Positions 1 to 64,000 of a stretch of 64,000 nucleotides of DNA are shown piece by piece (the stretch's first letter is position 1; the number at the start of each line of letters is the position of its first letter). Where the stretch lies: positions 9,818 to 73,817 of the forward strand of contig CAZJAL010000009.1 of assembly GCA_964544175.1 (NCBI GenBank). Reading direction: 5' to 3'. This DNA is from an uncultured Limnohabitans sp. Lineage in GTDB: Bacteria > Pseudomonadota > Gammaproteobacteria > Burkholderiales > Burkholderiaceae_C. A model generated the notes under the pieces. It made no database searches, was not told the origin of the DNA, and saw nothing but the letters and a program-made list of their open reading frames with translations. The position numbers and the translations under genes were made by a program.

Positions 1-1502
1 TGATTGGCCAACATGCGCATCAAATTGGCCGAGACGTAGTCCACAATTTGACCGCCGCCTGCAGAGCCGCCCAGCGTCATCAGTTCGCCTTTTTCATCAA
101 ACACCATGGTGGGGGCCATGGAGGTGACAGGGCGTTTACCGGGTTCCATTTTGTTGGGCGCAATTTCACCAGGCTTGGGCGAGGTTGTGAAGTTGGTCAT
201 GGCGTTGTTCAAAATATAGCCTTGCACCAAAATGCGTGAACCAAAATTCAAGTTGTTGGTGGTGGTCATGGTGACCGCATTGCCTTCTGCATCCACCACG
301 GCCAATTGGGTGGTGGCATCTGAGCTGGGTGCAACAGTCACTTGTGCCGTCTCGAGGGGGGAGGGTTGGGCGCTCAGCGTGAGAGGTTGACCTGCTTTGT
401 AGCTAGGCAGGGTTTGATTTTGAATCAACGCAGCACGTTGTTTTAAGTAGTCGGCTTTGACCAATGCTTCGGCGGGCACTTTGAAAAACGCGGGGTCGGC
501 CACATATTGATGACGATCGACTTGGGCTAGTTTGCCGGCTTCAGCAAATGTGTGCGCAAAATCGGGCTGACTGAAATCGACTCGGTTGCCCCACTTGGCT
601 TCAAGAATTTGCAAGACTTGAAGCACCACCACGCCGCCAAAAGAAGGCGGCGCCATGACACACACTTTGTATTGCAGGTAAGGCGCGCACAGTGGCTGGC
701 GTTGTTCAACTTTGTAGTTCTTTAAATCATCCTCTGTCATCAGGGAGGGCCTGAACCCCCTCTGGGTGGCGGCCACAAACTCTGCCCCTGCGCCCTCCGT
801 CCAAATGGCAGAAGGGCCTTGTACTGCTATTTTTCTCAAGGTTTGTGCGTAGACAGGATTCACAATTTTGCTGCCTACTGGCCTAACTTTTTGCGTCTCG
901 TCAAAATACAAAGCAAGCAGTTCAGGGTGATCTTGCGCGGCTGTAGGCGCCGACAAAATTTGATGCATATAGGCCGGCAAGGGAAAGCCATTGGCAGCGG
1001 CATCGATGGCCGGCGCGAACAAAACGTGCCATGGCAGTTTGCCAAACTTGGCATGAACTTGAGCCAACAAGGGCAGGGTGCCTGGCACGCCTGCACTGCG
1101 CCCACCGCGGCCCATGGCGGCATAAGGCAGACGGCTGCCATCGACATCGGTGGTTAAAGAGGCCGTGACTTTTTGAGGCGCGGCCGCCAAGCCGTCAAAG
1201 CTGGTGAGTGATTTTTGACGGGCATCCCAGTGCATCAAAAAACTACCCCCGCCCAAGCCCGACGATTGAGATTCCACCAAGCCCAACATGAGTTGTGCGG
1301 CGATGGCGGCATCGGCGGCAGAGCCGCCTTGTTGGAGCATTTTGAGTGCTGCTTCAGTGGCAAGGGGATGGGCCGTGGTTGCTGCAACAGGGGCTGATTT
1401 TTGGGTGATGTCAACATAAGTTGATTGACCATGGGCACCAGAACTGGCCACCCACAAGGCCAAGCAAAGCACCACCCGATGTTGCCATCCGCGTTGGGTC
1501 AT
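1..1502 (-). CDS. ggt: gamma-glutamyltransferase (start present, 3' end runs off left window edge)
   Basis: Absent from the ORF track because it is open at the edge. My own minus-strand translation from ATG 1502-1500 gives MTQRGWQHRVVLCLALWVASSGAHG (signal) ...LVESQSSGLGGGSFLMHWD. Near the left edge it reads PNKMEPGKRPVTSMAPTMVFDEKGELMTLGGSAGGGQIVDYV, the GGT autoprocessing Thr region and small-subunit GG motif. Confidence 0.85.
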   Translation of the reverse strand, partial: MTQRGWQHRVVLCLALWVASSGAHGQSTYVDITQKSAPVAATTAHPLATEAALKMLQQGGSAADAAIAAQLMLGLVESQSSGLGGGSFLMHWDARQKSLTSFDGLAAAPQKVTASLTTDVDGSRLPYAAMGRGGRSAGVPGTLPLLAQVHAKFGKLPWHVLFAPAIDAAANGFPLPAYMHQILSAPTAAQDHPELLALYFDETQKVRPVGSKIVNPVYAQTLRKIAVQGPSAIWTEGAGAEFVAATQRGFRPSLMTEDDLKNYKVEQRQPLCAPYLQYKVCVMAPPSFGGVVVLQVLQILEAKWGNRVDFSQPDFAHTFAEAGKLAQVDRHQYVADPAFFKVPAEALVKADYLKQRAALIQNQTLPSYKAGQPLTLSAQPSPLETAQVTVAPSSDATTQLAVVDAEGNAVTMTTTNNLNFGSRILVQGYILNNAMTNFTTSPKPGEIAPNKMEPGKRPVTSMAPTMVFDEKGELMTLGGSAGGGQIVDYVSANLMRMLAN

Positions 1503-1627
1503 GAAATGACGCTTCCATTGATGCATGTCAGGTTTCCTTGTGCCATAGATAAATTACCATTCATGCATTTTGTGCCTTCAGACACCCAGCCGTCAGTCGC
1601 CTGTCGGACTGCGTGCAAAATACGCCT

Positions 1628-3250
1628 ATGACGACCGAAGTTTTACCCTCTGTTTACCTGACAGCCGCCTTTTACAAGTTTGTGGCACTGCCCGACTTTG
1701 CCAGCAAGCGCGCGCCTCTTTTGGCGTTCTGTGAGGCTCACAATGTGAAGGGTTTGATTTTGTTGGCCGAGGAGGGCATCAACAGCACCATCGCTGGGGC
1801 CCCTGCCGACGTTCATGCGGTGCTGGCCTATTTGCGATCTGATCCGCGTTTGGCCGATTTGGAGCACAAGGAGTCTTTTGCGCAAAAGGCACCCTTTCAT
1901 CGGATGAAGGTGCGCTTGAAAAAAGAAATTGTGACCATGGGCGTGGAAGGCTTGAGTCCCACCAAGCGTGTGGGGCAGTACGTCAAGCCAGAAGACTGGA
2001 ATGCTTTGATCACCTCACCCGATGTGGTGGTGATTGATACACGCAACGATTACGAAGTGGAAATTGGCACTTTTAAAGGTGCGGTGGACCCTGACATCCA
2101 AAGTTTCTCTCAACTCACCCAATGGGTGAAAGACGCCCAAGAGTTGGCCGAAAAAGAGGGTAAGAAACCCAGAGTGGCCATGTTTTGTACGGGCGGTATT
2201 CGATGCGAAAAATCAACCTCGCTCATGTTGGAACACGGCTTTGAGGATGTCTACCATTTACAAGGCGGTATCTTGAAGTATCTAGAAGTGGTGCCGCCAG
2301 AAAAAAGCCTCTGGGAAGGTGAGTGCTTCGTTTTTGACGAACGCGTGTCGGTTGGGCATGGTTTGGTTCCTGGCCCTCATGAATTGTGCCGTGCCTGCCG
2401 CGAGCCCTTGCCCGCGGATGCCAAGCAGTCGCCGTTGTTTGAGTTGGGTGTGAGTTGCCCAAGATGCCACGCCCACACCACTGAGACGCAAAAGAACAGT
2501 GCACGTGAGCGTCAAAAGCAATGGGAAATTGCCAAAGAAAGGCAGATCAATCATATTGGAACGCCACAGCGCCAAGAGCGCTTGGCTGAGTTGCTGCCCA
2601 CCGACGCACCGATCTTGTATTCATTCCGCAGATGCCCTTATGCGATGCGTGCGCGCATGGCGCTGCTGGTCAGTGGCATTCGCTGTGAGATGCGTGAAAT
2701 AGCACTCTCGCAAAAGCCAGAAGGCATGCTGGCCGCATCACCCAAAGGCACAGTGCCTGTCTTGGTTTTGAAGGACCAGGTGATCGATCAAAGTTTGGAC
2801 ATCATGCATTGGGCATTGAATCAGAGCGATCCTCAAAATTGGTCGACCCGCAACACCCCCTTCGATGAAGAGGCACTAGCCTTGGTGAGCGAGTGCGATG
2901 AAGCATTCAAACGCAATTTAGACCGCTACAAATACCCCAATCGTTACGATTTGCCGTCAGGTCTTGAGCACCGAGAGGCCGGCGCGGTTTACTTGATGCA
3001 ACTCAACGAACGCCTAAAGCACGCACCCCATTTGATGGGCTCAGCATTCACTTGGGTGGATGCTGCCATTGCACCCTTTGTTCGCCAATACGCCAGAACT
3101 GATCGCGATTGGTTTGATGCGCAAAATTGGCCTGCCCTCAAAGCATGGCTAGAGAATTTTGAAAACTCTGAGGCTTATTCAACGGTGATGCACAGGTACA
3201 AGGTCTGGCATCAAGATGCCAAGCCTGTGGCTTTTCCGGCAACGTCTTGA
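1628..3250 (+). CDS. TrhO/YceA-type rhodanese (tRNA U34 hydroxylase family) fused to a C-terminal GST/Grx2-like thioredoxin-fold domain
   Basis: ORF 1613-3250 starts at GTG; the first ATG is 1628 (MTTEVLPSVYLTAAFYKF). The N-terminal part has EGINSTIAG, the rhodanese loop CTGGIRCEK and the Cys cluster CRACRE...CPRCH. After a K/E/Q/R-rich linker the last ~210 aa show LYSFRRCPYAMRARMAL and SPKGTVPVL, typical of GST N-domains. Confidence 0.8.
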   Translation: MTTEVLPSVYLTAAFYKFVALPDFASKRAPLLAFCEAHNVKGLILLAEEGINSTIAGAPADVHAVLAYLRSDPRLADLEHKESFAQKAPFHRMKVRLKKEIVTMGVEGLSPTKRVGQYVKPEDWNALITSPDVVVIDTRNDYEVEIGTFKGAVDPDIQSFSQLTQWVKDAQELAEKEGKKPRVAMFCTGGIRCEKSTSLMLEHGFEDVYHLQGGILKYLEVVPPEKSLWEGECFVFDERVSVGHGLVPGPHELCRACREPLPADAKQSPLFELGVSCPRCHAHTTETQKNSARERQKQWEIAKERQINHIGTPQRQERLAELLPTDAPILYSFRRCPYAMRARMALLVSGIRCEMREIALSQKPEGMLAASPKGTVPVLVLKDQVIDQSLDIMHWALNQSDPQNWSTRNTPFDEEALALVSECDEAFKRNLDRYKYPNRYDLPSGLEHREAGAVYLMQLNERLKHAPHLMGSAFTWVDAAIAPFVRQYARTDRDWFDAQNWPALKAWLENFENSEAYSTVMHRYKVWHQDAKPVAFPATS

Positions 3251-4161
3251 ATGAATTTCGTGGTGAGCTCGGCTTGCGTGACAGGCAACATGTGACCGCC
3301 ACTGACCAATGTCACTTGCGCGCCACGAATGCGCTGGGGTAACTCTTCGCCATTGAGTTTGCTGCTCAAGATGCGGTCTTCGCGGCCATACAACACACTG
3401 ACCGGTGTGGTCATAGAGGCATAGGCCGCTTCAATGTCGGGCATGCTCCACCGCACGTTCTGCAAATCAGAGGAGGCGGTGATGAAGGTTTGAGGTTTGA
3501 GCGACAAAATACCGCCACCCCGAATGGCAAAGTCGGCAGGTGCTTTTTCGGGGCCAAAGATGACTTTTAAGGTCTTTGAAATTTTGAACAAAGAGCCAGG
3601 TACAGCCACGGTCCAAGCCACCAATTGTCGAACGGAAGCAGACTGAATGTCGAGTGCTTTAAACACAGGCGATGGTTTGTCTGGCGCGTGGGTCAAAGGT
3701 GCAATCAATGCCAATGCTTTGACCTTGTTAGGGTGTCTTTGAGCAGCCGCCAATGAAATGGCGCCGCCTAAAGAGTGACCCACTAGCACAGCCGATTCAA
3801 TGTTCAAATGATCTAGCAAACTCACGATGGTGTCGGCTTGAGCTTCGAGGCTGGCGTCCGCACCATTCTCTCGCGTGGAATAACCACAGCCTGGTCGGTC
3901 TACCGTCAGCACGCGAAAGTGTTGCGACAAAGGCTTGGCAACACCGTACGCAAAATTGTGCAGGTTGCCCGCCAAGCCATGAATCAAAACAACTGTAGGC
4001 CCACTGCCTTGATCCAGGTAGTGAAGGCGGGTGTTGCCCAGCTGCGCAAACTGACCCACTGACGGTAGGTATTGTTCAGCTTTTTTGTTGGAAAAGCTGG
4101 AGAACAGCACCAGTCCAAGCGTACTCATGAATACCAAAAACAAAATCCACAGGGCTAGCAT
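3211..4161 (-). CDS. alpha/beta-fold hydrolase
   Basis: 316 aa ORF with an N-terminal TM helix, oxyanion motif VVLIHGLAGN, nucleophile elbow GHSLGG and C-terminal GGHMLP. It is the last gene of a co-directional operon and overlaps the 3' end of the convergent 1628-3250 gene by 40 nt. Confidence 0.8.
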   Translation of the reverse strand: MLALWILFLVFMSTLGLVLFSSFSNKKAEQYLPSVGQFAQLGNTRLHYLDQGSGPTVVLIHGLAGNLHNFAYGVAKPLSQHFRVLTVDRPGCGYSTRENGADASLEAQADTIVSLLDHLNIESAVLVGHSLGGAISLAAAQRHPNKVKALALIAPLTHAPDKPSPVFKALDIQSASVRQLVAWTVAVPGSLFKISKTLKVIFGPEKAPADFAIRGGGILSLKPQTFITASSDLQNVRWSMPDIEAAYASMTTPVSVLYGREDRILSSKLNGEELPQRIRGAQVTLVSGGHMLPVTQAELTTKFIQDVAGKATGLAS

Positions 4162-4182
4162 TGAAAAGTCCTTAGTCGCAAA

Positions 4183-5661
4183 TTAGCTGAATTGCATGAC
4201 GCCATCGTTGAGGCGGCCATATTTAATCAACAGGATATCTTTTAGATAATTTTGATTCACTTGCCAAGGCGCACGCGCGCCTTGCTTCGGCAAAATTTGA
4301 TTGGCGCGCTGAATGTAACCCGAAGTGAATGACAGATAGTTTTGTGTTTCAACAGACGGGTCGCGAACCGGGACGGCTTTTTGATAGCCATGCTTGCGCA
4401 TGTAGTTGATCAACCGGCAGGTGTACACCGCCGTCAGGTCGGCTTTCAAGGTCCAGGATGCATTGGTATAGCCAAAGGTCATGACGGCATTGGGCAGATC
4501 AGACAACCACATGCCGCGATAGGCCATGGCTTGTGAGGCTTCAAAACGCTTGCCATCGACTTCAATGTGAATGTCGCCTAACATGTTGAGGGTGAGGCCA
4601 GTGGCGGACACAATGATGTCGGCCTGTAGCTTTTGGCCACTGTTTAAAACAATGCCATCGGCTTCAATGCTTTGTATGGTGTCGGTGACCACGCTGGCTT
4701 TGCCATGACGTATTTGACGAAACAAATCACCGTCGGGCACCAAGCACAAGCGTTGATCCCAGGGCTTGTAGTTAGGTGAAAAATTCTGCGCCAATTGGTC
4801 TGAACGCAATTGCACCGCAGCCAGTTTCACCAGGTACTTTTTGACGAACTCTGGTTTTCTGCGAGCCAGTTGATAGGTGAGCATGCCCATCACAACATTT
4901 TTGGTGCGCGTCAGTTGGTAAGCCAGTTTCATGGGCAGGTACTTCTGCAGCCACAAAGACACGCCATCTTGGCCGGGGCGAGAAATGACATAGGTGGGGG
5001 AGCGCTGCAGCATGGTGACGTGGGCTGCTGATTTAGCCATCTCGGGCACGATGGTGACAGCCGTTGCGCCACTGCCAATGACCACCACATTTTTTTGCGC
5101 GTAGTCTAAGTTGGCTGGCCAAAATTGAGGATGAACCCATTGGCCTTTAAATTGTGCTTGGCCCGGAAAGTCAGGCTGATGCCCAGACTTGTAGCTGTAA
5201 TAGCCACAGCACAGATACAAAAATCGTGTTTTGAGAATGACGGGTTCTGTGGTGCCGCGCTGCGTGGCGGTCACGGTCCAACAAGCCTCTGAGCTAGACC
5301 AAGAGGCATGCGTCACAGCGTGTCCATGGCGAATGTGTTGTGTGATGCCGTTTTCGCGGGCTGTTTCTTCAATGTATTGGCGAATGGTGCTGCCATCGGC
5401 AATGGATTTGGCATCGAGCCAAGGCTTGAAGGCATAACCCAAGGTGTACATGTCGGAGTCGGAACGAATGCCGGGATAGCGAAACAAATCCCAGGTGCCA
5501 CCAATGGCATCTCGCGATTCCAAAATACACCAACTGGTTTTGGGGCAATGCATTTGCAAATGCTTGGCAGCCCCAATGCCCGACAAACCTGCACCCACAA
5601 TTAAGACATCGAGGGGGAGGGGGTTGTCTTTTTTGTATGCATTCTGAGTCGCGGCGTTCAT
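4183..5661 (-). CDS. FAD-dependent Baeyer-Villiger/flavin monooxygenase, EthA-like
   Basis: 492 aa with GAGLSGIGAA Rossmann motif, WDLFRYPGIRSDSDMYTLGY, BVMO-type fingerprint FKGQWVHPQFW and a second GSGATAV motif. It is collinear with my recollection of M. tuberculosis EthA. Confidence 0.85.
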   Translation of the reverse strand: MNAATQNAYKKDNPLPLDVLIVGAGLSGIGAAKHLQMHCPKTSWCILESRDAIGGTWDLFRYPGIRSDSDMYTLGYAFKPWLDAKSIADGSTIRQYIEETARENGITQHIRHGHAVTHASWSSSEACWTVTATQRGTTEPVILKTRFLYLCCGYYSYKSGHQPDFPGQAQFKGQWVHPQFWPANLDYAQKNVVVIGSGATAVTIVPEMAKSAAHVTMLQRSPTYVISRPGQDGVSLWLQKYLPMKLAYQLTRTKNVVMGMLTYQLARRKPEFVKKYLVKLAAVQLRSDQLAQNFSPNYKPWDQRLCLVPDGDLFRQIRHGKASVVTDTIQSIEADGIVLNSGQKLQADIIVSATGLTLNMLGDIHIEVDGKRFEASQAMAYRGMWLSDLPNAVMTFGYTNASWTLKADLTAVYTCRLINYMRKHGYQKAVPVRDPSVETQNYLSFTSGYIQRANQILPKQGARAPWQVNQNYLKDILLIKYGRLNDGVMQFS

Positions 5662-5663
5662 GA

Positions 5664-6371
5664 TTAAACTCCGAGACTTTCTAAAGTGACCAAACCCTTG
5701 GGCGTTTGCAACACAGCCGTGATGTTGGCAGGGCCTTCAGTGATGGCGATGTCTTTGAGGTGGATGGCGTCGTAGGCCAATTGCAACTTGCTTGCGCTGG
5801 GATGCGCGACCGACAAACTTTTGAGTGAAATCTTAGAGCGAGGCAAATGATTTCGAGGGTGCAACTGCATGGGGTCGGCGGCTTCAGGCTTGCCCCATTG
5901 AATGAGGGTGGGCAGCGTGCCGTTGAACAGCCTGTCACCATCTTGTCGCACTGTGATTTGCCATTGCAACAAGCCCTTGGGTGTTTTGCGACTGGCATGG
6001 ATGATGGGGCCACGATCGATGCCTTGGGCCTTCCACGCATGCCGTGCATCTTGGATGTTGTCGGTGTTGACCACAAAGTGAATGAGACGAGGCGATTTTT
6101 TTAACTCGGCCTGTAGGTCTTTGTTGTCCAGGTCAAACCAGCGGGTGGGCGGTGGTTTTTTTTCAATCACAGCCTCAGGGTTGATTGCAATGATCTCGAA
6201 ATAGGCCACCGGAAAACCGGGTGTGGCAATTTTGAAGAGTCGGTTGTGGGTGCCGTATTTTTCGTGTTCGCCACCCGCTGCAGGCGTGATGCCCAAAACA
6301 GACTCACACCATTCGACACCTTGTTGCAGGCTATGGGCTGCAACGACCAGATGGTCAACTTGACTTTTCAT
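5664..6371 (-). CDS. VOC (glyoxalase-like domain) family protein
   Basis: ORF 5664-6374; the ATG at 6371 overlaps the upstream stop (ATGA junction). The N-terminus KSQVDHLVVAAHSLQQGVEWCESVLG resembles glyoxalase-like domain proteins. Confidence 0.6.
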   Translation of the reverse strand: MKSQVDHLVVAAHSLQQGVEWCESVLGITPAAGGEHEKYGTHNRLFKIATPGFPVAYFEIIAINPEAVIEKKPPPTRWFDLDNKDLQAELKKSPRLIHFVVNTDNIQDARHAWKAQGIDRGPIIHASRKTPKGLLQWQITVRQDGDRLFNGTLPTLIQWGKPEAADPMQLHPRNHLPRSKISLKSLSVAHPSASKLQLAYDAIHLKDIAITEGPANITAVLQTPKGLVTLESLGV

Positions 6372-7411
6372 CAAGCAGCTTCAAAGTCAATTTGAACTTT
6401 GAGGGACTTCGACTTGTCGCAAGCCAGTTCAAATGCGTCGATGGCTTTGTCCATGGGCAACACGCCCGTGATGACCGGCTTGCCATTGATCAAGCCTGAG
6501 TTAAGAAATTGCACCGCATTGGCAAATTCTGGGTGGAAACGGAATGTTCCGCGAAGATCGACTTCCTTGGCCACAAGTTGGGTCATGGGAATGCTCATGT
6601 CGCCGCCCATGCCCACTGAAACCAAGATACCACGGGGCATGATGACATCTAAGCCAGCACGCAAAGCGGGCTCGCTGCCAGACGCTTCAAAGACCGCTTC
6701 AAACTGGCCTTTGTCGATTTTGTATTTGTCGAGTAAGGCTGGCTGAGTTTTGAGGTTGATGGTTTCGTCTGCGCCCATTTCTTTGGCACATTGAAGGGGC
6801 AGGTCGGCAATGTCGGCGGCCACAATGCGGGCGGCCCCCGCGCGTCGCAAAGCACCAATTAGCAAAGAGCCAATAGGGCCGCAACCCGTCACAAATACGT
6901 TCTTGCCCAACACACCGCCAGCACGTTGGATGGCGTGTAAGCCTACAGACAAAGGTTCGGCCAGGGCCGCTTCTGAGAGGCTCAGGTGCGCACCAATGGG
7001 GTGAGCCTGGTAGCCCTCAATGATGAGTTGTTCGGCAAAAGCGCCTTGAATGTGCGGGAAAGGCATGGCACTGCCAAAGAAACGCATGTTCAAGCAATGG
7101 TTTTGCTGGCCTAGTTGGCAAAAGCGGCATGAGCCGCAAGGGCGTGAAGGTGAAATGGCAATGCGCTGGCCCACCGCCAAGTGTTTGACATTGGCACCCA
7201 AGCCATCGACCACACCCGAAATTTCGTGCCCCAAGGCCATCGGCTGCTTGATGCGAACCGTGCCAAAACCACCGTGTTGGTAGTAATGCAAATCCGAGCC
7301 ACAAATGCCGCCAAAGGCAACTTTGACACGAACTTGGTCCGGCCCCATGGCTGGCAATTCAGTGGTTTCTATTCTTAAATCTTTGGCAGCGTGACAGATG
7401 AGAGCGCGCAT
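6371..7411 (-). CDS. idnD: Zn-dependent medium-chain dehydrogenase, L-idonate 5-dehydrogenase-like
   Basis: The ORF track extends to 7510, but MRALICHAAKDLR at 7411 is the sensible start. Motifs seen: GHEISGVV, CGSCRFCQLGQQNHC, GCGPIG. It sits between a 5-ketogluconate-reductase-like SDR and the rest of a gluconate operon. Confidence 0.7.
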   Translation of the reverse strand: MRALICHAAKDLRIETTELPAMGPDQVRVKVAFGGICGSDLHYYQHGGFGTVRIKQPMALGHEISGVVDGLGANVKHLAVGQRIAISPSRPCGSCRFCQLGQQNHCLNMRFFGSAMPFPHIQGAFAEQLIIEGYQAHPIGAHLSLSEAALAEPLSVGLHAIQRAGGVLGKNVFVTGCGPIGSLLIGALRRAGAARIVAADIADLPLQCAKEMGADETINLKTQPALLDKYKIDKGQFEAVFEASGSEPALRAGLDVIMPRGILVSVGMGGDMSIPMTQLVAKEVDLRGTFRFHPEFANAVQFLNSGLINGKPVITGVLPMDKAIDAFELACDKSKSLKVQIDFEAA

Positions 7412-7445
7412 GAGTGAACCTTCTAGGAAAAATTCGTTGCAATGC

Positions 7446-8216
7446 TTAGAGTGTAGCCGTGACGCCGCCATCCACGTACAGGATGTGGCCATTGACAAAC
7501 TTGGACGCATCGCTGGCCAAAAAGACCGCCGCGCCGCCTAAATCCTCAACATCGCCCCAGCGACGGCTAGGTGTGCGTCCTACCAACCAAGACGAGAACT
7601 GAGGGTCGTCAACCAACTTTTGATTGAGTTCGGTTTTGAAGTAGCCAGGGCCAATGCCGTTGACTTGAATGCCAAATTGCCCCCAATCGATGGCCATGCC
7701 TTTGGTGAACATTTTGACCGCGCCTTTGCTTGCGGTATAGGGCGCAATGCCAGGGCGGCCCAGTTCACTTTGCACGGAGCAGATGTTGATGATCTTGCCG
7801 CGGCCACGTGGAATCATTTTTTGCGCCACGGTCTTGCCAACGTAGTAAACACTGTCGAGGTTGGTGCGCATGAGGGTGTGCCAGTCTTCGTCCTTGTATT
7901 CATGCAAGGGACCGCGGATCTGCATGCCAGCGTTGTTGATCAAAATTTCAATGGCGCCAATTTCAGTTTCAATTTTTTGAACAGCTGCTGTGACATCTTG
8001 CGAGTGGGTGACATCGAAGACAGATTGGCTGACCTTCAAGCCTTCAGCCTGAAGTGTGGCAGCAGCGGCTGCAACTTTTTCGGCATTGCGCCCGTTAAGG
8101 ATGACATGTGCGCCTGCCTCGCCCAGTGCACGGGCCAAAGCAAAGCCAATGCCAGCAGACGAGCCCGTGATGAGCGCAAGTTTGCCGTTCAGTTGAAATG
8201 ATTGAAGTACTGTCAT
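7446..8216 (-). CDS. idnO: short-chain dehydrogenase, gluconate 5-dehydrogenase / 5-keto-D-gluconate reductase-like
   Basis: 256 aa with TGSSAGIG, NNAG and YTASKGAV SDR motifs. Operon context includes idnD-like and gluconokinase genes. Confidence 0.7.
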   Translation of the reverse strand: MTVLQSFQLNGKLALITGSSAGIGFALARALGEAGAHVILNGRNAEKVAAAAATLQAEGLKVSQSVFDVTHSQDVTAAVQKIETEIGAIEILINNAGMQIRGPLHEYKDEDWHTLMRTNLDSVYYVGKTVAQKMIPRGRGKIINICSVQSELGRPGIAPYTASKGAVKMFTKGMAIDWGQFGIQVNGIGPGYFKTELNQKLVDDPQFSSWLVGRTPSRRWGDVEDLGGAAVFLASDASKFVNGHILYVDGGVTATL

Positions 8217-8222
8217 AAAAAT

Positions 8223-9503
8223 TTAACTAGAAAGCCATTTAAGGGGGCCCAATACCAAGACTGGGAATGCGATCAGGAAGCCCATGACCACCACTTGAGA
8301 GATCAAGAAAGGCATGACGCCTCGAATGACGTCGTGCATGGGAATGCGCCCCACACCGCACACCACATTGAGCACTGTGCCCACAGGGGGTGTGAGCAAT
8401 CCAATGGCATTGTTGATGATGAACAAGACACCAAAGTAGACGGGGTTGATGCCAGCTTCTCGAACCAAGGGCATGAGCACAGGGGTCAAAATCAAAACCG
8501 TGGGTGCAAAGTCAAGGGCTGTCCCCACCACCAATACCAGAAGCATCAGCATGACCATCAATAGCATGGGGTTGTCGATGAAGGGGCGCATCATCTCAAC
8601 CACTTGGGCTGGGATGTTGGCGATGGTGATGAGCCAAGCTGAGACCAAGGCCGCGGCCACCAAGAACATGACCACAGAGGAAATTTTGGCTGCAGCCAAA
8701 ATGATGCGGTACAGATCTTTGAACTTGATTTCACGGTACACAAAGAGACCAATGACCAGCGCATAAACCACGGCGACCACCGCCGCTTCGGTAGGCGTGA
8801 ACACGCCCATTTTCATGCCACCAATGATGGTGAATGCCAAGAGGTAGCACCAGAAAGCATCGACCGTGACACGTATCTTTTCTTTCATGGGAACGCGCGG
8901 TGAAACTTTGACATTGTCTTTGCGCGCCACAATCCACCATGTGATGAGCAAAGCAACGCCCATCAAGATGCCTGGGAAAATACCTGCCATGAAGAGTTTG
9001 GAAATGGACACGCCACCAATGACGCCAAACAAAATAAAGCCAATGGAGGGCGGTATAACAGGCGCAATAATGCCGCCAGCGGCAATCAGGCCGGCAGAGC
9101 GGTCCATGCGGTACCCTGCTTCGCGCATCATGGGCATCAGAACGGCAGCCAATGCAGCGGTGTCGGCTACCGCAGAGCCAGACAGGCTGGCCATGATAAG
9201 GGCTGCAAACACGGCCACATAACCCAAGCCGCCACGGAAGTGGCCCACCCAAACCAATGCTGAGTTAACAATCCGGCGGCTCATGCCGCCAGCATTCATG
9301 AGCTCACCCGCCAACATGAAGAAAGGCACCGCCATCAATGGAAAATTGTCAGCACCATTGATTAAATTTTGAGACACGATTTGCGTGTCAAAGTTGTCGA
9401 GGTGCAGCATGAGGGCCACACCCGAGACAATCAGTGAAAAAGCCAAGGGCATACCCAAGGCCATGGCACCCAACAACGAAGCAATGAAAATGAAGACGGT
9501 CAT
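8223..9503 (-). CDS. dctM: TRAP transporter large permease
   Basis: 426 aa polytopic membrane protein (MTVFIFIASLLGAMALGMPLAF...). It overlaps the upstream small permease gene by 4 nt. Confidence 0.9.
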   Translation of the reverse strand: MTVFIFIASLLGAMALGMPLAFSLIVSGVALMLHLDNFDTQIVSQNLINGADNFPLMAVPFFMLAGELMNAGGMSRRIVNSALVWVGHFRGGLGYVAVFAALIMASLSGSAVADTAALAAVLMPMMREAGYRMDRSAGLIAAGGIIAPVIPPSIGFILFGVIGGVSISKLFMAGIFPGILMGVALLITWWIVARKDNVKVSPRVPMKEKIRVTVDAFWCYLLAFTIIGGMKMGVFTPTEAAVVAVVYALVIGLFVYREIKFKDLYRIILAAAKISSVVMFLVAAALVSAWLITIANIPAQVVEMMRPFIDNPMLLMVMLMLLVLVVGTALDFAPTVLILTPVLMPLVREAGINPVYFGVLFIINNAIGLLTPPVGTVLNVVCGVGRIPMHDVIRGVMPFLISQVVVMGFLIAFPVLVLGPLKWLSS

Positions 9504-10039
9504 TTGGCGGCCTCTTGCATGTGAGGTTTGGCGTCTTCTTCAGAGTCAGTCACCTGAATCAGGTCGGCCTCGTTGAATTCGCCTTTGGCCAAGCGCACCA
9601 ATTTGCCAATGATCATCAGGCCCATGGCAACGCTGGTGACATAGCCTACGCCGTACACCCAGCTCATGGGCAGTTCTGTGACGCCAGAGCGCGTGGTGGC
9701 GTTGATACCGTGTTGTTTTAGGGTGCCATAAAACATTAGCACACAGCAACCCAACATGAGTAGGTTGGAAATACCGAATGCAATTTTTTTGCCTGTGAGG
9801 TTGAGCTTGCGAACCACAGAGTCAAGTCCAAGATGCGCGTTGTCACGCATGGTGACAATGGCGCCCAAAAATGTGATCCAAATGAACAAGAATCTTGACA
9901 ACTCTTCCGAGCTGATGATGCCGTCGTTAAAGCCATATCGCAAAACAACATTGCCAAAAACCATGATGACCATGGCAGACAACATGATCACCAAAGTGAA
10001 CTCAGCCAAGCGAAAAAACAAGTCGTTGATTTTTTTCAT
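9500..10039 (-). CDS. dctQ: TRAP transporter small permease
   Basis: ATG at 10039 (MKKINDLFFRLAEFTLVIML...). About four TM helices, positioned between the DctP and DctM homologues. Confidence 0.85.
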   Translation of the reverse strand: MKKINDLFFRLAEFTLVIMLSAMVIMVFGNVVLRYGFNDGIISSEELSRFLFIWITFLGAIVTMRDNAHLGLDSVVRKLNLTGKKIAFGISNLLMLGCCVLMFYGTLKQHGINATTRSGVTELPMSWVYGVGYVTSVAMGLMIIGKLVRLAKGEFNEADLIQVTDSEEDAKPHMQEAAK

Positions 10040-10094
10040 AGGACACACACATTAAAAAGCCCTCTTCGTCAGAAGAGGGCTTTGGGAGCACAGA

Positions 10095-11069
10095 TTACTT
10101 GGTGTTTTCGATGGCTTGCAACAAAGCAGGACCGTTCTTTTCACCAAATGTCTTGGCAATTTCGGCAGACACAATTTTCTGGAAAGGTGCCATGTCGACA
10201 TTCTCGATCACTTGCATGCCAGACTTCTTCAGGTCAGCTATAACTTTGCCAGCATTGGAAGCGTTCAAACCACGTTGGTACTTGGCAGCTTCACGCGCAG
10301 CTTCCACCACAATGGTTTGGTAGTTGGCAGGCAGTGAATCAAACTTGCCTTTGTTCATGGCCACCACCAAAGGTGAGTAAACGTGGTTACTCACGGTCAA
10401 GTGCTTTTGAACTTCATAAAACTTAGAAGACCAAGTGACGTTGATGGGGTGCTCTTGCGCATCAAAGGTGCCAGTTTCCAAAGCGGTGTACAGCTCGGCG
10501 ATAGGCATTGGCGATGGGTTCATGCCCAACAGTTTGAAAGCTTGAATGTGATAAGGGTTGGGTGTAGAGCGAATCTTCAAGCCCTTCAAGTCTTCAGGCT
10601 TGTTAACAGGGCGCTTGTTGTTGGTGAATGCGCGCCAGCCGTTTTCCCAGTAGGCCAAGCCCTTCATGCCGTGGGGTGCCAACTCGTTTAACACGCCCGT
10701 GCCCACAGCGCCGTCAAGCACTGTGTAAGCGTGCTGTGCGCTACGGAATACAAAGGGCAACTCCATGGCTGCTGTGTTGGGCACAATGCCGTTGAAGTTA
10801 GAAGCACCGCTAGACACGATGTCAATCGTGCCACCGCGCACGCCATTGATCATGGCGGCATCGTTGCCCAATTGGTTGGCTGGGAAGATGGTGATTTCAA
10901 CATCACCGTTGGTGCGTTGTTTGACCAACTCGGCCAATTTCATGGCGGCTGCGTGTTGGCCGTCGGTGGTGTTTACCGCGTGGCCCATTTTGAGGTTGAA
11001 CTTGGCAGCAAAAGCGGCCGAGCCCATGCTGGCGATCAAGCAAGCAACGAGAATGCGAGAAATTTTCAT
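10095..11069 (-). CDS. dctP: TRAP transporter substrate-binding protein
   Basis: Start at MKISRILVACLIASMGSAAFA (signal peptide) with GGAGAC upstream. DctP-like body (KMGHAVNTTDGQH..., FPANQLGND). Confidence 0.9.
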   Translation of the reverse strand: MKISRILVACLIASMGSAAFAAKFNLKMGHAVNTTDGQHAAAMKLAELVKQRTNGDVEITIFPANQLGNDAAMINGVRGGTIDIVSSGASNFNGIVPNTAAMELPFVFRSAQHAYTVLDGAVGTGVLNELAPHGMKGLAYWENGWRAFTNNKRPVNKPEDLKGLKIRSTPNPYHIQAFKLLGMNPSPMPIAELYTALETGTFDAQEHPINVTWSSKFYEVQKHLTVSNHVYSPLVVAMNKGKFDSLPANYQTIVVEAAREAAKYQRGLNASNAGKVIADLKKSGMQVIENVDMAPFQKIVSAEIAKTFGEKNGPALLQAIENTK

Positions 11070-11107
11070 GGTTGAGTCTCCTGTGGTTTTAACGTGGGTG
11101 AAAAAAA

Positions 11108-11446
11108 TCAATCGGTGGGCAGTGCATATTCGTCGGCACTGAACACGGTATGGAACACGGTGCCATCAAACATGGCGATGAGGTCTTTAGAAACTTCGCG
11201 GCTTTTCAAGCGAACTTCGGAGGCCAATGCAATTTCAATGGATTCGCGTGTGGGATAGCGCACAGACAACACCATGCCAAAGTGAGGATCTGCCACATCG
11301 CTTTCGACTTGCCTGAGTACGCGAACTTCTTGTGCACCAGGAAAGCGTGTCCACAAAGGCACCAGCTCTTTGCGGATGTAATCGTTGAAGGCTTGTTCTT
11401 TGCCAGGTTTGACATTGCCTTGAAAAAATGCGCAGCGTATGAACAT
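11108..11446 (-). CDS. small EthD/dimeric alpha-beta-barrel-like protein (uncertain family)
   Basis: 112 aa ORF tightly packed in the operon. MFIRCAFFQGNVKPGKEQAFNDYI resembles EthD-type proteins; the call is by resemblance only. Confidence 0.4.
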   Translation of the reverse strand: MFIRCAFFQGNVKPGKEQAFNDYIRKELVPLWTRFPGAQEVRVLRQVESDVADPHFGMVLSVRYPTRESIEIALASEVRLKSREVSKDLIAMFDGTVFHTVFSADEYALPTD

Positions 11447-11468
11447 GAGAATCCTATGGTTTTCTAAA

Positions 11469-12011
11469 TCAGGGGAGGGCGTTGAGTGCCGAGGCTTTTA
11501 AAGCTGTCAGGGCTTGCTGAAGAATCTGGACGACCGGTTGATCGATCGACAAGGTGATGACATCGGATTCGTCGGTGCTGGGTTTTTCCAGGGTTTGCAA
11601 TTGGCTGTCTAGCAAGCCGGGTTGCATGTAATGTCCGATGCGTTGTTGCATGCGTTGACGTATCAGATCGGGGTGGCCGTCTAAAAACAAAAACACCACC
11701 GGACCAGCCTGCTGCCGAATGCGATCGCGGTAAATTCGCTTCAGAGCAGAGCACGCCACAATGCCGCCCTGTGCGTTTTCGGCTTCGTCGTTGGTTAGGT
11801 AATGCGCAATGCGGTCGAGCCAAGGCCAGCGATCTTCATCTTGCAGCGCAATGCCGGCACTCATCTTGGCCACGCTTTCGGGCAAGTGCAGTGCATCACC
11901 GTCTTTCATGCGCAATTGAAGGGTTTCACTGAGGTTTTGTGCCAACGTAGACTTGCCAGAGCCAGACACACCCATGACAACGATTCTCAATGGAAGATCT
12001 TCTGGCTGCAT
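11469..12011 (-). CDS. gntK: gluconokinase
   Basis: 180 aa with P-loop VVMGVSGSGKSTLA and DGDALHLPESVAKMSAGIALQDEDRWPWL, typical of thermoresistant gluconate kinases. It is the first gene of the operon. Confidence 0.85.
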   Translation of the reverse strand: MQPEDLPLRIVVMGVSGSGKSTLAQNLSETLQLRMKDGDALHLPESVAKMSAGIALQDEDRWPWLDRIAHYLTNDEAENAQGGIVACSALKRIYRDRIRQQAGPVVFLFLDGHPDLIRQRMQQRIGHYMQPGLLDSQLQTLEKPSTDESDVITLSIDQPVVQILQQALTALKASALNALP

Positions 12012-12042
12012 GTCTGAATGTTGGGCTTGTAAATTTGAATTA

Positions 12043-12056
12043 GGACAGCGCTGTCC
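12043..12056. promoter_or_regulatory. perfect 14-bp palindrome GGACAGCGCTGTCC, LacI-family operator candidate
   Basis: Read directly in the sequence, 32 nt upstream of the gntK start. The central AGCGCT is typical of LacI/GalR operators. Confidence 0.6.
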
Positions 12057-12147
12057 AAAACTATAAAAAAAAAGAAAAACCGAATTTCAAATTTTCATTA
12101 GGGAAATCGATGCCTTATGCGCTTGAAATTTTCAGGTTAAATTCTTC

Positions 12148-12161
12148 GGATAGCGCTATCC
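12148..12161. promoter_or_regulatory. perfect 14-bp palindrome GGATAGCGCTATCC, second LacI-family operator candidate
   Basis: Read directly in the sequence, 8 nt upstream of the regulator ATG at 12169. It differs from the first palindrome only at the symmetric position 4/11. Confidence 0.6.
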
Positions 12162-12168
12162 TAACGAA

Positions 12169-13278
12169 ATGGATGTCATTTTTGCTAAGGACAAACCCTT
12201 GAAAACAACTGCCGCGCGAGCCAAAAACCATCGTTCAACAGGGCGGATTACCCTGAACGATGTAGCCATGGCTGCGGGTGTCAGTCCAAGCACGGTATCG
12301 CGTGCGTTGCGGGGTGAGCGAGCTGTTGACCCCGACCTGGTTGCCAGAGTATTGGAAGTGTCAGACAAGTTGGGTTATGTGCCCGATCCGGCCGCGCGCG
12401 CTTTGGCCTCGCAGCGCAGTGATCACGTGACCATCTTGATCCCCCTGCTGTCCAACACCTTGTTTGTGGACTTGCTAGAGACCGCACAAAGAACACTGCG
12501 GGCGGCTGGCTTCCAAACGCTGATGGGCGTCACACATTACAACGCCAACGAGGAAGAACAACTCCTCAGAGAGCAACTGCATCATCGGCCCGCAGGCATG
12601 TTAATCACTGGACTCGATCACAGCACAGCCACCCAAAAACTGATGATGCGCAGCAATGTACCGTGTGTGCATTTGATGGACTTGCCCGATGAGCTTCAAG
12701 CAGCGCATGCCGTCATCAAGGACAGTCAAGAAACCATGGCAGGCCCTTACTGTGTTGGATTTAGACAGACCGATGCGGGTGAAGCCATGACGCGGCATCT
12801 CATTGCGCAAGGCAAAAAGCGAATTGTGTTTGCAGCCGCCCAGCTAGACCCACGAGTGATGCAACGCTTAAAGGGTTGGCGCATTGCCCTCAAAGACAGC
12901 CAGCTCTACGACCCAACATTGGAGTGGCTAAACCCAGCGGCGTCATCGTTGGCCTTGGGCGGTTTGATGTTTGAGCAAATCATCAAGCAAAGTCCTGCCG
13001 TCGATGCCATCTTCTTTTGCAATGACGACTTGGCGCAAGGTGCCTTGTTGGCGGCCATGCGTTTGGGCATTAAGGTGCCCGCACAAGTGGCCATTGCAGG
13101 CTTCAACGACTTAACAGGCAGCGATCAAATGTGGCCACCCTTGACCACGGTCAGAACGCCGCGGGCACAGGTGGGGGAGGCCGCTGCGCGCATGTTGTTG
13201 CAACTGATTCAGGGAGAAACCCCAGAGCAGCCGCAACTTGACTTGGGTTTCGAGATCGTTCAGCGGCAGAGCGCTTAG
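12169..13278 (+). CDS. LacI-family transcriptional regulator (GntR/IdnR-like role)
   Basis: HTH ITLNDVAMAAGVSPSTVSRALRG followed by a periplasmic-binding-fold body. It is divergent from the gluconate/idonate operon. Confidence 0.85.
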   Translation: MDVIFAKDKPLKTTAARAKNHRSTGRITLNDVAMAAGVSPSTVSRALRGERAVDPDLVARVLEVSDKLGYVPDPAARALASQRSDHVTILIPLLSNTLFVDLLETAQRTLRAAGFQTLMGVTHYNANEEEQLLREQLHHRPAGMLITGLDHSTATQKLMMRSNVPCVHLMDLPDELQAAHAVIKDSQETMAGPYCVGFRQTDAGEAMTRHLIAQGKKRIVFAAAQLDPRVMQRLKGWRIALKDSQLYDPTLEWLNPAASSLALGGLMFEQIIKQSPAVDAIFFCNDDLAQGALLAAMRLGIKVPAQVAIAGFNDLTGSDQMWPPLTTVRTPRAQVGEAAARMLLQLIQGETPEQPQLDLGFEIVQRQSA

Positions 13279-13286
13279 GCTTTGCT

Positions 13287-14264
13287 TTAAGCCAGCACAT
13301 TGCGCAAGGGCTGGCCTGCACTCAATCGGTTGATGTTGTCTGCAATGCTGTGTTTGCGTCGATTCACCGTGCCTTCGGTCCAACCCGACATGTGCGGTGT
13401 CATTAAGACGTTTTGTAAACTGGCAAAGTCAAATTGCGAGGGTGAGCACGTGGCATGCTCTGAATCGGGGTATTGGTACCAAGTGTCAATGATGGCGCCA
13501 CCAATGCGTTGGTGTTTTAAGCATTCAAACAGGGCGGCTTCATCGATCACGGCACCACGGCCTACGTTGATGATGAGTGCGTGAGGTCGCATGCAAGCCA
13601 AGGCATTGGCATCAACCAAACTTCGCGTGCTGTCGGCCAAGGGCAGAGTGATCACCACGGCATCACACGCTGCCATGAATGCATGCAAGTCGCTTAACTT
13701 GAAGCTTTGATCGACATCGTCGCTGTGCACAGGGCTTCTGTTGGCCACCACCACGTGCATGCCAAAGGCTTTAGCGCGCTGTGCCAAGGTTTTGGCAATG
13801 TGGCCAAAACCCAGCAGGCCTATGGTTTGAGAACCTAACTCGGTTCGCAGGGCGCCAGGCCGGCCTGCAAAATAAGGCCACTCGCCCTGACGCAGTGCTT
13901 GATCGGCTTTAAGAAGCGGGACATGGCGGGCCAGCAGCGCAGCCATGACATATTCCGAAATGGCATTTTCATGACCAAAGCAATTGGCCAACTGTGCATG
14001 AGCCGGCAAGCAAGCGCGGTCGATGCCGTCAGTCCCAGCAGCAGGTGCTTGCAACAATTTGATGGCCAAAGGACGGGGCATGCTCGCGTTCAAGCTGACC
14101 CCAACCACCACGTCGGCAGATTCAAAATGCTCTTTTTCACCGGCTTGGTCGAGGCCTTGGGAGACCATGACAATTTGGTGTGGGTGATGCAAAAGCCCCT
14201 CGATGTCTGTTCGAAAATTGGCGGAGTTGTTGCCGTGGAAGACAATTTTCAAAACAGATTGCAT
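13287..14264 (-). CDS. D-isomer-specific 2-hydroxyacid dehydrogenase family protein
   Basis: Start at MQSVLKIVFHG. Motifs: NAD fold IGLLGFGHIAKTLAQRAKAFGMHVV, RGAVIDEAAL, TPHMSGWT. Confidence 0.8.
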   Translation of the reverse strand: MQSVLKIVFHGNNSANFRTDIEGLLHHPHQIVMVSQGLDQAGEKEHFESADVVVGVSLNASMPRPLAIKLLQAPAAGTDGIDRACLPAHAQLANCFGHENAISEYVMAALLARHVPLLKADQALRQGEWPYFAGRPGALRTELGSQTIGLLGFGHIAKTLAQRAKAFGMHVVVANRSPVHSDDVDQSFKLSDLHAFMAACDAVVITLPLADSTRSLVDANALACMRPHALIINVGRGAVIDEAALFECLKHQRIGGAIIDTWYQYPDSEHATCSPSQFDFASLQNVLMTPHMSGWTEGTVNRRKHSIADNINRLSAGQPLRNVLA

Positions 14265-14298
14265 GGGGCCTTTGCGATCAGGTGGCAAATGAACAGAA

Positions 14299-15318
14299 TC
14301 AGTCAGCCTTGGCGCCTGAGGCTTTCACAATGGGTCCCCAGCGTTGTACTTCGGCCTTGTTCATTTCTGCCATGGTTTCGGGGCTGGTGCCCATGATGAT
14401 GTAGCCTAAATCAGTCATGCGTTTGACAAACTCGGGAGACTTTGTTCCCTTGTTGGCCTCAGCGTTGAGTTTCATGATCACTTCGCGTGGCGTGTTGGCT
14501 GGTACAGACAAGCCAAACCACACGCCTGACTCATAACCTGCCACACCGGCCTCTGCCATGGTGGGTAAATCGGGCAACAAGGGGTCGCGCTTAGCGCCTG
14601 TGGTGGCCAGTGCTCTGAGCTTGCCCGATTTGATGTGGGGAATGGCGGAAGGAATGTTGTCAAACATCATCATGACCTGGCCGCCCAGCAGATCATTAAC
14701 CGCGGGGGCACTGCCTTTGTAGGGAATATGCGTGATGTTGACATTGGTGAGCGACTTGAACATTTCGCCCGACATGTGGATGCTGGTGCCGCTACCGCTG
14801 GACGCGTAATTCATGGCGCCTGGCTGAGATTTGGCCATGGCAATAACTTCAGACACAGAGTTGGCTTTGACGGAGGGGTGCAAAACCAACACGTTGTTCA
14901 GCGACACCAAGGCCGTGACGGGCGTCAGGTCTTTGTTGGGGTCGAAAGGCATCTTGGCATACAGCGCAGGGTTGATGGCTTGAATACCGCTGGTGGTCAT
15001 GAAGATGGTGTAGCCATCGGGGTTGGCGCGAGACACTTCTGCACCACCGATGTTGCCGCCGGCGCCGGGTTTGTTGTCAACAGTGACAGGTTGACCCAGG
15101 TTTTTCGACAATTCTTGCGCAATGGCGCGCGATGCAATGTCAACTGCGCCACCAGGGGGGAAGGGGCAAACCAAGCGAATGGGCTTGTTGGGAAAACTTT
15201 GCGCCATGACGGCGGGCGCCGTCATGAGCATGCCAGAAAAGCCCAAAGAAATTGCAAGTGCAGAAAGGCCGTTCAAAGCCTGACGGCGTTTTGCATTGGG
15301 TAAGCGAGAAGAAGTCAT
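14299..15318 (-). CDS. Bug-family (TctC-like) tripartite tricarboxylate transporter substrate-binding protein
   Basis: Start at MTSSRLPNAKRRQALNG with a signal peptide. Typical FPNKPIRLVCPFPPGGAVDIASR and YASSGSGTSIHMSGE motifs. Confidence 0.85.
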   Translation of the reverse strand: MTSSRLPNAKRRQALNGLSALAISLGFSGMLMTAPAVMAQSFPNKPIRLVCPFPPGGAVDIASRAIAQELSKNLGQPVTVDNKPGAGGNIGGAEVSRANPDGYTIFMTTSGIQAINPALYAKMPFDPNKDLTPVTALVSLNNVLVLHPSVKANSVSEVIAMAKSQPGAMNYASSGSGTSIHMSGEMFKSLTNVNITHIPYKGSAPAVNDLLGGQVMMMFDNIPSAIPHIKSGKLRALATTGAKRDPLLPDLPTMAEAGVAGYESGVWFGLSVPANTPREVIMKLNAEANKGTKSPEFVKRMTDLGYIIMGTSPETMAEMNKAEVQRWGPIVKASGAKAD

Positions 15319-15416
15319 TGATATCTCCACATTCAAAATTGAAGCCATAGACTATGAGAGTTTTCAAATTTTTTTCACAGGATATTCCCTTGTTTCTGTG
15401 AAAGAAGGTCACCGAG

Positions 15417-16640
15417 GTGCCAGAAAATCGGGGTTTAATGCCACTTGACTTTTTCAATCTAGACCGCATGCCAAAAATTGCCTCACTGTTATTGAACATC
15501 GGCCACGCACTCGATCATTTGTTTTTGTTGATCTTTGCCACGGCGGTCAGCGCCATTGCCACGGAGTTTGGTGTGGGACGTTGGGAGGACATGATGCCTT
15601 ACACCGTTGGGGCCTTTGTGATGTTTGGTTTGGGGTCCATTCCAGCAGGCCGTTTAGGCGATTTGTGGGGTCGCCGCCAAATGATGTTGGTGTTCTATTT
15701 TGGGATGGGCTTGTCTGCCATGGCAGTGGCCATGACGCAAACGCCCATTCAGATGGCCATTGCGCTCACTGTTTTGGGCGTTTTTTCAGCCATTTATCAC
15801 CCCGTTGGAATTCCCATGCTGGTGCAAAAGTCCCTACGCCCAGGACTGACCATTGGCGTGAATGGCTTGGCGGGCAACTTGGGCATTGCCATGGCGGCCT
15901 TGTCGACGGGCTTCTTGGTGGCTTGGCAGGGTTGGCGAGTGGCATTCCTGGTGCCAGGCGTGGTCGCCATCGTGTGTGGCATTTTGTTTGCGTGGTATGC
16001 CCCAAGTGAATCGACAGCGCCTGCCATGAAAAAATCGAGCGTGCTCCAATTGCCCAAGCACCTTGCCTGGAGAACCTTTATCGTCATGGTGGTCACTTCC
16101 ACCACGACCAGCTTGCTTTTCAATATCACCACCAATGGCAACACGCAGTTGTTGGCCGAGCGTTTGGATGGTTTGGTGTCTGATCCATCGCGCCTTGGTG
16201 TGCTGTTGGCTCTGATTTATGCCGTGGCGTCTTTGGCTCAGTTGGTGGTGGGTCGCTTGCTAGATTGGCTGCCCGTGAAGCCGCTGTTTTTCAGTGTGTT
16301 GTTTTTACAAATTGTGAGTTTTGCCATTGCTTCACAGTCGACAGGCTGGGCTTGGTATGCAGCGGCCATTGGCTACATGGTGATGGTCTTTGCCGCCATT
16401 CCCTTCAGCGACACCATGGTGGTGCGTTACATCGACGACACCATGCGTTCCCGAGTCAGCGGCACACGCATTGCCATTTCGTTTGGCATCAGCTCTATGG
16501 CTGTTTACATGCTGGGGCCATTTGTAAAAGCTTCCGGCTTTACGCTTCTGATGGTAGCCGCCTCGTGTGTGGCGGCTTTGGGCGCATGCATTGTTTTGTT
16601 TTTGCCCAGTGAAACTCAAATGAAGCAATCAGCGGCTTAA
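15417..16640 (+). CDS. MFS transporter
   Basis: 407 aa polytopic ORF with GRLGDLWGRR loop motif. The start is uncertain: GTG 15417, ATG 15438 or ATG 15468. Confidence 0.75.
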   Translation: MPENRGLMPLDFFNLDRMPKIASLLLNIGHALDHLFLLIFATAVSAIATEFGVGRWEDMMPYTVGAFVMFGLGSIPAGRLGDLWGRRQMMLVFYFGMGLSAMAVAMTQTPIQMAIALTVLGVFSAIYHPVGIPMLVQKSLRPGLTIGVNGLAGNLGIAMAALSTGFLVAWQGWRVAFLVPGVVAIVCGILFAWYAPSESTAPAMKKSSVLQLPKHLAWRTFIVMVVTSTTTSLLFNITTNGNTQLLAERLDGLVSDPSRLGVLLALIYAVASLAQLVVGRLLDWLPVKPLFFSVLFLQIVSFAIASQSTGWAWYAAAIGYMVMVFAAIPFSDTMVVRYIDDTMRSRVSGTRIAISFGISSMAVYMLGPFVKASGFTLLMVAASCVAALGACIVLFLPSETQMKQSAA

Positions 16641-16981
16641 ACAGCCGCCGTGGCCACCACTTCCAAACGCCATTTGGGAGAGGCCAGGTTGGCTTGAACC
16701 GTCGCGCGCGGCGGAGTATGCCCCGGCACAACCCAAGCATCCCAGACTTTGTTCATGCCCTCAAAGTCTTGCAAATCGACCAAGAAAATTTGCACCATCA
16801 ACAATTTACTTTTATCGCTGCCAGCGCGCGCCAGCAGTTTGTCGATGGCATCTAAAACTTGTTGGGTTTGACCTTCAATGCCCAGATGGGGATCTTCTGG
16901 AATTTGACCTGCCAAATAGACCACGCCGTTGTGAATGGCCATTTCGGACAAACGCGTGCCGACATCAAATCTTTGAATCAT
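16637..16981 (-). CDS. RidA/YjgF-family protein
   Basis: Start at MIQRFDVGTRLSEMAIHNGVVYLAGQIPED. C-terminal PRATVQANLASPKWRLEVVATA is typical of the family. Confidence 0.8.
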   Translation of the reverse strand: MIQRFDVGTRLSEMAIHNGVVYLAGQIPEDPHLGIEGQTQQVLDAIDKLLARAGSDKSKLLMVQIFLVDLQDFEGMNKVWDAWVVPGHTPPRATVQANLASPKWRLEVVATAAV

Positions 16982-17106
16982 GGAGCTAAGCCTGTTGGTG
17001 AAGTTTGTGAGGTTTGTGTGAGGTTTCGGAATGGAACTCATTTTGCCATTCCTGAGACACTAAAATGATTTGAACTGCCATTCCCTATTGCTTTGAAAGC
17101 CACCCC

Positions 17107-18363
17107 ATGAAACTGCCGAACAGTCTGCGTGCACTCCAGCACCGCAACTTTCGCTTGTTCATTGTGGGGCAGGGTACATCTCAAATTGGCAATTGGGTTC
17201 AATTGATCGCCACCAGTTGGTTGGTGTACCGCTTGTCAGAGTCGACCCTGATGCTGGGTTTGTCGGCCTTTTGCTTGCAAATTCCCATGCTTGTCATCAC
17301 CCCCTTTGCAGGCGTGCTGATCGATCGATTAGATGTTCGTCGTCTTTTGTTTGCCACCAACTCGTTGGCCATGTTGCAGTCTTTGGTGATGTTGGCACTC
17401 ATGGTCAGTGGCCAAATTGAGGCCTGGCATGTCATTGCTGGCAACCTTGTGCTGGGCTTGGGCAATGCCTTTGATGCACCTGCCAGACAAGCCTTGATTT
17501 CAAAATTGCTGCCCAACCGTCAAGAGCTGACAAATGCCATCGCCCTCAATTCAACGGTCATGAACGGCGCACGCTTCATTGGCCCCATGTTGGGGGGCTT
17601 GGTTACAGCCAGCTTTGGTGAGGTATGGAGTTTTGCGGTCAATTGTGTGATGCGTTTGGCGGTGTTGTTTGCTTTGAATGCCACCCAAATGGCACAGCAC
17701 ATGGTCCCCAAAAGTCAGGCGGGTATTCTGAGGCAACTGATGGCGGGGCTTGAATACGCCTACGGTTTCTTTCCAAGCCGCTGCGCCTTGGTGCTGTTGG
17801 CTTTCAGTAGTTTTTGTTTGCAATCGTATGCCTCCTTGATGCCCTGGTTTGCAAGCGAAAGATTTCAGGGCGATTCTCGAACCTTGGGGCTGCTCTACAG
17901 CGCTGCCGGACTGGGAGCCGTGTGTGGCATGCTTTATTTAGCCTCTCGCAACACCATTCGAGGTCTTTTCAAAATCATAGGCTGGAGCGCGGGCGTGGCC
18001 AGCGTCACTTTGGTGGCGTTTTCATTTGCGCCTTCTTTGTGGCTGGCGCTTCCGATGCTGTTTGTGTCGGCGCTTAGCATGATGTTGACAGCCGCCTCTA
18101 CCAATACGGTGCTGCAAAGCATCGTGCCCGATGAACTGCGTGGCCGTGTGGCAGCCCTCTATGTGATGTCCTTTTTGGGCATGTCGCCTGTAGGGTCTCT
18201 GGCCTCTGGCTGGTTGGCCAGCTTCATCGGTAGTCCTTATGCGCTGGCACTTTTGGGTTTGCTAGCCTTAATGGCAAGCTTGGTTTACGCCCATTTCTTT
18301 CAGCGCATTCGCCAAGACATATTGCCTTTGTACGAAGCCATGGAAATACCCCCGCACGATTAG
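17107..18363 (+). CDS. MFS transporter (EntS/MFS_3-like)
   Basis: 418 aa with N-terminus LRALQHRNFRLFIVGQGTSQIGNWVQ, typical of this MFS subgroup, and 12 predicted TM helices. Confidence 0.8.
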   Translation: MKLPNSLRALQHRNFRLFIVGQGTSQIGNWVQLIATSWLVYRLSESTLMLGLSAFCLQIPMLVITPFAGVLIDRLDVRRLLFATNSLAMLQSLVMLALMVSGQIEAWHVIAGNLVLGLGNAFDAPARQALISKLLPNRQELTNAIALNSTVMNGARFIGPMLGGLVTASFGEVWSFAVNCVMRLAVLFALNATQMAQHMVPKSQAGILRQLMAGLEYAYGFFPSRCALVLLAFSSFCLQSYASLMPWFASERFQGDSRTLGLLYSAAGLGAVCGMLYLASRNTIRGLFKIIGWSAGVASVTLVAFSFAPSLWLALPMLFVSALSMMLTAASTNTVLQSIVPDELRGRVAALYVMSFLGMSPVGSLASGWLASFIGSPYALALLGLLALMASLVYAHFFQRIRQDILPLYEAMEIPPHD

Positions 18364-19562
18364 GGCGTGTGCTGGGCCAGGTAGGCGATGGCAGCGGCCA
18401 TGCCATGGGGTCCATATGGAATTTTTTGAACCGTCATGGCTGCTTCAATACCTGCCAGTGCGCCCAAAATCATGGGCTCGTTCATATCGCCCAAGTGGCC
18501 AATTCTAAAAACGCGGCCTGCAAGTGGCCCCAGACCACCGGCCATGGCAACTTGGAATTTTTCGCGTGCTACAACACGCAGGGCCTCGGGGTCTATGCCG
18601 GGTGCTACTTCAACGGCTGTAACTGACGAAGAAAATCCCAATGGATCTTTGCAATGAAGTTTGACGGCGCCAGCCGTTGACCAGCATCGCACGGCGGCTT
18701 GCACGGCTTGACCCAAGCGGTGGTGTCTGGCAAAAACAGCCTCCAATCCCTCGGCCTTTAGCAGGCCCAGTGACGCCTCCAACCCAGCAAGGTGCGCAAG
18801 TGGCGGTGTGCCGCAAAATTTGGCAGACTGATTGTCTGTTTTGCGCTCTAACCAGCTCCAGTAGAAGCGCGGCTTGGCATGCTGTTTTGACCATTCGAAG
18901 GCTTTGGCATTGGCTGCCACAAAGCCCAAACCAGGCGGCATCATGAGCCCTTTTTGTGAGCTGCCCAAGCAAACGTCGACGCCCAGTGCATCCATGTCGA
19001 AGGGGGTGGCAGCTAAAGACGCCACGACATCGACCACAAACAATGCAGGATGTCCTACGCGGTTGATGGCTTGACGAATGGCCGCCATGTCACTGGTCAT
19101 GCCACTGGCGGTGTCCGTTTGAACAGCCATGACAGCAGCAATGCGGTGTTGTGTGTCTGCTTGCAAGGCCGCCTCTATGGCGGCAACATCGATGCGTTGG
19201 CCGTCTTGATGGGGCGTACGGACCACCGACAAGCCTAAAGCCTCTGTTTGAATGGCCCATTGATCTGAGAAATGTCCTGAGCCTGCAATGAGCAAGCTGT
19301 GCTGTTCTGAACCCAAGTTGGCGGCAACTGCCTCCCACACGCCGTGGCCATTGCTGGCGTAAAAGTAAACATCTGATTGAGGCGACTTCAGCAAGTCTTT
19401 CATGCCCTTTTCGCAAGCTGCAATGAGGGCACCAACACGTGGATCGGCCAAATCGGTCATGGGACGCTGCATGGCATGCATGACCTCATCGGGCACGTGG
19501 GTGGGGCCTGGCGAGTGAACAAAGCGAATGCCAGGCAGGCGAGGTGTAATGAGGGAACTCAT
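18360..19562 (-). CDS. class V aminotransferase (alanine/serine-glyoxylate aminotransferase family)
   Basis: The track ORF extends to 20009, but that extension lies antisense to the divergent MFS gene. The sensible start is MSSLITPRLPGIRFVHSPGPTHVPDEV at 19562. PLP-type region GSSQKGLMMPPGLG. Confidence 0.8.
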   Translation of the reverse strand: MSSLITPRLPGIRFVHSPGPTHVPDEVMHAMQRPMTDLADPRVGALIAACEKGMKDLLKSPQSDVYFYASNGHGVWEAVAANLGSEQHSLLIAGSGHFSDQWAIQTEALGLSVVRTPHQDGQRIDVAAIEAALQADTQHRIAAVMAVQTDTASGMTSDMAAIRQAINRVGHPALFVVDVVASLAATPFDMDALGVDVCLGSSQKGLMMPPGLGFVAANAKAFEWSKQHAKPRFYWSWLERKTDNQSAKFCGTPPLAHLAGLEASLGLLKAEGLEAVFARHHRLGQAVQAAVRCWSTAGAVKLHCKDPLGFSSSVTAVEVAPGIDPEALRVVAREKFQVAMAGGLGPLAGRVFRIGHLGDMNEPMILGALAGIEAAMTVQKIPYGPHGMAAAIAYLAQHTP

Positions 19563-19613
19563 GCGTAGTGCTTTCTGTTTGCTGGCGCCATCGTAGCTGT
19601 TTTTTGGGTCGAC

Positions 19614-20819
19614 ATGTTCATGAGGCGTTATGATTTGAGAATGGAATCTCGCAAAGCTTGGGTAGTGGTTTGGGCAACATTTGTTTGCCTGTCGATCATC
19701 TTTGGTGTGTCTTACTCCTTTGCGGCATTTTTTGAAAACTTTGCCACAGAGTTTGATGCGAAGCGTGCCGATGTGTCGTGGATCTTCGGCATTTGTGGTT
19801 TGGTTTATTTTGTTCTGGGTGCTTTGGGTGGCATGTTGGCCGATCGCTGGGGCCCTCGCATCGTTTGCATGGCGGGCATGGCTTTGATGGCCAGTGGTTT
19901 GTACCTCACCAGCCTGGCGCAATCTCTTTTCACGCTTTACATCAGCTATGGCCTCTTGGTGGGCTTGGGCATTGCGCTGGTCTACACACCTTCCATTGCT
20001 GCTGTTCAACCTTGGTTTCAGAAGCGACGAGGCTTGGCCTCTGGCATTGCAAGCTCAGGTGTGGGCGCAGGCACCTTGGTATTGCCATTGGTGGTGAGCT
20101 ATTTGATGACGCAAATGACTTGGCGTGAAGCGCTGCAAGCCTTGTCCTTAGGTGTTGTCGTGCTTGGACTGATGGCCGCTTTTTTGCTGGAGCGTGCACC
20201 CCATGCTGGTAATGGCTCGCAAGGGTCAGTGCCAGGATTGACGCTCAAAGAAGCCCTGCAAACCCCGACTTTTCGTTGGCTTTACATGGGGACTTTGTTT
20301 GGGGCACCTGTCATGTTTATCCCCTTTGCGCACATTTCTGCGGCGGCTCGCGATGCGGGCGTGCCAGAGGCCCAAGCGGTTGGATTGGTCGGCCTGATTG
20401 GCATTGGTAGCCTGGTGGGGCGGTTTGCCATTGGTTGGTTGGCAGACAGGCTAGGGCGAGTCAGAACCTTGATGCTGATGCAGTCATTGATGGGTCTGTC
20501 GTATCTTATTTGGGCAGTGGCCGAAGACCGTTTGGCATTTGCATTGTTTGCCATCTGGTTTGGCCTGAGTTACGGCAGCATTGTTTCTCTGCTGCCCGCC
20601 ATTTGCATGGATTTATTTGGTGGCAAAGCCGTTGCCGCCATCATTGGGACGCTCTACACGGGCGCCGCATTGGGGAATTTATTAGGCCCAGTCTTGGCAG
20701 GCAAAGTCTTTGATGTGTCAGGGCAGTACACCTGGGTTATTTGGATCACTTTGGGCATTGCCACGGTTGCCACCTTCAGCTGCTGGCGCATCTTGAAATA
20801 TCCGCAGCAATCTTATTAA
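19614..20819 (+). CDS. MFS transporter, oxalate/formate antiporter (OFA)-like
   Basis: 401 aa polytopic ORF with LADRWGPR motif. An alternative start is MESRKAW at 19641. Confidence 0.75.
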   Translation: MFMRRYDLRMESRKAWVVVWATFVCLSIIFGVSYSFAAFFENFATEFDAKRADVSWIFGICGLVYFVLGALGGMLADRWGPRIVCMAGMALMASGLYLTSLAQSLFTLYISYGLLVGLGIALVYTPSIAAVQPWFQKRRGLASGIASSGVGAGTLVLPLVVSYLMTQMTWREALQALSLGVVVLGLMAAFLLERAPHAGNGSQGSVPGLTLKEALQTPTFRWLYMGTLFGAPVMFIPFAHISAAARDAGVPEAQAVGLVGLIGIGSLVGRFAIGWLADRLGRVRTLMLMQSLMGLSYLIWAVAEDRLAFALFAIWFGLSYGSIVSLLPAICMDLFGGKAVAAIIGTLYTGAALGNLLGPVLAGKVFDVSGQYTWVIWITLGIATVATFSCWRILKYPQQSY

Positions 20820-20849
20820 TCCGTTTCTTGCGGTTATTTTTCCTAGGTC

Positions 20850-21596
20850 ATGATGGAATTGAATCAGTATGTGGTGTTGGCCAGTTTGGCGGCTGTGCTC
20901 ATTGGCATGTCCAAAGGGGGCTTGCCTTTGGTGGGCATGATGTCGGTGCCTGTGCTGTCTTTGGTCATGTCGCCCGTCAAGGCTGCGGTGTTGCTGTTGC
21001 CTCTCTTTGTGATTTCTGATGCGGTAGGTGTTTGGCTTTACCGCAAACAATACAGTTTGGTGAATTTAAAAATCTTGATTCCAGCGGGCATTGCGGGTGT
21101 GCTGTTTGGTTGGTTAACGGCCGCCATGATTTCGGAGCAAACCATCAAGTTTTTGATCGGTTTGGTGGGTGTGAGTTTTTGTTTACAGACTTGGTTCAAG
21201 CGCGGTCAAGACCATGCGCCCAAGACGGCTTCTTGGCCCAAGGGACTTTTTTGGGGTGGTGCCGCAGGTTTCACCAGTTTCATTGCGCACGCTGGTGGGC
21301 CGCCTTTTCAAATTTTTGTGTTGCCACAAAAATTGCCCAAAGCCGAATTTGCGGGCACTGCCACCATATTGTTTGTCATTATCAATGTGGCAAAAATAGG
21401 TCCCTATCAAAACCTGAGCCCCTACAGTGAAGAAGATTTTTGGAAGATTGCTGTCTTGGTGCCGTTCGCACTTTTGGGCACATTTTTAGGCGCTTACCTC
21501 ACCAAGCGCATTGCCGATGCTTGGTTTTTCAAGTTGGTCCAACTTGGGCTTTTCTTGCTGTCGATCAAGTTAATTCATGATGCGATCTTTGGCTAA
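20850..21596 (+). CDS. TauE/SafE-family (DUF81) anion exporter
   Basis: 248 aa membrane protein with an internal repeat and GMSKGGLPLVG and HAGGPPFQIF motifs. Confidence 0.8.
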   Translation: MMELNQYVVLASLAAVLIGMSKGGLPLVGMMSVPVLSLVMSPVKAAVLLLPLFVISDAVGVWLYRKQYSLVNLKILIPAGIAGVLFGWLTAAMISEQTIKFLIGLVGVSFCLQTWFKRGQDHAPKTASWPKGLFWGGAAGFTSFIAHAGGPPFQIFVLPQKLPKAEFAGTATILFVIINVAKIGPYQNLSPYSEEDFWKIAVLVPFALLGTFLGAYLTKRIADAWFFKLVQLGLFLLSIKLIHDAIFG

Positions 21597-21698
21597 GCTG
21601 ATGTTTTTATTTGAATTTTAAGCCGATAGTTGTTAATCAACCATTAGTTTGATAGCATATTGTTTTTCAACATTAAGTTTATTAACTAGAGGTTTTTA

Positions 21699-22097
21699 AT
21701 GAACAAAGTCATTTTGCGTGCCATTACCGCTTACTCACGCACTGACATGAAATCCTCCGACAACGCAAGCGTGAGTGTGCGAGGCATCGAGAAAGAATGG
21801 CTTGGAAAAGCCTATGTCTTGTTAGAAGATGATGCATCCCATCAACTCATGGCTGTTTACCGTTGTATGAACAGAGGCGAGTTAAAAAGGCTTAAGCGTT
21901 GGCCACCTGGCCTCACCGAGAAAGCGCCAGTGCCCGCAGTAACAACCAAGACTAAGCGCGAAACAGTGCCAGCCATTTTGGAGTTGTCTCCTATCAAAGG
22001 GGCGTCCAAAACAGAGGCGACTCCCAAGACCAAAAACAAATCCAAGTTGCGAGCTGAGAACAAGCAACAAACTGATCTTTTTGATGGTTCGAATTGA
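21699..22097 (+). CDS. hypothetical protein with compact N-domain and Lys/Thr/Pro-rich tail
   Basis: 132 aa ORF in a locally AT-rich stretch, with AGAGG 7 nt upstream of the ATG. No family recognised. Confidence 0.45.
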   Translation: MNKVILRAITAYSRTDMKSSDNASVSVRGIEKEWLGKAYVLLEDDASHQLMAVYRCMNRGELKRLKRWPPGLTEKAPVPAVTTKTKRETVPAILELSPIKGASKTEATPKTKNKSKLRAENKQQTDLFDGSN

Positions 22098-22100
22098 ACG

Positions 22101-22127
22101 AAAAAAAACCCGCTTGCGCGGCTTTTT
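22101..22127. terminator. bidirectional intrinsic terminator candidate (A8-CCGC-TTGC-GCGG-C-T5)
   Basis: Short GC stem flanked by an A-run and a T-run, between convergent genes 21699-22097 and icd. On the minus strand it reads GCCGCGCAAGCGGG followed by T8. Confidence 0.5.
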
Positions 22128-22168
22128 GGGTTGATCACAGAGGGGTTTGTCGCCCCCCTGAAAACACT

Positions 22169-24406
22169 TTAGACTTTTGCAGCTTGAATGATGCTGTTGA
22201 AAGTAGGGCTGGGGCACATGGCCTTGTCCAACAACTCGCGCGAAGGCATGAAGTAGCCGCCGATGTCGACAGGCTTTCCTTGAACAGCTTTCAATTCCTC
22301 AACAATTTTCTTTTCGTTGTCGGTCAGTGCTTTGGCCAAAGGTGCAAATTTGGCTTGTAATTCTTTGTCTGCGGTTTGTGCAGCCAGTTCTTGTGCCCAG
22401 TACATCGCCAAATAAAATTGGCTGCCACGATTGTCCAATTCGCCCGTTTTGGGTGAAGGATTTTTGTTGTTGGCCAACAATGTGCCAGTGGCTGCATCCA
22501 AAGTCTTAGAAAGCAACTTGGCTTTTTCATTGCCGTTTTTAATGCCCAAGTCTTCGAAAGACACGGCCAAAGCCATGAACTCACCCAATGAGTCCCAACG
22601 CAAATGGTTTTCTTCAACCAGTTGCTGGACGTGCTTGGGGGCAGAACCACCAGCACCTGTTTCGTACATACCGCCACCAGCCATCAAGGGCACGATGGAG
22701 AGCATTTTGGCGCTGGTACCCAGTTCCATGATGGGGAACAAGTCGGTCAGGTAGTCACGCAAAATATTGCCAGTGGCGCTGATGGTGTCCAAGCCACGCA
22801 CGACACGCTCAAGGGTGTAACGCATGGCGCGCACTTGGCTCATGATTTGGATGTCCAAACCAGTGATGTCGTGCTCGTGCAGATACATCTTCACCTTGCG
22901 GATCAGTTGGGCTTCGTGGGGACGGTATGCGTCCAACCAGAACACCACAGGCATGCCAGAGTTGCGAGCGCGATTGACGGCCAACTTGACCCAGTCACGA
23001 ATGGGGGCGTCTTTGACCTCACACATACGCCAGATGTCGCCGGCTTCAACGTTTTGGCTCAGCAACACTTCACCCGTTTCAATGTCTGTGATGTTGGCCA
23101 CACCGTCTTCAGAAATTTCGAAAGTCTTATCGTGTGAACCGTATTCCTCAGCTTGTTGAGCCATCAGACCCACGTTAGGCACAGTGCCCATTGTTTTGGG
23201 GTCGAACGCGCCATGCCACTTGCAGAAATTGATCATCTCTTGGTAAATACGGGCGAAAGTAGACTCAGGCATGACTGCCTTGACATCTTGCAATCGACCC
23301 GCTGCATCCCACATTTTGCCGCCGTTGCGAATCATGGCAGGCATTGAAGCATCGACGATCACGTCGTTGGGGGAATGGAAATTGGTAATGCCTTTGGCTG
23401 AATCAACCATGGCCAAACCAGGGCGGTGTTCATGACATGCATGCAAGTCGCGCATGATTTCTTCACGCTTGGAATCGGGCAGGTTGGCAATCTTGTTGTA
23501 CAAGTCGACCATGCCGTTGTTGACGTTCACGCCCAAGCTGTCAAAGAGTTCTTTGTGCTTTTTGAAGGCATCTTTGTAGAAGATCTTGACGCAGTGACCA
23601 AACACGATGGGGTGGGACACCTTCATCATGGTGGCTTTGACGTGCAAAGAGAACATCACGCCTGTTTTGTGCGCGTCTTCAATTTCTTTTTCGTAGAAAG
23701 CTTCCAAAGCTTTCTTGCTCATGAACATGCTGTCAATGACTTCGCGGTCAACCAGAGAAACCTTTGGTTTGAGGATGATGGTCTTGCCACTCTTGGTGAT
23801 CAATTCCATCTTGACATCGCGAGCACGTTCAACTGTCATGGATTTTTCGCCATGGTAGAAGTCGCCATGGTGCATGTGCGACACGTGCGAGCGAGAGGCT
23901 TGGCTCCACTCTGCCATGCTGTGTGGGTTTTTACGTGCGAACTCTTTCACAGCGCGAGGAGCGCGGCGATCGGAGTTGCCTTCACGCAAAACTGGGTTGA
24001 CGGCTGAGCCGGTGCACTTGGAGTAGCGGGCTTTGATCTCTTTCTCTTGATCGTTCTTTGGATTGTCTGGGTAGTCGGGCAAGGCATAGCCTTTGGACTG
24101 CAACTCTTTGATAGCAAGGTTCAACTGGCCCACGGAAGCACTGATGTTGGGCAATTTGATGATGTTGGCTTCGGGGCGGAGGGTTAATTTGCCCAAAATG
24201 GCCAAGTTGTTGGGAATGCGCTGTGCCTCTGGCAACATGTCAGAGAATTCGCCCAAAATACGTGCGGCAAGTGAAATGTCACTGGCTTCTACTTCAACAC
24301 CAGCAGGGGATGCGAAGGTACGAATGACAGGCAAAAAGGCCGCTGTAGCCAGCAAAGGGGCTTCATCGGTCAGTGTGTAAATGATTTTTGATTTTTCGTT
24401 GGCCAT
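22169..24406 (-). CDS. icd: monomeric NADP-dependent isocitrate dehydrogenase
   Basis: 745 aa, [31 protein letters not shown]... The length and sequence are characteristic of the monomeric IDH class. Confidence 0.95.
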
Positions 24407-24553
24407 TTTCTTCCTCGTTTTTGTAGTGCAACTCTTATTCGTGCAACTCAGTATTAGATCTTAAATCGGGTGCCTGACGCTTCGCTGATGTGAGAGAAAT
24501 TCCATATTTTCAGGGGTCATTTCGCAAGATGAAATATGGAGGTGAGCAAATGC

Positions 24554-24991
24554 TTATTGAACCGACAGCAGTTCGACGTCAAAGACCAAGGCAGAGTTGG
24601 GTGGTATCAGGCCGCCCCCCACAATAGAACTGCCATACCCCAAGGCGCTTGGAATGATTAAAGTTCGTTTGCCCCCGACTTTCATACCCACCATGCCTTG
24701 GTCCCATCCAGCAATAACCTGACCGGCGCCTAGCTTGAAGCTGAAGGGGGCTCGGCCAATTGATGTATCAAACTGCTTGCCATGGTTTTGCGCAGCCGCT
24801 GCATCGTAAAGCCAACCTGTGTAGTTGACGGTGAGGGTGTTGCCTGCAACCGCGGTAGCGCCGGTACCCATCAGGTTGTCTGTTATTTGCAATTGCGTGG
24901 GACCCGCTGGCGTGTTGTCATTGCCGCCACCACAGGCAGAGAGCAAAGTCGCTAAAACTAAAGTAATGCTGAAGAGGAGTTTTGTCATCAT
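24554..24991 (-). CDS. FKBP-type peptidyl-prolyl cis-trans isomerase, lipoprotein
   Basis: Start at MMTKLLFSITLVLATLLSACGG (lipobox). FKBP core NYTGWLYD...FKLGAGQVIAGWDQGMVGMKVGGKRTLIIP...LVFDVELL. Confidence 0.85.
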   Translation of the reverse strand: MMTKLLFSITLVLATLLSACGGGNDNTPAGPTQLQITDNLMGTGATAVAGNTLTVNYTGWLYDAAAAQNHGKQFDTSIGRAPFSFKLGAGQVIAGWDQGMVGMKVGGKRTLIIPSALGYGSSIVGGGLIPPNSALVFDVELLSVQ

Positions 24992-25019
24992 GAAGCTCTG
25001 ATTTAGAAAGTGATTTTGA

Positions 25020-25355
25020 TCAAGCTTTTCGCACAAACTCAGTTTTGAGTTGCATAGCGCCGAAACCGTCAATTTTGCAGTCGATGTCGTGGTCACCATC
25101 GATCAAACGAATGTTTTTCACTTTGGTACCCACCTTGATCACATTCGATGATCCTTTGAGCTTGAGGTCCTTGATCAAAGTGACGGTGTCGCCGTCTTGA
25201 AGGATGTTCCCCGAGGCGTCTTTGAAAACTTTAGTTGCTTCAACTTCGGTCTGAACTTGTTGCGGCCACTCATGAGCGCACTCAGGACAGACAAAATTAT
25301 CGCCATCTTCGTATGTCAATACAGATTGGCATTTGGGGCAGTTGGGCAAGGTCAT
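25020..25355 (-). CDS. PhnA/YjdM-family zinc-ribbon protein
   Basis: 111 aa with [30 protein letters not shown] followed by an SH3-like C-domain ([17 protein letters not shown]). Confidence 0.85.
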
Positions 25356-25501
25356 GAGTCAGGACAAGGAGTTACAACAGCCTTGAACTTTAGCACCTGA
25401 CCATCTGTGCTGTGATTCATTGAACACGCCATCAAGTACCCCAGCAAATCCTTTTGATGGGCTTGTGATGCAAATCGTTTGAAGTTTTCTCTTTTGCTAA
25501 A

Positions 25502-26389
25502 TTAAATTTGCGATCGAAAGGCCTTAGGCGATATGCCTGCATCTCTGGTAAATACCCTCGAAAAATAGGCGGGATCCGAAAATCCCAATGTGTAAGCAAT
25601 GCTAGAAACGCTCAGATTTGTATAAGCTAAATTTCGACGTGCCTCACGCATCAGGCGTGCTTCAATCATGCGCAAAGCACTCATGCCATTGGCTGCACGT
25701 GTCAGCCTGCTCAAATGGGTGGGCGAGATTGACAAGGTTTTGGCGTATTGGCTTACCTTCCAATGCGAAGCAAAGTTTTGCTCAATCAAGGCTTTAAAGC
25801 GTTGCACCAAGACAGAGTCGTTGACTTGGGCATCACCGATGGAGGCTGCTGCAAGTTGCCTTGCAACCCAGGCTAGCAGTACGCCACTGAGCCCCCTCAG
25901 CATCAAGGCTCGGGCTTTTTCTTGGGATGAAAATTCAAGCCAAATTTGTTGCACCGTTTTGGCGATGAATACGTCAGACTGCAAAACTGTTGCTTGATTG
26001 ATTTCCGATCGTTTCGTACCTACTCCCACCAACAGTTCGTCGATCAACTCGTCTGCTATGGTGGTGACCCAACCCCGTGTGTCTTTTTCAAATCTAAACG
26101 AGTGCACATGGTTGGGTGGCACATTGACCAATGAACCTTGCGACAGTGGGTGGGCCTTGCCATCCAATGTGACTGAGCCACCCCCTTTTTCAACCAACAA
26201 AACCTGATGCAGTCGCGCGTGCCTGTGGGGTGCCAACTCCCAATCGTGCAAGACCGAGCGATCGGCAATGGTTTCGCAGTGCAGCACATCTGGTAAATGT
26301 GTAGATTCTCCAAATAGGCTATAGCTCTGTACATTTGAAAGGCGTATTTTCATGTTCGAAATGTACAAGTTTTTGGCTGTTTCAGCCAT
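25502..26389 (-). CDS. pobR: AraC-family transcriptional regulator (PobR-like by position)
   Basis: 295 aa with a cupin-like N-domain and C-terminal AraC HTH (YAKTLSISPTHLSRLTR..., IAYTLGFSDPAYFSRVF). It is divergent from pobA. Confidence 0.75.
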   Translation of the reverse strand: MAETAKNLYISNMKIRLSNVQSYSLFGESTHLPDVLHCETIADRSVLHDWELAPHRHARLHQVLLVEKGGGSVTLDGKAHPLSQGSLVNVPPNHVHSFRFEKDTRGWVTTIADELIDELLVGVGTKRSEINQATVLQSDVFIAKTVQQIWLEFSSQEKARALMLRGLSGVLLAWVARQLAAASIGDAQVNDSVLVQRFKALIEQNFASHWKVSQYAKTLSISPTHLSRLTRAANGMSALRMIEARLMREARRNLAYTNLSVSSIAYTLGFSDPAYFSRVFTRDAGISPKAFRSQI

Positions 26390-26467
26390 TCCTGTCTAGC
26401 GGCTAAAGGCGTATCTTTCACTTCTTTAGGCTTAATTGACCCAAGTCAAGATCAACGGAGACTCAAT

Positions 26468-27640
26468 ATGAAAACTCAAGTTTGCATTATCGGTGGCGGT
26501 CCTTCTGGGCTCTTGCTGTCCCAGTTGCTGCACCTCAAGGGCATCGAGACCGTGGTGCTTGAGCGTCAAACGCGTGACTACGTGCTCAGCCGAATTCGCG
26601 CAGGTGTCTTGGAAAATGGTTTTTCCCAATTGATGCGCGAAGCGCAGTGCGGCGAGCGCATGGACCGAGAAGGCGAAATTCACGATGGTTTCTTTTTGTC
26701 GCATGGCGATCAATTGAACAGGGTTGATTTGCACAAATACAGCAACGGCCGTTCGGTCATGGTTTATGGTCAAACTGAATTGACCCGTGACTTGTACGAA
26801 GCACGTGACCGCATGAATGGCATCGTGATTCACAGCGCCGAAGATGTTCAACCTCACGATTTAAAGTCAGACAAGCCATACGTCACATACATGGTGGGTG
26901 GAGAGGCCAAGCGCATTGATTGTGATTTCATCATTGGTGCCGATGGCTTTCACGGTGTTAGCCGCAAGTCCATTCCAAGTGATGTGATCAAAGAGTACGA
27001 GAAGGTCTATCCCTTTGGCTGGTTGGGCGTGTTGTCGCGGACCAAACCCGTGTCACCCGAATTGATCTATGCCAAGCACACCAGAGGGTTTGCGTTGTGC
27101 TCGCTGCGTTCTCAGGTTTTAAGTCGTTATTACATTCAAGTGCCACTGACAGACAAAGTAGAAGACTGGTCTGATGAGGCATTTTGGGATGAGTTGAAAC
27201 GCCGTTTGCCTGCCGAGGTTTCAGCAAAATTGATCACTGGCCCCACCATTGAAAAGTCCATCGCACCTTTGCGTTCTTTTGTGGCCGAGCCCATGCGATA
27301 TGGCAACTTGTTCTTGGCGGGTGACGCTGCGCACATCGTGCCGCCCACGGGAGCCCGTGGACTGAACACGGCAGGCTCTGACATTTATTACCTGTACCAC
27401 GGCTTTGTGGACCACTACTTGAAAGGTGACAGCGCTGGCTTGGACAATTATTCACAAAAGGCCTTAGGCCGCGTTTGGAAAGCGCAGCGCTTCTCTTGGT
27501 GGCTGACCACTTTGTTGCACACCTTTCCCGATTCGAGCGAATATGATCAAAAGCTGCAAGAGATCGAAATGTCTTACTTGTTCTCATCTGATGCAGCCCA
27601 AAGCTCGCTAGCTGAAAACTACGTCGGTTTGCCTTTTTGA
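26468..27640 (+). CDS. pobA: 4-hydroxybenzoate 3-monooxygenase
   Basis: 390 aa with MKTQVCIIGGGPSGLLLSQLL, GADGFHGVSR and LAGDAAHIVPPTGARGLN, characteristic of PHBH. Confidence 0.9.
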   Translation: MKTQVCIIGGGPSGLLLSQLLHLKGIETVVLERQTRDYVLSRIRAGVLENGFSQLMREAQCGERMDREGEIHDGFFLSHGDQLNRVDLHKYSNGRSVMVYGQTELTRDLYEARDRMNGIVIHSAEDVQPHDLKSDKPYVTYMVGGEAKRIDCDFIIGADGFHGVSRKSIPSDVIKEYEKVYPFGWLGVLSRTKPVSPELIYAKHTRGFALCSLRSQVLSRYYIQVPLTDKVEDWSDEAFWDELKRRLPAEVSAKLITGPTIEKSIAPLRSFVAEPMRYGNLFLAGDAAHIVPPTGARGLNTAGSDIYYLYHGFVDHYLKGDSAGLDNYSQKALGRVWKAQRFSWWLTTLLHTFPDSSEYDQKLQEIEMSYLFSSDAAQSSLAENYVGLPF

Positions 27641-27655
27641 GTTTGCCTTTTTGAT

Positions 27656-28594
27656 TTAACCACTGGACTTTTCCTCGGCACCTGCGGCCTGGTCACCAAA
27701 CAGTTTGCGCATCAGCTGACGGAGCCACTGGTGACCTGGATCGCGGTGAAGTCGTCCATGCCAACACTGATGAATGGCGCTGTTGTCGATTTTGATAGGC
27801 AAGTCGCGCATTGTCAGGTCGAAGGGCTTGACAATGCGCAGCGCAAATCGCTCCGGCACCGTGGCAATTAAATTGGAATGTTGTAGTACATCCCCAAGCG
27901 CCACGTAGTGGGGAACGGTCAGCCTGACTTTACGCTGATGCTTTTGTTTGTCCAATGCAAGATCGACACGACCATGCCCTGTGCCTGTGGCCAAAACACG
28001 CACATGCTCGGCAGCAAAGAGGGCGGAAACGGTCAGTGACTTTTGCTGCGCCAAAGGGTGTTTTTGACGCATCAGACAAACGTATTTTTGTTTGAACAAG
28101 GATTGCTGAAAAAACCCGGCTTGAAGTTGTGGCAACAAGCCCATGGCCAAATCAATTTGGCCGTTCGACATGTCCTCTTTAAGTGAAGACTGCGCAACGC
28201 TGACCACTTGCAATGTAACGCCAGGGGCCGCATGTGCAAGCGCATCCATCAAGACGGGCAAAAAATACATTTCTCCAACATCGGTCAGGGCGATGGTGAA
28301 GTTTCGAGTGCTGGTCTTGGGATCGAAAGCGCCTCGCACAGTCAACGCTTGCTGTATGCCGTCCATGGCCATGGCCACCGGTGCTGCCAGTTGAAGCGCG
28401 TAGGGCGTTGGCGTCATGCCGGCTTGCGTGCGAATAAACAACTCGTCATTCAAACTTGACCTGAGTCGGCCCAGTGCACTGCTGACGGCGGGTTGGCTCA
28501 TGTTCAACAGCTCTGCAACTGCTGAAACTCGTTTCAGAATGAGCAAATGGTGAAAAACCAAGAGCAAATTGAGGTCCAGTTTGGCCAATTCCAT
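27656..28594 (-). CDS. LysR-family transcriptional regulator
   Basis: 312 aa with N-terminal HTH LLVFHHLLILKRVSAVAELLNMSQPAVSSALGRLR. It is divergent from the Rieske oxygenase genes. Confidence 0.9.
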   Translation of the reverse strand: MELAKLDLNLLLVFHHLLILKRVSAVAELLNMSQPAVSSALGRLRSSLNDELFIRTQAGMTPTPYALQLAAPVAMAMDGIQQALTVRGAFDPKTSTRNFTIALTDVGEMYFLPVLMDALAHAAPGVTLQVVSVAQSSLKEDMSNGQIDLAMGLLPQLQAGFFQQSLFKQKYVCLMRQKHPLAQQKSLTVSALFAAEHVRVLATGTGHGRVDLALDKQKHQRKVRLTVPHYVALGDVLQHSNLIATVPERFALRIVKPFDLTMRDLPIKIDNSAIHQCWHGRLHRDPGHQWLRQLMRKLFGDQAAGAEEKSSG

Positions 28595-28604
28595 AAGGCG
28601 CTGT

Positions 28605-28625
28605 ATTATTTGATAATCAAATAAT
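28605..28625. promoter_or_regulatory. 21-bp palindrome ATTATTTGAT-A-ATCAAATAAT, LysR-type binding site candidate
   Basis: Perfect 10-bp arms read directly, 11 nt upstream of the LysR start and ~80 nt upstream of the oxygenase alpha gene. It contains a T-N11-A arrangement. Confidence 0.55.
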
Positions 28626-28704
28626 GATTATATGTAAATTATGATTTACTTAATTTGAGTGAGTGGCATGATGCATGTCAAGAATCTTGTGGAGACAAAC
28701 ACAC

Positions 28705-29958
28705 ATGCAAGAACATCCAATTCATTGGGAAACGCCTGGCACCAGTCGCATTCCCTTTGCTGTCTATGCCAATCAAGACAATCACAAAAAAGAACTCGAT
28801 CGCTTTTTCTACAAAGCGCATTGGAGCTATGTTGGCCTTGAAGCAGAAATTCCCAACCTAGGCGATTTCAAACGCACGGTCATTGGCGAGCGCTCAGTCA
28901 TCATGACGCGCGCGCAAGATGGCCAAATCCATGTGGTTGAAAACGTATGTGCCCACCGCGGTATGGCATTTTGTCGTGAGCGCCACGGCAATAAAAAAGA
29001 ATTGGTGTGCCCGTATCACCAGTGGAGTTATGCCTTGGATGGCAAGCTTCAAGGCGTTCCGTTTAGACGCGGTGTTCGTCAAGATGGCAAAGTCAATGGC
29101 GGCATGCCTGCAGATTTTGATCCCAAGGACCATGGTTTGACAGCGTTGCGGGTTGCAAAACGCGGTGGTGTGGTGTTTGCTTCTTTTGATCACCAAGTTG
29201 AATCGCTCGAAGACTATATGGGCCCGGCCATCCTGAATTACTTTGACAGACTGTTCAATGGCCGACAACTCAAAATTTTGGGGTATAACCGTCAGCGCAT
29301 TCCGGGCAACTGGAAGCTGATGCAAGAGAACATCAAAGATCCCTATCACCCTGGCTTGTTGCACACGTGGTTTGTCACCTTTGGACTTTGGCGTGCAGAC
29401 AACAAGAGTGAGCTGCGCATGGACGACAAACATCGCCATGCCGCCATGATTTCAACGCGAGGATCGGCAGGTCTTGCCACGGGGGGCGCTTCGGATGTGA
29501 CGCAGGTCAGCAGTTTCAAAGCCAGCATGGAACTCAACGATCCGAGCTTTTTGGACATCGTGCCAGAAGCTTGGTGGGGTGGCCCCACTGCAGTCATGAT
29601 GACGCTTTTTCCAAGTGTCATTTTTCAGCAGCAGGTGAACAGCGTGTCGACACGTCACATTCAACCAGACGGCCATGGCGCCTTTGATTTTGTTTGGACG
29701 CACTTTGGTTTTGAAGATGACACGCCCGAAATGACAGAGCGCCGTCTAAGGCAGGCCAATTTGTTTGGGCCTGCAGGCTTTGTGTCTGCTGACGATGGTG
29801 AAGTGATTGAGTTTTCGCAAGACGCATTTGAGTCCAAACCTCAGCATCGAGCGCTTGCCGAGTTGGGTGGCAAAGAGGTGTGCGACACAGATCACATGGT
29901 GACCGAAACCCTGATCAGGGGCATGTATGAATATTGGCGAAATGTGATGGAGGATTGA
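28705..29958 (+). CDS. Rieske non-heme iron aromatic ring-hydroxylating oxygenase, alpha subunit (NagG/salicylate 5-hydroxylase-like)
   Basis: ATG 28705 is preceded by GGAGA. Rieske motif CAHRGMAFC...CPYHQWSY. YVGLEAEIPNLGDFKRTVIGERSVIM matches my recollection of NagG-type subunits. Confidence 0.8.
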   Translation: MQEHPIHWETPGTSRIPFAVYANQDNHKKELDRFFYKAHWSYVGLEAEIPNLGDFKRTVIGERSVIMTRAQDGQIHVVENVCAHRGMAFCRERHGNKKELVCPYHQWSYALDGKLQGVPFRRGVRQDGKVNGGMPADFDPKDHGLTALRVAKRGGVVFASFDHQVESLEDYMGPAILNYFDRLFNGRQLKILGYNRQRIPGNWKLMQENIKDPYHPGLLHTWFVTFGLWRADNKSELRMDDKHRHAAMISTRGSAGLATGGASDVTQVSSFKASMELNDPSFLDIVPEAWWGGPTAVMMTLFPSVIFQQQVNSVSTRHIQPDGHGAFDFVWTHFGFEDDTPEMTERRLRQANLFGPAGFVSADDGEVIEFSQDAFESKPQHRALAELGGKEVCDTDHMVTETLIRGMYEYWRNVMED

Positions 29959-29960
29959 AC

Positions 29961-30434
29961 ATGGTTGACATGCAAACTTGGTTTGGCATTCAGCAACTGT
30001 ATGCCGATTACGCCAGCGCCGTAGACAGCGGCCAATGGAACTTATGGCCAGAATTTTTCACAGACCAATGCGTCTACAAACTCCAGCCACGTGAAAACCA
30101 CGAGCGCGGTTTCCCTTTGGCAACTTTGTCTTTAACCAGCAAAGGCATGCTGAAAGACCGTGTGTACGGCATTAGCGAAACCATCTTTCACGACCCCTAC
30201 TATCAGCGACATGTGGTGGGGGCGCCCATTGTTCGAAAAGTTGAAGCAGGGCGAATTTACAGTGAAGCCAATTACGCTGTGTTTCGAACCAAGCTCGACA
30301 AAGAAAGCACAGTTTTCAATGTGGGCCGATACCTTGACATCATTGTGAGCACGGACGACGGCTTTAAGTTTGCCGAACGTTTGTGCATTTACGACAGCGA
30401 GATGATTCCAAATTCTGTGATTTACCCCATCTAA
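29961..30434 (+). CDS. ring-hydroxylating oxygenase beta subunit
   Basis: ATG 29961 is preceded by GGAGGA, 2 nt after the alpha stop. SnoaL-like small subunit (LYADYASAVDSGQWNLWPEFF). Confidence 0.8.
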   Translation: MVDMQTWFGIQQLYADYASAVDSGQWNLWPEFFTDQCVYKLQPRENHERGFPLATLSLTSKGMLKDRVYGISETIFHDPYYQRHVVGAPIVRKVEAGRIYSEANYAVFRTKLDKESTVFNVGRYLDIIVSTDDGFKFAERLCIYDSEMIPNSVIYPI

Positions 30435-30436
30435 CT

Positions 30437-30751
30437 ATGAGCAACTGGATTGACGTGGCCGCCGAGGCCGATTTGTTTGAAGGCGCTGGCATTGCCGTCA
30501 CACCTCAAAATCACGACATCGCCATTTTCAAAGTTGACGATGGTGTTTTTGCCATCAACAACGACTGCAGCCATGGCAATGCCAAACTGTGCGACGGCTT
30601 CGTCGAAGGCAATTTTGTGGAATGTCCCTTTCATCAAGCGATGTTTGATGTGCGAGATGGTTCGGTTCAGTGTGGTCCGGCCACAGAAGCTGTCAAATCA
30701 TGGCCTGTCAAAATTGAAAATGGCCGAGTCTTTTTAGATTTGTCAGTTTGA
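30437..30751 (+). CDS. Rieske-type [2Fe-2S] ferredoxin
   Basis: ATG 30437 (MSNWIDVAAEADL...). Motif CSHGNAKLCDG...ECPFHQAMF. Confidence 0.8.
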   Translation: MSNWIDVAAEADLFEGAGIAVTPQNHDIAIFKVDDGVFAINNDCSHGNAKLCDGFVEGNFVECPFHQAMFDVRDGSVQCGPATEAVKSWPVKIENGRVFLDLSV

Positions 30752-30766
30752 CTCAGTCGACAAGTT

Positions 30767-31549
30767 TCACCAGTTCGGTTTGCGCTTGTCAATGAAGGCT
30801 TGAACGCCTTCTAGAGCCGACGTATCCATCATGTTGCATGCCATGGTTTGAGAGGCGAATTCATAGGCCTGTGCCATGCCTGTCTCCAGTTGCATGTAAA
30901 AAAGCTCTTTGCCCATGGCCAGTGCAACCTGTGGTTTTTCCAATATCTTGCTGACGAGGGCCTCCACAGCAGCATCCAAATTTTCGGCTTCGGCAATCTT
31001 GTTGATCAGTCCTTTGGACAAGGCCTCTTCAGCACCGATGAAGTCGCCAGTGACCAACATTTCGAAGGCTGCTTTGCGTGACAGATTGCGCGACAGTGCT
31101 ACGCTGGGGGTTGCGCAAAACAAGCCCAAATTAACGCCGCTTACTGCAAACTTGGCATCACTTGAGGCCAGCGCTAAATCACATTGCGCGACCAGTTGAC
31201 AACCTGCTGCTGTGGCAATGCCTTGTACCTTCGCAATGACGGGTACCTGTAGTTTTTGCAAGCTCATCATCATGTGACCGCACTTGTTGAACAGGTTTTG
31301 ATAGTAAGCCAGAGAAGGTTCTGCTCTCATCTCACGCAAGTCATGCCCAGCGCAAAAGGCTTTGCCCAATGCCGCAATAACCACTACCCTTACTTTGTTA
31401 CTTTTGGAAATGGCGTCAATTTCCTCTTGTAATGCATTCAACAAATCTTCGCTCAATGAATTGAAGGCATTCGGGCGATTCAGTGTGAGTGTGGTGACGC
31501 CGCGCTCGTCGTCTTCGCGCAATACCAAAGGCATGCTAGTTGCTGTCAT
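30767..31549 (-). CDS. enoyl-CoA hydratase/isomerase (crotonase) family protein
   Basis: 260 aa with LNRPNAFNSL, AFCAGHDLREM and a crotonase fold pattern. Confidence 0.85.
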   Translation of the reverse strand: MTATSMPLVLREDDERGVTTLTLNRPNAFNSLSEDLLNALQEEIDAISKSNKVRVVVIAALGKAFCAGHDLREMRAEPSLAYYQNLFNKCGHMMMSLQKLQVPVIAKVQGIATAAGCQLVAQCDLALASSDAKFAVSGVNLGLFCATPSVALSRNLSRKAAFEMLVTGDFIGAEEALSKGLINKIAEAENLDAAVEALVSKILEKPQVALAMGKELFYMQLETGMAQAYEFASQTMACNMMDTSALEGVQAFIDKRKPNW

Positions 31550-31564
31550 GGATGTCTCCGAAAA

Positions 31565-33208
31565 TTAAGCTTGCGCTTTTTTGGCGCGCTCGCGCAGTTG
31601 AAACTTTTGTATCTTGCCAGTAGACGTCTTCGGTATTTCTTCAAACCGAATGTCTCTTGGCACTTTGTAGCCGGCCAGTAATGACTTGCAGTGCAAAATA
31701 AGCTCGTCTTGGTCAGCCTTAGCGCCCGCTTTGATCTCAACAAATGCCAAGGGCGTTTCTCCCCATTTGGCATCGGGTTTGGCCACCACAGCGCAGGCCA
31801 TCACAGCAGGGTGTCTGTACAAGGCATCCTCAACTTCCAGCGAGCTGATGTTTTCACCACCCGAAATGATGATGTCTTTGCTTCGGTCTTTGATTTTGAC
31901 GTACCGATCGGGCTCCATGACGGCTAAGTCACCGGTATGAAACCATCCGCCTTCAAATGCTTCCTGTGTCGCTCGAGGATTTTTGAGGTAACCCTTCATG
32001 ACAATGTTGCCCTTGAACATGATTTCACCCATGGTGGTGCCATCTGCAGGACATTCCTTCATGGTTTCGGGGTCAAGCACCGTCATTCCCTCTTGTAGAG
32101 GGTAGCGAACGCCTTGTCGTCCATTCAATCGGGTTTGTTCCGACAAACTCTCTGTGGCCCATGCGTTGCGTTTTACAGCAACACTGGCGGGACCATACAC
32201 TTCAGTTAAGCCGTAGACATGGGTGATGTCGAAACCAATTTTGGCCATGCCTTCAATCATGGCGGCTGGCGGTGCGGCACCCGCAACCATACCTCGTACT
32301 TTTTGCGATATGCCGGCTCGCATGTCATCGGGTGCGTTGTAAATCAGGCTGTGAACAATTGGCGCGGCGCAGTAGTGATCGACATGGTGTGTGCGAATGG
32401 CATTCAGTATCGGTTGGGCCTCAACCCTGCGCAGGCAGACATGAGTTCCCGCCTGCATGGCAATGGTCCAAGGAAAACACCAGCCATTGCAATGAAACAT
32501 GGGTAGTGTCCAGAGGTAAATTGGAAATTGCGGCATGGTCCATGTGACCACGTTGCTGACAGCGTTCAAGTAAGCGCCGCGGTGGTGCGTTACCACGCCC
32601 TTAGGATCGCCCGTGGTGCCACTGGTGTAACTGACTGCAATCGCGTCCCACTCATCTTGTGGTCCTTGCAAAGTTTCAAGGGGGGCGTGACTGGCAATCC
32701 ATGCTTCGTATTCAAATTGACCAATGGCATCGCCTAAGCCTGAGTATTCACTGTCGCAAACATCGATCACTATAAGTTCTTTGGCGTGCACACTCTTTAA
32801 AATTTCTAAGGCCTGTTTGATGACATTGGAAAATTCACGGTCAGTGATCAGGACTTGGCACTCGCAGTGGTTCAACTGCCAAGCAATCAAGGCTGCGTCC
32901 AGTCGCGTGTTCAAGGTGTTGAGTACCGCATTCAAGGCTGGAACCGCATAATGCACTTCGACCATTTCGGGGGTATTGGGAAGCATGGCACTGACTGTCG
33001 CGCCTCTTCCAATGCCCAAGCTCTGCAGGGCAGCTGCCAAGCGTGCGGATCGATCACGTGTTTGGGACCATGTATATTTTCTGTTGCCATGAATCACAGC
33101 CGTTAAGTCACCGAATATTTCTGCGCTTCTCTCTACAAAACTCACAGGTGACAAGGGTGTGTAATTGGCAGAATTCTTGTCTAGGCCTTGGTCAAAAATG
33201 CTGTTCAT
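31565..33208 (-). CDS. AMP-dependent acyl-CoA synthetase (short/medium-chain, AAE/DmdB-like N-terminus)
   Basis: ATG 33208 (MNSIFDQGLDKNSANYTPLSPVSFVERSAEIF) is preceded by AGGACG. AMP motif YTSGTTGDPKGV, plus TGDLAV and GKIQKF. Confidence 0.85.
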   Translation of the reverse strand: MNSIFDQGLDKNSANYTPLSPVSFVERSAEIFGDLTAVIHGNRKYTWSQTRDRSARLAAALQSLGIGRGATVSAMLPNTPEMVEVHYAVPALNAVLNTLNTRLDAALIAWQLNHCECQVLITDREFSNVIKQALEILKSVHAKELIVIDVCDSEYSGLGDAIGQFEYEAWIASHAPLETLQGPQDEWDAIAVSYTSGTTGDPKGVVTHHRGAYLNAVSNVVTWTMPQFPIYLWTLPMFHCNGWCFPWTIAMQAGTHVCLRRVEAQPILNAIRTHHVDHYCAAPIVHSLIYNAPDDMRAGISQKVRGMVAGAAPPAAMIEGMAKIGFDITHVYGLTEVYGPASVAVKRNAWATESLSEQTRLNGRQGVRYPLQEGMTVLDPETMKECPADGTTMGEIMFKGNIVMKGYLKNPRATQEAFEGGWFHTGDLAVMEPDRYVKIKDRSKDIIISGGENISSLEVEDALYRHPAVMACAVVAKPDAKWGETPLAFVEIKAGAKADQDELILHCKSLLAGYKVPRDIRFEEIPKTSTGKIQKFQLRERAKKAQA

Positions 33209-33227
33209 TTGGCGTCCTCTAAGCAAA

Positions 33228-34511
33228 TTAACGAGTGGCGACGTTGAGGGCTTGGTCAATGTCCCACAAAATGTCATCGATGTGTTCTAGTCCAACTGAT
33301 ATACGAATCATGTCTGGGCCGACACCTGCCGCCAATTGTTGGGCCTCATCGAGTTGACGATGGGTTGTACTGGCGGGGTGGCTGATCAATGTGCGTGTAT
33401 CGCCAATGTTCACCAAGTGGCTCATGAACTTAGCCGACTCAATGAATTTAACGCCTTGCTCGAGTCCGCCTTTAACACCAAACGCCAACAGACCTGAAGC
33501 ACCGCGCATTTGTTTTTTCATCAAAGCATGCTGGGGGTGATTGGCCAGACCTGGGTAGTTGACCCAAGCCACCCGACTGTCTTTTTCCAAAAAATGAGCG
33601 ACTGCCATGGCATTGGCGCAGTGTCTTTCCATTCGCAAAGGCAAAGTTTCTACACCCTGCAATATTTGCCAAGCATTGGTTGCGCTGAGTGATGCACCAA
33701 ACACGCGCAAATTTTCCATCCGGCAGCGCATGGTAAATCCAAAGTCGCCAAATGTTTCATAAAACTTAACGCCGTGATAGCCCTGCGAGGGTTCTGTCAT
33801 GCCTGGAAACTTGCCATTGTCCCAAGGAAATTTTCCACTCTCAATGACCAAACCACCCAGCGTGGTGCCATGACCCGCCAAATATTTGGTAGCAGAGTGA
33901 ACCACGATATCGGCCCCATGCGCAATAGGGTTGCAGAGAAAGGGGCTGGGCACGGTGTTGTCAATGATCAGGGGCAAGTCATGCGCATGCGCCACGTCTG
34001 CAATGGCTGCAATGTCCAAAACCAACATGCTTGGGTTGCCAAGGCTTTCCGCATAAATGGCACGTGTATTGGGTTGGATGGCTTGCGCAAATGCCTCCGC
34101 AGAGCTGCCATCAACAAAGGTGCAATGAACACCAAACTTTTTGAGATTGACTGACAATAAAGTAACAGAGCCACCATAAAGTGCGCCCGCAGCAACCACA
34201 TGGTCTCCAGCTTCCAAAAGTGTCATCAGGGCCATGGATTCTGCAGCCATGCCAGATGCCGAGGCCACCGCGGCACGTCCACCTTCAAGTGCCGCCACAC
34301 GCTCTTCTAAAACTGCCACAGTAGGATTGCTTAGGCGTGAATAAATGTTGCCAAACGTTTGAAGATTGAAAAGTGATGCGGCATGATCTGCGCTGTCAAA
34401 CACAAAACTGCTGGTTTGATAGATGGGTAGGGCGCGTGCGCCAGTGGCGGCATCCGGAATTTGGCCTGCATGAATTGCCAAGGTTTCGGGTTTGAAGAGA
34501 TGGTCGCTCAT
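33228..34511 (-). CDS. metY: O-acetylhomoserine sulfhydrylase (aminocarboxypropyltransferase)
   Basis: 427 aa with TLAIHAGQ, SNPTVAVLEERVAALEGG and PLP lysine context HSATKYLAGHG. Confidence 0.9.
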   Translation of the reverse strand: MSDHLFKPETLAIHAGQIPDAATGARALPIYQTSSFVFDSADHAASLFNLQTFGNIYSRLSNPTVAVLEERVAALEGGRAAVASASGMAAESMALMTLLEAGDHVVAAGALYGGSVTLLSVNLKKFGVHCTFVDGSSAEAFAQAIQPNTRAIYAESLGNPSMLVLDIAAIADVAHAHDLPLIIDNTVPSPFLCNPIAHGADIVVHSATKYLAGHGTTLGGLVIESGKFPWDNGKFPGMTEPSQGYHGVKFYETFGDFGFTMRCRMENLRVFGASLSATNAWQILQGVETLPLRMERHCANAMAVAHFLEKDSRVAWVNYPGLANHPQHALMKKQMRGASGLLAFGVKGGLEQGVKFIESAKFMSHLVNIGDTRTLISHPASTTHRQLDEAQQLAAGVGPDMIRISVGLEHIDDILWDIDQALNVATR

Positions 34512-34520
34512 GATCCGTGC

Positions 34521-35006
34521 CTAAATGGGTCTTTTTGCTGAAATGATGCCTGTATTGACCCCAACCCAGTTGAGACCGCCAAAAAGACGCGCATGTTCAA
34601 TTTTGACGCAGCGGTTGGTCACTGATTGAAGTCCAGCCATTCGAACCATAGCGTCTGCCTGCGCGTTTTCAACGCCTAATTGTTGCCAGAAACACTGCGC
34701 GCCTATTTGAAGCGCTTCTTGGGCAAAGGGTAAAACATCTTCTGTTTTTCGAAAGACATCAACAATGTCAACTTGCACCGGTATGTCCAGCAGGCTGGCA
34801 TAGCACTTTTCATTCAGGATGTTTTCGCCTGGCGAATTGGCTGTTTCAGCGTACCTTGGATTGACTGGAATGATGGTGTAGCCATGAGCTTGCATGTACT
34901 TGGCAGCAAAAAAACTGGGGCGATTCCATTGCGCAGATAAACCGACGACTGCGATAGTTTTGGCTGATCGCAAAATACGTCTCAGCTGGCTGATGTCATT
35001 GTCCAT
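34521..35006 (-). CDS. CoA-binding domain protein (YccU-like)
   Basis: 161 aa with KTIAVVGLSAQWNRPSFFAAKYMQAHGYTIIPVNP. Confidence 0.8.
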   Translation of the reverse strand: MDNDISQLRRILRSAKTIAVVGLSAQWNRPSFFAAKYMQAHGYTIIPVNPRYAETANSPGENILNEKCYASLLDIPVQVDIVDVFRKTEDVLPFAQEALQIGAQCFWQQLGVENAQADAMVRMAGLQSVTNRCVKIEHARLFGGLNWVGVNTGIISAKRPI

Positions 35007-35139
35007 TCATACGTTCCTCAACATAGAAGCGTGGTGCTCATGGCTGGCAATTTCAGAGTTGTTAAGAGAGTTTAGCTTCGGTTTGCGTTGGGTGCATTCA
35101 AATTGTGCAGTTTGAGGGTGCTAACGCGATAATAGGGCC

Positions 35140-36780
35140 ATGTCTTACACAGAGCCTTCAAGGCCCTCCATCGTCCTTTGTACTCTAAACGCCAAGTACA
35201 TCCATGCTTCTTTGGGCTTGCGCTACCTCATGGCCAACATGGCGCGTCATGGAAGTACGGATCTGGCTGGCCGAACTTCTTTGATCGAGTTCACCCTCGC
35301 CAAGCCCTTGCCCGACATGGTGTCTAAATTGCTGAGCACCTTGGGTGAGCCGCTTCGTGGACAAGTACAAATCATTGGTTTTGGCGTCTACATCTGGAAT
35401 GTGGTTCAAACCACAGAATTGATCCGTCTTTTAAAAGCGCAGCGCCCAGGCCTCAAAATCGTGTTGGGCGGACCCGAAGTTAGCCACGAAACAGATCAAC
35501 AAGAAATTGTGCAAATTTCAGATCACGTCATCACAGGGTGGGGTGATGTGAGTTTTCCCAAACTCTGCATGCAATTGCTTGATGGACCCCAGCCCTTGAT
35601 GAAAGTGATCCAGGGTGAACAGCCACCGCTAGACCAAATAGAGTTGCCTTATCAGCACTTTTCGGACGCTGATCTGGCCAACCGATTGCTGTATGTTGAG
35701 GCATCCAGAGGTTGTCCTTTTAAATGTGAATTTTGCTTAAGTTCACTTGACAAAACAGCTTGGGCTTTCGATTTGGCACCATTTTTGAATGAGCTTCAAA
35801 CCCTCTATCAACGCGGTGCCCGAAACTTTAAATTTGTAGACCGCACGTTCAATTTGAAAATTGAAGCATCTGTGCAAATTCTTCAGTTCTTTTTAACCAG
35901 GCTGAACGAGCCTGATGCAGATGGTTTGTTGGTTCACTTTGAAGTGATTCCGGATCACTTGCCGGACAAACTCAAGGCACTCATAGCGAAATATCCGCCA
36001 GGGGTGTTGCAGTTTGAGGTTGGCATTCAAAGTTTCAATGAAACAGTTCAAAAACTCATTTCAAGGCGTCAAGACAACGTTCAAACCGAAGCCAATTTGA
36101 AATGGCTGATCAACGAGTCTAATGCGCATCTTCACACCGACTTGATCTTCGGATTGCCAGGCGAAACCTTGGACAGTTTTGCGGAGGGCTTTGATCGATT
36201 GCTAGCCATCGGACCGCAAGAAATTCAACTGGGTATTTTGAAGCGCTTGCGCGGAACACCCATCGCAAGGCACACCGAGGCGTTTCAAATGATCTATGAC
36301 GATCAGCCTCCCTACGTGGTGCGTCAAACCAAAGACTTGGATGCCGAAACATTGCAGCGCTTTACGCGAATGGCCAAATACTGGGATTTGGTGGCCAACT
36401 CTGGGCGATTTAAATTAAGCCTGCCCTTGTTGTTGAAGCCTGCATCACCACAAAACTCCTCTTTTTGGTCCTTCATGAATTTTGCAGATGAGCTTTGGCA
36501 GCGCACTTCAAAAACCTATGGCTTAACGCCTGAAGCACTTGTAGATGCTGTGTTCATGCACTTAACTGAAACTCGAGGTCTGCCAGTTGAAGAGGTCAGA
36601 GCTTGCTTGCTTCAAGACTATGTGGCAAGTGGTGCCAGGGCTAGGCCTATGTGTTTGGCCCAAGAACGTCTGCCTTTGGGGGGGCATGTCGTCAATCCAA
36701 ATGCTACAGACGCAACCATTGCGACGGCTCAAAAATTACGTGGCAGACAAGATCGTCACGGGTCCAATTTGAATGGATGA
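35140..36780 (+). CDS. B12-binding-domain radical SAM protein (DUF4080-type)
   Basis: 546 aa with an N-terminal cobalamin-binding-like domain, radical SAM cluster motif ASRGCPFKCEFC and a long C-terminal domain. Confidence 0.8.
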   Translation: MSYTEPSRPSIVLCTLNAKYIHASLGLRYLMANMARHGSTDLAGRTSLIEFTLAKPLPDMVSKLLSTLGEPLRGQVQIIGFGVYIWNVVQTTELIRLLKAQRPGLKIVLGGPEVSHETDQQEIVQISDHVITGWGDVSFPKLCMQLLDGPQPLMKVIQGEQPPLDQIELPYQHFSDADLANRLLYVEASRGCPFKCEFCLSSLDKTAWAFDLAPFLNELQTLYQRGARNFKFVDRTFNLKIEASVQILQFFLTRLNEPDADGLLVHFEVIPDHLPDKLKALIAKYPPGVLQFEVGIQSFNETVQKLISRRQDNVQTEANLKWLINESNAHLHTDLIFGLPGETLDSFAEGFDRLLAIGPQEIQLGILKRLRGTPIARHTEAFQMIYDDQPPYVVRQTKDLDAETLQRFTRMAKYWDLVANSGRFKLSLPLLLKPASPQNSSFWSFMNFADELWQRTSKTYGLTPEALVDAVFMHLTETRGLPVEEVRACLLQDYVASGARARPMCLAQERLPLGGHVVNPNATDATIATAQKLRGRQDRHGSNLNG

Positions 36781-36791
36781 ATTCTGACGAA

Positions 36792-38411
36792 CTAAGTGCG
36801 TGTCGATTTTTTCATTGCACGGCTGAGCAAAATAACTGGAATTAAGCCTACCAAGACCAACGCCAAGCTGGGCAGTGCTGCCTCACCCAACCTCTCGTCT
36901 CTGGCCAATTGATAAGCCATGACCGCCAAAGTGTCTGTATTAAACGGCCGCAAAACCAAAGTGGCTGGTAGTTCTTTCATGACATCGACAAACACCAACA
37001 ACGCGGCTGCAAAAATAGAGCGTTTTAACAAGGGCGTGTGAACTTGGGTGAGCAGCTTAAAGCCTGAGACTCCCAACATGCGCGAAGAATCGTCCAAGCT
37101 CACTGGAATGCGGGCATAGCCGCTTTGCACCGATTGAAGTGCAACCGCGCAAAATCTAACCAAGTACGCCCAAATGAGTCCGAGGGTGGTTGCCGTTAGC
37201 CAAAAACCAATTTGCGAATTTGGCCAGTAAGATTGCAGCCAAGTGACGGGAAGTAGGAGCCCGACCACCACCACTGCGCCGGGAATTGCATAGCCCAAGC
37301 CCACCAAAATGGTAGCGGTGCGCGAGAAAGCATCAGGCTTGTTTCTTGAATTGAAACTCAATGCCAAGGCCGCAATCACTGCCAAGACGGAAGTCACAAG
37401 CCCCAATTGCAAGCTGTTGAATGACCAATTGAAGAAGCGGTCCCAAGGAATGTCGATGTCAGATGCGATCAATGGCTTGAGCATCAGAAGTACCGGCAGC
37501 GCAAAACCCAAAAACAAGGGGAGGGTGCACCAGGCCATCAAGGCCATACCCTTCACACCCTTGAGTAAAGTTGGTTGCGCATCAGAAGAAGATGAAACGC
37601 CAGCACGCATGCTGCTAAATCGCATACGGGCTTGCGCTATTTTTTCAAGTTGCAACAACAACAAGACTGTGCCAAGCAGCAGTGTGGCCAACTGTGCTGC
37701 GGCGATGCGGTTGTCCATGATCAGCCAAGCTTTGTAGATGCCAGCGGTGAAGGTTTGAATGCCAAAGTAACTTGATACGCCAAAGTCTGCCAAGGTTTCC
37801 ATCAGGGCAAGTGCAATGCCTGCTGCAACAGCAGGGCGTGCTAAGGGAATGGCAACTTCCATGATGCGCCTGTGCAAAGGCGCGCCCAGCATGCGTGCGG
37901 CTTCCATCAATTGGGAGGCACGTTCACTCAAGGCGGTTCTGGCAAGCAAATAAACGTAGGGGTAAAGTGCCAAAGAGAAAATCAGGATGGCGCCGCCCAA
38001 ACTTCGGATTTCGGGCAATACCCGTCCCTCTGCGCCTGTCTGCAGCCGTATGAAGTTTTGCAAAGGGCCACTGAACTGCAAAAAATCTGTGTAGGCATAA
38101 GCAACCACATAGGCAGGAATGGCCATGGGAAGTAACAGCGCCCATTCAAAAAAACTGTGCCCAGGAAACTTAAACAAGGTGACCGCTGCTGCCGTGCTGG
38201 TGCCTAAAACGGTGACCCCTGCAGCCACGCCCAAGCACAACAACAGGCTGGTGACGGCATAGTCTGGCAAGACGGTTTGTGCCATTTCTTGCAGCACTTG
38301 GGACGATGTTGCATTCCATTCGAGCCATGACAAGATCAAAGCCACTACGGGAAGGCAGATGACCAAAGCAATCAGGCTAAAAAGAACCGAACGAATTCGG
38401 AGTGCAAACAT
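36792..38411 (-). CDS. fbpB: Fe(III)-type ABC transporter permease (double BPD-transporter domain)
   Basis: Start at MFALRIRSVLFSLIALV (38411); the track ORF extends to 38534. About 12 TM helices with two permease repeats. Confidence 0.8.
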   Translation of the reverse strand: MFALRIRSVLFSLIALVICLPVVALILSWLEWNATSSQVLQEMAQTVLPDYAVTSLLLCLGVAAGVTVLGTSTAAAVTLFKFPGHSFFEWALLLPMAIPAYVVAYAYTDFLQFSGPLQNFIRLQTGAEGRVLPEIRSLGGAILIFSLALYPYVYLLARTALSERASQLMEAARMLGAPLHRRIMEVAIPLARPAVAAGIALALMETLADFGVSSYFGIQTFTAGIYKAWLIMDNRIAAAQLATLLLGTVLLLLQLEKIAQARMRFSSMRAGVSSSSDAQPTLLKGVKGMALMAWCTLPLFLGFALPVLLMLKPLIASDIDIPWDRFFNWSFNSLQLGLVTSVLAVIAALALSFNSRNKPDAFSRTATILVGLGYAIPGAVVVVGLLLPVTWLQSYWPNSQIGFWLTATTLGLIWAYLVRFCAVALQSVQSGYARIPVSLDDSSRMLGVSGFKLLTQVHTPLLKRSIFAAALLVFVDVMKELPATLVLRPFNTDTLAVMAYQLARDERLGEAALPSLALVLVGLIPVILLSRAMKKSTRT

Positions 38412-38526
38412 GAGCAAATTCCAATGAGTGTTCGGTACAGCAACACGAGCGTTCAGAAGTACCAACCTGAGAATTGTAAGGATGTTGTTCAAGGGGTGAC
38501 TTTTTGACGGTCTGGCATTCCTTACA

Positions 38527-39606
38527 ATGGGCACTATGTTTTTGACCCTTCAACAAGTCGATGTGCGCTACGCTGGCCAACAGACGCCGGCGGTCAAGGG
38601 TGTGTCCCTAAGTCTTAAGGCTGGTCAAATTGGGGTACTCATTGGTCCATCGGGCTGTGGCAAAACCAGTTTGTTGCGCGCCATTGCGGGCTTAGAGCCT
38701 GTGTCTGCTGGGCTGATTCAATTGTCTGACCGCATTGTGAGCCAGCCTGGTACTACGGCGGCCCCCGAAAACCGCCGCATGGGCATGGTTTTTCAAGATT
38801 ACGCTTTGTTTCCGCACCTTAGCGTGGCGGGCAACATTGCATTTGGTTTGCATGGTCAAAGTGCCTCGGCCAAAGCGCAGCGCATTGAAGAAGTGTTGCA
38901 ATTGGTGGGTCTCTCCGAGGTGCAAAACCGGTATCCCCACGAGCTTTCTGGGGGGCAGCAACAAAGGGTGGCGTTAGCACGTGCCTTGGCACCTAAACCT
39001 GAGTTGCTTTTATTGGACGAGCCTTTTTCTAACTTGGATGTCGATCTTCGTGAAAGGCTTGCGCTAGAAATTCGGGCTATTTTGAAGGCCGCCAATGCCA
39101 CAGCTCTTTTTGTCACGCATGACCAAATGGAGGCTTTTGCCATTGGTGATGTCATTGGTGTCATTCAAGATGGCCACTTGGCCCAGTGGGACGATGCTTA
39201 TCACTTGTATCACCGGCCTGCGTCACGCTTTGTGGCTGAGTTTATTGGTCACGGTGTATTTATTCCGGGTCGTCGCTCGGTGGAAAATGGTCGTGTCGAG
39301 GTGCAAACTGTCTTGGGATTGTTAAGCGATGAAATAGACACTACAGATTCAACTTTGACCAAAACAAGCGGTGACCCCGTCAATTGCGATGTGCTGTTGC
39401 GAGCAGATGACATCGTTCACGATGACCATGCAAGTGTCAAAGCAGAAATTGTCAGAAAGGCATTTCGCGGGTCGGAGTTTTTGTACACCTTGCGTCTGCA
39501 GTCTGGCGATATTGTTTTGGCCCATGTGCCCAGCCATCACGATCACAAGCTGGGAGAGTGGATTGGCATCAGGGCTGAAGTAGACCACGTGGTAACTTTT
39601 GTCTAA
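38527..39606 (+). CDS. fbpC: ABC transporter ATP-binding protein (Fe(III)/spermidine-type with C-terminal TOBE-like domain)
   Basis: Walker A GPSGCGKTS, signature LSGGQQQRVALARAL, Walker B LLLLDEP. An alternative ATG is at 38536. Confidence 0.85.
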   Translation: MGTMFLTLQQVDVRYAGQQTPAVKGVSLSLKAGQIGVLIGPSGCGKTSLLRAIAGLEPVSAGLIQLSDRIVSQPGTTAAPENRRMGMVFQDYALFPHLSVAGNIAFGLHGQSASAKAQRIEEVLQLVGLSEVQNRYPHELSGGQQQRVALARALAPKPELLLLDEPFSNLDVDLRERLALEIRAILKAANATALFVTHDQMEAFAIGDVIGVIQDGHLAQWDDAYHLYHRPASRFVAEFIGHGVFIPGRRSVENGRVEVQTVLGLLSDEIDTTDSTLTKTSGDPVNCDVLLRADDIVHDDHASVKAEIVRKAFRGSEFLYTLRLQSGDIVLAHVPSHHDHKLGEWIGIRAEVDHVVTFV

Positions 39607-39619
39607 AAATCTGTCAATC

Positions 39620-39638
39620 GCAAATGCGAATCATTCTT
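39620..39638. promoter_or_regulatory. Fur-box-like sequence GCAAATGCGAATCATTCTT
   Basis: 13 of 19 positions match the classical GATAATGATAATCATTATC consensus by my own alignment. It lies 45 nt upstream of the binding-protein start. Confidence 0.45.
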
Positions 39639-39682
39639 ATTTGATGTAGAATTTGCTCATTCAAGCACTCGTTAGGGTCTTC

Positions 39683-40786
39683 ATGAGCATTCAATCAATC
39701 AATTCTGGGTATTTAAAAGGTGCGGCCTTCATTTGCCTATCGGCCATGGCGGTTTTTGCAACGCAGGGGCATGCCCAAGCCCAAGCCCAAACGCAAATCC
39801 AGACGGCTGCCGCGTTCATCAACATTTATTCGGCACGTCACTACCCAACAGACGAGGCTTTGTACAGCGATTTCACCAAAAGTACAGGCATCAAAATTAA
39901 CCGTGTAGATGCGGACGATGCTGGTGTGCTGACTAGATTAAAGGCTGAGGGGGCAGCATCTCCTGCTGACGTGATTTTGCTGGTCGATGCGGCCAGGTTA
40001 TGGCGCGCCGAAGTAGATGGTTTGTTCATGCCCATCAAGTCAAAGGTCTTAGAGGCAGCAATTCCAGAAAACTTAAGGGCCAAGCGCTCAGACAACGGCG
40101 GCATTGCATGGTTTGGTTTGTCGACACGTGCCCGCGTGATTGTTTATGACAAAGCGAAAGTTAAAAGTTCAGAGGTCGACACTTACGAGAAGTTGGCCAA
40201 TCCACAATTCAAGGGCAAGCTGTGCATCCGTTCGGGCTCTCACCCTTACAACCTCAGTTTGTTTGGCGCTATGACAGAGCACCTGGGGCCGCAACAAACC
40301 GAGATTTGGTTGAAGGGTTTGGTGGCAAATTTTGCACGCAACCCAGCGGGTGGCGATACAGATCAAATCAAAGGAGTTGCTTCAGGTGAGTGTGCGGTGG
40401 CCGTAACCAACACCTACTATTTGGCTCGCCTGATGCGCTCGAGCAACCCATCGGACAAAGCCTTGGTGGAAAAAATTGGGGTCGTTTTTCCGAATCAATC
40501 TAGTTGGGGAACGCATCTGAACATTGCCGGCGGTGCTGTTGCCAAAAATTCAAAAAACACAGAAAACGCAGTCAAATTTTTAGAGTACTTGGCAAGTGCA
40601 TCGGCTCAAAACCACTTTGCCAATGGCAACAATGAATGGCCCGCTGCCAAGGGCATGAGCTTTGACAATGCGGCACTCAAAGCCATGTCTGGCGGCAATT
40701 TTAAAAGTGAAGTGCTGCCCATCAGTGCGGTAGGCATGAATCAAGTCAAAGTGCAACAAATGTTGGACCGGGTTGGATTTAAGTAA
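39683..40786 (+). CDS. fbpA: Fe(III) ABC transporter substrate-binding protein
   Basis: Start at MSIQSINSGYLKGAAFICLSAMAVFA (signal). INIYSARHYPTDEALY and CIRSGSHPYN are typical of FbpA/AfuA. Confidence 0.8.
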   Translation: MSIQSINSGYLKGAAFICLSAMAVFATQGHAQAQAQTQIQTAAAFINIYSARHYPTDEALYSDFTKSTGIKINRVDADDAGVLTRLKAEGAASPADVILLVDAARLWRAEVDGLFMPIKSKVLEAAIPENLRAKRSDNGGIAWFGLSTRARVIVYDKAKVKSSEVDTYEKLANPQFKGKLCIRSGSHPYNLSLFGAMTEHLGPQQTEIWLKGLVANFARNPAGGDTDQIKGVASGECAVAVTNTYYLARLMRSSNPSDKALVEKIGVVFPNQSSWGTHLNIAGGAVAKNSKNTENAVKFLEYLASASAQNHFANGNNEWPAAKGMSFDNAALKAMSGGNFKSEVLPISAVGMNQVKVQQMLDRVGFK

Positions 40787-40924
40787 TGAGATCAAACAGT
40801 CGAGATGATGCTTTTCGCATCAAGCTCAGAAGAAAACTGACAATCGCTAAAGCAATGAATAGATAGAAAAGAATTTCGGCAATTCCGGCCGCGCTCGATT
40901 TGAGCATCGTTGACAAAAAAAATT

Positions 40925-41980
40925 TTATAAAGAATTAAATCCTTCAAGAACATTGACAGTATTGACACCAAAGTCGGCCACAGCATATCCTCCTTCGAGG
41001 GTGAACAAGCTTGGCAAGCGCAGGCCAGCAATTGCACGTCCCACTCGCAAGTAATGCTCAGACTTCAATTTGAAACCACTGATGGGGTCTCCTACATAGG
41101 TGTCCAATCCTAAAGGTACCACCAATGCTTGAGGGGCATAGTCAGCGATGCTCTGTATAGCCATTTGCAAAGTGGCGTACCAACTTTCAAATTCTGTTCC
41201 TTTGGGCAAGGGTAAATTCAAGTTATAGCCTTCACCATCGGCAGAACCTCGCTCGTCGGCGTGGCCCAAAAAGAAGGGATATTCTGTTTGTGGGTCACCA
41301 TGGATGGAAACGGTATAAACATCTGAGCGCTCATTAAAAATGGCTTGTGTTCCATTGCCATGATGGTAGTCAATGTCTAAAACAGCCACGCGTTGTAAGC
41401 CATGGTTTCGTAAGTACTGGGCAGCAATGGCAGCGTTGTTGAGAAAACAGTATCCGCCCATGTAAGCTGAACCAGCGTGGTGACCTGGTGGGCGGGTTAA
41501 GGCCACTGTTGCCATTTCTCCTGCCAATATTGCTTGTGCTGCAGCAACCGCGCATGCCGCACCTTCACGGGCTGCCGTCCAAGTGCCCGACATTAAGGGT
41601 GTTCCAGAATCAAAGGCGTATTGGCCCAGTTTGGCCGCAAAGTTGAGGGGTGGTTTGTCCATGCGAAAAGCATGCTGACCTGGCAAGGGCCAAACAGAGG
41701 GCAGGGCATCACGGCTTGCATTGTCTGGGCTTAACTTGACCCATTCGTCCCAAGCGGTGGCCAGAAATGTCAGGTAATCGGCAGTGTGTACGCTGCTTAA
41801 CGCTGCGTCTAAATTGAGGTTGGTGGGGGGCGTTAGCAGTTGACCCACGGGGCGTTTGGCCAATTCACTTAGAACATGGTCCAAGCGCTGGGGAACTTCA
41901 TGGCAATCTACCAAGCGGCCACGAAACATTTCTTGTTGGCCGTGATGCAAATGGTGATGTTGATTGCTGAATATTTTCAT
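40925..41980 (-). CDS. histone deacetylase-family amidohydrolase (acetylpolyamine/acetoin-utilisation type)
   Basis: 351 aa with RPPGHHA, DIDYHHGNGTQ and LEGGY motifs. Confidence 0.85.
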   Translation of the reverse strand: MKIFSNQHHHLHHGQQEMFRGRLVDCHEVPQRLDHVLSELAKRPVGQLLTPPTNLNLDAALSSVHTADYLTFLATAWDEWVKLSPDNASRDALPSVWPLPGQHAFRMDKPPLNFAAKLGQYAFDSGTPLMSGTWTAAREGAACAVAAAQAILAGEMATVALTRPPGHHAGSAYMGGYCFLNNAAIAAQYLRNHGLQRVAVLDIDYHHGNGTQAIFNERSDVYTVSIHGDPQTEYPFFLGHADERGSADGEGYNLNLPLPKGTEFESWYATLQMAIQSIADYAPQALVVPLGLDTYVGDPISGFKLKSEHYLRVGRAIAGLRLPSLFTLEGGYAVADFGVNTVNVLEGFNSL

Positions 41981-42006
41981 GGCGGAATTTTGAAATAAGA
42001 ATTAGC

Positions 42007-43788
42007 TCATCTTAAACTTCGCGCGATGAATTTTTCAATCGATTGAATGTCGATTGGCTTGTAAAGCACATGGATGTTCAGATGGTCAAACAACTGAAGG
42101 TGTTGGGGCGACGTATCTGCTGTGACGATGCAAGCAGGAATGTCGTCATTGAATTCTTCTCGTAATTTCTGAATGAAGTAAATGCCATTTCGATCTCCCA
42201 ATCTGAAATCACTCAAAATGAAGTGCAATTGAGGAATGTCGACGAGATAGTCTTTGAATTCATTTTCTTCGTAGGGTATCAGATGAACTGAGTAGCCGAT
42301 TTTTGTAAAATATTCTGCATAGGCATTCTGCAAAGAGTAGTCGTTTTCAATGATGCCAAGGTTGATGTTGTTTGAATTGGTTGGCTTTATGTCCAATACA
42401 GACTTAGAAATTTCTTGGCCAACAGAATTTGTGCTTAAGACTTTTGGACTTTTGGCAACATTCGTGTCATTGATAACTGTAAATTTTGTGCGAATTGTGA
42501 ACAGTGAACCAAGTCCTAACTCAGATTTGACGGTGCATTCGCCACCAATTTTTTGAACAATGCGGTTCACAATTGACAGCCCAAGTCCAAGGCCATCGTG
42601 GTGAGATCGTGAATGTTCGGAGCGGAAAAACTCATTGAAAATGACAGGTAAATCTTCGGATGGAATGCCATGCCCTGAATCTTGTACGCTTACTTTTAAG
42701 TGGCCATGGTCGTTTTCAAAGCTAACCACGATGCTACCGGTGTCGGTGTATTGAACCGCATTCGCCAATAAATTTCTTAAGATTTGTTCTAGCAATTGGG
42801 GGTCGCCTTTGACCATGAAGTTTTGATGCTTCATGACCAACAACAGCCCCTTCTCTTTGCACAACTCAGAAAAACTGATGTCTAGGTCATTGGCCAAATT
42901 CGAAATTGAAAATTCAAGGCTGCGAGGGTTAAAGCCTGAATCTAACTTGCTAATGTCTAGCAATGTATTGAACATTTTGTTCAACGCAGAAATGCTATGA
43001 CGCATGCGTGAGAAGACTTTGCTTTCGTACTCAGGTAAATTTTTAGAATCGATCATGTCGACAAAGATATTGATCGACTGCATAGGTTGGCGCAAATCAT
43101 GACTAGCGGTCGAAATAAACTCTGATTTCGCCATATTGGCTGCATGCGAGGCATTCTTTTCGGCCACCAATTGATTAATCATGGCGTCATTTTTGAGTCG
43201 CAACGAAAATGATTTTTCCCATGATCGAGAAAAAAGCATGGCCATTTTGATGGACAGGTAAAAGGCCATCATGGAGCCAATTGGAATGGGCCAAACAATC
43301 GATTGATAGTTAACGATGATAAAAATAAGCTCAGGAATTTTGAGCGGCAACACAAAGTAGCTAAAAGATTTCCAACTTACGCAATATCCAACCATACCCA
43401 CAAATAAGATGGTGAGACTGATAATTTGATAGATCAAATAGTTGGCAAGGTCTGATGTGCTGACAAAGAAGAACCAACCAATACCCCATACAAAAGTGAC
43501 TGAGCAAAGCGCAGTGTTGAGCAAGGCCAAGTTAGTTTTGACTTCTCCTTTTAAATTGATCTTCTTGATTAAGAAGAATCGGGCAATTACCACGATCACC
43601 ATTAAGGCAAACCATATTTTGAACAAATGGCTGTCAGTTGTATCTAGATACAGCGGAATGCAAAGCAATGGGGCCAGCACGGTAGCTAGGGTGCTGGATT
43701 TTGCAAAGCTGTGCATGTATTGCAGCTTTTCATTGGCTACAAGCTGTTCAAAATTAGGCAAGTCTGCTTGTAGGTTTTCAGTGCTCAT
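42007..43788 (-). CDS. hybrid sensor histidine kinase (multi-TM N-domain, HisKA, HATPase, C-terminal receiver)
   Basis: ATG 43788 (MSTENLQ...). About 6 TM helices, H-box FISTASHDLRQP, G-boxes DSGHGIP and GLGLGLSIV, and a receiver-like tail (ILSDFRLGDRNG). The region is AT-richer than its flanks. Confidence 0.85.
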   Translation of the reverse strand: MSTENLQADLPNFEQLVANEKLQYMHSFAKSSTLATVLAPLLCIPLYLDTTDSHLFKIWFALMVIVVIARFFLIKKINLKGEVKTNLALLNTALCSVTFVWGIGWFFFVSTSDLANYLIYQIISLTILFVGMVGYCVSWKSFSYFVLPLKIPELIFIIVNYQSIVWPIPIGSMMAFYLSIKMAMLFSRSWEKSFSLRLKNDAMINQLVAEKNASHAANMAKSEFISTASHDLRQPMQSINIFVDMIDSKNLPEYESKVFSRMRHSISALNKMFNTLLDISKLDSGFNPRSLEFSISNLANDLDISFSELCKEKGLLLVMKHQNFMVKGDPQLLEQILRNLLANAVQYTDTGSIVVSFENDHGHLKVSVQDSGHGIPSEDLPVIFNEFFRSEHSRSHHDGLGLGLSIVNRIVQKIGGECTVKSELGLGSLFTIRTKFTVINDTNVAKSPKVLSTNSVGQEISKSVLDIKPTNSNNINLGIIENDYSLQNAYAEYFTKIGYSVHLIPYEENEFKDYLVDIPQLHFILSDFRLGDRNGIYFIQKLREEFNDDIPACIVTADTSPQHLQLFDHLNIHVLYKPIDIQSIEKFIARSLR

Positions 43789-43820
43789 GTCTGCTTGGCA
43801 GTTGGTGCTTTTGTAGCTGA

Positions 43821-44450
43821 TCAAATTCCCAGTAATTGGTATTTTTGGGCTTTCAACACAGCTTGGGTGCGGTTGAAAACCCGAAGTTCTTTGAAGATTT
43901 GATTGATGTGAATTTTGACGGTTTGCTCTTTGATTTCAAGTAAATCAGCGATGATTTTGTTGGGGTGTCCAAGAGAGATGAGTTGCAACACTTCAAGTTG
44001 CCTCTGTGTCAGCCTAATGTCTGGCTGATCTTCACTTTTTAGCGTATTTGAATTCAGTGTACTGAACTCAAATAGTTTCTTCAGCTTTTCGTAAATGCTA
44101 ATGGATGTACTGTTTTTTGACAAAAACAGGGTAGCGCCAGCAGCAACTGCACGAGGCTCCCAAGTTGGCGATTCAAGCCCAGAGATGGACACAACATGTT
44201 CTACGTTGCTTTTTAGCTTAAAGACTTTGATGCCTGCTAAACCACTAAGGCCAGGCATTTTGACGTCGAGGAGTACCACCCAGACTTTGTCCATGGCATC
44301 AACCAACTCCAAACCCTCGTTGGCATTGCTTGCAGTGACTACTTGGATGTCCTGTGTTCTAAATTCACGCGTTAGGATTTCACCGAGTGCCTCGCGGTAG
44401 ACTGGATGATCATCGATAATTAATAGCGCGTTGGCATGTTGTGTCGTCAT
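43821..44450 (-). CDS. LuxR/NarL-family response regulator
   Basis: 209 aa with receiver motifs LLIIDDHPVYREAL and VLLDVKMPGLSG, and HTH LTQRQLEVLQLISLGHPNKIIADLL. Confidence 0.9.
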   Translation of the reverse strand: MTTQHANALLIIDDHPVYREALGEILTREFRTQDIQVVTASNANEGLELVDAMDKVWVVLLDVKMPGLSGLAGIKVFKLKSNVEHVVSISGLESPTWEPRAVAAGATLFLSKNSTSISIYEKLKKLFEFSTLNSNTLKSEDQPDIRLTQRQLEVLQLISLGHPNKIIADLLEIKEQTVKIHINQIFKELRVFNRTQAVLKAQKYQLLGI

Positions 44451-44595
44451 ATCCTAGGTCATGGTACCTATTAACTCGTCATTTTCAATGAAACTTAGGT
44501 TGTAGGGCGCTTCAGATGATTGTGAAAGGTAAAAACCCTATGGCCACTTCAACAAACGTCTGTGATAGTTTATTCGGCTCCAGTAAATCAAAATA

Positions 44596-45234
44596 ATGTG
44601 CACCAATTTCACCCCCATTCAAAAGCCTCAATGGGTCAAGGATGCGTTTGGTGTCGACCTGCCGTCCAGTTTTCCGCCTGAAACCTATCCTGGGTTTGTG
44701 GCCCCCATCGTGGTTCAAAGCCATCAAACTGCCCGGGTGGCTTGTGGCTTGGCTAAATTTGGTTTGATTCCCGGCTGGGCCAAAGACGAAAAAATCAGTC
44801 GACATACTTACAACGCAAGGAGCGAAACAGCTTCTGAAAAACCCAGCTACAGAACAGCATGGCGTCAACGTCAATATGGTCTGGTACTTTTAGAAAATTT
44901 CTTTGAACCCAGCTACCAATCGGGCAAAGCCGTGCGTTGGAAAATAGGCCTTGCTTCTGGCGACCCATTTGGTATTGCCTGCCTTTGGGACCGCTGGACA
45001 GATCCTGGCACCGGTGAGTTGATAGTGAGCTTTTCGATGCTGACCGTCAATGCCGATGAGCATCCGGTCATGAAGCAGTTTCATAAAGAGGGTGATGAAA
45101 AGCGAACGCCCGTAATAGTTCCATCCGAACTGCACAAAGCTTGGCTAGCAGCAACGCCAAAGGAGGCTGCTTCATTCATGTCTTGGCAACAAATGCCCGC
45201 TTTGTATGCCGAGGCTGCGCCATTGAATTCCTAA
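44596..45234 (+). CDS. SOS response-associated peptidase (SRAP/YedK family)
   Basis: 212 aa starting MCTNFTP (catalytic Cys2), with TYNARSETASEKPSYR and RCLVP-like FFEPSY regions. Confidence 0.85.
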   Translation: MCTNFTPIQKPQWVKDAFGVDLPSSFPPETYPGFVAPIVVQSHQTARVACGLAKFGLIPGWAKDEKISRHTYNARSETASEKPSYRTAWRQRQYGLVLLENFFEPSYQSGKAVRWKIGLASGDPFGIACLWDRWTDPGTGELIVSFSMLTVNADEHPVMKQFHKEGDEKRTPVIVPSELHKAWLAATPKEAASFMSWQQMPALYAEAAPLNS

Positions 45235-45673
45235 CCTCTTCTAGGTATGCCGCAAAATCAAAGTCTGGGCCTTGTTCAAATGCCAGTGCTTGCCAATGCC
45301 TTTTTGATTCATTCAGTCTTTTATCTTTGTGTTTGATCGGACAAAAATACGACTCAGTGGCTTTGATGATTTCATAGACATAAGCCGAAACGCCCACACC
45401 ATATGCGCAATAGGTGCAATGAAATTTTGAGATCCAATCTAAGTATTTGAGTTCTTGTCTGTCAAAAATGATGAAGTCTTTGCGTGAAAATTTTGGAATG
45501 CCGTATATGGGAAAGCATGTCCATTGATAAAACGACACACAAGCATCTAGCAACATGATGGGGAACACCATGCTGTAAATGATGGGTCCAGTGATGAGGT
45601 TGATGGGCCTTGATCGTTTGAAGAGCGCAATCAGACCCAGTTGATGGTTTGTTTTCATAGCAGCCTTGGTCAT
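45176..45673 (-). CDS. conserved-looking hypothetical membrane-anchored Cys-rich protein
   Basis: 165 aa with one or two N-terminal TM helices, then CFPIYGIP..., HCTYCAY...FCPIKH. It resembles an uncharacterised proteobacterial family from memory. Its 3' end overlaps the SRAP gene by 59 nt. Confidence 0.55.
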   Translation of the reverse strand: MTKAAMKTNHQLGLIALFKRSRPINLITGPIIYSMVFPIMLLDACVSFYQWTCFPIYGIPKFSRKDFIIFDRQELKYLDWISKFHCTYCAYGVGVSAYVYEIIKATESYFCPIKHKDKRLNESKRHWQALAFEQGPDFDFAAYLEEVRNSMAQPRHTKRAFVAKT

Positions 45674-45825
45674 AAGTTAGTGAGTCAAACAGTCAATTGA
45701 TGAGCCACTTCAATCTACTGTTTTTTCTTCATCTATACTTGATGCAAGTCAATGTTTCGATAAGAACTGATCGGTAGCAATGACCTTTAATTAATTGTGA
45801 TCTGACCCCAATTTATTTGGAACGC

Positions 45826-46338
45826 ATGAAAAAGAAAGTTGCTTTGCCTTTGTTGCTGGCCACCGTCATCGGCATTACGGCATCGCACATTCGCCTCAAG
45901 CCTTTTGATGCGAGTTATCTTCTGGAGATCGATGGTCGAGACGTCGATGTTGTCGGTTTTGTAAAAGACAAGTGGACGACCTACACCCGAAATTGTCAAT
46001 CCAGCGAATTGGACAAGTCTTCAAATGTCTATCGTTCGGCAGAGCTTGTGATTAAAAACTTCAGTCCACCCAGTTCTAGCAATGCTCGAATTCTTGGATT
46101 TTGGTTTCAGAATGACTGGGCCGTGGTTGAACTCGAGTTTGACGAGTTGCAGCCCGCTGTGGTGCCTGTGCAATTTGAAAATGGCAAGCCCATCATTGTT
46201 ACTCCGGGTATTTGGAGTGGGCTTACCAAGCCTTGGAAGGCAGCCCCATTCATTCGAAATTACATGGCTTCTAAGTTGCCTGATATGCCCGAAAGCCTGC
46301 TCGACTGCTACGAGCCAAGGGCTCAGTACTTTAAGTGA
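45826..46338 (+). CDS. hypothetical secreted protein
   Basis: ATG 45826 gives MKKKVALPLLLATVIGITA (signal peptide). No family recognised. Confidence 0.5.
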   Translation: MKKKVALPLLLATVIGITASHIRLKPFDASYLLEIDGRDVDVVGFVKDKWTTYTRNCQSSELDKSSNVYRSAELVIKNFSPPSSSNARILGFWFQNDWAVVELEFDELQPAVVPVQFENGKPIIVTPGIWSGLTKPWKAAPFIRNYMASKLPDMPESLLDCYEPRAQYFK

Positions 46339-46341
46339 CGT

Positions 46342-46641
46342 TTAGGTATATTGCAGAAACAACTGATCGCAGATTTGAGCCAGTTGAATGTCTTTGACAC
46401 TTAAGCCATTGACGTCGTGCGTGGTCCAGGTGATCCAGACCCTGTTGTAAATGTTGCGCCATTCGGGATGGTGCTTGTGCTGCTCAGCAGCCTTTGCAAT
46501 TTGAGACATGAATGCAAAGGCATTTTCAAAGTCTTTGAAGACAAACGCCCTTGAAAGAGCGCCCTTGGATTCGTCCAGATGCCACAAGGGTAAGTTGTGA
46601 AGTTGCTCATGCAGCGATGGCTCAATCATGTCGGGTTTCAA
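46342..46641 (-). CDS. phhB: pterin-4a-carbinolamine dehydratase
   Basis: 99 aa with FKDFENAFAFMSQIAKAAEQHKHHPEWRNIYNRVWITWTTHD, the PCD signature region. Confidence 0.85.
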   Translation of the reverse strand: MKPDMIEPSLHEQLHNLPLWHLDESKGALSRAFVFKDFENAFAFMSQIAKAAEQHKHHPEWRNIYNRVWITWTTHDVNGLSVKDIQLAQICDQLFLQYT

Positions 46642-46646
46642 AAAGC

Positions 46647-47606
46647 TCAGTCAAATTTGGCGCCAGACTTGACGATGACCTGTTCCCATTTGTCAATTTC
46701 TGCTTTGACAAATGCTTTGAACTCTTCAGGATTGCTGCCTACAGGTTCTGCGCCTTGGGCTTCCATTTTGTCTTTGATGTCTTGTGTTTGAAGCGCCTTG
46801 CTGGCTGCGTTATACAGTGCGGCCACAATGTGAGGTGGTGTTTTGGCCGGTGCAAACAAGCCGTTCCAGCTCGACACCTCAAAGTCGGACAATCCTGCCT
46901 CAGCCATGGTCGGTACATTGGGCAGGGTGCTCATGCGTTTTTTGCTGGCTACGGCAATGACATTCAGTTTTCCGCTCTTTAAATGTGGGATGGCAGAGAG
47001 CGCAGTTTGAAAACTCATCTGCACTTGGCCGCCCAACAAGTCGGCAATAGCGGGTGCAGCACCTTTGTAAGGCACATGAATCAGATCAATGTTGGCGCGC
47101 ATCTTGAGCATCTCGCCTGCAAGGTGAGGAGAGCCACCATTGCCACTTGAAGAAAAAGCCAGCTTGCCAGGATTTTGTTTTGCGACTGCAATGAGGTCCT
47201 TCAGATTTTTGGCGGGTACAGAGGGGTGTGTCGTCAAAACCGAGGGTGCTGTCATAAATTGGGTGATGTGCACAAAGTCACGCATCGTGTCGTAGCCCAT
47301 GTTTTTGTAGGCGGTCATGTTGGTAGCGTTGGCAATGGTGCCCAGAAGCAATGTGTAGCCATCGGGCGCACTGCGTGCTACAAATTCGGAAGCGATGTTG
47401 CTGCTTGCACCGGCACGGTTTTCAACAATGACAGGCTGGCCCAGTGTTTCTTGCATTTTGATGGCCACACTTCGCGCCACGATGTCGGTGGCGCCACCCG
47501 GGGCATAACCCACCAAGATACGAATCGGTTTGACGGGGTAAGCGGCTTCTTGTGCATGAGCAGCAAAAGGCAGAACAGAAAGTACCAGAGCCCAAATTAA
47601 TTTCAT
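46647..47606 (-). CDS. Bug-family (TctC-like) substrate-binding protein
   Basis: 319 aa with signal peptide, YPVKPIRILVGYAPGGATDIVAR and SSSGNGGSPHLAGE. Confidence 0.85.
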   Translation of the reverse strand: MKLIWALVLSVLPFAAHAQEAAYPVKPIRILVGYAPGGATDIVARSVAIKMQETLGQPVIVENRAGASSNIASEFVARSAPDGYTLLLGTIANATNMTAYKNMGYDTMRDFVHITQFMTAPSVLTTHPSVPAKNLKDLIAVAKQNPGKLAFSSSGNGGSPHLAGEMLKMRANIDLIHVPYKGAAPAIADLLGGQVQMSFQTALSAIPHLKSGKLNVIAVASKKRMSTLPNVPTMAEAGLSDFEVSSWNGLFAPAKTPPHIVAALYNAASKALQTQDIKDKMEAQGAEPVGSNPEEFKAFVKAEIDKWEQVIVKSGAKFD

Positions 47607-47806
47607 ATGAATCCTGTTGAATGCTTAAAAAATAGTTGTGAAGTGTAGGGACACTTGATGACAAATAGCCAGTTCAGCGTATTGGTGTTGTCCCTAGGAT
47701 ATTTGGAGAAGACTAATTTTTCAGTAAGATGGAAGTCCTAGTGCGAAGACGCATGTCTTTCCCTGTCAACACCGCGTCGCAGCTGTACCGCATTGGAGCC
47801 CAATTT

Positions 47807-48910
47807 ATGAGTAATTTCATCCCTCCCAATCTTGCCAAACCCAGAGCTTGGCTTCCTCAAGAACTTGGTGCCGATTTCTCATGGATTCACCATTTAAGTC
47901 GTGAGGCTATTGGTGAAATTGAAGAGGCCCTTCAACATGCCAAGATGAAGGGCAAAACGTGGCTAGAAATGACTGCGAACGACTTTCCTCTCAAGCGGCA
48001 TGCCAAGGACGCCATCGATCAAGCCTTTGCAGCCACTCAAACAGGCTATGGCATGTGTTTGATCAAGGGATTTCCCGTAGACCGCTGGTCTGTGGAAGAT
48101 GCGCGTCTGGTCCATTGGGGCATAGGCTTGAACGTGGGCGTTGCCAGAACTCAAAACCGTGCCAGCCAAGTGATGAACGATGTAAGAGATGAGGGGGGCA
48201 GCTACAAAGTCAAAAATGGCCGTGGCTACAACACCAACGCGGGCCTAGACTTTCATGTCGACTCATGTGACGTGGTGGCCTTGATGTGCTTGCAAACTGC
48301 AAAGTCTGGGGGAACCAGCAAAGTGACCAGCTCCATTGCGGTGGTCGATGAAGTCAAGCGTTTAAGGCCAGACTTGATCCCGGTCATGCAGCAACCCTTT
48401 TATTACAGCTATCAGGGCACCAACGATGCTACCCAACCGCCGTTTTACAAATGCCCCATTTTGGGTGATGACCCAGAATTCTTTTCTTTGCGAGCCAACC
48501 GCAAAAACGTGACGGCTGCGCAACGTGATTTTCCAGAAGTTCCCCGGCTAAGCCCTCAGCAAGAAGAGTTGTTGGATTTGCTGGACGAACTCCTGCCAGA
48601 CGATCGATTTTGCTATTCCATGCAGTTAGACCGTGGTGATTTACAGCTTCTAAACAACTATGTGGTGATTCATTCACGCACCAATTTTGAAGATTTTGAA
48701 GAGCCAGAAAAGAAACGACATTTGCTACGCTTGTGGCTCAGTATTCCTCAAGGCCAGCGCTTGCCGCCACTTTGGAAAGAATATTTTGGTGACATAGAAG
48801 CTGGCTCGGTCAGAGGGGGCGTTCGCGGGAGTCAAATTACAGATGAATTTTTGGCTTATGAATCTCGCCAAGCAGCAAATTTGGGAATGACTTTAAGACG
48901 GCAGTCATAA
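47807..48910 (+). CDS. TauD/TfdA-family Fe(II)/2-oxoglutarate-dependent dioxygenase
   Basis: ATG 47807 after GGAGCC (the track ORF starts at 47729). H-x-D facial-triad context LDFHVDSCD and distal VVIHSRTNF. Confidence 0.75.
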   Translation: MSNFIPPNLAKPRAWLPQELGADFSWIHHLSREAIGEIEEALQHAKMKGKTWLEMTANDFPLKRHAKDAIDQAFAATQTGYGMCLIKGFPVDRWSVEDARLVHWGIGLNVGVARTQNRASQVMNDVRDEGGSYKVKNGRGYNTNAGLDFHVDSCDVVALMCLQTAKSGGTSKVTSSIAVVDEVKRLRPDLIPVMQQPFYYSYQGTNDATQPPFYKCPILGDDPEFFSLRANRKNVTAAQRDFPEVPRLSPQQEELLDLLDELLPDDRFCYSMQLDRGDLQLLNNYVVIHSRTNFEDFEEPEKKRHLLRLWLSIPQGQRLPPLWKEYFGDIEAGSVRGGVRGSQITDEFLAYESRQAANLGMTLRRQS

Positions 48911-48914
48911 ATCT

Positions 48915-49418
48915 ATGCATACCTTTAATCACTTCTCAGCCATTTGCTTCAGCCTCTTTTTTGCTATGCCGGTTTTGGCGCAGCATTCTCATGGCAAGGG
49001 CACTCTGCAACTCAGTTTGAATGGCGATGTTTTGCAAGGTCAATGGACCATGCCCATGGAAGCCTTGCTCGGTTTTGAGCACTTGCCCAAATCGCCTGCC
49101 CAAACGGAGTCCATGAGCAAGCTTCAAAAATCTTTGGAAAACGCAAGCTATTTCATTGAAGTACCCGCTGAAGCAAAGTGTCAGCAAATAGAAGCCAAAG
49201 CCGAATCTGACATGTTTCAAGGTGTTAAAGGCAAAGGCCACAGTGATTTGAACTTTGCATTCAAATTGAAATGTGCCAATCCGCAAGCATTGACCAAATT
49301 TGGATTTCCTTTCTTCAAGTCACACATTCGGTCAAACCAACTGAAACTAGAGTGGGTCTCTGCAGGCACTCAAAAATCTGCAACAGTACGCTCCAGCAAG
49401 CCTGCATTTTCGCCATGA
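48915..49418 (+). CDS. zrgA: DUF2796/ZrgA-like periplasmic metal-binding protein
   Basis: 167 aa with a signal peptide, then QHSHGKGTLQLSLNGDVLQGQWTMPMEALLGFEH and KGKGHSDLNFAFKLKC, as recalled for ZrgA-type proteins. It starts 4 nt after the TauD-like stop. Confidence 0.7.
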   Translation: MHTFNHFSAICFSLFFAMPVLAQHSHGKGTLQLSLNGDVLQGQWTMPMEALLGFEHLPKSPAQTESMSKLQKSLENASYFIEVPAEAKCQQIEAKAESDMFQGVKGKGHSDLNFAFKLKCANPQALTKFGFPFFKSHIRSNQLKLEWVSAGTQKSATVRSSKPAFSP

Positions 49419-50119
49419 CAGTTGCCGCTCTTGAACTGCGCAACATTGAGTTTTGGTGGCCACAACAAAGTAAGCCACTGTTTGCCATTCCAGAGCTGAC
49501 GTTGCAGCAAGGTCAGACCTTGTTCATTGGTGGCCCCAGTGGCTCTGGCAAAACAAGTTTGCTCAGTTTGATAACTGCAATTCAGGTTGCAGGGCAGGGA
49601 ACTTGCCGAGTATTAGGAACTGACTTGACTCAACTGTCGCCTTCTGCGCGAGACCGTTTCAGGGGTGAGCATTTAGGTTTGATTTTTCAGCAATTCAATT
49701 TATTGCGCTATTTAACGGTACAAGAAAACATTGAGCTACCCAGCAAACTGTTTATGAGCCGTCATCAAAAATCGGTTCAACTTTTTGGCACCGTTCAGGC
49801 TCATCTCAAGCACTTGTGTGACGCCCTCCATTTGGAGCCAGCGCTACGGCACCGGCAGGTCAATCTTTTGTCTGTAGGCGAGCAGCAAAGGGTGGCAGCT
49901 GCAAGAGCATTGTTGGGTTGCCCTGCATTGATTGTGGCTGATGAGCCAACGTCAGCATTGGACGAAGACAATAAACTCGATTTTCTCAAGCTTCTGCTGT
50001 CGACGGCCAGTGCGCAAAACACCAGCGTGGTGACAGTGAGCCACGACCTGCGAATTGCCGACATGTTCGATCAGACTTTTTCGATGCCACGCAGGGAGTC
50101 GCAACATGTTGTGGCTTAG
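49415..50119 (+). CDS. zrgB: ABC transporter ATP-binding protein (ZrgB-like)
   Basis: ATG 49415 overlaps the upstream stop (ATGA). Walker A GGPSGSGKTS, signature LSVGEQQRVAAARAL. Confidence 0.85.
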   Translation: MTVAALELRNIEFWWPQQSKPLFAIPELTLQQGQTLFIGGPSGSGKTSLLSLITAIQVAGQGTCRVLGTDLTQLSPSARDRFRGEHLGLIFQQFNLLRYLTVQENIELPSKLFMSRHQKSVQLFGTVQAHLKHLCDALHLEPALRHRQVNLLSVGEQQRVAAARALLGCPALIVADEPTSALDEDNKLDFLKLLLSTASAQNTSVVTVSHDLRIADMFDQTFSMPRRESQHVVA

Positions 50120-51407
50120 TTTGGCTTGGAAGAGTGCATGGTCGCGCAAATATGCGCTAAGTCTCGTTGCGGTGTCTGTGTGTTTGTCGGTCATTGTTTT
50201 GTTGGGTGTTCAGCAAATTCGCACCGATGCCAAGCGCAGTTTCTCCAATGCGCTTAGCGGCGTTGATTTGGTGGTTGGCCCAAGGGGCAGTCAAACCGAT
50301 TTGCTGTTGTACAGCGTGTTTCAACTGGGCACGCCCACCCAAAACATACCCTATTCAGATTTGCAACGCATTAAGGACATGCCCGCTGTGGCTTGGACCA
50401 TTCCCATTCAACTGGGTGACTCGTTTGATGGCTTTCCTGTCATGGGTACTGCTGTCGATTTTTTCAAGCATTACCAATCGTCGGGTAAAGCTTTGTCTTT
50501 TCAAGTGGGACACGCTTTTCAAGATCCTCATGTCAATCCTGAAGCCCTCATGCAGGTGGTTGTCGGTTCTGAGGTGGCGCAGGCAAAAAAATTAAAACTC
50601 AATGACTCCATGGCATTGACGCATGGCTATCAAGTCATTGAAGAAACGGTGCATGCCGAGCATCCATTCAAGTTGGTGGGTATCCTGAAACCTACGGGTA
50701 CACCACTCGACAGATCTGTGCTGATTAGCCTTGAAGCATTTGAGGCACTGCATGTGGGTTGGGGCTTTGGCCTAAGACCCTCTGCGTTTGATGCCAAATC
50801 CGAACTTCCCAAAGACCTGCCCAATATTGCAGAGTTGCAGCCTACCGAGCTAACCGCGGTATGGGTAGGGCTACATTCTCGCGCAGCAGTATTTTCGGCG
50901 CGCAAAGCCATCGAAAGCTTGAAGTCAAATGCAGCCTCTGTGCCGCTCATGGCGGTATTGCCTGGCGTCGCCCTTGATGAGTTATGGCAAATTGTGCGTG
51001 TGGTTGAAAACGCACTCATCGTGATGGGCGCCTTAGTGGCCATCTGTTCATTGCTGGGCGTGGTCTCTGTTCTCTTAGTCGGCTTGTCTGCTCGCCGCAA
51101 AGAATTGGCCATCTACCGTTCACTTGGTGCGGGTCCTATGGCCATATTTATGGTGGTTGCTTGGGAGTCTTTTCTGATTTGCGGCTTGGCCATTGGTGCA
51201 GGTGTGCTTGGCGCGCAATTGCTGATCTTTGTATTTCAAGATCATTTGCTTTTGAGTTATGGCATTCAGACGCAGAATACTTTGCCTGGGTTTGAAGCTT
51301 GGTATAGCATTGCTTCTTTGATGTGTGCAGCCTTGGTGGCCAGTTTGTTGCCAGCATGGCGTGCCTATCGCATGTCTCTGTCCGATGGTCTTAATCCACC
51401 CAACTGA
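50106..51407 (+). CDS. zrgC: FtsX-like ABC transporter permease (ZrgC-like)
   Basis: ATG 50106 (MLWLSLAWKSAWSRK), overlapping the ATPase 3' end. MacB/FtsX topology with a large periplasmic loop and C-terminal 3-TM bundle. Confidence 0.8.
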   Translation: MLWLSLAWKSAWSRKYALSLVAVSVCLSVIVLLGVQQIRTDAKRSFSNALSGVDLVVGPRGSQTDLLLYSVFQLGTPTQNIPYSDLQRIKDMPAVAWTIPIQLGDSFDGFPVMGTAVDFFKHYQSSGKALSFQVGHAFQDPHVNPEALMQVVVGSEVAQAKKLKLNDSMALTHGYQVIEETVHAEHPFKLVGILKPTGTPLDRSVLISLEAFEALHVGWGFGLRPSAFDAKSELPKDLPNIAELQPTELTAVWVGLHSRAAVFSARKAIESLKSNAASVPLMAVLPGVALDELWQIVRVVENALIVMGALVAICSLLGVVSVLLVGLSARRKELAIYRSLGAGPMAIFMVVAWESFLICGLAIGAGVLGAQLLIFVFQDHLLLSYGIQTQNTLPGFEAWYSIASLMCAALVASLLPAWRAYRMSLSDGLNPPN

Positions 51408-51432
51408 TCCTTACCGTATTTCGATATCAATC

Positions 51433-52014
51433 ATGCAAGTGCAATTTTTCAAAATCCATTTGCTTAAGCTGTGCGTTGCACTTTGTCACTTGTTGTTTGC
51501 TGCTGCTGTGTTCGCGCAAACACCTGGCTATCAAAAAATTACTTGGGACGACCTGCTCAACGAAGAGTGGTACCAGCAAATGAAAAAAGACATGGCCAGT
51601 TATGGTCGCATGGCTTTTTTAAAAGATGGCTCGGAAGAGGCAGAAAAATTAATGGCCAGCATGCGCAAGAAGCTTGACGAAGCCCCCATTGCGCCCAAAT
51701 ACGTCAATCAAAAAATTCGCATGCCAGGTTTTGTTGTGCCGCTAGATGCCGTGCGAAATGGCCAGCGTGAATTTTTGTTAGTGCCGTATTTTGGTGCTTG
51801 CATTCATACGCCGCCGCCACCGGCCAATCAGATTGTATTGGTCACACCGCACCCCAAATTGAATTTGTCTAAAACACTGGAGTCGATGGACGTAATTTGG
51901 GTGGAGGGCGAGCTCAAAGACGCGCGAACCAACACGGCGTCAGGGGTGTCTGGTTACTCATTGGAAGCTGTACAGATTTATCCGTACAAGGCTTTGCACA
52001 ACACTAAAAAATGA
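51433..52014 (+). CDS. zrgD: DUF3299/ZrgD-like periplasmic protein
   Basis: ATG 51433 with a signal peptide. LVPYFGACIHTPPPPANQIV is the signature stretch I associate with DUF3299. Confidence 0.7.
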   Translation: MQVQFFKIHLLKLCVALCHLLFAAAVFAQTPGYQKITWDDLLNEEWYQQMKKDMASYGRMAFLKDGSEEAEKLMASMRKKLDEAPIAPKYVNQKIRMPGFVVPLDAVRNGQREFLLVPYFGACIHTPPPPANQIVLVTPHPKLNLSKTLESMDVIWVEGELKDARTNTASGVSGYSLEAVQIYPYKALHNTKK

Positions 52015-52050
52015 GCTGTTTCGGTGCGTCTTGCCTAATAATAAATAGCA

Positions 52051-53319
52051 ATGACCTCAACACCCCTCAAGCCCTTAACGCACAGCTTAAATTGGCGAGC
52101 CCCATTTCGAGTTAAGAGCTTTCGATTTCAATGGTCCGCCGATTTGGCGACGTCTTGGGCCTTTGAAATGGAGACGATTATTTTGGGGTGGTACATCTTG
52201 ACTGAATCGGGTTCGGTCTTGATGTTGGTTGCATTTGGTTCACTGCAGTTTTTAGGGTCCTTGTTTTCGCCCGTATTGGGTGTCGTTTGTGATCGCATGG
52301 GTTACAGGCAAATGTTGTGGGCTACCCGTGCTGTCTATGCTTGCATGGCGTTGTTATTGATGACGCTTTCCTATCTGCAAGCTCTTACGCCAGAAAGAGT
52401 GCTTTGCTTTGCTGCAGTTGTGGGTTGTTTGCGGCCATCTGACCAAATGATGCGCAATGCCCTCATTGCACGAACTTTGCCTGCTGATCAACTCATGGGT
52501 GCATTGGGTATTTCTAGAATGACTTCCGATTCAGCACGTATTGCGGGTGCATTGGCAGGCGCGGGAATTGTGGCTTTCTTAGGCATGACGTCGGCTTATG
52601 TGGCGGTTGCCATTTTGTACACCATCAGTTTTTTATTGTCGCGCGGTGTACACGATGTGAAGCCATCTTCTCAAACAGCTGTGTCAACAACAAGTCCAGT
52701 CAGAGATCTCAAAATGGCATTTGTATATGTCTGGCACAAACCCATTTTGATGGGCGCCATGGCCCTGGCATTTTTAGTCAACTTACTTGCATTTCCTTTT
52801 TCATTGGGTTTGTTGCCTTATGTCGCAAAAAATATTTTTCTGACTGATCAAACGGGTCTGGGTTTTTTAGGCGCTAGTTTTGCCATGGGTGGTTTGCTAG
52901 CCTCTATGTTATTGAGCACGCACAGGATCAAATTCAGGGCAGCTCAAACTATGTTGATTTCTGCAGGCGCATGGTTTTTACTTGATTTGGCATTTGCATT
53001 TAGCACACACCTTTACATGGGCATGGTTATTTTGCTTTTTGCTGGATTTGTTCAAAGCTTGTGCATGACGCCTCTGGCGGCCGTCATGTTGCGGGCCACA
53101 ACACCAGACTACCATGGCCGCGTGATGGGCATGCGCATGTTGGCCATATGGGGTTTGCCCATTGGGCTCTTGGTCAGTGGGCCATTTGTTGAAAGCATTG
53201 GCTACGTTGCAACAGCAGCGATTTATTCAGCTTTAGGTTTATTGCTGACCATTGCAATGACAGTCTATTGGCGAGAGGCTATTTGGGACCGAAAATCAAT
53301 TGCCAACGATGTGCTTTAA
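52051..53319 (+). CDS. MFS transporter
   Basis: 422 aa polytopic ORF with N-terminal FRVKSFRFQWSADLATSW and VCDRMGYRQ motif. Confidence 0.8.
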   Translation: MTSTPLKPLTHSLNWRAPFRVKSFRFQWSADLATSWAFEMETIILGWYILTESGSVLMLVAFGSLQFLGSLFSPVLGVVCDRMGYRQMLWATRAVYACMALLLMTLSYLQALTPERVLCFAAVVGCLRPSDQMMRNALIARTLPADQLMGALGISRMTSDSARIAGALAGAGIVAFLGMTSAYVAVAILYTISFLLSRGVHDVKPSSQTAVSTTSPVRDLKMAFVYVWHKPILMGAMALAFLVNLLAFPFSLGLLPYVAKNIFLTDQTGLGFLGASFAMGGLLASMLLSTHRIKFRAAQTMLISAGAWFLLDLAFAFSTHLYMGMVILLFAGFVQSLCMTPLAAVMLRATTPDYHGRVMGMRMLAIWGLPIGLLVSGPFVESIGYVATAAIYSALGLLLTIAMTVYWREAIWDRKSIANDVL

Positions 53320-53322
53320 GGT

Positions 53323-54117
53323 TTAACGCGTCTGTTTTAAAAATGCAATCAAGCGATCACGCCAAACTCGATAGCCTGAATCATTTGGGTGTAATCCATC
53401 GGTAAAGTAGTTTGAAATTTGTACGCCGGAGGTGTCTACAAAGGACGGGTACAGATTTAAATAGACGGTAAATTTTGAAAATTCACTGGTTCTTACCAAA
53501 GTTTCTAGTCGTTGATTCACCCGCAGCACAACGTCTTTGTTTTTGACGGCATCGTTGGTGGGTAAAAGCGATTGAACCACAATCCGTGCGTTAGGCTTTC
53601 GCGCATGCAGCGCACGTAAATTGGCCAGTACGCCTTGATAAATACTTTCCACCACAGGTTGTTCAGCAGCCCAGCTGTTGTTGATGCCCAGCATCACAAT
53701 CATGAATTCAGGATTCAGTGCGGGTGAGTCGAGTTGTCCCATACCCCCATCAGACTTAGGCAAGATGCGGTAGAGCACATGTTCTAGCCTGTCGCCTGAA
53801 ATGCCAATGTTCAGGGCAAAATTTTCTGTTCCAGGTGTGGCAAAGCTTTCGTCCCAAATTTTGCGGCCGTACTTCTGGCCACTGACCCAAGGGTTGTCGT
53901 CGAACAACCAAAAATCAGTAATGGAATCGCCTACAAAAAGTAACTTAACCGCGGCTAGATTACGAGATTGCTGAAGGTAAGTGTTGATTTCAAGTTGTCG
54001 TTTTTGCCAGTGCTCAACACGTGGTGCAGGTTGACTTGATGCAAAACTTTGCGCCACGCACAAACCGGAGTGACACAAAAAGCCTGCGAGGATTAAAGAG
54101 GTACAGAGTCGTTTCAT
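53323..54117 (-). CDS. SGNH/GDSL-family hydrolase, secreted
   Basis: 264 aa with signal peptide and blocks FVGDSITD, GISGD, GINN and DGLHPN. Confidence 0.8.
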   Translation of the reverse strand: MKRLCTSLILAGFLCHSGLCVAQSFASSQPAPRVEHWQKRQLEINTYLQQSRNLAAVKLLFVGDSITDFWLFDDNPWVSGQKYGRKIWDESFATPGTENFALNIGISGDRLEHVLYRILPKSDGGMGQLDSPALNPEFMIVMLGINNSWAAEQPVVESIYQGVLANLRALHARKPNARIVVQSLLPTNDAVKNKDVVLRVNQRLETLVRTSEFSKFTVYLNLYPSFVDTSGVQISNYFTDGLHPNDSGYRVWRDRLIAFLKQTR

Positions 54118-54420
54118 TGCGAGCTTAATGGGGTAAACAGTTCAAATTTTTTTAGTGCATTATTTTTGACATTTTCTCTGTCAAATCAGGGCTTGATATA
54201 GGTGACATCCCGCAAGGGTGTCATATACGCATACTTTAATATCTAGCGTGTGACACAAGTTCTGGCCTTGACGCTGTTTCGGTCTGCTCGCACATTGAAG
54301 AGCCAGCACAAGAAGGCACCGTGAATACGGCCAGCACTTCATAGAGGTGCTTTGACAAAGATAGGCACGTTACCGCTTCGATGACAAAAGTGCCCAACAA
54401 ATAATGCCTAGAATCTTGAA

Positions 54421-55113
54421 ATGAAACATTTGAATTTACAAGCCGTCATGATTGACCTAGACGGCACCATGGTCGACACCATCGGTGACTTTGAGGTTGC
54501 CTTAAACCGTGCCCTTTCAGACTTACAGGTTCCTACAGCAAACCGCACGCTCATTGAGCGCAGTATTGGCAAAGGATCTGAACATCTCATTCGCACGGTA
54601 CTCAAACACCAACTGGCACTGCCTGAAGTAGCTGGCAATGCGCTCGAGGTTGAGCAATTGTTTACGCCAGTATGGGAGCGCTACGAACACCATTACCTCA
54701 GCATCAATGGCGAGTTCTCCAATGTATTTCCTGGCGTCATGGAAGGCTTAGAACAAATCAAAGCATTGGGCTTGCCCATGGCCTGCCTCACAAACAAACC
54801 CGTGTCATTTACTTTGCCTCTCATCAGAGACAAAGGACTGGCGCCTTATTTTTCAAAAGTCTTTGGTGGCGACAGTTTTGAGCGCAAAAAACCAGACCCA
54901 TTGCCTTTGCTCAAAACGTGTGAGGCCTTGCAGAGCTTGCCCGCGCAAACCTTGATGGTGGGAGATTCCAGTAACGACGCGCAAGCGGCTGATGCGGCAG
55001 GCTGCCCAGTGGTGCTCATGACCTATGGTTACAACCATGGTGAGCCCATTCAAAATACGCCTGCCTTGGCTTGGTTAGATTCATTGAAGCAGCTGCAAAT
55101 CAGTAAGTCTTGA
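54421..55113 (+). CDS. gph: phosphoglycolate phosphatase (HAD superfamily)
   Basis: 230 aa with VMIDLDGTMVDT, LTNKP and GDSSNDAQAA. Confidence 0.85.
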   Translation: MKHLNLQAVMIDLDGTMVDTIGDFEVALNRALSDLQVPTANRTLIERSIGKGSEHLIRTVLKHQLALPEVAGNALEVEQLFTPVWERYEHHYLSINGEFSNVFPGVMEGLEQIKALGLPMACLTNKPVSFTLPLIRDKGLAPYFSKVFGGDSFERKKPDPLPLLKTCEALQSLPAQTLMVGDSSNDAQAADAAGCPVVLMTYGYNHGEPIQNTPALAWLDSLKQLQISKS

Positions 55114-55132
55114 AAGAGCTTGCTCAAAGAAA

Positions 55133-55162
55133 AACCCCTTGAGCATTGCTGCTGAAGGGGTT
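55133..55162. terminator. intrinsic terminator hairpin AACCCCTT...AAGGGGTT
   Basis: 8-bp stem with an inner AGCA/TGCT extension, read directly. The plus strand follows with a T-rich run after gph. The minus strand reads GGGGTTTTTCTTT, so it would also terminate the tRNA remnant. Confidence 0.6.
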
Positions 55163-55170
55163 CTTAATTT

Positions 55171-55219
55171 TGGCTCCTCGACCTGGGCTCGAACCAGGGA
55201 CCTACGGATTAACAGAAAA
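55171..55219 (-). repeat. 49-nt direct repeat copy 1 = 3' half of tRNA-Asn(GUU) (anticodon loop to CCA), not an intact tRNA
   Basis: The reverse complement reads TTTT-CTGTTAA-TCCGT-AGGTC-CCTGG-TTCGAGC-CCAGG-TCGAGGA-G-CCA. The D arm and the 5' strands of the acceptor and anticodon stems are absent on the 3' side of this plus-strand interval. Confidence 0.85.
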
Positions 55220-55273
55220 CTAGTCTCGTCAAAATACCATATAAATCAATAACTTATATGTATTTTTAATAAA

Positions 55274-55293
55274 CGTGTAATATTTCGTGTAAT
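55274..55293. repeat. direct repeats CGTGTAAT-N4-CGTGTAAT (12-nt period), arm-type recombinase site candidate
   Basis: Read directly, 55 nt inside the island from repeat copy 1. A similarly spaced pair lies inside the next element at 63681-63699. Confidence 0.4.
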
Positions 55294-55440
55294 TAAGTCA
55301 AAAGTTGCGTTTCGCAACTTTTCCGGAACTTTCATAGATTTTGCACTCAACAGCGTCACTCGACTGGCAAAAGTTAAGGGTTGTTTTGGTCGACAAGTGT
55401 CATTTCAAACGACAGTTGTAGGGTGTGTATAAATTTATCA

Positions 55441-55461
55441 ATCGTCTAGTAACAGGACGAT
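55441..55461. repeat. hairpin motif ATCGTCTAGTAACAGGACGAT (copy 1 of 2)
   Basis: Imperfect palindrome, stem ATCGTC/GACGAT. A near-identical copy in the same orientation lies at 63164-63184, on the other side of the efflux genes. Confidence 0.6.
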
Positions 55462-55642
55462 GATTTGTGTCTGTTGCTTCGTGAAGATATGAGATCTAAA
55501 GAACAGCCATTTGTGACTAATTTCACGAGTGGGTAAAGTTTTCAAGAAATCTTTAGCACCAGAGAAAATAATCTAAGGGCAATTTTAATGTGATGAGTAA
55601 GCTGAACACATAAGAATTTTTGTTCGGCTATACTTTCGACAA

Positions 55643-56011
55643 ATGAAGAAGCTTCTCGCAATAATCTTATTAGTACTGATGCCTTTGCAGTTCAGCATGG
55701 CAGCAGTATCTAGTTATTGCGAGCACGAAGCCAACTCAAGTGAAAGTCATCCTGGACATCATTCCCATCAACATGAGAATGAGAACAACGAAACTGTTGC
55801 TTCTGACAGCGACGCCAAAAAGACTTCATCAAGTTCAGGTGTGCATCATGATTGTGCATCTTGTCACATGGGATGTTCAGCTTTTGTTATCAACAACATA
55901 AGTTCGATCATCTCCAAATCCGATCAAACTATTCCTTTCGGCTATCTTAAAAACTCATCCAGAGTTAACTTCGAAAGACCTGAACGCCCTCAGTGGCTGT
56001 TACTCGCTTAA
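55643..56011 (+). CDS. small secreted His/Cys-rich protein, CzcI-like by position and composition
   Basis: 122 aa with signal peptide MKKLLAIILLVLMPLQFSMA, then SSYCEHEANSSESHPGHHSHQHENEN and HHDCASCHMGC. It lies directly upstream of the efflux genes. The family assignment is from memory only. Confidence 0.5.
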   Translation: MKKLLAIILLVLMPLQFSMAAVSSYCEHEANSSESHPGHHSHQHENENNETVASDSDAKKTSSSSGVHHDCASCHMGCSAFVINNISSIISKSDQTIPFGYLKNSSRVNFERPERPQWLLLA

Positions 56012-56032
56012 TCAGCGAGTCTCAGGTTTTTT
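56002..56032 (+). terminator. hairpin ACTCGCT-TAATC-AGCGAGT followed by T-run, possible attenuator between the first two island genes
   Basis: 7-bp stem spanning the stop codon of 55643-56011, with TTTTTT beginning 6 nt after the stem. Alternative pairings are available downstream (see findings). Confidence 0.35.
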
Positions 56033-56160
56033 CTACATACCTTAAATTCCCCTGAGAGCTTTTCTGCACAGCTTAGGCACAGCCGTGTAGTTTTGCTTAC
56101 AACCTTCGGGTTTGTTGCTCGCTGATTTCCGTTGGATTTTTTTACCATTGGAGATTAGTT

Positions 56161-57423
56161 ATGAATTGTGTTTTTAAAAAAATGCGGGTTTTTCAGGCAA
56201 TTCCCTATGCGATTGTTTTGAATTGCCTCATTGCCGGCGCTCAAGCGCAAACCACTGAACCACCGAGGATTGTCTCAACTTTGGCAGAAGTGTTCAATGT
56301 TGCTTGGCTTAGGCAACCCGAAGCTCGAGCATCAAGTTTGCGCAGAGAAGCATCGGTTGCTCAAATCAATGCAGCCAATATGTTGACTTCGGAATCACCA
56401 TCGTTCGAAATAAGTCAGCGTAGCGATAGGATGAACGGCAATCAAGGCAGTCGAGAGATTGAAATTGGATTTGCCGTGCCCTTGTGGCTTCCCGGTCAGC
56501 GAAGCGCTAGTCAACAATTAGCGGAGGTTGAAAGCAGTTTTGTAGACCACAAAATCCATGCGACCAAACTTCGCCTTGCCTCAACTGTACGAGAAGCTTG
56601 GTGGAATTGGCATCGTGCGACATTGGATCGCCAGGTCGCTCTTGATCATTTAAGCAATGCTCAAAAAATCTTTAGTGATGTTACTAAACGAAAAGCAGCA
56701 GGCGATCTTGCCAAGTCTGATCAATACCAGGCAGAAGGTGCTGTTGCAGCTGCCGAGGTTCTTGTTGCACAAGCTCAAGCTGAAGTGACTGCAGCAGCTG
56801 CAGCTTTGGCGGCACTTTCTGGAATCAGTGTGCAAGTCAAATCCACTGTCAATTTAGTTTCAGAAACGCTACCAAGTTCTACTCAGTCAAAAATACATCC
56901 AACCGTTGCGGAGTTGGAGGGTCGACTTGAGGTTTTGAAAAAAACTGCTGATTTAGTCAGCACGCAAAAAAGAGCGGCACCTGAACTCACTATCGCAACT
57001 TCTCGAGAGCGAGGAGCTTTCGGTGAACGGTACGGACAAACAGTCATGTTTGGTGTCCGGATTCCATTAGGGGATGGTGCGCGCTTTGATGCTCGTTTTT
57101 CTTCTGCAAGGGCAGAAGTTGTAGAAGCGGAATCACAGCTCAATATTGAGAGAGAAAAGCTCAAATCAGAACAGTCAGTAGCAGAATTTCGTGTTCAAGC
57201 AGCGCGGACTCAACTCAGGGCAATTGAAAGACGCTCATATTTAGCAAAAGAGTCTCGTCAATTTTTCGACAAGTCTTTTAGGCTCGGTGAAACTGATTTG
57301 CCAACAAGGTTGCGAGTGGAGTCAGAGGCTTTAGAGGCTGAGCGACAACTTGCCAATAGTCAAATCAATCTTGCAGCTGCCATTTCATCTTGGCGTCAGT
57401 CGTTAGGCTTACTGCCTGAATGA
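56161..57423 (+). CDS. TolC-family outer membrane efflux protein (CzcC/CusC-like)
   Basis: 420 aa with a signal peptide and two OEP repeats of long Ala/Gln/Glu-rich coiled helices. Confidence 0.85.
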   Translation: MNCVFKKMRVFQAIPYAIVLNCLIAGAQAQTTEPPRIVSTLAEVFNVAWLRQPEARASSLRREASVAQINAANMLTSESPSFEISQRSDRMNGNQGSREIEIGFAVPLWLPGQRSASQQLAEVESSFVDHKIHATKLRLASTVREAWWNWHRATLDRQVALDHLSNAQKIFSDVTKRKAAGDLAKSDQYQAEGAVAAAEVLVAQAQAEVTAAAAALAALSGISVQVKSTVNLVSETLPSSTQSKIHPTVAELEGRLEVLKKTADLVSTQKRAAPELTIATSRERGAFGERYGQTVMFGVRIPLGDGARFDARFSSARAEVVEAESQLNIEREKLKSEQSVAEFRVQAARTQLRAIERRSYLAKESRQFFDKSFRLGETDLPTRLRVESEALEAERQLANSQINLAAAISSWRQSLGLLPE

Positions 57424-57453
57424 TGCAAATATTTAAATACTTTAGGAAAAATA

Positions 57454-57990
57454 ATGAAGTTCATTAAATCAATTTTGGTTTCGCTTCTATCTGTGATGCT
57501 TACATTGTTGAGCATTTCAAGCGTTGCAGGACCTGGACATGATCATGGTGATTCAGCACCGCAAACCCTGGGTTCCTCATCTCCTAGATTCGTCGCTGAA
57601 TCTGAAGATTTGGAGTTAGTAGGAATCGTCAATGGAAAAAAAATTACGCTTTACTTAGATCGATTTCAAAGTAATACCCCAGTTAAGGATGCAGTTATCG
57701 AAATAGATATTGCAAGCGTCAAATACAAAGCCAATCAAATTAGTGACGGTGAATTTGAAATCACCCTCAAAGATTCTTTGATGCCGGGTGTCATAGCAAT
57801 CACTGCAACAGTCCAAGTCGGCGATTTGACTGATCTTTTAGTCGGGGAACTCGATTTGCATACTGATGAAGAAGCTTCAAAAAGTGAGCGTTCGTGGAAG
57901 TCACTAATCCAATGGATCGTCATTGGATTACTCGCATTGATTGCAATCGGACTATTTGTTCGTTCACGTCAAAAAATTAGCCTTGCATAA
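57454..57990 (+). CDS. hypothetical periplasmic protein with N-terminal GPGHDHGD motif and C-terminal TM anchor
   Basis: 178 aa: signal peptide, His motif, beta-rich body (LELVGIVNGKKITLYLDRF...), then WIVIGLLALIAIGLFV near the C-terminus. RBS AGGAAAA upstream. No family recognised. Confidence 0.6.
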   Translation: MKFIKSILVSLLSVMLTLLSISSVAGPGHDHGDSAPQTLGSSSPRFVAESEDLELVGIVNGKKITLYLDRFQSNTPVKDAVIEIDIASVKYKANQISDGEFEITLKDSLMPGVIAITATVQVGDLTDLLVGELDLHTDEEASKSERSWKSLIQWIVIGLLALIAIGLFVRSRQKISLA

Positions 57991-58001
57991 GGAATCACAA
58001 A

Positions 58002-59132
58002 ATGAAATTTAAAATTATTTTTGCAAAATTTAAAGTGCTTGCGCTCGTATCAGCTTTGGGTATGGCAAGTTACGTTTCGTTGGCAACAGCTGGAGAGGGT
58101 CATGATCACGGTGGATCTGCAGTAGCTCCAAACGCTAATGGTCCGCAACGCATGGCAGACGGAAGCGTTTTTTTGCCTAAGCCAGCACAACGTCAATTAA
58201 ACGTTCGAACAACAGTCGTAGACAGTTCTGACCTGCCACGATCCTATGAGCTAAACGGACGTGTCTTGATGGATCCAAATGCAGGTGGTATGGTTCAACC
58301 AATGAATGCGGGTAGAGTTGAACCCGGTCCTAATGGATTACCAAGTCTAGGTCAAGTTGTTAAAAAAGGTCAGGTTTTGGCTTACGTTGTGCCAGCTGTT
58401 TCTTCAGTAGACCAATCTAGCCAACTTGCACAATTTGCAGAAATTCGAGCAGCAAAATCACTTGCCGAAAAAAAGCTCGCTCGGTTAGTCGAGCTGACCG
58501 ACACAGTGCCTCGCAAAGAAATTGAGGCTGCTGAAAGTGAATTGGTTAGTTTGACTGAAAGATTGAATGCAATTAACGGAGGCTTACGAGGCAAAGAAGC
58601 TCTTGTTGCACCTGTTAGTGGTGTGATAGCTTCAGCAAATGTTGTTACTGGTCAAGTCGTTGATGCGCGCGAATTAATTTTTGAAGTCACTGACCCCAAA
58701 TACATAAGACTTGAGGCATTGACTTTCGATAGCTCACTAGCATCAAACATAGGTGGCGCTACTCTTGCGCTTGGTGAAAAGCGTATTCCTCTCCAGTTTA
58801 TTGGAGCTGCAAGAAGTTTGAGAGAGCTGGCTTTGCCCTTAAACTTTTTATCTAAAAGTCCTGAATTATTGGATCTAGCGATTGGTCAATCAGTCAAGAT
58901 TTACGTCCAATCAAAGCAAAAGATTCAGGGTATTGCAGTGCCGCAATCAGCTTTGATGAAAAACGCTGCAAACCAAAGTGTTGTGTGGATCAAAACTTCA
59001 GCTGAGAAATTTGAGCCTAGAACTGTCACCTTTGAGCCTTTAGATGGCACAAGAGTCACAGTTACTTCAGGTATCAAGTCCAGTGATCGTGTGGCAACGC
59101 AAGGCGCCACCCTTATCAACCAAGTTCGCTGA
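58002..59132 (+). CDS. RND efflux periplasmic adaptor (membrane fusion protein, CzcB/CusB-like)
   Basis: 376 aa: signal/anchor, GEGHDHGG motif, then barrel-sandwich, coiled-coil hairpin and beta-barrel pattern (GRVLMDPNAGGMV..., VSGVIASANVVTGQVV). Confidence 0.85.
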   Translation: MKFKIIFAKFKVLALVSALGMASYVSLATAGEGHDHGGSAVAPNANGPQRMADGSVFLPKPAQRQLNVRTTVVDSSDLPRSYELNGRVLMDPNAGGMVQPMNAGRVEPGPNGLPSLGQVVKKGQVLAYVVPAVSSVDQSSQLAQFAEIRAAKSLAEKKLARLVELTDTVPRKEIEAAESELVSLTERLNAINGGLRGKEALVAPVSGVIASANVVTGQVVDARELIFEVTDPKYIRLEALTFDSSLASNIGGATLALGEKRIPLQFIGAARSLRELALPLNFLSKSPELLDLAIGQSVKIYVQSKQKIQGIAVPQSALMKNAANQSVVWIKTSAEKFEPRTVTFEPLDGTRVTVTSGIKSSDRVATQGATLINQVR

Positions 59133-59144
59133 AGGAGCCTCTAT

Positions 59145-62100
59145 ATGTTTAAGTGGCTACTTGATAACAGCTTAGCTAACCGATTGCTGGTAATTATTGC
59201 TGGTGTCGTGTTAATGGCTTATGGCGCGTTCACACTAACCAAAACACCAGTTGATGTTTTTCCCGATCTCAATAAGCCAACCGTAACTATCATGACTGAA
59301 GCAGGAGGTATGGCTGCTGAAGAAGTTGAGCAGTTAATTACTTTTCCGCTTGAAACTACCATGAATGGCTTACCCGGTGTTGAGTCAATTAGATCAACTT
59401 CGTCTGCAGGACTTTCTTTTTTGTACGTGACCTTCAGCTGGGAAACTGAGATTTTTCGAGCTCGTCAGTTAGTTTCAGAGCGACTGTCCTCAATGGAGGA
59501 GGGCTTGGCTGCTGGTGTTCTTCCTCGAATGGGTCCCGTCAGTTCAATTATGGGTGAAATCATGCAAATTGCTATTCCAGTTGATTCTGAAAAGATCAGC
59601 GCAATGGCTGTTCGTGAATATGCAGATTGGGTTCTTCGCCCCCGATTGCTTTCGGTACCAGGTGTGGCTCAAGTCATACCAATTGGCGGAGAAGTACGTC
59701 AGTTTCAAGTTCAGCCTGATACTGCTCGTATGGCTACCCTCGGCATAACGCACGAGCAGATTGAGAGCGCATTGAAAGGTTTTTCTGCCAATACTTCAGG
59801 AGGATTTCTTGAATTAAATGGTCGTGAATATTTAATTCGAAACATTGGACGAACTTCTTTATTGGATGATCTCAAGAATTTAGCAATCACTGCAAAGAAT
59901 GGTCAGCCTATTCTTATGCGACAAATTGCTGAAGTTACATTTGCAGCTGCTCTCAAGAGAGGTGATGCAGGATTCGAAGGCAAGCCTGCAGTTATCTTGG
60001 GAATTCAGAAGCAGCCAACTGCAGACACAATAGCATTAACCAAATCAATTGAGGATGCTTTAGTTGGACTTAAAGCTTCTCTACCTGTAGGTATGGAGGA
60101 GCCTAGAGTTACTTTCCGTCAGGCTAGTTTCATTGAAGCTTCTATTACAACTTTACAAGGTAAGTTAATTGGTGCATCTATTTTCGTTGCACTTATTTTG
60201 TTTTTCTTTTTGGGAACGTTAAGACCTACAGTCATTGCTCTTACTGCTATTCCTGTTTCAATCTTTATTACTGCATTGGTCTTTAAATATTTTGGACTGT
60301 CTATCAACACGATGACACTTGGTGGTCTTGCAATTGCAATCGGTGGATTGGTAGACGATGCTGTAGTGGGTGTAGAAAATGTTTTAAGAAGATTGAAGGC
60401 TGACAGATCAAGCTCTAATCACACTCTTAAAAGTTCTCTTGAGATTGTGGCGACTGCAACGATGGAAGTGCGTTCCGCGATACTGTATGCAACAGTAATT
60501 ATCGTTCTTGTTTTTATTCCACTATTTGCACTACCTGGACTCGAAGGTAAATTATTTGTGCCCTTGGGTATTGCATTCATTGTTTCAACGCTGGCTTCTT
60601 TGATAGTTTCAGTCACAGTGACACCGGTGCTTAGCTTCTACTTGCTTCCGCAAATGAAGAATCTTGATCACGGTGACACCAAAGTGTTGGCTTGGTTGAA
60701 GGTGCGTTACAAGTCGAGTTTGCAGAGTGTTTTAGATCGACCCAAGGTGGCATTAACGTCAGCACTTACTGCAGTTCTATTTTCAGCAATCGCAGTACCG
60801 TTTTTTCCTACGACGTTTTTGCCTCCTTTTAATGAGGGTACTTTGCTGATTGGTCTGCGATTAAACCCAGGCGTAACGTTGACAGAGTCATCCGCTTTAG
60901 CGCGTCAAGCTGAGGTGCTTGTAAAACAAGTTCCGGAGGTAACTCACGTCGGTCGACGAAGCGGGCGAGCTGAGCTTGATGAGCATGCAGAAGGCGTTCA
61001 CGTTAGCGAATTAGATGTAGGACTGAAGCCAACTTCGGAACTTACACGAAGCATGGATGAAATCAAGTCAGACATTCGTTCACGTTTGGTTAATTTGCCT
61101 GCTGCATTAGAAATTGGTCAACCGATTTCTCATCGAATAGATCACATGCTTTCAGGCGTTCGTTCCCAAATTGCAATCAAAATTTTTGGGGAGGATCTGG
61201 ATACTTTAAGAGGTCAGGCTGACGAGTTGAGGTCAAAGCTTGGTGCCATACCCGGAATTGCTGATTTACAAATTGAAAAGCAAGTACTAGCACCACAGAT
61301 CAAAGTACGAGTTGACTATGCAGCAGCTGCACAATACGGTGTACCTGTTCCACAGGTTCTAAATGCACTACAAGCGATGGTTGAGGGTGAGAAAGTCACT
61401 CAAATAGTAGAAGGTAGTCGACGATTTGCGTTGGTCGTTAAGTTGCCGGAGTCTGCAAGAACTATTGAAGGGCTTGGGCAGATTTTGATAGAGACGCCAA
61501 ATGGTCGAATTCCATTATCAAAGATTGCAAGCATTGAGGACGGTGACGGACCCAATCAGATTAGTCGCGATGATGGCAAAAGACGAATCGTTTTGTCTGC
61601 AAACGCATCTGGACGTGCGTTATCAGAAATTGTGGCTGATATCCGTAGTGTGGTTAATGAAACAAAACTTCCTGAAGGTTATTTCATAACCTTGGGTGGA
61701 CAGTTTCAAGCACAAGAAGAGGCTTCTCGATTGGTCGGGCTTCTTTCTATCGTTTCATTGACATTGATGTTCGTAGTACTTTATAGCCGTTATAAGTCGT
61801 CAGTCTTATCAGCGTTGATCATGGTTAACATTCCACTTGCACTAGTAGGCGCAGTGATTGGACTTTGGATCTCTGGACAGCCCTTATCGGTTGCAGCGTT
61901 AGTGGGTTTCATTACGCTTGCTGGTATTTCTGTGCGAAATGGAATCTTGAAAGTTAGTCACTACATTAACTTAATGCGTTTTGAAGGCGAAGGTTTCGAT
62001 CAAAAAATGATTCTTCGCGGCTCACTCGAACGTTTAAGTCCTGTACTGATGACTGCCTTGGTGACAGCTTTCGCGCTCGCACCGCTATTGTTTGAGGCTG

Positions 62101-62264
62101 AACAACCTGGAACTGAAGTTTTGCACCCTGTTGCTGTTGTGATCTTTTCAGGGCTAATTAGCTCAACTTTGTTGGATACATTTCTTACGCCACTCATGTT
62201 CTGGTTGTATGGGCGTAAGTCTGTAGAGGCTTTGTTGCAAGATAAAGATGCAGAAGCTTTTTAA
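59145..62264 (+). CDS. heavy-metal-efflux RND pump, CusA/CzcA family
   Basis: 1039 aa with 12-TM RND topology and TM4 motif AIAIGGLVDDAVVGVEN. It is collinear over long stretches with my recollection of E. coli CusA. Confidence 0.95.
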   Translation: MFKWLLDNSLANRLLVIIAGVVLMAYGAFTLTKTPVDVFPDLNKPTVTIMTEAGGMAAEEVEQLITFPLETTMNGLPGVESIRSTSSAGLSFLYVTFSWETEIFRARQLVSERLSSMEEGLAAGVLPRMGPVSSIMGEIMQIAIPVDSEKISAMAVREYADWVLRPRLLSVPGVAQVIPIGGEVRQFQVQPDTARMATLGITHEQIESALKGFSANTSGGFLELNGREYLIRNIGRTSLLDDLKNLAITAKNGQPILMRQIAEVTFAAALKRGDAGFEGKPAVILGIQKQPTADTIALTKSIEDALVGLKASLPVGMEEPRVTFRQASFIEASITTLQGKLIGASIFVALILFFFLGTLRPTVIALTAIPVSIFITALVFKYFGLSINTMTLGGLAIAIGGLVDDAVVGVENVLRRLKADRSSSNHTLKSSLEIVATATMEVRSAILYATVIIVLVFIPLFALPGLEGKLFVPLGIAFIVSTLASLIVSVTVTPVLSFYLLPQMKNLDHGDTKVLAWLKVRYKSSLQSVLDRPKVALTSALTAVLFSAIAVPFFPTTFLPPFNEGTLLIGLRLNPGVTLTESSALARQAEVLVKQVPEVTHVGRRSGRAELDEHAEGVHVSELDVGLKPTSELTRSMDEIKSDIRSRLVNLPAALEIGQPISHRIDHMLSGVRSQIAIKIFGEDLDTLRGQADELRSKLGAIPGIADLQIEKQVLAPQIKVRVDYAAAAQYGVPVPQVLNALQAMVEGEKVTQIVEGSRRFALVVKLPESARTIEGLGQILIETPNGRIPLSKIASIEDGDGPNQISRDDGKRRIVLSANASGRALSEIVADIRSVVNETKLPEGYFITLGGQFQAQEEASRLVGLLSIVSLTLMFVVLYSRYKSSVLSALIMVNIPLALVGAVIGLWISGQPLSVAALVGFITLAGISVRNGILKVSHYINLMRFEGEGFDQKMILRGSLERLSPVLMTALVTAFALAPLLFEAEQPGTEVLHPVAVVIFSGLISSTLLDTFLTPLMFWLYGRKSVEALLQDKDAEAF

Positions 62265-62294
62265 TTGTTTTTTATTTTTTAAAAGGAAAATCTC

Positions 62295-62672
62295 ATGAAA
62301 CTGAAAACGTTAATTATTTGTTCAACTTTGCTTTTTACAAATATCGCATTCGCCGGTCCGGATCATGGTGAACATAAGCCTATGAAAGGTGGAGTTTTGG
62401 CAACTGTCAAAGACGTTGATTACGAGTTAGTTGCAAATGCCACATCAATTAGTCTCTATGTTCGTGATCATGGTAAGTCAGTTGACTTGTCAAAGGCGAG
62501 TGCAAAAATTACTTTACTCACCGGCAGTGATAAACAAGAGGTTGATCTTCAGCCAACGGCTGAAAAGTTGGAATCAAAAGGAAACTTTAAGGTTAGTGCG
62601 GGTACAAAGGTAGTTGCGATTATTAATTTGCAAGGCAAATCTGCAACCACTGCTCGTTTTGTATTGAAATAA
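62295..62672 (+). CDS. hypothetical periplasmic protein with N-terminal GPDHGEH motif
   Basis: 125 aa with signal peptide ...NIAFA. The beta-rich body (YELVANATSISLYVRDHGK...) resembles the body of the 57454-57990 product. RBS AAGGAAAA upstream. Confidence 0.6.
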   Translation: MKLKTLIICSTLLFTNIAFAGPDHGEHKPMKGGVLATVKDVDYELVANATSISLYVRDHGKSVDLSKASAKITLLTGSDKQEVDLQPTAEKLESKGNFKVSAGTKVVAIINLQGKSATTARFVLK

Positions 62673-62685
62673 TTAAAGGTCTTAT

Positions 62686-63060
62686 ATGAAAATTACTACA
62701 TTAGTCTGCGCCTTAGGCGCGTTGTTTTTGACTGCATGTTCTTCTGTTGGAGGGCTTAAGTTATCTAGTACCGAAAATGTTGAGGCAAAAGTTACTCGGC
62801 AGTTGTTTGCTACCGATCAAGTTGAAATTAAATTCAATGACAAGGTATACAGGGGCGACTGGAATGCAGTGTCTGCTTCTGATGAGCAAAAATCTAAAGT
62901 TTCATTTGAGCATCGAAAGCATCTCCATTCAGTTAAGACTTTACTGAAAGCTGCTGATGGTTCTGAGATGAATTGCCTATGGATTGGGCATTCTTATTCT
63001 GCTGACGGAAAATGCTCTGTAGGTGGACGAGAATTTTCAATATCAGTTAAAAGAGGTTAA
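62686..63060 (+). CDS. hypothetical lipoprotein
   Basis: 124 aa with lipobox LFLTAC|SS. No family recognised. It is the last gene of the island operon. Confidence 0.55.
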   Translation: MKITTLVCALGALFLTACSSVGGLKLSSTENVEAKVTRQLFATDQVEIKFNDKVYRGDWNAVSASDEQKSKVSFEHRKHLHSVKTLLKAADGSEMNCLWIGHSYSADGKCSVGGREFSISVKRG

Positions 63061-63079
63061 ATTTTTGATGTGATTGAGC

Positions 63080-63106
63080 GGAAGGTGAGAATAATTCTCT
63101 CCTTCC
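63080..63106 (+). terminator. hairpin GGAAGGTGAGA-ATAAT-TCTCTCCTTCC after the island operon
   Basis: 11-bp stem with one mismatch, read directly 20 nt after the stop at 63060. The T-tract is weak. Confidence 0.45.
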
Positions 63107-63163
63107 AGCTTTATGGTTAAGTAGAGGAAAATTTCAGATTCTAGTTATCAAAACTAACAACTG

Positions 63164-63184
63164 ATCGTCCAGTAACGGGACGAT
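63164..63184. repeat. hairpin motif ATCGTCCAGTAACGGGACGAT (copy 2 of 2)
   Basis: 7-bp stem ATCGTCC/GGACGAT, in the same orientation as 55441-55461 and differing at two positions. A second hairpin ACAAAGGT...ACCTTTGT follows at 63190-63213. Confidence 0.6.
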
Positions 63185-63554
63185 AGAGAACAAAGGTACT
63201 AAAGCACCTTTGTTCAATTCGGAACATTTACTGTGCAAACCCATCCCTGAGCTTGTTGGCAGCGGCTTCTATCTGTGTGTCTAACTCTCTTTCAGTTCAT
63301 CCTGTTTTAGCTAGTCAATTTCTTGATGTTTGGATCAAACGCTAGCGGATTGAGTTTGGCATTCCCCCAAATCAGTAGACACTTTTCAAAGCGAAGATTG
63401 ACGCTGCTGCCCAAGCTCTTGGCGCTTAGTTGAGCAAGATATTTGTAGTAACTTGCTTGATTAAAAATTGCATCTGCTGTGCAATACACGTGTAATATCA
63501 ACGAGCTAAAAGTTGCTCCCTGGCTCGTTGGGAGACAGAAAACTGTCTGGAAAA

Positions 63555-63586
63555 GAAAAAAGCACTGAATAAATCAGTGCTTTTTA
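63555..63586. terminator. bidirectional intrinsic terminator AGCACTGA-ATAAA-TCAGTGCT flanked by A- and T-runs
   Basis: Perfect 8-bp stem read directly. It lies immediately 3' (on the minus strand) of the second tRNA-Asn fragment. Confidence 0.6.
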
Positions 63587-63589
63587 GAG

Positions 63590-63638
63590 TGGCTCCTCGA
63601 CCTGGGCTCGAACCAGGGACCTACGGATTAACAGAAAA
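63590..63638 (-). repeat. 49-nt direct repeat copy 2 = 3' half of tRNA-Asn(GUU), again without the tRNA 5' half
   Basis: Identical to 55171-55219 by base-by-base reading. It is followed by TATTTGTTATTTAAATTG, which cannot form the D arm or the anticodon-stem 5' strand. Confidence 0.85.
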
Positions 63639-63680
63639 TATTTGTTATTTAAATTGTTGATTTAAAACAACTATTTTTTG

Positions 63681-63699
63681 GTGCGTATTATAGTGCGTA
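63681..63699. repeat. direct repeats GTGCGTA-N5-GTGCGTA (12-nt period), with a related TGCGTAAT at 63740-63747
   Basis: Read directly, 43 nt inside the second AT-rich element. The arrangement is analogous to 55274-55293. Confidence 0.4.
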
Positions 63700-63869
63700 G
63701 TTAAGATGCAGTTTTAAACAATGCAATAGAGTTAATTACTGCGTAATTACAGTTGATGCTTAAATCTTCGTAGGTGAGCGATTGAGTGCTTGGTTTCGGA
63801 TTACATGCCGGTAGGTGGTTGCCGCTGTTGAATAAACTTTGGGGTCTTCAAGGATATTCACGTATTTAA

Positions 63870-64000
63870 ATGCTTGTAATCCAAAAAATCTCTTCTTGGG
63901 CTAAAGCACTCAAATTAGATGTGTTGGCGTTGTGGTTAGCTCTGAAACAACCAAAGATGCCTTTCTGGGCAAAAGTCGTTTGCTTTGTCGCAGTGGCGTA
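63870..64000 (+). CDS. DUF1232/YkvA-like membrane protein (5' part only, runs off right edge)
   Basis: My own translation from ATG 63870 gives MLVIQKISSWAKALKLDVLALWLALKQPKMPFWAKVVCFVAVA. This resembles the YkvA-family N-terminus (conserved ...P..PW.AK......Y). Confidence 0.5.
   Translation, partial: MLVIQKISSWAKALKLDVLALWLALKQPKMPFWAKVVCFVAVA

Follow-up and report, generated by a model that had tools for sequence, protein, structure and literature searches.

Near the right end of the window, i.e., the whole 64-kb stretch of DNA analysed here, a chromosomal flank ending with gph is followed by two partial tRNA-Asn genes that enclose islet A (55220–63589), and then by the beginning of another element, designated B (Table 1). 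The host is a Limnohabitans-like freshwater betaproteobacterium, and the gph product shares 95% amino acid identity with that of a Limnohabitans MAG. The GC content is 0.426 in islet A, compared with 0.502 at positions 1–55170 and 0.376 at 63639–64000; the islet is thus AT-richer than the core, as the original prediction held.

Table 1. Features of the tRNA-Asn locus, islet A and the start of element B.
Feature	Coordinates	Strand	Basis or remarks
gph, core gene, HAD-family phosphatase	54421..55113	+	Pfam HAD_2 and Hydrolase; left chromosomal flank
Native hairpin terminator AAAAACCCCTTGAGCATTGCTGCTGAAGGGGTTCTTAATTT, common to gph and tRNA-Asn	55130..55170		Sequence
tRNA-Asn 3' part, copy 1 (positions 32–76 including CCA)	55171..55215	-	Identity to ARAGORN-called genes
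P-type arm, islet A	55216..55340		78% mean column identity to arms of 44 other loci
21-bp 7-7-7 palindromic motif ATCGTCTAGTAACAGGACGAT, left copy	55441..55461	+	Sequence
czcI-like His/Cys-rich small protein, 122 aa	55643..56011	+	NCBIfam NF045614, CzcI family
Outer-membrane factor, CzcC/TolC-like, 420 aa	56161..57423	+	Pfam OEP, 98.7 bits
178-aa secreted/membrane protein, N-terminal GPGHDHG motif	57454..57990	+	No family match
Membrane-fusion adaptor, CzcB-like, 376 aa	58002..59132	+	Pfam HlyD_3 and HlyD_D23
Heavy-metal-efflux RND pump, CusA/CzcA family, 1039 aa	59145..62264	+	TIGR00914, 786.9 bits (cutoff 701)
Two small secreted proteins/lipoproteins (125 aa, 124 aa), operon end	62295..63060	+	No family match
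21-bp palindromic motif ATCGTCCAGTAACGGGACGAT, right copy	63164..63184	+	Sequence
P'-type arm, islet A	63356..63589		84–87% identity to segment before tRNA-Asn halves in L062, L272, L244
tRNA-Asn 3' part, copy 2	63590..63634	-	Element-type flank on the left, another arm on the right
P-type arm, element B, different arm family	63635..63780		Sequence, arm comparison
DUF1232 protein gene start, first element B cargo, extending past window end	63870..64000	+	Gene continued in L003

The two tRNA parts belong to an exact 49-mer present on the forward strand in only two places in the window, 55171–55219 and 63590–63638, with no other match at up to three mismatches; no matches were obtained in any of 100 dinucleotide shuffles. 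The flanks are unlike on either side of each copy, indicating that the repeat is exactly 49 bp long. Reverse-complemented, its first 45 nt equal positions 32–76 of Burkholderiales tRNA-Asn(GUU): they coincide with the 3' part of tRNA-Asn(GTT) genes called by ARAGORN in L305, L298, L299, L308, and L309, and recur unchanged in over 119 genome stretches from Burkholderiales. The block shared with the intact 76-nt gene of L305 begins at C32, where the anticodon loop starts, and ends with the encoded CCA, and the last four nucleotides of the 49-mer, AAAA (TTTT in the tRNA sense), stand where the anticodon-stem sequence CGGA belongs. Neither copy is an intact gene: ARAGORN found no tRNA in the whole 64 kb, and Rfam gave no tRNA match within 54000–64000. 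The original prediction had described the repeat at both positions, its origin from the 3' half of tRNA-Asn, the TTTT in place of the stem strand and the lack of an intact copy, and each of these points was reproduced; the 49-mer is tied to tRNA-Asn rather than being a dispersed repeat of another kind.

Islet A comprises seven co-directional ORFs in one operon, the single cargo operon that had been anticipated. Family matches suggest that it encodes only a heavy-metal efflux system of the czcI-C-x-B-A type. The RND pump also matches Pfam ACR_tran (832 bits); the CzcI-like protein scores slightly below the NF045614 cutoff (98.8 versus 100 bits), and the adaptor is below the NCBIfam cutoffs for RND_mfp (80 versus 94.9 bits) and CzcB/NccB (62.2 versus 319.3 bits). 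No integrase, excisionase or transposase domains were detected in islet A with Pfam and NCBIfam, and tblastn with four recombinase families revealed no remnant there (all E > 0.3), in line with the expected absence of such genes. A 7.6-kb segment spanning the operon (55544–63135) is 99.4% identical in the unrelated contexts of L001, L002, and L005, indicating that the operon moved horizontally recently.

The site is empty in a close relative, L305 (flank 97% identical), where gph and its terminator adjoin an intact tRNA-Asn, the single such gene at the locus. The same hairpin likewise precedes an intact tRNA-Asn in L298, L299, and L308. Other islets follow the same gph terminator at the identical breakpoint in L304, L301, L306, and L302, and L126 and L127 also carry different islets at that nucleotide. 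The original prediction had counted a lack of empty-site variants among relatives against itself, and L305 provides such a variant; neither an excised circle nor an islet-less version of this exact strain was seen.

Among freshwater Burkholderiales, 83 genome stretches contain a tRNA-Asn half followed by AAA and an arm, and at the approximately 80 junctions (79 scored) the tRNA is broken at one and the same base. At most junctions the adjoining arm is attP-like, combining an IHF-consensus site with a pair of CGTGTAAT repeats and a palindrome that shows covariation; a double GTGTAAT-type repeat is present in 62 of the 70 readable arms. An alignment of 45 arm sequences has a mean column identity of 78%, with an invariant IHF-type core, and the invariance of its CGTGTAAT columns (alignment A1) is partly due to selection, the sequences having been chosen by that motif. 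The palindrome is 84% paired, versus 26–45% when slid, and shows 63 double changes; shuffles yield 20.7, and none of 500 reaches the observed figure. Tyrosine recombinase genes are found beside both kinds of arms: one for a 463-aa protein adjoins P' arms at eight loci, its start lying ~125 nt away from the 3' end of the tRNA, and one for a 342-aa protein (PF00589, 44 bits) adjoins P arms at six.

Islet A carries such arms at both ends. Its P arm comprises AAAA adjoining the core, a putative IHF-consensus site AATCAATAACTTA (55244–55256), two direct CGTGTAAT repeats (55274–55281 and 55286–55293) and the palindrome AAAAGTTGCGTTTCGCAACTTTT (55300–55322). The P' arm contains putative paired arm-type repeats GTGCAATACACGTGTAAT (63479–63496) and its own hairpin terminator (63556–63585) immediately ahead of the tRNA half. 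The window contains three CGTGTAAT octamers, all of them inside the two ends of islet A, and two of its nine IHF-consensus matches are located 16–29 nt from the two cores. The IHF and arm-type sites were called by consensus and position, and their roles are therefore putative. A P'-like segment is located directly behind ordinary metabolic genes in L272 and L244, and thus some lineages may have part of P' as native sequence downstream of the tRNA.

The second tRNA half is followed by a further arm, which contains AAAA, a putative IHF-consensus site on the reverse strand (63650–63662) and direct repeats GTGCGTATTATAGTGCGTA (63681–63699), and by the DUF1232 gene, so that a new AT-rich element with its own cargo begins here as predicted. 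In L003, the DUF1232 gene is followed by genes for LysE, a cupin and a truncated GNAT. No tRNA or integrase gene was found in the additional ~2.6 kb to the right of the window, all assemblies of this genome ending at about 66.5 kb. The original statement that the intact tRNA must lie beyond 64000 was too strong, because in L311 a member of the same element family leaves the tRNA split, and the 5' half there adjoins an arm that is not tRNA sequence.

With a probability of about 0.8, the region represents an additive genomic-island array at tRNA-Asn(GUU), on the minus strand, produced by repeated site-specific integration. The ancestral order would have been gph, terminator, tRNA-Asn and the VF530 gene. 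The attP of islet A may have consisted of the P arm, a core formed by the anticodon loop and the whole tRNA 3' part, its own terminator and the P' arm, and would have recombined with the chromosomal gene inside the anticodon loop. Copy 1 is the displaced original 3' half and forms an attR-type junction with the arm on its right; integration would have pushed it aside, fusing it to the P arm of islet A, and completed the tRNA gene with the islet's own 3' half, probably copy 2. Element B, with unrelated cargo, would have integrated later in this rebuilt gene, displacing copy 2 and joining it to its own P arm. Serial integration, the reading first proposed, gains support from the empty site in L305, the other islets at the same nucleotide, the arms at both ends, and the tyrosine recombinases that other genomes have next to arms of this kind. 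Because it lacks a recombinase but retains both arms, islet A is a CIME-like cassette. It could be excised as a circle, with 63589 joined to 55220 across one half, by a cognate tyrosine integrase supplied from elsewhere, and may thus be mobilised in trans.

An unlikely alternative is that islet A was never autonomous, and that a second recombination system inserted the czc operon at the 21-bp palindromes into a nearly empty arm-to-arm scaffold. The 7-7-7 palindromes flank the operon in direct orientation, the motif recurs in freshwater Burkholderiales, and in L002 and L316 it lies 28–40 nt past the stop codon of genes for small (190–202 aa) tyrosine recombinases. L002 also contains an "unoccupied" version (1155–1345), in which left flank, motif and right flank are contiguous, and the near-identity of the operon (99.4%) across different backbones would suit such a transfer. 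However, the points at which identity to L001 and L002 breaks off (55544; 63135 or 63289) are not at the motifs, the small recombinase is absent from the window, L001, L005, and L225 have it with no motif within reach, and the motif may just as well be part of an operator or a terminator. Such an insertion would in any case fit alongside the outer accretion and does not replace it. To the right of ATCGTCCAGTAACGGGACGAT lie a hairpin and the remaining 3' portion of a small ORF on the reverse strand (63186–63290).

A metagenome mis-assembly, in which strains or loci were chimerically joined at the common 49-bp repeat, is very improbable. The window does match metagenome contigs, e.g., JACCDT010197402.1, and the short contigs L210, L211, L212, and L214 end in or just past the tRNA half, revealing that the graph branches there. 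However, the order gph, half, islet, half, element B was recovered independently, at 99.97–100% identity, in a number of samples and assemblies (L003, L004, and L006), which makes a chimeric join at the repeat unlikely; both copies with the same flanks are also present in L206, L207, and L209. The k141_ prefix of the ENA contig names suggests a k-mer of 141, longer than the 49-bp repeat, and strain heterogeneity at a hot spot itself predicts breaks at the half. Equally improbable, and already disfavoured, is the origin of the halves from an ancestral tandem tRNA-Asn pair, each member cut by an unrelated insertion or deletion and not by integrase-driven accretion: two or three tandem tRNA-Asn genes 90–150 bp apart do occur in many Burkholderiales, and the duplicated terminator and 24-nt tRNA fragment of L126 misfit a simple att duplication, but both copies are broken exactly at C32, like the ~80 other junctions, an arm of the same architecture follows each, the close relative L305 has one gene at the locus, and what adjoins copy 2 on the left is not a spacer between tRNA genes but an element-type arm that has a terminator of its own.

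Repeated integration at tRNA-Asn can be compared with several known systems. Tyrosine integrases can target tRNA anticodon loops, and sublocation classes of tRNA targeting were reportedly distinguished by Williams in 2002. As in attP sites of the Lambda/P4 type, the core lies in the anticodon loop with identity reaching the tRNA 3' end, a putative IHF-consensus site is located ~20–40 bp from the core, and putative paired direct arm-type repeats are 55–80 bp off in both arms. Unlike in Lambda/P4, there is an additional covarying palindrome, islet A has no integrase gene, and the protein-binding sites are predicted ones.

CIMEs, and the accretion in tandem of elements of the ICESt1/ICESt3 type, are described in Streptococcus (Pavlovic 2004; Bellanger 2011; summarised in PMC5704250). 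Islet A resembles CIMEs in that its excision would require the recombinase of another element. It differs in its freshwater betaproteobacterial host, in its target (the tRNA-Asn anticodon loop versus the 3' end of fda or tRNA-Lys), in that neither an ICE nor an IME that could act as its partner and provide a cognate integrase was seen beside it, and in lacking conjugation genes.

Prochlorococcus tycheposons (10.1101/2020.12.28.424599) are likewise cargo elements at island tRNAs bordered by partial tRNAs, with degenerate remnants within islands; tRNA-Asn is not named in the main text of that preprint, and, unlike tycheposons, islet A has neither a tyrosine or serine recombinase nor a replication module.

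Additive flexible genomic islands include the metal-resistance island at tRNA-Phe of Alteromonas (PMC4898812) and fGI-2 of 'Ca. Methylopumilus' with its recurring tRNA-Lys end repeats (PMC10872708). The locus described here has in common with them a tRNA hot spot with cassette sets varying by strain, czc-type metal-efflux and toxin-antitoxin cassettes, and near-identical cassettes in divergent backgrounds. It is distinguished by tRNA-Asn as the target, a different lineage, the long 45-nt repeat starting from the anticodon loop, and a well-conserved arm of ~125 nt whose parts can be itemised. Overall, the arrangement agrees with accretion of the CIME type and with additive tRNA islands, both already known; stacking of acquired genes at a tRNA is a well-known bacterial route, of which islet A is a real but ordinary case.

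The 49-mer TGGCTCCTCGACCTGGGCTCGAACCAGGGACCTACGGATTAACAGAAAA occurs exactly twice in the window, at 55171-55219 and 63590-63638, as the original prediction had it in every detail. No further matches with three or fewer mismatches were detected in the window, and none in 100 dinucleotide shuffles; the sequences flanking the copies are unlike on both sides of each. The first 45 nt of the repeat are present in more than 119 Burkholderiales genome stretches and represent the 3' part of the tRNA-Asn(GTT) genes called by ARAGORN in five relatives (L305, L298, L299, L308, and L309), which bears out its assignment to the region from the anticodon loop to the CCA end of tRNA-Asn. The intact gene of the comparison contig L305 consists of TCCTCGATAGCTCAGTCGGTAGAGCGCCGGA followed by CTGTTAATCCGTAGGTCCCTGGTTCGAGCCCAGGTCGAGGAGCCA, and comparison with it shows that the repeat, read on the minus strand, runs from C32, where the anticodon loop starts, to the encoded CCA. 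The last four bases, AAAA (TTTT in the tRNA sense), stand where the CGGA of the anticodon stem should be. ARAGORN called no tRNA in the whole window and Rfam none in 54000-64000, the silence of Rfam on the halves being expected, since these genes are truncated; neither copy is thus an intact tRNA gene, as proposed. A functional tRNA-like RNA formed by the half and its conserved arm was rejected, because neither an acceptor arm nor a D arm can form from the 5' flank and both tRNA searches were negative.

The gph gene at the left chromosomal flank encodes a protein 95% identical to that of a Limnohabitans MAG, and the near relatives all belong to Limnohabitans or elsewhere in the Comamonadaceae. 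A metagenome contig (L003) is 100% identical to the window over their overlap, and the same arrangement is found on the contig behind L206 (JACCDT010197402.1, 122,675 bp). The GC content of the 8.4 kb between the repeats is 42.6%, versus 50.2% in 1-55170. This islet A contains seven ORFs, all co-directional, every one of them efflux-related or coding for a small protein without assignment. Its RND subunit scores above the curated cutoff for the CusA/CzcA family, and the adaptor and outer-membrane genes lie in the same operon. Recombinase, excisionase and transposase domains are absent from all islet A ORFs, and tblastn with four recombinase queries detected no recombinase remnant across the window and the 2.6 kb that follow it. 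The description of the islet as AT-richer DNA with a single cargo operon and no integrase, excisionase or transposase ORF therefore holds. A similar motif follows the signal peptide in three operon proteins: GPGHDHG in the 178-aa protein, GEGHDHG in the adaptor, and GPDHGEH in the product of 62295-62672. Together with the His/Cys-rich CzcI-like protein, these motifs suggest a shared periplasmic metal-binding tag.

Features of the tRNA-Asn island in the window
Feature	Position	Strand	Description
gph	54421-55113	+	left chromosomal flank
Native terminator	55130-55170		
tRNA-Asn 3' half, copy 1	55171-55215	-	
P(A) arm	55216-55340		
Islet A	55220-63589		czc-type metal-efflux cassette
CGTGTAAT octamers	55274, 55286, 63489		ends of islet A
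Palindrome AAAAGTTGCGTTTCGCAACTTTT	55300-55322		P(A) arm
21-bp palindrome ATCGTCNAGTAACNGGACGAT	55441-55461, 63164-63184		direct copies, either side of czc operon
CzcI-like His/Cys-rich protein	55643-56011		98.8 bits, just under cutoff of 100
Outer-membrane factor			OEP domain
178-aa protein	57454-57990		matches no family
Membrane-fusion adaptor, CzcB-like	58002-59132		HlyD-family domain
RND pump, CusA/CzcA family			TIGR00914, 786.9 bits (cutoff 701.45)
Two small secreted proteins			last ORFs of islet A operon
P'(A) arm	63356-63589		
tRNA-Asn 3' half, copy 2	63590-63634	-	
P(B) arm	63635-63780		element B

Public metagenomes, searched for the native terminator together with the half, returned 11 contigs. 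In L305, the last 153 nt of gph and the same terminator are followed by an intact tRNA-Asn gene, the VF530 gene and ordinary metabolic genes, with 97% identity to the window over 198 nt (gph end, terminator, and tRNA 3' part). L305 is an empty site, and the comparison with relatives lacking the islet thus supports the proposed att-type integration. An intact tRNA-Asn gene follows the same terminator also in L308, L298, and L299. In three further contigs (L304, L301, and L306) the same gph end and terminator are followed by the half and then by different arms and cargo, while in L302 a related gph is separated by about 1.2 kb of different sequence from the same terminator, the half and another arm. 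The nearest genome, L126, contains gph, a GDPD-like gene, the terminator with a 24-nt tRNA remnant, and a 0.9-kb toxin-antitoxin-like islet, after which come the terminator and a tRNA-Asn gene running past the anticodon loop (TCCGGCG) and ended at 52 nt by the contig end. In L127, two halves enclose a HigBA-like islet, and the arm after the second half, 86% identical to 55220-55321, is followed by MerR and cation-diffusion facilitator genes. The locus is thus a hot spot whose contents vary from strain to strain while its breakpoint stays fixed: one chromosomal site carries differing cassettes or none among related strains, with a partial tRNA direct repeat at the cassette boundaries. Among the terminator-plus-half matches, no contig joined the gph-side half to arm B, as deletion of islet A would, and the scan with this pattern found no circular junction. 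In L126 (11947-13050), the native terminator and only 24 nt of the tRNA 3' end are duplicated around the 0.9-kb islet, which codes for a P-loop (zeta-toxin/AAA-like) protein and a small partner; this repeat takes in non-tRNA sequence and is not what a simple att duplication would give.

The breakpoint at C32 is common to both copies and to about 80 other junctions, the identity running from the anticodon loop to the 3' end. Complementary 5'-half junctions were found on two contigs. In L311 (1830-2030), the VF530 gene and the promoter of the tRNA are followed by its 5' half, which extends as far as CTGTTAA and is joined to a non-tRNA arm with an IHF-type site, ATTACACG-type repeats and a palindrome; the 3' half is absent, so that the tRNA is split, and ARAGORN called no tRNA at this junction. 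In L065 (6714-6751), a 5'-half remnant starting with TTAACAG is fused directly behind a DUF3299 gene, an arrangement that implies deletion of the MFS-GDSL-gph block present in the window. From these junctions the anticodon loop is confirmed as the point of exchange, and some family members are seen to split tRNA-Asn instead of restoring the gene. Since L311-type members do so, an intact tRNA to the right of the window, which the original prediction took as a must, is plausible, not required. On contig L309, from the same metagenome series, VF530 is accompanied by an intact tRNA-Asn gene and the sequence ends exactly at the CCA, as expected from a branching assembly graph at a variable island. 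Both L309 and L311 are short contigs reached via the VF530 gene of L305, and no tie to the window strain was established.

Searching the GTDB species representatives for halves with AAA behind them yielded 83 stretches, with 79 junctions scored, mostly from MAGs of Limnohabitans and related Burkholderiales, with several from Polynucleobacter, Rhodoferax, and Curvibacter. The 125-150 nt past the breakpoint are conserved, whereas the cargo further out is highly diverse. In an alignment of 45 arms, including 55207-55340, mean column identity is 78%. The core is adjoined by AAA-N-CCAGGCTCGTC, followed by an invariant TAT..A.CAA....TTA block, which fits the IHF consensus WATCAANNNNTTR. Two direct CGTGTAAT repeats spaced by 12 nt come next; the 45 arms were picked for this octamer, so the invariance of its columns is partly due to selection, and the double repeat is present in 62 of 70 arms overall. 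The last part is a 7-10-bp palindrome with a 3-nt loop, whose halves covary: pairing reaches 84%, with 63 double changes versus 20.7 in shuffles (none of 500 as high), and drops to 26-45% when one side is slid. The palindrome of the P(A) arm (alignment columns 94-116) keeps its dyad symmetry across the 45 genomes through compensatory changes such as GTTGCA/TGCAAC, GTTACA/TGTAAC, and TTGTAA/TTACAA; a terminator, an operator and a recombination accessory site are candidate roles.

The window contains three CGTGTAAT octamers, all in the ends of islet A, and nine matches to the IHF consensus, two of which sit by the two cores, at distances of 29 nt and 16 nt. The P'(A) arm, before copy 2, comprises paired GTGCAATACACGTGTAAT repeats and its own hairpin terminator, and is 84-87% identical to the equivalent segment of L062, L272, and L244. 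After copy 2, the P(B) arm belongs to another family of the same layout, with GTGCGTATTATAGTGCGTA repeats and an IHF-type site on the opposite strand. The presence of this distinct arm, with element B directly abutting islet A, substantiates the prediction of a second element after copy 2. The arm repeat was also found in one IMG/VR contig; L273, which resembled a complete small element, is full of IS transposases and was uninformative.

Two types of tyrosine recombinase are encoded beside such arms. The gene for a 463-aa enzyme lies beside P' arms, starting about 125 nt from the tRNA 3' end (L056, L122, L224, L248, L249, L262, L289, and L295), and that for a 342-aa enzyme (PF00589, 44 bits, with a SAM-like N-domain) lies beside P arms, about 190-1,200 nt from the core and reading toward it (L216, L278, L293, L235, L225, and L223). 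The 463-aa enzyme has G-T-S in place of G-H before the catalytic Y. Recombinases of both types are rare, with one within 2 kb in 5 of 47 P-side and 3 of 50 P'-side flanks. Neither islet A nor the visible part of element B has the integrase gene that the anticodon-loop class is expected to carry beside an att arm; it is present beside equivalent arms at other loci. In L056 (OZ248546.1, a 107-kb contig; 3357-6285), an intact tRNA-Asn gene lies between the gene for the 463-aa integrase, directly downstream, and one for a 359-aa homologue of the 342-aa recombinase, directly upstream; the arrangement may represent a composite or extrachromosomal form of this element family.

Every contig reached via gph or the last complete protein of the islet ends at about window 66.5-66.6 kb, and no integrase is encoded between 63639 and about 66600, some 3 kb of element B up to the contig ends. 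Contigs found via its cupin gene represent unrelated contexts only. All assemblies of this genome end near one position (L003 13690-13924, about window 66375-66609), just behind a GNAT acetyltransferase ORF that breaks off at 38 codons; the common end suggests a repeated or strain-variable insertion there.

In the tRNA sense, the array comprises the unseen right end, element B, the P(B) arm, the core with the 3' half, terminator 2, the P'(A) arm, the czc operon (antisense), the P(A) arm, the core with the 3' half, the native terminator and gph. Within the visible region, the repeats, the empty site, the common breakpoint and the conserved arms support the serial-integration reading of the islet. 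Islet A would have been the earlier to integrate, rebuilding the gene with a 3' half and terminator of its own, and element B would later have entered the rebuilt gene; the exact crossover probably lay in the anticodon loop. Because it retains directly repeated cores and, at opposite ends, one arm of each type, P and P', islet A may still be excisable as a circle by a cognate integrase, which it does not itself encode, probably with IHF and an excisionase.

The czc module is also found elsewhere. A 7.6-kb stretch over the operon (55544-63135) is 99.4% identical in L001, L005, and L002 (2859-10449), in unrelated contexts without tRNA halves, where CDF and MerR genes lie before it and genes for 190-202-aa tyrosine recombinases after it. 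This similarity indicates that the module has moved horizontally between backbones very recently. The 21-bp 7-7-7 palindrome at either side of the operon also occurs in L002 (1218, 10479, 14854, and 16370) and L316 (846 and 2736), recurs in freshwater Burkholderiales, and may serve as an operator or as a recombination site. On the L002 and L316 contigs it lies 28-40 nt past the stop codon of a gene for a FimB-sized (190-202-aa) tyrosine recombinase, and it often precedes a hairpin and the terminal part of a small ORF with the C-terminus ...KLRDGFAQ. It is conceivable, although improbable, that the tRNA-Asn locus supports an integron-like cassette economy, in which most islets, without a recombinase but with strongly conserved and apparently functional arm sites, are shuffled in trans by rare integrase-bearing elements, with a nested exchange layer where FimB-sized recombinases possibly serve the 21-bp palindromes. 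Such a layer, if true, would explain the nearly identical czc module in unrelated backbones; it is put forward only as a hypothesis, since the identity breakpoints do not coincide with the 21-bp motifs.

The serial-integration reading leaves the view of genomic-island formation unchanged, its mechanism being the established accretion or additive-island model. The tRNA-Asn attachment-site family, with its core, IHF-type site, paired arm repeats and covarying palindrome, is widespread, and these features could serve to set the boundaries of islands in MAGs, in which assemblies typically break. The upkeep and probable exchange of a heavy-metal efflux operon are documented here at nucleotide resolution in abundant freshwater bacterioplankton (Limnohabitans and relatives). 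A full-text literature search on Limnohabitans genomic islands with tRNA and integrase gave nothing relevant, so the element family may be undescribed; the type of structure itself is known, ordinary and well understood.

Islet A matches the model of CIMEs and tandem accretion (PMC5704250): it is flanked by attL- and attR-type sites, with identical 45/49-nt tRNA-Asn repeats and P and P' arms conserved across many genomes, and has no recombinase, only efflux ORFs and unassigned small-protein ORFs. The array also matches the additive flexible genomic islands at tRNA genes. The tRNA-Phe island of Alteromonas contains czc cassettes and a "tell-tale" partial tRNA repeat (PMC4898812), and tRNA-Lys end repeats recur in freshwater Methylophilaceae (PMC10872708). 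In tycheposon islands, a partial tRNA alone separates neighboring elements (10.1101/2020.12.28.424599), the same pattern as in the window; unlike tycheposons, islet A has neither a tyrosine (or large serine) recombinase of their clade nor the replication module that they usually carry. With no gene for a recombinase, for replication or for transfer, it is neither a tycheposon nor an ICE or IME.

Follow-up and report, generated by a model that had tools for sequence, protein, structure and literature searches.

A putative NieA-type HME-RND module with His-armed periplasmic accessory proteins in an uncultured Limnohabitans sp.

The window (the whole 64-kb stretch of DNA analysed here) carries seven genes grouped around a putative NieA-type HME-RND pump. 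Six of them, encoding a CzcI-like protein, an outer membrane factor (OMF), ORF3, a periplasmic adaptor, the pump and ORF6, form a conserved unit to which ORF7 is an optional extra. We put the probability at roughly 0.55 that this is a mobile module which would move a divalent metal cation out of the periplasm and through the outer membrane with the help of a relay of His arms. Judging by the gene neighbourhoods of related loci, Zn(II)/Cd(II) are the likeliest substrates and Pb(II) is a possible one; Ni, Co or Cu(II) are also conceivable. The set of accessory proteins is real, widespread and uncharacterised, and it belongs to a type of module so far noted only in one genome paper, on sequence grounds (PMC7060636).

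A six-gene unit in a tRNA-Asn-bordered islet

The seven ORFs of the originally predicted operon are all confirmed on the + strand: ORF1 (55643-56011, 122 aa), a CzcI-like small His/Cys periplasmic protein; ORF2 (56161-57423, 420 aa), a CzcC/TolC-like OMF; ORF3 or 'cep' (57454-57990, 178 aa); ORF4 (58002-59132, 376 aa), a CzcB-like periplasmic adaptor; ORF5 (59145-62264, 1039 aa), the pump; ORF6 (62295-62672, 125 aa); and ORF7 (62686-63060, 124 aa), a lipoprotein. They are separated by gaps of 149, 30, 11, 12, 30 and 13 nt, in that order. In family scans ORF1 scores 98.8 bits (E 3e-28) against the CzcI family NF045614, just under the cut-off of 100 bits, and it contains the motifs SYCEHE, HPGHHSHQHE and HHDCASCHMGC. 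ORF2 matches PF02321 (OEP, E 4.6e-28) and ORF4 matches TIGR01730 and HlyD_3/HlyD_D23. ORF3, ORF6 and ORF7 match no family in the same scans, and Pfam and NCBIfam hold no model for ORF3 or ORF6. The description of a multi-gene HME-RND module with extra periplasmic components is thus borne out, the extras lying outside curated families.

The order CzcI-like protein, OMF, 178-aa protein, adaptor, pump and 125-aa protein is essentially invariant in ∼ 80 species-level genomes. Across related loci the OMF, adaptor and pump genes are always present (76/76, 69/69 and 52/52, respectively), ORF6 is found in 50 of 51 assessable loci and the CzcI-like gene in 69 of 72; 293 species-level genomes contain a gene for an ORF3 relative. 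An ORF7 homologue occurs in only 3 of 48 assessable loci (L003, L044 and L057), and in 14 loci the slot holds a different lipoprotein family. The conserved unit therefore comprises six genes and not the seven first proposed. ORF7 itself has a lipobox (LTAC), the motif HRKHLH and four Cys residues; a word-index search returned only six homologues.

The gap between ORF1 and ORF2 is a structured leader (56012-56160, + strand; MFE -46.1 kcal/mol, z -3.3). It consists of a long-range stem, which begins at the first nucleotide past the ORF1 stop codon, and a hairpin in which CUCC pairs with the GGAG Shine-Dalgarno sequence of ORF2. In 15 loci the structure is kept: 92.9% of cells are paired compared with 31-52% when the partners are slid, and the alignment contains six pairs with changes on both sides. 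Rfam gave no match for this leader.

The genes lie in an 8.4-kb islet flanked by a perfect pair of 49-bp direct repeats on the - strand, one at the left border (55171-55219, the 3' half of tRNA-Asn(GTT)) and one at the right (63590-63638, again a tRNA-Asn 3' half). No intact tRNA was found in the 64-kb window; in L008 an intact tRNA-Asn adjoins that genome's own module, and its 3' end consists of the same 45 nt. The transferable core (55544-63120, + strand) is 99.5% identical by blastn to copies in other genomic contexts (L085, L086 and L089), where a CDF/CadR pair lies just upstream of the module and an integrase downstream. Identity to these copies begins only 99 bp upstream of ORF1. The module is probably horizontally mobile. 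The locus is 100% identical, with the same flanks, in two independent metagenome contigs (L087 and L088). The islet contains no regulator, no integrase and no CadR-type operator, and the whole window yielded no homologue of MerR, of OmpR-type response regulators or of CDF proteins. The original prediction that the islet encodes no regulator therefore holds, but the absence is a local accident, because the near-identical copies elsewhere directly follow a CDF/CadR pair. The CadR/CDF genes that usually neighbour the module are gone from the window copy, which lies in a small, integrase-less islet between tRNA-Asn repeats.

The pump and its His-armed partners

ORF5 scores 787 bits against the HME RND model TIGR00914 (cut-off 701 bits). 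It had been assigned to the CusA clade. The two proteins share a homologous fold (491 bits to CusA), but ORF5 has G/V/H at the positions aligned with the CusA Met triad M573/M623/M672 and its TMH IV reads AIGx3DDAx3VEN instead of A(V/I)Gx3DAAx3IEN, which rules this assignment out. The TMH IV motif (AIGGLVDDAVVGVEN, nt 60336-60380, + strand), HAEGVH (nt 60984-61001, + strand) and HRIDH (nt 61131-61145, + strand) are present in 53, 52 and 49, respectively, of 53 full-length homologues and coincide with the NieA row of supplementary Fig. S7 in PMC7060636. By these signatures we class ORF5 as a putative NieA-type HME-RND pump.

The His motifs predicted behind the signal peptides of ORF3, ORF4 and ORF6 are present as claimed and are conserved far beyond chance. 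ORF3 carries GPGHDHGD (aa 26-33, nt 57529-57552, + strand) and ORF4 carries GEGHDHGG (aa 31-38, nt 58092-58115, + strand) immediately behind the signal peptide. A GHDH string in this position is found in 84/84 ORF3 homologues and in 75/81 cognate adaptors. The ORF6 arm (GPDHGEHKPMKGG, nt 62355-62393, + strand) includes the string GPDHGEH (aa 21-27). Here the His arm is conserved but the exact string is not: H27-K-P-x-x-G-G and a His-rich stretch of variable sequence are all that is kept, with H-x(2-4)-x-GG found in 49 of 50 homologues, mostly as KHDHAHEHKPLHGG. The arms of ORF3 and ORF6 are disordered in the AF2 models.

Behind its arm ORF3 has a predicted periplasmic β-sandwich (aa 45-135), then a TM helix at the C-terminal end (aa 147-177, nt ∼ 57913-57960), and it finishes in a basic tail. 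The AF2 model of ORF3 (pLDDT 80) shows the sandwich with confidence and its best PDB match is CrdA of H. pylori (E 6e-4, TM 0.59), a periplasmic copper-binding accessory. We found 466 homologues of ORF3 and, at the 50% identity level, 1797 clusters. Of 134 diverse representatives of full length, GHDH is present in 97 and another HxH in 21, while 125 possess the C-terminal hydrophobic anchor. Four independent natural ORF3::adaptor fusions (P0289, P0354, P0373 and P0376) have the layout SP-GHDHG-sandwich-TM-basic loop-TM-(GHDHG)-adaptor. They fix the topology of ORF3 and argue for its physical association with the adaptor. Frameshifts or errors of gene calling might conceivably produce such fusions, but the finding of four divergent sequences speaks against that.

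ORF6 (356 homologues) combines its signal peptide and His arm with a soluble β-sandwich, confidently predicted by AF2 (pLDDT 81, pTM 0.70), and a conserved RDHGK loop. CrdA is again the top PDB match (E 4.5e-4). These fold matches are modest (TM 0.57-0.59, 16-19% identity), the Ig-like sandwich is a common fold and comparisons at the sequence level did not connect ORF3 or ORF6 with CrdA or CopC. An hhalign probability of 34% makes homology of ORF3 with ORF6 no more than suggestive.

Substrate, mechanism and alternatives

The motif CPCALVISTP, which we take to be the ZntA/CadA signature in the Arguello P1B classification, is carried by 26 of 27 P-type ATPases encoded near related modules, and the one ATPase scanned exceeds the IB2_Cd cut-off. 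Two linked MerR proteins exceed the CadR-PbrR equivalog cut-off of 151 bits (161 and 188 bits), and CDF genes are linked to related modules. These neighbours point to Zn/Cd(/Pb) rather than Ni. We suggest that ORF3 is a type-I membrane-anchored β-sandwich which would stand next to the adaptor on the surface of the inner membrane, each of the two extending the same flexible N-terminal G-x-GHDHG arm, and that ORF6 may act as a diffusible carrier, functionally like CusF or CrdA. The arms would capture metal, which would pass from ORF6 to ORF3 and the adaptor and on to a periplasmic His cluster of the pump (HAEGVH/HRIDH), located where CusA has its Met triad. The metal would leave through the OMF, driven by proton antiport via the DD...EN residues of TMH IV. 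Overall, this would be a His/carboxylate counterpart of the CusCFBA methionine relay. Such a relay is plausible, and both the ORF3::adaptor fusions and the CrdA-like predicted folds lend it support. Metal binding by an arm of this kind has a precedent in periplasmic CopI, whose DAGHDHG... peptide binds Cu(II) and, less strongly, Zn(II).

The same architecture might instead export nickel (or Ni/Co), as proposed for nieIC cep nieBA, binding Ni(II) at the HDH arms and at the pump's H-x4-H and H-x3-H motifs. HAEGVH and HR(L/I)DH do agree with Ni-binding patterns from the literature, the strain from which the nie operon comes tolerates Ni, and the nearest characterised pumps with DD in TMH IV are cyanobacterial NrsA (Ni) and CopA (Cu) (PMC7060636). 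However, the Ni assignment in that paper is based on motifs only, the neighbours are overwhelmingly of Zn/Cd/Pb type, and none of the Ni-specific genes nreB, cnrYXH and rcnA was seen among frequent neighbour genes; we regard nickel as possible though unlikely. A point against Zn/Cd is that the His-rich CopI arm peptide binds Cu(II), and Zn(II) more weakly (PMC4600104, PMC13308877).

It is rather improbable that ORF3 is a structural or regulatory subunit and no metal carrier, docking its TM helix on the pump or adaptor, in the manner of AcrZ/YajC on AcrB, so that the complex is assembled, stabilised or gated, with ORF6 and CzcI as periplasmic sensors or buffers and the arms sensing metal to switch the adaptor on. 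The prevalence of the TM anchor, the tight gene spacing and the fusions in some genomes agree with such a role; a role of CzcI in regulating czc expression has been discussed, and the adaptors ZneB and CusB are documented to change conformation in response to metal. Yet it would leave unexplained both the GHDHG arm common to ORF3 and the adaptor and the constant company of a second soluble His-armed sandwich, and the closest structural analogue of ORF3 and ORF6 is a metal-binding accessory protein. The two roles are, moreover, compatible with each other. That the accessory proteins are pump-independent, merely co-regulated metal sponges like CopI, PcoE or ZraP would accord with the disorder of their arms and with the Cu(II)-buffering of the AGHDHG-containing CopI peptide, but three His and a single short arm per protein imply a low buffering capacity, a membrane tether ill suits a bulk buffer, and strict gene order and fusion to the adaptor also speak against it; we consider this very unlikely. 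Hardly credible is a silent, decaying passenger without current function in the window genome: loss of regulator, CDF gene, integrase and CadR-type operator, and homology to the CadR-linked copies that starts so close to ORF1, would fit, but all seven ORFs are intact, the locus and its flanks recur unchanged in L087 and L088, and the conserved leader with its ribosome-binding hairpin is retained.

Comparison with known systems

The operon nieIC cep nieBA was described in silico in Cupriavidus neocaledonicus STM 6070 and put forward, from its sequence, as a new class of HME system, with Ni as the substrate suggested by His motifs; it also occurs in Cupriavidus sp. AMP6 and 'Minibacterium massiliensis' (mma_3053) (Klonowska et al., 2020; PMC7060636). 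Its five genes have the order of the first five here, with cep corresponding to ORF3, and NieA shares the pump signatures AIGx3DDAx3VEN, HAEGVH and HR(L/I)DH. The composition is therefore not undescribed, as had been supposed. The sixth gene (125 aa), the shared GHDHG arms, the cep::adaptor fusions and the cep fold are unmentioned in that description.

Escherichia coli CusCFBA (HME4; Cu(I)/Ag(I)) likewise combines a tripartite RND pump with a small periplasmic carrier, and metal moves from carrier to flexible N-terminal adaptor arm to a site in the periplasmic cleft of the pump, a route analogous to the one proposed here. The ligands are Met in CusCFBA but would be His/Asp here, the substrate here is likely divalent, the putative carriers are predicted Ig-like sandwiches whereas CusF is an OB-fold, and ORF3 would be an extra membrane-anchored partner. 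SilB/CusB proteins with a fused CusF-like domain are a precedent for the chaperone-adaptor fusions; unlike these, the fused domain is a CusF OB-fold, is usually C-terminal and lacks an intervening TM hairpin. In czcNICBADRS of Cupriavidus metallidurans (HME1; Co/Zn/Cd) a CzcI-family gene also precedes the OMF gene, and (probable) divalent cation export, linkage to CDF and P1B-2 ATPase genes and mobility are further likenesses. TMH IV of CzcA reads DFGx3DGAx3VEN compared with AIGx3DDAx3VEN in ORF5, and the czc cluster is not known to have a gene separating czcC from czcB or an ORF6 homologue after czcA.

CrdA-CrdB-CzcB-CzcA of Helicobacter pylori also pairs a periplasmic β-sandwich accessory with an RND pump, and CrdA structures (9LL2/9LL4) are the top structural match for ORF3 and ORF6. 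CrdA serves the CrdB-CzcBA pump as a metal-binding accessory; it belongs to the CopC family, has a Met-rich loop and contains no His (PMC9182242). It lacks both the TM anchor of ORF3 and the N-terminal His arm of ORF3 and ORF6. CopI of Rubrivivax gelatinosus, a periplasmic, cupredoxin-like copper tolerance protein of unrelated fold encoded outside any RND operon, has the same AGHDHG string behind its signal-peptide cleavage site (mature N-terminus DAGHDHGSAH..., verified by mass spectrometry; PMC4600104, PMC13308877). With its 5 His the CopI arm is longer than those here, and Cu(II) selectivity is ascribed to it; it is disordered and metal-binding, and the arms here are likewise predicted to be disordered.

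Gene content and pump type

The seven co-directional ORFs of the original prediction are all present on the forward strand of the window, at exactly the positions it had assigned to them. Their intergenic gaps (149, 30, 11, 12, 30 and 13 nt, from ORF1 to ORF7) fit a single operon, with a longer leader separating genes 1 and 2. Curated libraries (Pfam and NCBIfam) name four of the seven proteins. ORF1 (55643–56011) is CzcI-like and aligns full length with the CzcI family NF045614 (1–122 to 1–124, E = 3e-28), at 98.8 bits versus a cut-off of 100. ORF2 (56161–57423) is an outer membrane factor (OMF, PF02321) and ORF4 (58002–59132) an RND adaptor (TIGR01730, HlyD_3, HlyD_D23). ORF5 (59145–62264) is a pump of the CusA/CzcA (HME-RND) family: it scores 786.9 bits against TIGR00914 (cut-off 701.45) and 832 bits against PF00873 over residues 9–1021, a full-length match with the 12-TM RND architecture. 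ORF3 (57454–57990, 178 aa), ORF6 (62295–62672, 125 aa) and ORF7 (62686–63060, a 124-aa lipoprotein) match no Pfam or NCBIfam model, which bears out their description as uncharacterised extra components. Scans of 58 and 46 aligned members of the ORF3 and ORF6 families gave nothing above noise in these libraries, the weak hints being to Ig-like/YtkA and DUF6488 (E > 0.003). A word-index search found just six homologues of ORF7, whose JGI label ‘LolB’ we regard as unsupported.

The pump had been placed in the CusA clade. Among solved structures, ORF5 matches CusA (491 bits) and ZneA (459 bits) about equally. The Cu(I) triad of CusA, M573/M623/M672, is replaced by G, V and H (phmmer alignment to 3K07), and TMH IV (aa 398–412) reads AIGGLVDDAVVGVEN, with the pattern AIGx3DDAx3VEN. 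ORF5 is thus not an HME4/CusA-type Cu(I)/Ag(I) pump, which would have the Met triad in the periplasmic cleft and the TMH IV signature A(V/I)Gx3DAAx3IEN; nor does it show DFGx3DGAx3VEN, the signature of HME1/HME2 (CzcA, CnrA, NccA). Its periplasmic domain carries HAEGVHVSE at aa 614–622 (HAEGVH, 614–619) and HRIDH at aa 663–667. These features are conserved in its homologues: HAEGVH in 53/53, HR(L/I)DH in 52/53 and the TMH IV pattern in 49/53.

The same combination has been reported for NieA. Klonowska et al. (2020; PMC7060636) described, purely from sequence, the operon ‘nieIC cep nieBA’ of Cupriavidus neocaledonicus STM 6070, which consists of a CzcI-like gene, an OMF gene, a gene for a ‘conserved exported protein’, an adaptor gene and a pump gene; they remarked that the usual CBA order is interrupted by cep. 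They drew attention to the HAEGVH and HRLDH motifs of NieA and suggested a new HME class (‘HME5?’ or proposed class 6), putatively for nickel. The NieA row of their supplementary Fig. S7 gives AIG-x3-DDA-x3-VEN, HAEGVH(A/S)SE and HRLDH, and the DD-type TMH IV is common to cyanobacterial NrsA and CopA (PMC7060636). ORF5 shares the TMH IV pattern and both motifs, with I for L in HRIDH, and the window shares the order I–C–exported protein–B–A, whereas the sixth gene, ORF6, goes unmentioned in PMC7060636. Because NieA signatures and the nie gene order are found in the window, both the CusA-clade assignment and the claim that no such system had been described are incorrect; judged from its sequence, the module represents a type that was already on record. 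We found no experimental study of nie genes, of the mma_305x loci or of Rubrivivax/CadR-linked RND pumps.

The module type is widespread. ORF3 relatives occur in at least 293 species (scan of one genome per GTDB species), and a profile search run exhaustively over 1.84 billion representatives returned 1,797 clusters at E ≤ 1e-3, i.e. about 1,800 clusters at 50% identity. In a protein collection clustered at 90%, 466 homologues of ORF3 and 356 of ORF6 were counted, all of them ‘hypothetical’ and free of Pfam domains; those with an organism name are almost all from Burkholderiales or other Betaproteobacteria. For the synteny survey, which started from ORF3 outward, the seven window proteins were used as tblastn queries against the best 80 loci of ORF3 relatives in the 293 species. 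Gene order and spacing are the same in every locus with a long enough contig. Among assessable loci, the OMF is present in 76/76, the adaptor in 69/69, the pump in 52/52, ORF6 in 50/51 and the CzcI-like gene in 69/72, versus 3/48 for ORF7, which has homologues only in Ca. Nitricoxidivorans, a Thiobacillus MAG and a Rhodocyclaceae MAG. The proposed seven-gene module therefore reduces to a conserved unit of six genes. The single assessable locus with no ORF6 homologue detected downstream of the pump is that of Limnohabitans sp. MMS-10A-192 (L006).

The 125-aa gene seems to be followed by a lipoprotein slot whose content varies. Fourteen loci carry a different, unrelated lipoprotein family there (motif ..LTVYVVR.(R)WGD..; e.g. 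L038:7407-7961 and L001:15252-15623, plus 12 further loci). At the other end, 16 loci encode a conserved protein of ∼ 271 aa with no NCBIfam match (L066:4126-4941 and 15 others). Its gene closely precedes the CzcI-like gene, has the same orientation in every case and lies about 2.9 kb ahead of the ORF3 homologue. We also observed that the pump is 83–94% identical (best aligned segment) in loci where ORF3, ORF6 and CzcI reach only 30–65%, so that either the accessory proteins evolve much faster or the pump gene has been exchanged separately. The window pump falls into a cluster (≥ 90% identity) with members in Acidovorax, Ottowia, Methylibium, Caldimonas, Piscinibacter and a Reyranella MAG, which is consistent with recent horizontal spread and marks the module as highly mobile.

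Histidine arms, predicted folds and adaptor fusions

The His strings had been located directly after predicted signal peptides, and this is where they are: GPGHDHGD in ORF3 (aa 26–33), GEGHDHGG in the adaptor (aa 31–38) and GPDHGEH in ORF6 (aa 21–27). GHDH follows just behind the signal peptide in 84/84 ORF3 homologues and in 75/81 cognate adaptors, where almost all have the form AG[E/P/D]GHDHG. In the ORF6 family H-x(2-4)-x-GG is found in 49/50 members and the longer KHDHAHEHKP(L/M)HGG in most; the Limnohabitans-like branch, which includes the window protein, has a shortened form of the arm. Among 134 full-length ORF3 relatives taken from the best 150 of the 1,797 clusters, 97 have GHDH, 21 another HxH and 125 a C-terminal hydrophobic anchor. 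Judged from these alignments, the arms are characteristic of the families. We considered an ATCUN-type (NH2-X-X-His) site but rejected it, since cleavage after the invariant Ala makes the His residue 4 of the mature protein.

A comparable arm has been studied in Rubrivivax gelatinosus, whose periplasmic protein CopI serves copper tolerance. The mature N-terminus of CopI, verified by mass spectrometry, opens with AGHDHG (PMC4600104), the string also seen in the ORF3 and adaptor arms, and the arm peptide forms a 1:1 complex with Cu(II) and has a lower affinity for Zn(II) (PMC13308877). There is thus an experimentally supported precedent for metal capture by an HDH arm that is short, disordered and placed at the N-terminus of a mature periplasmic protein.

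AlphaFold2 models built with family alignments were confident for both ORF3 and ORF6. The ORF3 model (pLDDT 80) consists of a signal helix, a disordered arm (aa 21–40), a β-sandwich (aa 45–135, pLDDT mostly 94–96) and a long C-terminal helix (aa 147–177). The hydrophobic stretch WIVIGLLALIAIGLFV is followed by RSRQK, which predicts a periplasmic body with a cytoplasmic tail. The ORF6 model (pLDDT 81, pTM 0.70) shows a signal peptide, a disordered arm and, again, a β-sandwich. For both proteins the top Foldseek match in the PDB is Helicobacter pylori CrdA (9LL2/9LL4), with E values of 4.5e-4 to 1.2e-3, target-normalised TM scores of 0.57–0.59 and 16–19% identity; FetP/P19 and CopC domains appear lower in the ORF3 list. 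CrdA, which binds copper in the periplasm and belongs to the CopC family, is encoded together with the CrdB–CzcB–CzcA pump (PMC9182242).

This likeness is at the level of the fold. Searches of PDB sequences with the ORF3 and ORF6 family profiles gave no CrdA or CopC match, the only hits being spurious (tektin, KtrA), and none of the 58 and 46 family members matched Pfam CopC. We therefore claim for ORF3 and ORF6 a predicted Ig-like metallochaperone-type fold in common, not membership of the CopC/CrdA family, which is marked by that domain and by either a Met-rich MxxMPGM loop or a Cu(II) site at an N-terminal His. A profile–profile comparison of the two families (probability 34%, E = 4e-4, with a contribution from the signal peptides) is only suggestive of common ancestry. 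Two other chaperone types were set aside. CusF has an OB-fold and a Met2-His/Trp Cu(I) site; ORF3, ORF6 and ORF7 show no Pfam CusF match and have only 2–3 Met each, and the predicted folds of ORF3 and ORF6 are Ig-like sandwiches. The membrane metallochaperone PmcY, considered as a possible analogue, is described in a preprint as a juxtamembrane Asp-site protein of the YiiP operon and is unrelated.

Four divergent proteins of 522–593 aa (P0289, P0354, P0373 and P0376), which are among the best matches of the ORF3 profile, combine an N-terminal ORF3 module with C-terminal HlyD/CusB adaptor domains. Their layout is signal peptide, GHDHG, sandwich, TM helix, short basic loop, second hydrophobic segment and then the adaptor, which is preceded by a second His motif in P0373 and P0376 (AGPGHDHG) and in P0354 (AGPEHNHDG) and by none in P0289. 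This is the arrangement expected of an ORF3 and an adaptor that are neighbours in the inner membrane and both extend their arms into the periplasm. The fusions are the strongest evidence in this analysis for a physical and functional partnership of the two proteins.

Islet, regulation and substrate

The module is bracketed by a perfect 49-bp direct repeat (55171–55219 and 63590–63638) that delimits an islet of 8.4 kb. The reverse complement of the repeat is the 3′ half of tRNA-Asn(GTT), and the GC content is 0.40–0.45 between the repeats versus 0.46–0.51 outside. In a Burkholderiaceae genome (L008) the homologous module is followed, at a distance of 8.5 kb, by an intact tRNA-Asn whose 45 nt at the 3′ end are identical. 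The islet thus has the tRNA 3′-end repeats and foreign composition of a tRNA-associated island; the integrase and the intact target tRNA at one end are missing. There is no integrase ORF in the islet or the window and no intact tRNA in the window or the next 2.6 kb, and neither repeat copy is part of one. Integrases adjoin the module in five related loci (L085, L086, L089, L001 and L003). The 64 kb contain just two copies of a hairpin motif, ATCGTCnAGTAACnGGACGAT, against 0.01 expected; one copy lies near each end of the islet, both in the same orientation (55441–55461 and 63164–63184). Possible functions are those of a terminator, a site of recombination or a REP-like element.

The original prediction had the module without a regulator. 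This is true of the window copy: no MerR, CDF or OmpR-type homologue is encoded anywhere in the 64 kb. It is not a property of the system. The identical ORF7 protein is found on many metagenome contigs, of which L087 and L088 have the flanks of the window, and in three others (L085, L086 and L089) a 99.5% identical module (window 55544–63120 or 63289) follows immediately on a divergent CDF/CadR pair and has an integrase on its downstream side. The CDF/CadR intergenic region holds the dyad ACCCTGTAGCTGCTACAGTGT, which we take to resemble CadR/ZntR-type operators; dyad, CDF/CadR pair and integrase are all missing from the window copy, which is homologous to these copies only from 99 bp ahead of ORF1 onward. 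The missing regulator therefore points to a rearranged, stripped-down copy. Upstream of ORF1 there is no CadR-type operator (CTGTAG-N3-CTACAG), the three 2-mismatch matches being at chance level, and a promoter consensus scan gave fewer matches than shuffled controls and nothing convincing.

The ORF1–ORF2 spacer (56012–56160) has a conserved RNA structure. Its long-range stem of 9 bp, which starts with the nucleotide that directly follows the CzcI stop codon, encloses variable GC-rich hairpins; in the hairpin that comes next, the GGAG ribosome-binding site of the OMF gene is paired with CUCC. In a comparison of 15 loci, 93% of cells are paired, with compensatory changes among them. The element could act in translational coupling or attenuation. 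An Rfam scan of 54900–64000 (E ≤ 1) found no NiCo/czcD or other riboswitch and no family for the spacer RNA.

Recurrent neighbours were identified by clustering the flanking ORFs of related loci: P-type ATPases (31 loci), MerR regulators (16), heavy-metal histidine kinases (14), response regulators (9), His-rich DMT proteins (8) and CDF transporters (7). Of 27 neighbouring ATPases, 26 carry CPCALVISTP, which we take to be the ZntA/CadA (P1B-2) signature of the Arguello P1B classification. The one ATPase scanned exceeds the cut-off of the IB2_Cd model, and two linked MerR proteins exceed the CadR-PbrR equivalog cut-off of NCBIfam (161 and 188 versus 151 bits).

A candidate histidine relay

HME-RND pumps are the main Gram-negative route for clearing toxic metals from the periplasm, and the delivery of divalent cations to the pump is much less clear than Cu(I) delivery in Cus. 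The tools used here show the composition, gene order, motifs, predicted folds and topology, fusions and gene context of the module; from the conserved arms, the fusions and the folds a concrete, testable model of a His-based periplasmic metal relay can be drawn. ORF6 would scavenge periplasmic metal with its arm and, perhaps, an RDHGK loop. ORF3 would be tethered beside the adaptor, and the identical GHDHG arms of the two proteins would receive the ion and deliver it to a His/Glu cluster in the periplasmic cleft of the pump, at the place of the CusA Met triad; in the alignment H667 of ORF5 coincides with M672 of CusA and H619 is adjacent to the M623 position. In such a complex the TM helix of ORF3 would pack on the pump or the adaptor, and the arms would lie close to a cleft lined by H614, H619, H663 and H667. 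Export through the OMF would be driven by proton antiport via D404/D405/E411 of TMH IV. CzcI may have a regulatory part, or it may be one more periplasmic binder, rich in His and Cys. The core intuition of the original prediction, a relay of N-terminal His arms, is strengthened.

In its full form the proposal is tentative, and we give it a probability of roughly 0.3: NieA-type pumps would be five- or six-component systems, in which ORF3 is a stoichiometric membrane-anchored ‘co-adaptor’ on adaptor and pump, the GHDHG arms of ORF3 and adaptor form with soluble ORF6 an all-His hand-over chain into the pump His cluster, and a leader RNA running from the CzcI stop and masking the OMF ribosome-binding site might also set expression in cis by translational coupling.

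There are four rival readings. ORF3 may have a structural or gating role, or the accessory proteins may buffer metal passively. The pump may be specific for Ni, as proposed in 2020. That proposal rests on motif patterns only, and the neighbouring CPCALVISTP ATPases, the IB2_Cd match and the CadR-PbrR-type MerR proteins favour ranking Zn/Cd(/Pb) above it; Ni, Co and Cu(II) are possible substrates in view of the His ligands and of a TMH IV that is of the DD type, as in the cyanobacterial NrsA and CopA. The window module, finally, may be a silent remnant: it has lost the CDF/CadR pair, but its seven ORFs are intact.

The ORF3 and ORF6 families, uncharacterised and without a family model, are good experimental targets. 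If the relay were confirmed, names and functions could be given to two large ‘hypothetical’ families in metal-resistance islands of freshwater and wastewater Burkholderiales. The His-based chain would then be a second, independently evolved periplasmic metal relay beside the Met relay of Cus, and a second paradigm next to CusF–CusB–CusA.
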